Assembly: GCA_045597865.1 (NCBI GenBank)
Contig: JAZLKX010000049.1
Span: 1 to 12,328, forward strand
DNA from: Bacilli bacterium
GTDB taxonomy: Bacteria > Bacillota_I > Bacilli_A > RFN20 > CAG-826
DNA: 12,328 nt
Direction of reading: 5' to 3'
Shown: positions 1 to 12,328 of the stretch, in pieces
Layout: each line of letters opens with the position of its first letter
Numbering within the stretch: position 1 is the stretch's first letter
The notes under the pieces: model-generated
Told to the model about the DNA's origin: nothing
What the model saw: the letters and a program-made list of their open reading frames with translations, nothing else
Database searches by the model: none
Made by a program: the position numbers and the translations under genes

Positions 1-3000
1 TTGTCGTATCCGCTAATGGTGAAACCATCAACGCTTTCTAAACGATCATCTTCGTAAACTGCGAAGACTGTAACTGAACTTTCATCGTAGTCAGAACCAA
101 ATTCTATATCATTGAAGTTTGTAACTGCATCAATATGATGAATAATTTCAGATTGTTTAACTGTAATCACAATGTAAGCTTCGAGTTCTTTGTCTGAATT
201 AATTACTTTAACTGATTGTTCACCAACTTGAGTTTCATCATAACCTTCGAAGTCACTACATTCATAACGTTGTGTATCGCCATTATTGTAAATAACAACA
301 ATTTCGAAATCTTCAACTGTAAAGACATGACCATATTCCACTTCTGAAGAGACAACATCTGCAGTAATTCCTTCTACTTCAATAATTGTTGCTGATGCTG
401 TAACAACTACTTCGCCAGTGACATGTTCAATGGTGTAAACACCATCAATTCCATCAACTGGTTCTCCACTCATTGTTACGCTATAAACGTAATCAAATGT
501 ATTATCGTTTTGAGTAAGTTTAAATGTAAGAGCGGAATCATAATCAACTTGTCCAGAAGTAATTGTGCATTCAACATTAGTAACATCAACTGTTACATCA
601 ACTTTAATTGGAGTTGCGCTAACGCTAATTGCAACATCAGTTGCAGCGTTGCTAACTGAAACAGTATAAACACCATTATTATGTGTGACTGTTGCACCTG
701 TTGCAGTTACAACAATGTTATAACCTGTAGCAGCTTCAAATGTGTAAAATGCATTACTACCTTCTTTAACTGTTGCGCCTGAGGTCCAGTTTGTAATAGC
801 GTGATCTAAGCCAGTTCCAGATACAGTAACGTCGTAATCATTTAATGCACGTGTTGTAACTGTAACTACTACATCACCACTAATTTGATAGATGTAGATA
901 GAATTATCAGCTGGATTAAAGCCTTTTAATTCATTACCACCCATTGTAATAACAACGCTTTCAATAACGTATCCTTCAGGTACAACAAGTTTATTATCAA
1001 TTGTGAATCCTGAATCAAGTGTTTCTCCGTAAGGAGTTTCAAGTGTTGCTTGACCTTCTTCGGTTGTATTAACAAGTGAGAAACCAACTTGTTCTTGAGT
1101 ACCTGTTGCAGAAATAACGATGTCGCCAAATGCTAAGATAGAAAATGCGCCAGTGTCCTTATTATAACTGTAATCGCTGCTTGCGACTGGTTCGCCATAA
1201 CATGTGACAGTAATTGAAGATGGACGGAAATATCCAAATTCAGGAGTGAAATAACCTTGAATTGGTGTTAAATGTTCAACATTTTCATGTTCAATAGTTA
1301 TAAATGTAAAATTAATATTAGTTAAGGAACCAGTTGTTACACTAACTGTGTCGTGTTCAACTTTAACGCTAATTGAAATATCGCCTTGTACTCCAGTGTT
1401 AAAGGTAACAATAACTGAACCATCATCTTGTGAAAATAATGTAATTTCTGCTAATCCAGAATTAATGACTGTTACACCATTATCAACAAAATGATAATGA
1501 TCTGCTGGTGTAAATGTAACTGAACCAGTCTCACCATAGGTAATAACTAAATCACCAGTAACTTCAACCAACTCTGTATCACCTGAAACATTGACTTCGA
1601 ATTCTTTGAGAGCTCTAGCTGCTGAAACCTTAATATCACCGGTTAACTTTAGAGGAATTAATGTAATGTAGAGTTTTCCGTTAGCTTTATTAAGATTATA
1701 GGAAACTAAAGTCTCATCATCAGTAATGTCTACGCCACCCATTTCTATAACAAGAGTAGACATATCGATTTCATACATTGATTTATCACCGCTAACTTCT
1801 AACGTAATATCAAAACCATCAAAATCTTTAACAATAGTAGGAAACTCAGAAGTATATGTGAGATCAGTTAAATCAAAATCAAGATAATAAACTGCATCAG
1901 TATAAGCATAGACATTGATTTCTTCGGTTAATTTATCAATTGTAAATGTGCCACCTGTAAATTCATGTTGGGTATCATCATCACCAATTGTGTAATACAT
2001 TATGGACCACTCAAAGAAATCATATCCATGATCTGGAGTTAATGTGACCGTAATATTTTCTGAATTAATATCCGCACTTGTTGGATCAACTGTGAAGTTT
2101 CCATTTGCATTAATAGGAATTTGAATTGTTTGTGTTTCAATTGTAATTTCAATATCGCCTGTAACTGTTGCAATAGAAACCAAGCCTAGTGTTTCGTCCC
2201 AAACATCAGTAACTGGTTCTCCATCCATTGTTACGGAAACATTGGTAATTTCCTTTGTTTCATCTTCTATAGATACTAATAAATTATAAGAACTTCCAAT
2301 GCTTACAGGATTTGTTTCAGACAACACTGCTAATCCTTCACCAAGATCTTTAGTAACATTTGCTAATTCAAATGCTGTAGCACTAATACTTAAATCACCA
2401 GTAATGTTTGCAATAGTAACAATTCCTGTGATTGGATCATATTCAAATGCTTTTGGTTGACCATCATTTATTACTGTAATCCTTGACTTATTGATTCCAT
2501 AACCATCATCTGGTTCTACTTTAAATGAAAGTGTACCATTATGAACGACACTCGTTGGTAAATCTGTTTCAGGGGCAATTGCTACACCGCTACAATCTTC
2601 AAAATCGTATTCGATACCATAGTAAACATCTTTAGTTGTAACTGTAATTATTAAGTCACCTGTAACATTTTCAACTTTGATGTGTCCGTTGCTATAAGCA
2701 CCTGTAACTTCAACACCATTCATTGTTACTGAGGCACTATTTAATTCTTTACCTGTTGCAAAAGTAACATCAGATTCATATGTTGTTCCTTCTTTAACCT
2801 GTGTTGCAGTATTAACTAATGTTGCATATGTATCTGTGCTATCTGTAATATCAAACATTTCTAATTCGTGAGATGTTACTGTGATTGAAACATCACTAGA
2901 TGCGCTAGTAATTGTAACAACATTATCAGAAACGCTTGCTCCAGTTGCTGTAACTGAATCAATTACACAACCTTCTTTAGCTGTTACTGTGATTTCGTAG

Positions 3001-6000
3001 GCTTTGCCTTCAACTAATTGACCATCAGTTAATGCTGGACTTACTGAGTATTCAGCTTGATCAGCATTAATATCAACGCTTAAATCATACTTAACGAGTG
3101 CTGTTGCTGAAATTTTGAAAGTCTCAGTAAATTCACCATATTTTAGTGTTAATGTATTTTCGCCAGCAGCTAAAACTTTAGATGTTGTGCCATCACTAAA
3201 TGTAACGCCGGTTGTAAGAGATTCAGTCTCACCGCTATTATATAAACCACTAATTGTTAAGTCAGAAATATTTAATGTTTCGCCTTCTTTAAATGATTTA
3301 GCACAAGAAACATTGACTTTAATTAATTCTGCTTCAACAGCTGGTTGACTTATATGTTTGTATAATTGAACAGGTTTTTGAGCAGTATAAGTAGATGATT
3401 TATAAAATCTAAACCAAGTGTCTGATGAGTTATATCTTAAAACCGAAGTATTTGATGTGATTTTAACTCCGTCATCTTCTAGTACGAACGAAGCTGCTGA
3501 GGCGGTTGTGCCAAAATTAGTTTTATTACTTCCGGATGTACCATAAATGTATTTTCCGTTGTTATCCCCACCATTAACCTTGATTGAGTAACCATCCGTC
3601 ATTGAAGCTACTGTAATTGTTGTAGCTCCTGTTGGCGCACTAACAATATTGCCATCTTTGTCAAATGAAGTATCACCAATTGCAACAGTACAAGCTTTGG
3701 CATCAACGCCAGTCCATGTGCAATTTAAAGAATCATCTTGATAAACTATCAAATATTCACCCGACCAATCAGTTTGATCAGAGGTTACTTTTTGCCAATA
3801 ATCATAGCCTTCTTGAGGTGTAACAACACCATATTTAACATTGAAAGAGGTATCGGCGACACCATCAGCTTGAACTTTAACGCTGTATGTACCTGCTTCG
3901 TACATTTTAATACCGGACTTATCTAAACTGTAGCCAGTAAAGTTGGTATCGGATGTTCCATCTGAATATGTAGCTTTAACAACTAAACCAGTTTCATCAA
4001 AGGCTTCACCAATAATGTATTCGGTTTTAGTTGGATTTGATGTTACTTCAATTTTATTTAATTTATATTCATTGACAACGATTCCCATGATATCAATTGT
4101 ATCTGTTTTTTCACCATAGGTAGCTGTTACAACAAGTTTATCTGCGCTTGTTGAAAGATATTCAGCAGGAGTTAAGTTTGCAGTAAATTCGACACTTTCT
4201 TGAACAATAGTTGCATCGTCACCAGAAGCATTCTTTCCTGCAACTGTTAAGCCTGCAAAATCCCATTCTTCTGCATTGTTGTAATATGTTTTATTAGTCA
4301 TATCACCTGCAATTTCAATTGAATTTAAGTAATCTTCAACAACTGTGAATCCAGAAGCAACAACATCAAGATTAGCTGAACCTGTGTTATATGAACCAGT
4401 AATTGATGTCATTCCGTTAGTTAATTCTGGCCATTCAATATCAGCACCTGTTATGGTAACTTCATCATGTTCGCCTTCAGACCAAACTGGAGTAAATGTT
4501 AATCCATCATAATTGAAATCTTTTCCAACATATTGTTCTGTTGCAGTAATTGTTCCACCAACTGTAACACTTGTGATTTGAGCAATAATTGCTTTTGTAA
4601 CAGTAACTTTGCATGAAGTTGTTTTTGATTGTCCTTCTGCATCTTTACCAACAGTTGTTGCAATAACGTAAATTTCACCAGATGCAGCAATGTCATCATC
4701 AATAGTTAATTTATTTCCTTCTAATGTATATTCACTATCATCAAGTGTTGTTTGTTCTGTATCAATTGAGTAATTTACAGTTTGATCTGCTATTTCTGGT
4801 GTGACAGAAGCATTAAATGTGGCTTCTCCACCAAGGCCAAGTTCAATAGAAGAATCCATTGAAATATCTGTTACATAAGCATAATCAACATCAATTGCAT
4901 AAGTAGCTGTTTTGCTGCTTGCTGTATGAGTAACAACAACTTCTTGGCCATTTCCTCTTGATAATGTGCCTGATTTGCTTACAGTGTATTCAGTGCTTTC
5001 TAATGCTGCACCTTTACTTTCTGCTGCACCACTAGAATGTGTATACCAAGGGTAGACGTTTCCATCAAATGTGAAGGTGTTGCCTGCTCTAAACTTGGTT
5101 GTTTGTCCTTCAATAGTGATTTTGCTTAATGTTAAGACATCAATTGTAAGTGTAGTTGTGATAGTATCGCTATATCTAATGGTGACACTTGTTGTATCAG
5201 ATGCTAATGTAGCAGGTTCAAATGTAACTGAATCTGTAACATCTTCAGAAGAACCATCATTATAAGTAGCAGTAACAACCATTCCTGTTTTATCAAATGC
5301 TTTTCCGCTATATTGAGGATTTGTTGGATTGTTAGTAACTGCAATAGAACTTAGAGTTCTAACAATTTTTCTAATAAATAAACCATCACCTTCAGGGGTG
5401 CTTCCGCCAAATAAATACAAACGAAGTTTTAATAAAACTTTATCACCTTTTGTTAAACCTTTTGTGGCTTTACCATCAGTATTAAAGTCCTTTGGGTTTG
5501 TAAAATTCCAATATCCACTTTCGTTTTTAGAAACTGCTGATGCTGTTTCAGTAACACCGTAGACTGTTAATTTGCTATCTGATTTGCTACCAGAATCATT
5601 CATATAGAAGTTACCATATGTTGTGTTATAAGGATTGTCAGTATCCTCATTTGTTAATTTTCCAACAACATAATAAAGATCAGTAACATTAGCATTTGTA
5701 TGACTATTAGCAATTTGAATTGCTTCAGCAACTGTTAAAGGATCACTTTCAAAAAGACCTTTTGCAACAGTGACACTGTAGTTTTTAGAATCAGATTTGC
5801 CTCCAAATGAAACACTTACTGAAACATCATAAGTGCCACTCTTTGTTGGAACAGCAGTTGTTGTAGTAGGAGTAAACGAAGTAATTGGTCTATCACCAGA
5901 AACATAATGTCCTGTTAAAGTTACTCCACTTAAATCCCAGGCGGAACCATTAAATGAGACGCTACCGCCTAATGTGATTGAATTTAATGTATCAGAATTA

Positions 6001-7550
6001 ACTGTAATTGCTTGGTTTGCAGTCTTTTCTTTATATGTAATAACAACATTGGTGTCAGTAGTTTCCAAACTTCCTGATGTAGAGAAACTAAAATCACTTG
6101 CATGATCAGCATATGAAATATCTGCAGTTGAAGCATCATCATATGTTGCTGTAATCACTAATCCAGTTGGATCAAATGATTCACCTTCATAATATGTAAC
6201 CTTAGTAGGAGCAGTTTTAACAGCAATAGATTCAAGAACTTTTTTTGAAACTTCTGATCTATAGATATTTACCAGATTTCCGTTATCTTGGCCATAACTT
6301 CTAAATGTCGAATTATTGTAAGATCTTAATCTTGCATTGGTAACTCCGCTATACCATAAGTTTGCACTACTACCAGAAGAAGAATAAGTCCATTCTGAAC
6401 CTGTATCTTGAAAGGAAAGTTTTCCAGAAGAAGCCGCTGTTATAGTTAAATATTTAGTTGAGCTATCAATGCTTGCAGATAATTTAAAACCAGATGTTGT
6501 AACGCTAGCATCTAAAACACCGGTTTTGTCTTGAGAAATTAAAGGAACTTTATTAGTCGAATCAAATTCTCCACTAGCAAATGCTGTTGATTGACCATGA
6601 CCACTTGAAATTGAAGTGTTGAAGTAAGCACTATTATCGGTAGTCACTATAAGAACTTTATCTCCATCTTTAATATCAGAAGTTGAAGAAACTTTAGACC
6701 ATAAAGACTCACTAGGAGAACTTTGCTCTTTCCAAATAGCATAAACATCGACGTTTGCGTTATTAATAGTAACTGAAGTTATTCCTGTAGTTGCAGCTGA
6801 ATCGGTGTTCCATCCAACAAATTCATAACCACTACGAGTTGGTTTTGTTGCGCTTAATGTATGTTCGCCGTTAGAAAGGCCGGTATCAGAACCAGGCATT
6901 CCTGTAACTTCATCAGTTGTGTTTGTTAAATAATTGACTGAATATGTAGATGTAGGAGGCGTTGTCCCTTCTTCATATGTTATTCTAAACTCAACTTGAG
7001 AATTGTTGGCATTTGTAATTTGAAACCAAAAATATTTACAATTTGAGGTTAACTTGTTAGATGCATCGTAAATAGAATCAAGAGTAGATAAAGTAGCAGT
7101 ATACGTGTTAGCACCTGTAGAATAACTAGTAATTGGAGAATCACTAAACGTTACACCAACGGAAACTTTTGCTGACGCACCTTTATTTGCATAAATTTCA
7201 AATTTTGTAATTTTATTACCAATTGGGTCTTTATTGTAAATATATTTACCACTCTTTCCAATAAAAATGGCTTTGTCAGTAAATTTATTATCTCCAGTAG
7301 AAGTTTGATATTTAGCACTATCAGACATAGTAATTGTAAAATCACCATATTCAAAATCAGTATCTTCTGATAAACCAGTACTTGACAATTTCGATCCATC
7401 AATAATCAACTCTTTTGTGTCAGCAGCATTAACTTTAGCAATGTTGTTTAGTGCCTTTCCTAATGATCCAATCGCTGTGGCCCCTGCTTCTAAAACAAGT
7501 GCGCCACAAAGTATAAGAGTAGAAACAATCCTTTTTGTAATACTTTTCAT
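1..7550 (-). CDS. Giant secreted/surface multidomain adhesin-like protein, at least 2516 aa, 3' end outside the window. Contains an InlB B-repeat, two beta-rich modules, an OB-fold-like domain, about 10 Big_3-like repeats, one Big_2-like repeat and 11 divergent stalk repeats
   Basis: ATG at 7548-7550 with AAGGAG RBS at 7561-7566. Manual translation gives MKSITKRIVSTLILCGALVLEAGATAIG...KVNA/AD (signal-peptide-like). The same frame reads ...VYEDDRLESVDGFTISGYD at position 3, and the ORF track shows no stop-terminated ORF in this frame. Motifs include KPTRSGYEFVGWNT...VYAIWK (InlB B-repeat/Flg_new-like, ~6730-6947) and SIAVKTAPTKVTYYEGESFDPTGLVITATY (Big_3-like, ~6000-6240). Confidence 0.93.
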   Translation of the reverse strand, partial: MKSITKRIVSTLILCGALVLEAGATAIGSLGKALNNIAKVNAADTKELIIDGSKLSSTGLSEDTDFEYGDFTITMSDSAKYQTSTGDNKFTDKAIFIGKSGKYIYNKDPIGNKITKFEIYANKGASAKVSVGVTFSDSPITSYSTGANTYTATLSTLDSIYDASNKLTSNCKYFWFQITNANNSQVEFRITYEEGTTPPTSTYSVNYLTNTTDEVTGMPGSDTGLSNGEHTLSATKPTRSGYEFVGWNTDSAATTGITSVTINNANVDVYAIWKEQSSPSESLWSKVSSTSDIKDGDKVLIVTTDNSAYFNTSISSGHGQSTAFASGEFDSTNKVPLISQDKTGVLDASVTTSGFKLSASIDSSTKYLTITAASSGKLSFQDTGSEWTYSSSGSSANLWYSGVTNARLRSYNNSTFRSYGQDNGNLVNIYRSEVSKKVLESIAVKTAPTKVTYYEGESFDPTGLVITATYDDASTADISYADHASDFSFSTSGSLETTDTNVVITYKEKTANQAITVNSDTLNSITLGGSVSFNGSAWDLSGVTLTGHYVSGDRPITSFTPTTTTAVPTKSGTYDVSVSVSFGGKSDSKNYSVTVAKGLFESDPLTVAEAIQIANSHTNANVTDLYYVVGKLTNEDTDNPYNTTYGNFYMNDSGSKSDSKLTVYGVTETASAVSKNESGYWNFTNPKDFNTDGKATKGLTKGDKVLLKLRLYLFGGSTPEGDGLFIRKIVRTLSSIAVTNNPTNPQYSGKAFDKTGMVVTATYNDGSSEDVTDSVTFEPATLASDTTSVTIRYSDTITTTLTIDVLTLSKITIEGQTTKFRAGNTFTFDGNVYPWYTHSSGAAESKGAALESTEYTVSKSGTLSRGNGQEVVVTHTASSKTATYAIDVDYAYVTDISMDSSIELGLGGEATFNASVTPEIADQTVNYSIDTEQTTLDDSEYTLEGNKLTIDDDIAASGEIYVIATTVGKDAEGQSKTTSCKVTVTKAIIAQITSVTVGGTITATEQYVGKDFNYDGLTFTPVWSEGEHDEVTITGADIEWPELTNGMTSITGSYNTGSANLDVVASGFTVVEDYLNSIEIAGDMTNKTYYNNAEEWDFAGLTVAGKNASGDDATIVQESVEFTANLTPAEYLSTSADKLVVTATYGEKTDTIDIMGIVVNEYKLNKIEVTSNPTKTEYIIGEAFDETGLVVKATYSDGTSDTNFTGYSLDKSGIKMYEAGTYSVKVQADGVADTSFNVKYGVVTPQEGYDYWQKVTSDQTDWSGEYLIVYQDDSLNCTWTGVDAKACTVAIGDTSFDKDGNIVSAPTGATTITVASMTDGYSIKVNGGDNNGKYIYGTSGSNKTNFGTTASAASFVLEDDGVKITSNTSVLRYNSSDTWFRFYKSSTYTAQKPVQLYKHISQPAVEAELIKVNVSCAKSFKEGETLNISDLTISGLYNSGETESLTTGVTFSDGTTSKVLAAGENTLTLKYGEFTETFKISATALVKYDLSVDINADQAEYSVSPALTDGQLVEGKAYEITVTAKEGCVIDSVTATGASVSDNVVTITSASSDVSITVTSHELEMFDITDSTDTYATLVNTATQVKEGTTYESDVTFATGKELNSASVTMNGVEVTGAYSNGHIKVENVTGDLIITVTTKDVYYGIEYDFEDCSGVAIAPETDLPTSVVHNGTLSFKVEPDDGYGINKSRITVINDGQPKAFEYDPITGIVTIANITGDLSISATAFELANVTKDLGEGLAVLSETNPVSIGSSYNLLVSIEDETKEITNVSVTMDGEPVTDVWDETLGLVSIATVTGDIEITIETQTIQIPINANGNFTVDPTSADINSENITVTLTPDHGYDFFEWSIMYYTIGDDDTQHEFTGGTFTIDKLTEEINVYAYTDAVYYLDFDLTDLTYTSEFPTIVKDFDGFDITLEVSGDKSMYEIDMSTLVIEMGGVDITDDETLVSYNLNKANGKLYITLIPLKLTGDIKVSAARALKEFEVNVSGDTELVEVTGDLVITYGETGSVTFTPADHYHFVDNGVTVINSGLAEITLFSQDDGSVIVTFNTGVQGDISISVKVEHDTVSVTTGSLTNINFTFITIEHENVEHLTPIQGYFTPEFGYFRPSSITVTCYGEPVASSDYSYNKDTGAFSILAFGDIVISATGTQEQVGFSLVNTTEEGQATLETPYGETLDSGFTIDNKLVVPEGYVIESVVITMGGNELKGFNPADNSIYIYQISGDVVVTVTTRALNDYDVTVSGTGLDHAITNWTSGATVKEGSNAFYTFEAATGYNIVVTATGATVTHNNGVYTVSVSNAATDVAISVSATPIKVDVTVDVTNVECTITSGQVDYDSALTFKLTQNDNTFDYVYSVTMSGEPVDGIDGVYTIEHVTGEVVVTASATIIEVEGITADVVSSEVEYGHVFTVEDFEIVVIYNNGDTQRYECSDFEGYDETQVGEQSVKVINSDKELEAYIVITVKQSEIIHHIDAVTNFNDIEFGSDYDESSVTVFAVYEDDRLESVDGFTISGYD
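390..3090 (-). repeat. About 11 tandem divergent 72-90 aa beta-rich repeats ending in a 'VTGD(I/L/V)xIT'-like motif
   Basis: Repeat ends read manually: SASSDVSITV, NVTGDLIITV, NITGDLSISA, TVTGDIEITI, KLTEEINVYA, KLTGDIKVSA, GVQGDISISV, AFGDIVISA, QISGDVVVTV, NAATDVAISV, HVTGEVVVTA. Confidence 0.75.
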
Positions 7551-7560
7551 AACTCTTTTT

Positions 7561-7566
7561 CTCCTT
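7561..7566 (-). promoter_or_regulatory. Shine-Dalgarno sequence (AAGGAG) of the giant CDS
   Basis: Plus-strand ctcctt, 10 nt upstream of the ATG at 7550. Confidence 0.85.
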
Positions 7567-7590
7567 TACGTATTCTTTACGTTTTTTTAC

Positions 7591-7670
7591 ATACGCGACA
7601 ATAAAAAAAGCGCATAAACCTCTATATCATACTTTAGTATGAGTAGGAAATGCGCATTTATTTCGCGTAT
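7591..7670 (-). promoter_or_regulatory. 80-nt imperfect hairpin in the 5' leader with an embedded terminator-like stem and U7 tract (candidate attenuator)
   Basis: Nested inverted repeats ATACGCGA/TCGCGTAT, AATAAA/TTTATT, GCGCAT/ATGCGC, CCT/AGG and TCATACT/AGTATGA. On the minus strand the GCGCAU...AUGCGC stem is followed directly by UUUUUUU (7603-7609). Confidence 0.65.
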
Positions 7671-7672
7671 CA

Positions 7673-7701
7673 ACATACACCCATATTGTACGCTAATACG
7701 T
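7673..7701 (-). promoter_or_regulatory. Shared bipartite upstream motif, copy 1 (ACGTAT-N15-GTGTATGT)
   Basis: Plus-strand acatacac (7673-7680), 15 nt, atacgt (7696-7701). Boxes and spacing are identical at 12089-12117. Confidence 0.5.
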
Positions 7702-7733
7702 ATCAAATTAAAATAATTAATTATTATAATTTT

Positions 7734-7758
7734 AAAAACCACGGCCTTTTGACCGTGA
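7734..7758 (-). terminator. Rho-independent terminator of the 1404-aa gene
   Basis: Minus-strand UCACGGUC-AAAA-GGCCGUGG (8-bp stem with two G-U pairs) followed by UUUUU, about 30 nt after the tandem TAA TAA stops. Confidence 0.8.
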
Positions 7759-7786
7759 TTTATTAAGGGGTTTCTATTTAATATTA

Positions 7787-10700
7787 TTATTTAAGATGTT
7801 TACGTTTCTTAGCTCTTAAGCCAAGTGGAATACCAACACCACAGCCAACGCCAACAACTGCTGCTCCACCACAGACTGATGACAAGATAATAATACTTTG
7901 TTGTTGTGCTTGTTTATCCACAACTCTGATTGTTATTGTATCAGTTTTGTTGCCATCTACTGTTTCTACAGTAATTGTAGCAGTTCCTGGTGCAACACCT
8001 GTAACTTGTCCTCTTGCATCAACTGTTGCAATTTCTTTGTTTGATGAAGACCAAACTACATTTTTATTATCAGCATTTGCTGGATTAATAACTGCAGTTA
8101 AATCAAGTGTTTCTTGTGGGAGAATTGATTGAGTATTAACGTCTTTTCCATTTACTTGAATTGAGACTGACTCAACTGGATTAACTGGTGTTGGAGGAGG
8201 AGTTGGTTGATCACCTACTGTTACTTTGCATGTAGCAGTCTTTCCACCACATGATGCTGTAATTGTAGCAGTACCTTCTCCAATGCCTTTAACAGTTACT
8301 GCAGATGGTCCGGCACTTATAATTTGTGCAACAGAATCATCTGATGTTTCCCAATTAATGTGTCCTTTATCATCGGCATTATTTGGAAGTACAGTTGCGA
8401 CAATTTCAAATGTCTCATCAACATCAATTTTCTTACTTGTTATATCTAAAGATATAGATGTAACAGGAACTGGCGTAACAGATGCTTTAATTTTAATCTC
8501 ACATCTTGCAGTAAATCCACCATCTTCTGTCTTACAAGTAATGTAAACTGTCTTACCAGTTGATGCTGAAGCTTTGACGGTTACTTTACCACTACTATTT
8601 ACATCTGCAAGTTGAGGAGCGTTAGATTCCCAAGTTACATTCTTATTTGTAGCATTTGATGGATTAACAATTGCATTTAATTGGAATGTATCACCTGGTT
8701 TTAATTCTTTATAATCACAATCAAGGGAAACACCTGTAACTCTCACTACTTCACCTTGTTCAACGTGAACTGTACAAGTTGCTTTGTAGCCTTCTTTTTC
8801 GCCAGTGCCTTTTCCTTGTGTTTGGCCAGTAATGACAACATCACCAATACCTAAACCAGTAACTTCGCCTTTTGAACTTACTGTAGCAATTTCTGGATCA
8901 CTTGAGGACCACAAAACGGTTTTGTTTTTAGCGTCTGTAGGTGAAACAGTGCCAGTTATTGTGAATTTTTCACCTTGTTTGATTGTTTTTTCAGTTACAT
9001 CAATTGTGAGTCCTGTTGGTCTTTGAGAGACTGTTAATTCAGATGCGTCTGAGTAATAGCCATCATATGATGTTACTTTAATAGTAACTTTACCTGATTT
9101 ATATGAAGTTAAATCACCAACATGTGGATCTTCGAAGTTTGCAATTTCTGGATTAGATGAACTCCATGTAACTGGTTCTCCCTCTGGAGGTTCTTGAGTT
9201 GTTGTAAATGTATTTGTGTCATCAACCCATACTTCATATGTATTTTGCTTAATGAATGGTTGATAACCACCCACTACTGTAAATTTAAATGTAGCTGTAA
9301 CTTTGTTGCCTGATGTGCCATATGTAACTGTGCATGTCTTATCTCCATATGTATCAGATGCTGGAACATCTACTTCATAAGCACCAAGTGGTAACTTCTT
9401 TGTTGTATTATCATATTTTGCTTTAACAGTGATTCCAACCCAGTTGTATGGTTCGCCAAGTTCCACTGTTGTAGGCATACCTTCTGGAATTGAAACAGAA
9501 ATTGACTTAATTTCGTGTGAGAAATCTTTCGTCATGTCTCTGTAGAGCATAACGTCATAATCAACATTTGTTCCAACACCAAATTTACCGCTATCAGCGT
9601 TTAAATATATGTGTTTTGTTGGTTCGTTAACTGGGCAGATTTCCCAATAGTCATCAACCCAATCATTTTGAGATTCAACAAAGTTGCATGTGAATGAATT
9701 TGCAGTTGTTAGTTCTTGTGAAGTTGGAAGATAGATAACCCATGTTCCATCGAATTCACATTCATATTCACTCGAAGTTTCAACTGCAACTTCTGCACCT
9801 TTTGCGTAAAAGTCATAATCAACTGCTAAAGTGTTACTTGCAATAATTGCTTCTGCAGTTATTAAATCATTGTTCATGTAATTGTAGTAATAACCCCAGA
9901 ATGTCTCAGAGCCTTCTGAATATTCAGTAAAGTGAACCATTACGTTATTGCCGTCGATGCTATAAGGTAAATCAAATTCATAAAGATCTTCAAATTTGGT
10001 AGCTGTTTGTTTAGAAATATCTCCTAAATCAAGTGTTTTACCATTTGATCTTAAATAAGCACCATTGTATTCAAATGCGTATGTTCCACTATTAACACCT
10101 TGTTTAACTGTGAATTCCATTGCTGGAGATGGTAAATAGCCAAATGCTTGGGAACTAAGTTTACCATCAACCATTGCAATTTCTTGGCCGCCAGTAATGT
10201 TACCATCTTTTGCGCCAACAGTTGTACCAAGTGTGACTTTATCACCAATTTCAATCATGTTAGTGGCGAAATATTTAGCATGTTCAGGGGTTATTTCCTT
10301 TTCGAACTTAACTTCTGGATCATCTACCATAGAGACAACAATCTTGGTTGTGCTGCTATTAATTTTGGCTGGTGAGACATCAAATTCAGTATTTTTTAAT
10401 GTTTTAACTTCTTCGACTACACCATCAGAATAAGTAACTTTTACTTCTTCAATGGTTTCTTTTGGCATTTCACCAATTAAATATGTATCTCTTAAGCCTG
10501 TTACTACCATAGAACCAGCTTTTGGTCCTAAAACACTGATGCCATTGACTACAATGTCATATGCATCTTCTCCAGAAGTAAATGTTCCGTGAACTTGCGT
10601 TCCTGGAGTAAGGTCTCCCCAAACAATTTTATTTGTAATGTCAGCACTGTATCCATTTGTATAGTAGCCAGTAACTTTCATGTTAGTTGTAGAGAATTTT

Positions 10701-12001
10701 TCGCCAACATAATATTTTGTCTTTGTTGGAAGTTTATCAACAACATAGTCGTCAAATTCACCAGTTTCGAGGAACTTAACATAATTAGATGTTCCTTCAA
10801 ATGCATACCAAGTTTCTTCATGAACTGCTAATGAACGAGTCTTGCCTTTCTTTGTGAGTGTCGAAAACACATAGTTTGTATCTTTTATTGATACTGTCCA
10901 GGCATTAATTGCTTCATCACTAAGAGAAATCCTAGATTCTTTATCATCACTTTCGTGACCTGGAATATCGCGGTTATATGCTAAATATTGTTCACCATTA
11001 GTGACGTAATATGAGTTATCACCTTGGTAAGCTTTTTCTAATGTCCAAAGATTTGATTCATCAGAGAAGTCGACATTACCAATGTATGATAAATCACTAC
11101 CTAGCATAGCTAAGCCTGAACCTTCAGCAATAAAGTATTTATCTTTTGCAAGAATGTTATATTGATAATCTGTAACAGTAATTGTACATGTTGCGTCTGC
11201 TTTTCCATCTGCAACACATTTAACTATTGCGGATCCTTCATAATTAAATGTCACTACGGTGCTATTGCCTGTTGTTGTACTAAGAGAAACATATTCGCTG
11301 CCTTCTTCAATGGACCAGACATATGACTCAGGGACATATGAATCTTTTCCAGAAGCAGTTAATGTAAATGTAGTTCCAACATTTTGTTGTACTTCAGTCT
11401 TATTTAATTGAATTTCTTTAGCAACTCCACCTTTTCTATAGATTTGGCCGTTACTCATCGTGTTCTTGTAGTTTGAGAAACGTCCACCTCCACTAGGATT
11501 ATATTGAATATATCCATAGTTTGTATTTGTATTTTGAATGGTTGCAGCATATGTTGATGAGTCAATACTTACATTCCATGTTGCAGATGCACCAGTTTTT
11601 GTAGAGTAAGACATGTGATTAGTTGGTGCAGCATTAGCGGCAATTGTTCTTGTACCATAGGTAAAAGTATAAGCACCACCAGAAACACCAACAGTTAATG
11701 GCTTAATGTTTGAATTATCAAAATATAAATATTCATCCTCGAAGTATGCATCATAAACGTTTAAATAAGCATTCGATTCGCCAGTCAAGGCTCCGTTGGC
11801 CTTAATTGTGTCTCCACTATGATAGACGAATAAAACAACGTCTCCGGCTTTTAAAGAGCTGGCATCCGTAACAAGTGAGTATAAATCACCAGTTGCAGAA
11901 GCCGTAACCCCCGCTGCTTCAAATGCTGCAGGTGCTGCGGCAAGGCCTAAAACTCCTCCAAGTAAGAGGAATGGTAAGATTCTTAATAGTTTACGTTTCA
12001 T
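7787..12001 (-). CDS. 1404-aa membrane-anchored surface protein with bacterial Ig-like domains (Big_2-like x6, Big_3-like x~3) and beta-rich putative binding modules
   Basis: Long ORF with GAGGT RBS at 12008-12012 and signal peptide MKRKLLRILPFLLLGGVLGLAAAPAA. It has five tandem C-terminal Big_2-like repeats (WSSSNPEIA, WSSSDPEIATV, WESNAPQLADV, WETSDDSVAQI, WSSSNKEIATV), Big_3-like PTKTKYYVGEKFSTTNMKVTGYY, a Pro linker PTPPPTPVNP, a C-terminal hydrophobic helix and the basic tail RAKKRKHLK. Confidence 0.95.
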   Translation of the reverse strand: MKRKLLRILPFLLLGGVLGLAAAPAAFEAAGVTASATGDLYSLVTDASSLKAGDVVLFVYHSGDTIKANGALTGESNAYLNVYDAYFEDEYLYFDNSNIKPLTVGVSGGAYTFTYGTRTIAANAAPTNHMSYSTKTGASATWNVSIDSSTYAATIQNTNTNYGYIQYNPSGGGRFSNYKNTMSNGQIYRKGGVAKEIQLNKTEVQQNVGTTFTLTASGKDSYVPESYVWSIEEGSEYVSLSTTTGNSTVVTFNYEGSAIVKCVADGKADATCTITVTDYQYNILAKDKYFIAEGSGLAMLGSDLSYIGNVDFSDESNLWTLEKAYQGDNSYYVTNGEQYLAYNRDIPGHESDDKESRISLSDEAINAWTVSIKDTNYVFSTLTKKGKTRSLAVHEETWYAFEGTSNYVKFLETGEFDDYVVDKLPTKTKYYVGEKFSTTNMKVTGYYTNGYSADITNKIVWGDLTPGTQVHGTFTSGEDAYDIVVNGISVLGPKAGSMVVTGLRDTYLIGEMPKETIEEVKVTYSDGVVEEVKTLKNTEFDVSPAKINSSTTKIVVSMVDDPEVKFEKEITPEHAKYFATNMIEIGDKVTLGTTVGAKDGNITGGQEIAMVDGKLSSQAFGYLPSPAMEFTVKQGVNSGTYAFEYNGAYLRSNGKTLDLGDISKQTATKFEDLYEFDLPYSIDGNNVMVHFTEYSEGSETFWGYYYNYMNNDLITAEAIIASNTLAVDYDFYAKGAEVAVETSSEYECEFDGTWVIYLPTSQELTTANSFTCNFVESQNDWVDDYWEICPVNEPTKHIYLNADSGKFGVGTNVDYDVMLYRDMTKDFSHEIKSISVSIPEGMPTTVELGEPYNWVGITVKAKYDNTTKKLPLGAYEVDVPASDTYGDKTCTVTYGTSGNKVTATFKFTVVGGYQPFIKQNTYEVWVDDTNTFTTTQEPPEGEPVTWSSSNPEIANFEDPHVGDLTSYKSGKVTIKVTSYDGYYSDASELTVSQRPTGLTIDVTEKTIKQGEKFTITGTVSPTDAKNKTVLWSSSDPEIATVSSKGEVTGLGIGDVVITGQTQGKGTGEKEGYKATCTVHVEQGEVVRVTGVSLDCDYKELKPGDTFQLNAIVNPSNATNKNVTWESNAPQLADVNSSGKVTVKASASTGKTVYITCKTEDGGFTARCEIKIKASVTPVPVTSISLDITSKKIDVDETFEIVATVLPNNADDKGHINWETSDDSVAQIISAGPSAVTVKGIGEGTATITASCGGKTATCKVTVGDQPTPPPTPVNPVESVSIQVNGKDVNTQSILPQETLDLTAVINPANADNKNVVWSSSNKEIATVDARGQVTGVAPGTATITVETVDGNKTDTITIRVVDKQAQQQSIIILSSVCGGAAVVGVGCGVGIPLGLRAKKRKHLK
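7915..9260 (-). repeat. Five tandem Big_2-like (Ig-like group 2) protein repeats
   Basis: Recurrent V(T/E)(G/S)(V/I)S(L/I)...L.A.V.P.NA.NK.V.W.S......A.V...G.V...G...IT pattern in the translation. Boundaries are approximate. Confidence 0.85.
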
Positions 12002-12007
12002 TTTGTT

Positions 12008-12012
12008 ACCTC
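12008..12012 (-). promoter_or_regulatory. Shine-Dalgarno sequence (GAGGT) of the 1404-aa gene
   Basis: Plus-strand acctc, 6 nt upstream of the ATG at 12001. Confidence 0.8.
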
Positions 12013-12014
12013 AG

Positions 12015-12056
12015 AAAAAATGTGGTTAATCCTTTTAAAAAGTAGATTAATCACAT
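12015..12056 (-). promoter_or_regulatory. Terminator-like hairpin plus U-tract in the 5' leader of the 1404-aa gene (candidate attenuator)
   Basis: Minus-strand AUGUG-A-UUAAUC...GAUUAA-C-CACAU (11 bp with one A-C mismatch) running into a U6 tract. It lies between the promoter and the RBS. Confidence 0.55.
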
Positions 12057-12079
12057 ATCGTATTTTTCATAACGTGTAT

Positions 12080-12108
12080 ATTATACGGACATACACAATT
12101 TATTGCAA
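12080..12108 (-). promoter_or_regulatory. Sigma70/SigA-type promoter of the 1404-aa gene
   Basis: Minus-strand TTGCAA (12103-12108), 17 nt, TATAAT (12080-12085). Predicted start near 12073. Confidence 0.75.
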
Positions 12109-12117
12109 ATCATACGT
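12089..12117 (-). promoter_or_regulatory. Shared bipartite upstream motif, copy 2 (ACGTAT-N15-GTGTATGT), straddling the -35 box
   Basis: Plus-strand acatacac (12089-12096), 15 nt, atacgt (12112-12117). Confidence 0.5.
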
Positions 12118-12151
12118 TGTAGATGTATTGCGTTTTTATCGCGAAATTACC

Positions 12152-12180
12152 TTGATAAAAACTTAAGTTTTTGTTATAAT
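12152..12180 (+). promoter_or_regulatory. Strong divergent sigma70/SigA-type promoter with extended -10
   Basis: TTGATA (12152-12157), 17 nt, TATAAT (12175-12180), with TG at 12172-12173 giving TGnTATAAT. Confidence 0.8.
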
Positions 12181-12186
12181 AATAGT

Positions 12187-12328
12187 GTCAATAATTATTA
12201 AAATATCCGGCCAACAGTAGAACCTAGTCTCTACTGCCCGACAGGTAACAAGAATAGATATAAATTGTAATTACTACTGGTAGATTGTATTGTTTGGATC
12301 TATCAATGTGGAAAGCATCGCCCAGAAG
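12187..12328 (+). ncRNA. Candidate structured 5' leader or small RNA, family not recognised, truncated by the window edge
   Basis: Follows the strong promoter. Hairpins at 12215-12236 (CAGTAGA/TCTACTG) and 12278-12305 (9 bp). No convincing RBS plus start codon in about 140 nt. Confidence 0.35.

Follow-up and report, generated by a model that had tools for sequence, protein, structure and literature searches.

In the pyrBI and trp leaders of Escherichia coli, the terminator hairpin is overlapped by a short open reading frame (ORF) that starts upstream of it. The variable surface lipoprotein genes of mycoplasmas combine a conserved 5' region with a variable body. RfaH is recruited through an ops-like DNA element in the leader. 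LoaP, a NusG paralogue, overcomes intrinsic terminators in the leaders of the dfn and mln operons of Bacillus velezensis, as described in the available part of PMC12691694. Stem-loops that stabilize an mRNA from its 5' end also have precedents (Hambraeus 2002 for aprE; Emory 1992; Bricker and Belasco 1999 for papA), which are named in the available part of PMC3997798.

The window studied here, positions 1-12,328 of contig JAZLKX010000049.1 (12,328 nucleotides), comes from a gut bacterium with a small genome (assembly of 1.74 Mb, 96.9% complete) and carries two giant genes on the minus strand. A preliminary description had read their upstream regions as a single co-regulation system, in which a shared motif and a leader terminator precede each gene and a factor encoded elsewhere licenses expression of the whole regulon.

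Results

Two giant genes and their upstream elements

The coding regions and the terminator of the first gene were located as follows.

12001-7787, minus strand: coding sequence of gene 1 (ATG at 12001; 1404 aa)
7757-7734, minus strand: 3' terminator of gene 1 (hairpin 7757-7740, then GTTTTT; -9.9 kcal/mol)
7550-3, minus strand: coding sequence of gene 2 (ATG at 7550; more than 2516 aa, cut by the contig end)

Both proteins carry a signal peptide and Ig-like domains. The gene 1 protein has five Big_2 domains and Big_3, and its C terminus bears a membrane anchor with a KKRK tail; the gene 2 protein has Flg_new and Big_3. The region upstream of gene 1 contains the following elements.

12119-11900, minus strand: conserved 5' module (promoter, leader, and first 34 codons)
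12117-12112, minus strand: ACGTAT, 3 nt upstream of the -35 box
12108-12080, minus strand: promoter TTGCAA-17 nt-TATAAT (consensus scan, 10/12 matches)
12096-12089, minus strand: GTGTATGT, inside the promoter spacer
12070-12047, minus strand: predicted mini-ORF MKNTICD of 7 codons (sequence reading)
12063-12059, minus strand: ATACG, just before the leader hairpin
12056-12020, minus strand: leader hairpin (about -8.4 to -8.9 kcal/mol)
12019-12015, minus strand: U-tract adjoining the leader hairpin
12012-12009, minus strand: ribosome-binding site (RBS) GAGG, 3 nt past the U-tract

The corresponding elements of gene 2 are these.

7738-7422, minus strand: conserved 5' module (AT-rich upstream stretch, promoter, leader, and first 43 codons)
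7701-7696, minus strand: ACGTAT, upstream of the inferred -10 box
7690-7685, minus strand: inferred -10 box TACAAT (alignment reading; weak -35; absent from the consensus-scan list)
7680-7673, minus strand: GTGTATGT, immediately past the inferred -10 box, where the transcript is predicted to start
7680-7665, minus strand: predicted small 5' hairpin GUGUAU-GUUG-AUACGC
7670-7666, minus strand: ATACG, just before the leader hairpin
7670-7591, minus strand: predicted long rod, in which AUACGCG and an A-rich strand (7670-7656) pair with the U-tract and CGCGUAU (7609-7591)
7655-7610, minus strand: leader hairpin (-15.1 kcal/mol; GC-rich base GCGCAU/AUGCGC)
7609-7603, minus strand: U7 tract adjoining the leader hairpin
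7582-7568, minus strand: predicted small hairpin ACGUA-AAGAA-UACGU, directly before the RBS
7566-7561, minus strand: RBS AAGGAG

Inspection of the sequence confirmed that the elements listed in the preliminary description are all present on the minus strand, in the order given there, upstream of both genes. Both hexamers of the gene 1 promoter are invariant in the three species that carry these leaders (G000, G008, and G017), and the inferred -10 box of gene 2 reads TATACT in G017 and TATAAT in G008. The arrangement is best explained by separate transcription of gene 1 and gene 2 from predicted starts, each gene having its own sigma-70-type promoter and its own leader.

The shared upstream motif

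The composite motif ACGTAT-N15-GTGTATGT, which was chosen after comparing the two upstream regions, has exactly 2 sites in the assembly of 1.74 Mb, where base composition predicts 0.023; no third site was found in the genome, even with the spacer relaxed to 13-17 nt. When both upstream regions were shuffled with their dinucleotides preserved, an equal pair of blocks (an exact 8-mer together with an exact match of at least 6 nt, on one diagonal and within 30 nt) arose in 159 of 2000 shuffles, and GTGTATGT alone is at background in the genome (66 observed versus 68 expected). Comparison with the orthologues showed that the motif has decayed. For gene 1 it reads CCGTAT...GTGTATGC in G008 and ACGTAT...GCGTGTGT in G017, and for gene 2 ACGTAT is replaced by GCGTAC and GCATAT in the orthologues, so that one half is mutated in both orthologues of each gene, whereas the gene 1 promoter boxes beside it are invariant. 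In place of the ATACG that precedes the gene 1 hairpin, G008 has ATTTG and G017 has ATACA. Moreover, the placement of the motif relative to the promoter differs, since GTGTATGT lies in the promoter spacer for gene 1 but, for gene 2, past the inferred -10 box. Judged from these comparisons, the shared motif is most likely a coincidence of two AT-rich regions and not a regulator site.

In the model put forward in the preliminary description, a trans-acting antitermination factor or a DNA-binding regulator reads the composite motif and/or ATACG and licenses both genes, perhaps along with others; we regard it as very unlikely. The model can appeal to the uniqueness of the two composite sites, to the terminator-like hairpins in both leaders, and to LoaP as a NusG paralogue known to overcome leader terminators of long operons (PMC12691694, available part). 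In addition, both upstream regions are rich in CGTAT/ATACG words: the 160 nt before gene 2 hold 5, a tied densest spot in the genome, and 3 lie before gene 1. A density as high as that before gene 2 is reached at 66 of 1.73 million window positions in the genome, at 2 loci, and for this reason a protein site retains some probability there; most of these words, however, are arms of the inverted repeats that form the RNA helices.

The gene content of the assembly also argues against a dedicated trans factor. A search with PF02357 gave 1 match, a 192-aa ORF of housekeeping size on contig C28 (the same search matched 10 of 14 control genomes), and thus revealed no NusG paralogue in an assembly that is 96.9% complete. 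No CAT-RBD was found (PF03123, 0 matches in the assembly, with positive controls in 4 of 14 genomes), nor was any LytTR protein in the assembly, and PF03861 (ANTAR) gave 0 matches there but likewise in 0 of 14 control genomes. Apart from a 204-aa Sigma70_r2 protein on contig C52, a single protein of this family, of cellular size, is encoded. The leaders contain no UNCG-loop hairpin, the recruiting element of LoaP (PMC12691694, available part), their predicted loops being GUUG, UAAA, AAGAA, and one of 11 nt. A scan for terminators inside the genes gave 1 weak match in gene 1 and 6 weak matches in gene 2, all with interrupted T runs and none with 6 or more consecutive T, which speaks against a need for processive antitermination. 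No Rho was found in the genome; since Rho is missing and only one sigma factor is of cellular size, intrinsic terminators are a likely layer of control in this host.

Conservation and uniqueness of the leader hairpins

Both hairpins and their U-tracts are conserved in all three species, which are closely related (about 87% nt identity in a housekeeping region), and both hairpin cores fold better than shuffled sequences (z about -3.4 each). The two hairpin-plus-U-tract elements are real, and they are unrelated to each other. Covariance models of the leaders (R1 and R2) detected one copy per genome, with E <1e-20 only in G000, G008, and G017 among 37 genomes of the genus, and the next-best match at another locus had an E of 0.015 for R1 and 0.11 for R2. 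Neither leader recurs elsewhere in the host genome or in the other 34 of the 37 genus genomes, and no shared regulon emerged. For positions 7400-12328, Rfam 15 contained nothing credible even at an E threshold of 10 (the 4 matches, at chance level, fell far below the gathering scores, none of them on a leader hairpin), and the orthologous leaders were also without a match; as a positive control, 4 other leaders were searched and 2 of them yielded a T-box.

The gene 2 hairpin has the predicted makeup of an intrinsic terminator, namely a stable stem with a GC-rich base and U7 directly after it, and together with its U-tract it is stronger than 80% of the 423 terminator-like hairpins located after stop codons in the genome. 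Its orthologues show 1 compensatory pair (CCU/AGG to CCC/GGG) and, in G008, a register shift that yields a stronger stem. The gene 1 hairpin contains 2 compensatory pairs near the loop and is followed by U6 or U7 in all three species. As a putative intrinsic terminator it is marginal (-8.4 kcal/mol, U5-6, AU-rich base), and only 15% of the terminator-like hairpins at 3' ends in the genome are weaker. Most pairs of the hairpins are invariant and for that reason carry no information on structure. No alternative antiterminator fold that would disrupt either terminator stem was found.

Because only about 6 nt separate the gene 1 U-tract from the RBS, the gene 1 promoter must fire through the hairpin. 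The presence in both genes of a conserved hairpin and U-tract between promoter and RBS makes control at the level of the leader plausible, and this part of the preliminary description was retained, whereas the common regulator was not.

For gene 2, it could be argued that the upstream promoter and hairpin are a short RNA gene in their own right, or serve as a back-up terminator and insulator behind gene 1, and that the real promoter lies between the U-tract and the RBS. The 3' terminator of gene 1 is indeed modest (-9.9 kcal/mol with T5), and a perfect TATAAT is present in G008 downstream of the hairpin, some 28 nt ahead of the start codon. At this place, however, G000 has TAAAAA and G017 TATATA/TATAAA, without the final T of a -10 box, and an outer helix that pairs both sides of the gene 2 hairpin is kept in all three species. 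In G008, two other genes separate the two orthologues, and the gene 2 leader is nevertheless kept, indicating that the leader travels with its gene; as some 2 kb and other genes stand there between the element and gene 1, it is not the terminator of gene 1. We consider this explanation highly doubtful for gene 2, and it is inapplicable to gene 1, whose short stretch after the hairpin cannot hold a promoter.

Read-through folds and a second tandem pair

A second tandem pair of giant lipoprotein genes with the same layout was found on contig C3. Its leaders belong to a third, unrelated family, for which 5 sequences show conservation and 4 compensatory pairs. The consensus folds of the gene 1, gene 2, and C3 families all continue beyond the U-tract, which is paired with an A-rich 5' strand, and close to the predicted 5' end each is shut by an outer helix that only read-through RNA can form. 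The consensus folds pair bases beside the predicted starts, which were placed from the -10 boxes only. In gene 2, the predicted rod encloses the hairpin, would be formable in read-through RNA only, and competes with the small 5' hairpin; its outer pairs are kept in all three species and are mostly invariant.

These folds would also suit rods that act as 5' stabilizers only, protecting the long mRNAs from RNase J and 5'-end-dependent decay with little useful termination. A closing helix in all three families points in this direction, as do the weakness of the gene 1 hairpin as a terminator and the 5' stem-loops of aprE, ompA, and papA (PMC3997798, available part). The genome encodes two RNase J genes, which makes 5' protection relevant, and one RNase III gene. 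On the other hand, the 6-7 U after a GC-based stem in every orthologue are a terminator signature that would be superfluous in a stabilizer, the transcript starts are predicted from the -10 boxes, and the outer helices, being mostly invariant, offer no covariation in favor of this explanation. Taken together, a purely stabilizing role seems unlikely, although it carries appreciable weight.

The occurrence of leader hairpins was also surveyed across the genome, using crude gene calls (ORFs of at least 100 aa) and counting the 731 genes with an upstream gap of at least 100 nt. Terminator-like hairpins were located within 70 nt of the start codon in 16 of 41 genes of at least 800 aa versus 108 of 690 (Fisher p 4e-4), an enrichment that includes T-box genes and the terminators of upstream genes; under a stricter definition, the counts were 5/19 versus 84/712 (p 0.07). 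True leader terminators were recovered by the scan, as seen from an Rfam-confirmed T-box upstream of two tRNA-synthetase genes, and the signal-peptide rule missed both C3 lipoproteins.

Mini-ORFs in the leaders

An ATG located 8-13 nt past the -10 box opens a mini-ORF that enters the hairpin in each of the leaders (those of gene 1 and gene 2 and the two of C3). The 7-codon mini-ORF of gene 1 starts 10 nt past the -10 box, stops within the 5' arm of the hairpin, and is open in all three species. That of gene 2 is 14 codons long in G017 and G008, where its stop falls in the loop, and 29 codons long in G000. The C3 mini-ORFs have 14-17 codons in all 5 sequences, where a TAA-to-TAG change retains the stop. 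This pattern would fit ribosome-coupled attenuation, in which a ribosome translating the mini-ORF, placed at the 5' end or a few nt from it, occupies the 5' arm of the hairpin and blocks the terminator, so that the giant gene is transcribed only if translation keeps pace. Candidate leaderless genes exist in this genome (of 1407 gene calls, 32 have no Shine-Dalgarno-like sequence and carry a -10-like box 5-9 nt upstream of the start codon), and leaderless short-ORF attenuators have been reported in mycobacteria (bioRxiv 10.1101/834739, available part). Short ORFs are, however, expected by chance in AT-rich leaders, and the pattern was spotted post hoc. The mini-ORFs have no Shine-Dalgarno sequence, their position relative to the transcript start is a prediction, their peptides are unlike between leader families, and the stop position of gene 2 is not conserved in G000. 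Substitutions are also few; in gene 1, codon 4 shows one synonymous (ACG to ACA) and one non-synonymous (ACG to TTG) change. Ribosome-coupled attenuation is thus a doubtful explanation in our judgment.

A bolder form would see a common design with no common factor, where a near-leaderless mini-ORF running into an intrinsic terminator gates giant surface genes through ribosome-polymerase coupling and is followed by a shielding rod, three unrelated families having converged on this solution. We find this idea improbable to a similar degree. The giant adhesin genes concerned are 4-8 kb long.

A conserved 5' module and a variable body

Promoter, leader, and signal peptide show 88-92% nt identity across species, whereas the exposed body shows 30-41% aa identity or is replaced. 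The 5' module of gene 1 is 90.5% identical to that of G008 at the nucleotide level, and the remaining protein is 41% identical. For gene 2, the module shows 91.8% nt identity to G017 and 73.9% to G008, and the protein is unrelated to that of G017 beyond about residue 45. Each 5' module is single-copy per genome, and we saw neither invertible elements nor repeat tracts nor silent cassettes.

Discussion

We propose that gene 1 and gene 2 are preceded by two independent cis-acting leader attenuators, whose read-through RNA forms a rod closed by the 5' end, and that the motif they share is coincidental; we give this reading about an even chance of being correct. Polymerase starting from each promoter would often stop at the hairpin and U-tract, and this stopping would hold synthesis of a very expensive protein at a low or conditional level. 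Read-through transcripts would fold into a long rod, with the U-tract paired to the A-rich 5' strand and an outer helix lying over the 5' end, and the rod may additionally shield the long mRNA from 5' decay.

If the leaders attenuate, a cis-acting RNA alone would meter expensive surface proteins in a bacterium that has hardly any classical regulators. In addition, the leaders delimit a conserved module for expression and secretion with sharp boundaries, behind which the body of the protein changes fast between species, and this contrast is relevant to surface variation in uncultured gut bacteria. The negative result is instructive as well, in that a striking motif shared by neighboring AT-rich promoters vanished under orthologue and shuffle checks.

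Among the described systems, the LoaP-dependent dfn and mln operons resemble this locus in having a promoter followed by an intrinsic terminator in the leader of a long and costly unit, in a low-GC Gram-positive lineage (PMC12691694, available part). The locus differs in having no NusG paralogue in the assembly, no UNCG-tetraloop recruiting hairpin, and no strong further terminators inside the genes, and its leaders measure 60-130 nt versus 417 nt for dfn in the available part of the same source. As in T-box and riboswitch leaders, the terminators lie 20-60 nt before the start codon, and the host itself has T-boxes at two synthetase genes; unlike those leaders, the present ones have no Rfam match and consist of a single rod without a multi-stem ligand pocket.

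A leader terminator overlapped by an ORF that starts upstream is shared with pyrBI and trp and with the short-ORF attenuators of mycobacteria (10.1101/834739, available part). In contrast to classical attenuators, no alternative antiterminator hairpin is visible, the putatively translated mini-ORFs show no bias in codon use that would indicate a signal, and the downstream genes encode adhesin-like surface proteins instead of biosynthetic enzymes. With aprE of B. subtilis and ompA and papA of E. coli, the locus has in common a structured leader directly before a strong RBS, a secreted or surface product, and a predicted 5' end that is paired. Those stabilizers need no U-tract, whereas U6-U7 is conserved after the stem here, and the 5' ends here are predicted. 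Finally, the 5' modules are single-copy and no invertible element, repeat tract, or silent cassette accompanies them, which sets the locus apart from the mycoplasma variable surface lipoprotein genes; as in those genes, however, the promoter, leader, and signal peptide are kept while the exposed body has diverged or been replaced.

Gene architecture and conserved 5' modules

The assembly under study (G000; 1.74 Mb, 58 contigs, low-GC, 96.9% complete) includes the window as the entire contig C49, which carries two giant surface-protein genes. The elements listed for each gene in the preliminary description (composite motif ACGTAT-N15-GTGTATGT, ATACG word, hairpin with U-tract, ribosome-binding site, and very long coding sequence) were all found in the sequence, in the order claimed.

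12001-7787, minus strand: gene 1, 1404 aa; signal peptide, five Big_2, one Big_3, C-terminal membrane anchor
7550-3, minus strand: gene 2, >2516 aa, cut by the contig end; signal peptide, Flg_new, Big_3

Clear counterparts of both upstream regions were present in 2 of the 36 other genomes of the genus, G008 and G017, both of which share ~87% identity with G000 across a housekeeping region. Nucleotide similarity had sharp borders, covering 12119-11900 with G008 (90.5%) and 12328-11905 with G017 (88%) at gene 1, and 7738-7422 with G017 (91.8%) and 7738-7455 with G008 (73.9%) at gene 2. This 5' module contains the promoter, the leader, and the signal peptide. Beyond residue ~34-45, identity of the gene 1 protein was 41% to G008 and 30% to G017, and that of the gene 2 protein was 31% to G008; past about residue 45, the gene 2 protein of G017 showed no similarity to that of G000 over the next ~490 residues. 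Judged from these alignments, the exposed body looks to have been swapped, or to be evolving fast, while the cassette for expression and secretion in front of it stays fixed. The gene 1 and gene 2 loci of G008 are separated by two lipoprotein-like genes; therefore, each leader belongs to its own gene.

The gene 1 orthologue of G008 is split (locus L002, 6483-6815, contig C18), with a 110-aa signal-peptide ORF that overlaps the beginning of the main ORF (1662 aa) in a different frame; the cause is a frameshift or an error in the assembly. A distant gene 1 relative in G009 has a long hairpin ~90 nt ahead of the start, in an upstream region that could not be aligned. Facing away from gene 1, a strong divergent promoter (TTGATA-17-TATAAT with TG, 11/12 matches) lies in 12152-12328 on the plus strand, and the sequence beyond it is conserved with G017. 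Just past the point where C49 stops, G017 contains a COG3943 RNA (RF02941, 73 bits, above the gathering score; locus L015, 1152-1256) followed by two short ORFs.

The shared upstream motif

The composite motif has 2 sites in the genome, both at these two genes, against 0.023 expected from base composition, an expectation that overstates its significance because the pattern was picked after comparing the two regions. When both upstream regions were shuffled with dinucleotides preserved, 159 of 2000 shuffles yielded an exact 8-mer plus an exact match of at least 6 nt on one diagonal within 30 nt. Genome-wide, GTGTATGT alone occurred at background frequency (66 observed, 68 expected), and ACGTAT was rarer than expected (546 versus 1189), in keeping with a CpG-poor genome. 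Aligned without gaps, the two upstream regions agreed at no more than 20/29 positions in any 29-nt window; this best window was AT-rich and lay away from the motif.

All three species have an identical gene 1 promoter, TTGCAA-17-TATAAT, but the motif varied, reading CCGTAT...GTGTATGC in G008 and ACGTAT...GCGTGTGT in G017, and the pre-hairpin ATACG was ATTTG and ATACA, respectively. At gene 2, both orthologues kept GTGTATGT, with ACGTAT replaced by GCGTAC and GCATAT. In our reading of the alignment, the sole -10-like hexamer common to the three species at gene 2 is TACAAT/TATACT/TATAAT at 7690-7685, which was missed by the consensus promoter scan because the -35 is weak. If so, GTGTATGT would lie at the transcript start of gene 2 but within the promoter spacer of gene 1. 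A site bound by a single regulator would be expected to show conservation and equivalent placement; the pair of GTGTATGT and ACGTAT shows neither. The proposed co-regulation of the two genes through this motif was thus not supported, given its decay in the orthologues, its differing promoter positions, and the frequency with which shuffles matched it.

As a separate observation, the 160 nt at 7540-7699 tie for the densest genome cluster of the 5-mer CGTAT/ATACG, with 5 copies, a density that just 2 loci attain (66 of 1.73 million window positions). Most of these copies are paired arms of inverted repeats, one of which is the 8-bp palindrome ATACGTAT (7703-7696), and only 2 copies are retained in G008.

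Leader hairpins and predicted folds

Two independent, conserved, terminator-like leader structures precede the two giant surface-protein genes. The hairpin and U-tract described ahead of each gene held up in all three species, and both hairpins folded better than dinucleotide shuffles (z about -3.4 per hairpin core, -2.6 to -3.3 for whole leaders). The gene 1 stem was retained with U6-U7 and has two compensatory pairs adjoining the loop; the GC-based stem of gene 2, likewise retained with U6-U7, has one pair altered on both sides (U-A to C-G) and is stronger in G008 through a register shift. Compared with 423 terminator-like hairpins found up to 90 nt past stop codons among 1397 gene calls, the gene 2 hairpin (-15.1 kcal/mol) ranked above 80% in strength and that of gene 1 (-8.4 kcal/mol) above only 15%.

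The consensus fold of both leaders extends past the U-tract, which pairs with an A-rich 5' strand, with an outer helix completing the structure near the predicted 5' end.

7670-7664 with 7597-7591, minus strand: predicted outer helix of gene 2, AUACGCG with CGCGUAU

According to these fold models, the outer helix would be possible only in read-through RNA. The leaders are most likely cis attenuators, in which each terminator-like hairpin would attenuate its own gene and the read-through leader RNA would adopt a closed rod. One of the two main rival explanations takes the same leaders to be purely 5' stabilisers.

After both leader hairpins (12014 and 7603), the U-tract was T6 or T7 among metagenome contigs of relatives, and the same one-base difference was seen among the three genomes. 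Sixteen sequencing runs were found, all as contigs, one of them recorded as RNA (X16, 5% of sampled words). In a comparison of runs X16, X1, X2, and X8, RNA-library contigs of a relative covered 7415-7598 and 7864-8743 and none fell in bin 7636-7803, a gap that carries no weight for the hairpins, as contigs reveal no transcript starts, ends, or coverage drops.

Short open reading frames and possible leaderless starts

Every leader contains an ATG 8-13 nt past the -10 box, opening a short frame that enters the hairpin. The gene 1 mini-ORF (MKNTICD) was open in 3/3 species; that of gene 2 has 14 codons in G017 and G008 and 29 in G000, and 14-17 codons were found in 5/5 sequences of a third leader family, that of the contig C3 genes. 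This arrangement is what the other main rival, a ribosome-coupled attenuator, draws upon; however, AT-rich sequence would yield such mini-ORFs by chance, and the pattern was noticed post hoc. A role for the mini-ORFs may be entertained as a minority reading, with cis attenuation preferred.

The genome may use leaderless initiation, as 32 of 1407 gene calls lacked a Shine-Dalgarno-like sequence and carried a -10-like box 5-9 nt ahead of the start codon. Candidate leaderless mRNAs with a near-perfect TATAAT include C16:37137, C16:40150, and C25:334968 (minus strand) in G000.

Recurrence of the layout in the genome

Crude gene calling (1413 calls including gene 2; ORFs of at least 100 aa) left 731 genes with an upstream gap of at least 100 nt to be scanned. 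A terminator-like hairpin preceded the start codon by at most 70 nt in 16 of 41 genes of at least 800 aa and in 108 of the remaining 690 (Fisher p 4e-4); several of the 16 were merely the terminator of the upstream gene, and three belonged to tRNA-synthetase genes, two of which have T-box leaders confirmed by Rfam (4 leaders tested). Under a tighter definition of leader-type hairpins, combined with a crude filter for signal peptides, the counts were 5/19 versus 84/712 (p 0.07), although the filter missed two obvious lipoproteins. Their genes lie in tandem on contig C3 (1484 and 1839 aa); each has a promoter and a -20 kcal/mol hairpin plus U-tract 36-38 nt before the start, and the second also has a separate upstream terminator.

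9600-9890 and 14340-14595, G000 contig C3: leaders of tandem giant lipoprotein genes (loci L062, L065, L081)

The C3 leaders are paralogous to each other (81%), unrelated to those of gene 1 and gene 2, and conserved as a family, with two copies in G017 and one in G008; their consensus rod has 29 pairs, 4 with compensatory changes. The layout thus recurs without common sequence. At the predicted transcript start, preceding the hairpin and U-tract, a block of ~20 nt containing TTATGA and TACGAAAC was near-invariant in 5/5 sequences.

In contrast to the C3 pair, paralogy of the gene 1 and gene 2 upstream regions was rejected, as they are otherwise unlike. The looser word TATG-N2-5-TACG-A, which occurs close to the predicted transcript start in both genes and in the C3 leaders, was also rejected as a motif: it has 86 genomic matches (27 intergenic), most unrelated to surface genes, and is absent from both gene 1 orthologues.

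Three other giant proteins of G000 (1960-2857 aa; C1:107868, C18:55931 on the minus strand, and C25:104613) have near-identical signal peptides (…FLKKL…LGFVMTLGVGAAGYA…), and the scan detected no leader hairpin before their genes. They constitute a separate surface-gene family with a conserved 5' end.

Search for trans-acting factors and comparison with LoaP

Covariance models of the gene 1 and gene 2 leaders (R1 and R2) searched against 37 genomes gave E values below 1e-20 at the three orthologous loci only; the best match at another locus had an E of 0.015 for R1 and 0.11 for R2, and R2 also matched, more weakly, the opposite strand of its own loci in G017 and G000 (E 3e-4 and 3e-3). No Rfam family fitted the gene 1, gene 2, or C3 leaders. 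To look for further leader variants, metagenome contigs were scanned with a pattern fixed at the ribosome-binding site and start of gene 1 and with another fixed around the gene 2 U-tract; each returned 0 stretches.

The G000 assembly contains a single NusG, no Rho (PF07497), and, as Sigma70_r2 proteins, one of 447 aa and a 204-aa ORF on contig C52 (GC 39%). With no Rho, one NusG, and one sigma-70 family protein of cellular size, its transcription toolkit is therefore very reduced. CAT-RBD and LytTR were also absent from the assembly. Together with the confinement of the leader models to the orthologous loci, this argues against the regulon under a factor encoded elsewhere that the preliminary description had envisaged. 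The ANTAR search (PF03861) has no bearing on this, as it drew a blank in the 14 control genomes as well as in the assembly.

Within gene 1 and gene 2, the terminator scan found no strong terminators, only weak matches with interrupted T runs (1 in gene 1, 6 in gene 2). PMC12691694 gives four defining features of LoaP systems: a paralogue of NusG, a hairpin with a UNCG loop, a terminator in the leader, and additional terminators inside the operon. Of these four, gene 1 and gene 2 have the leader terminator alone.
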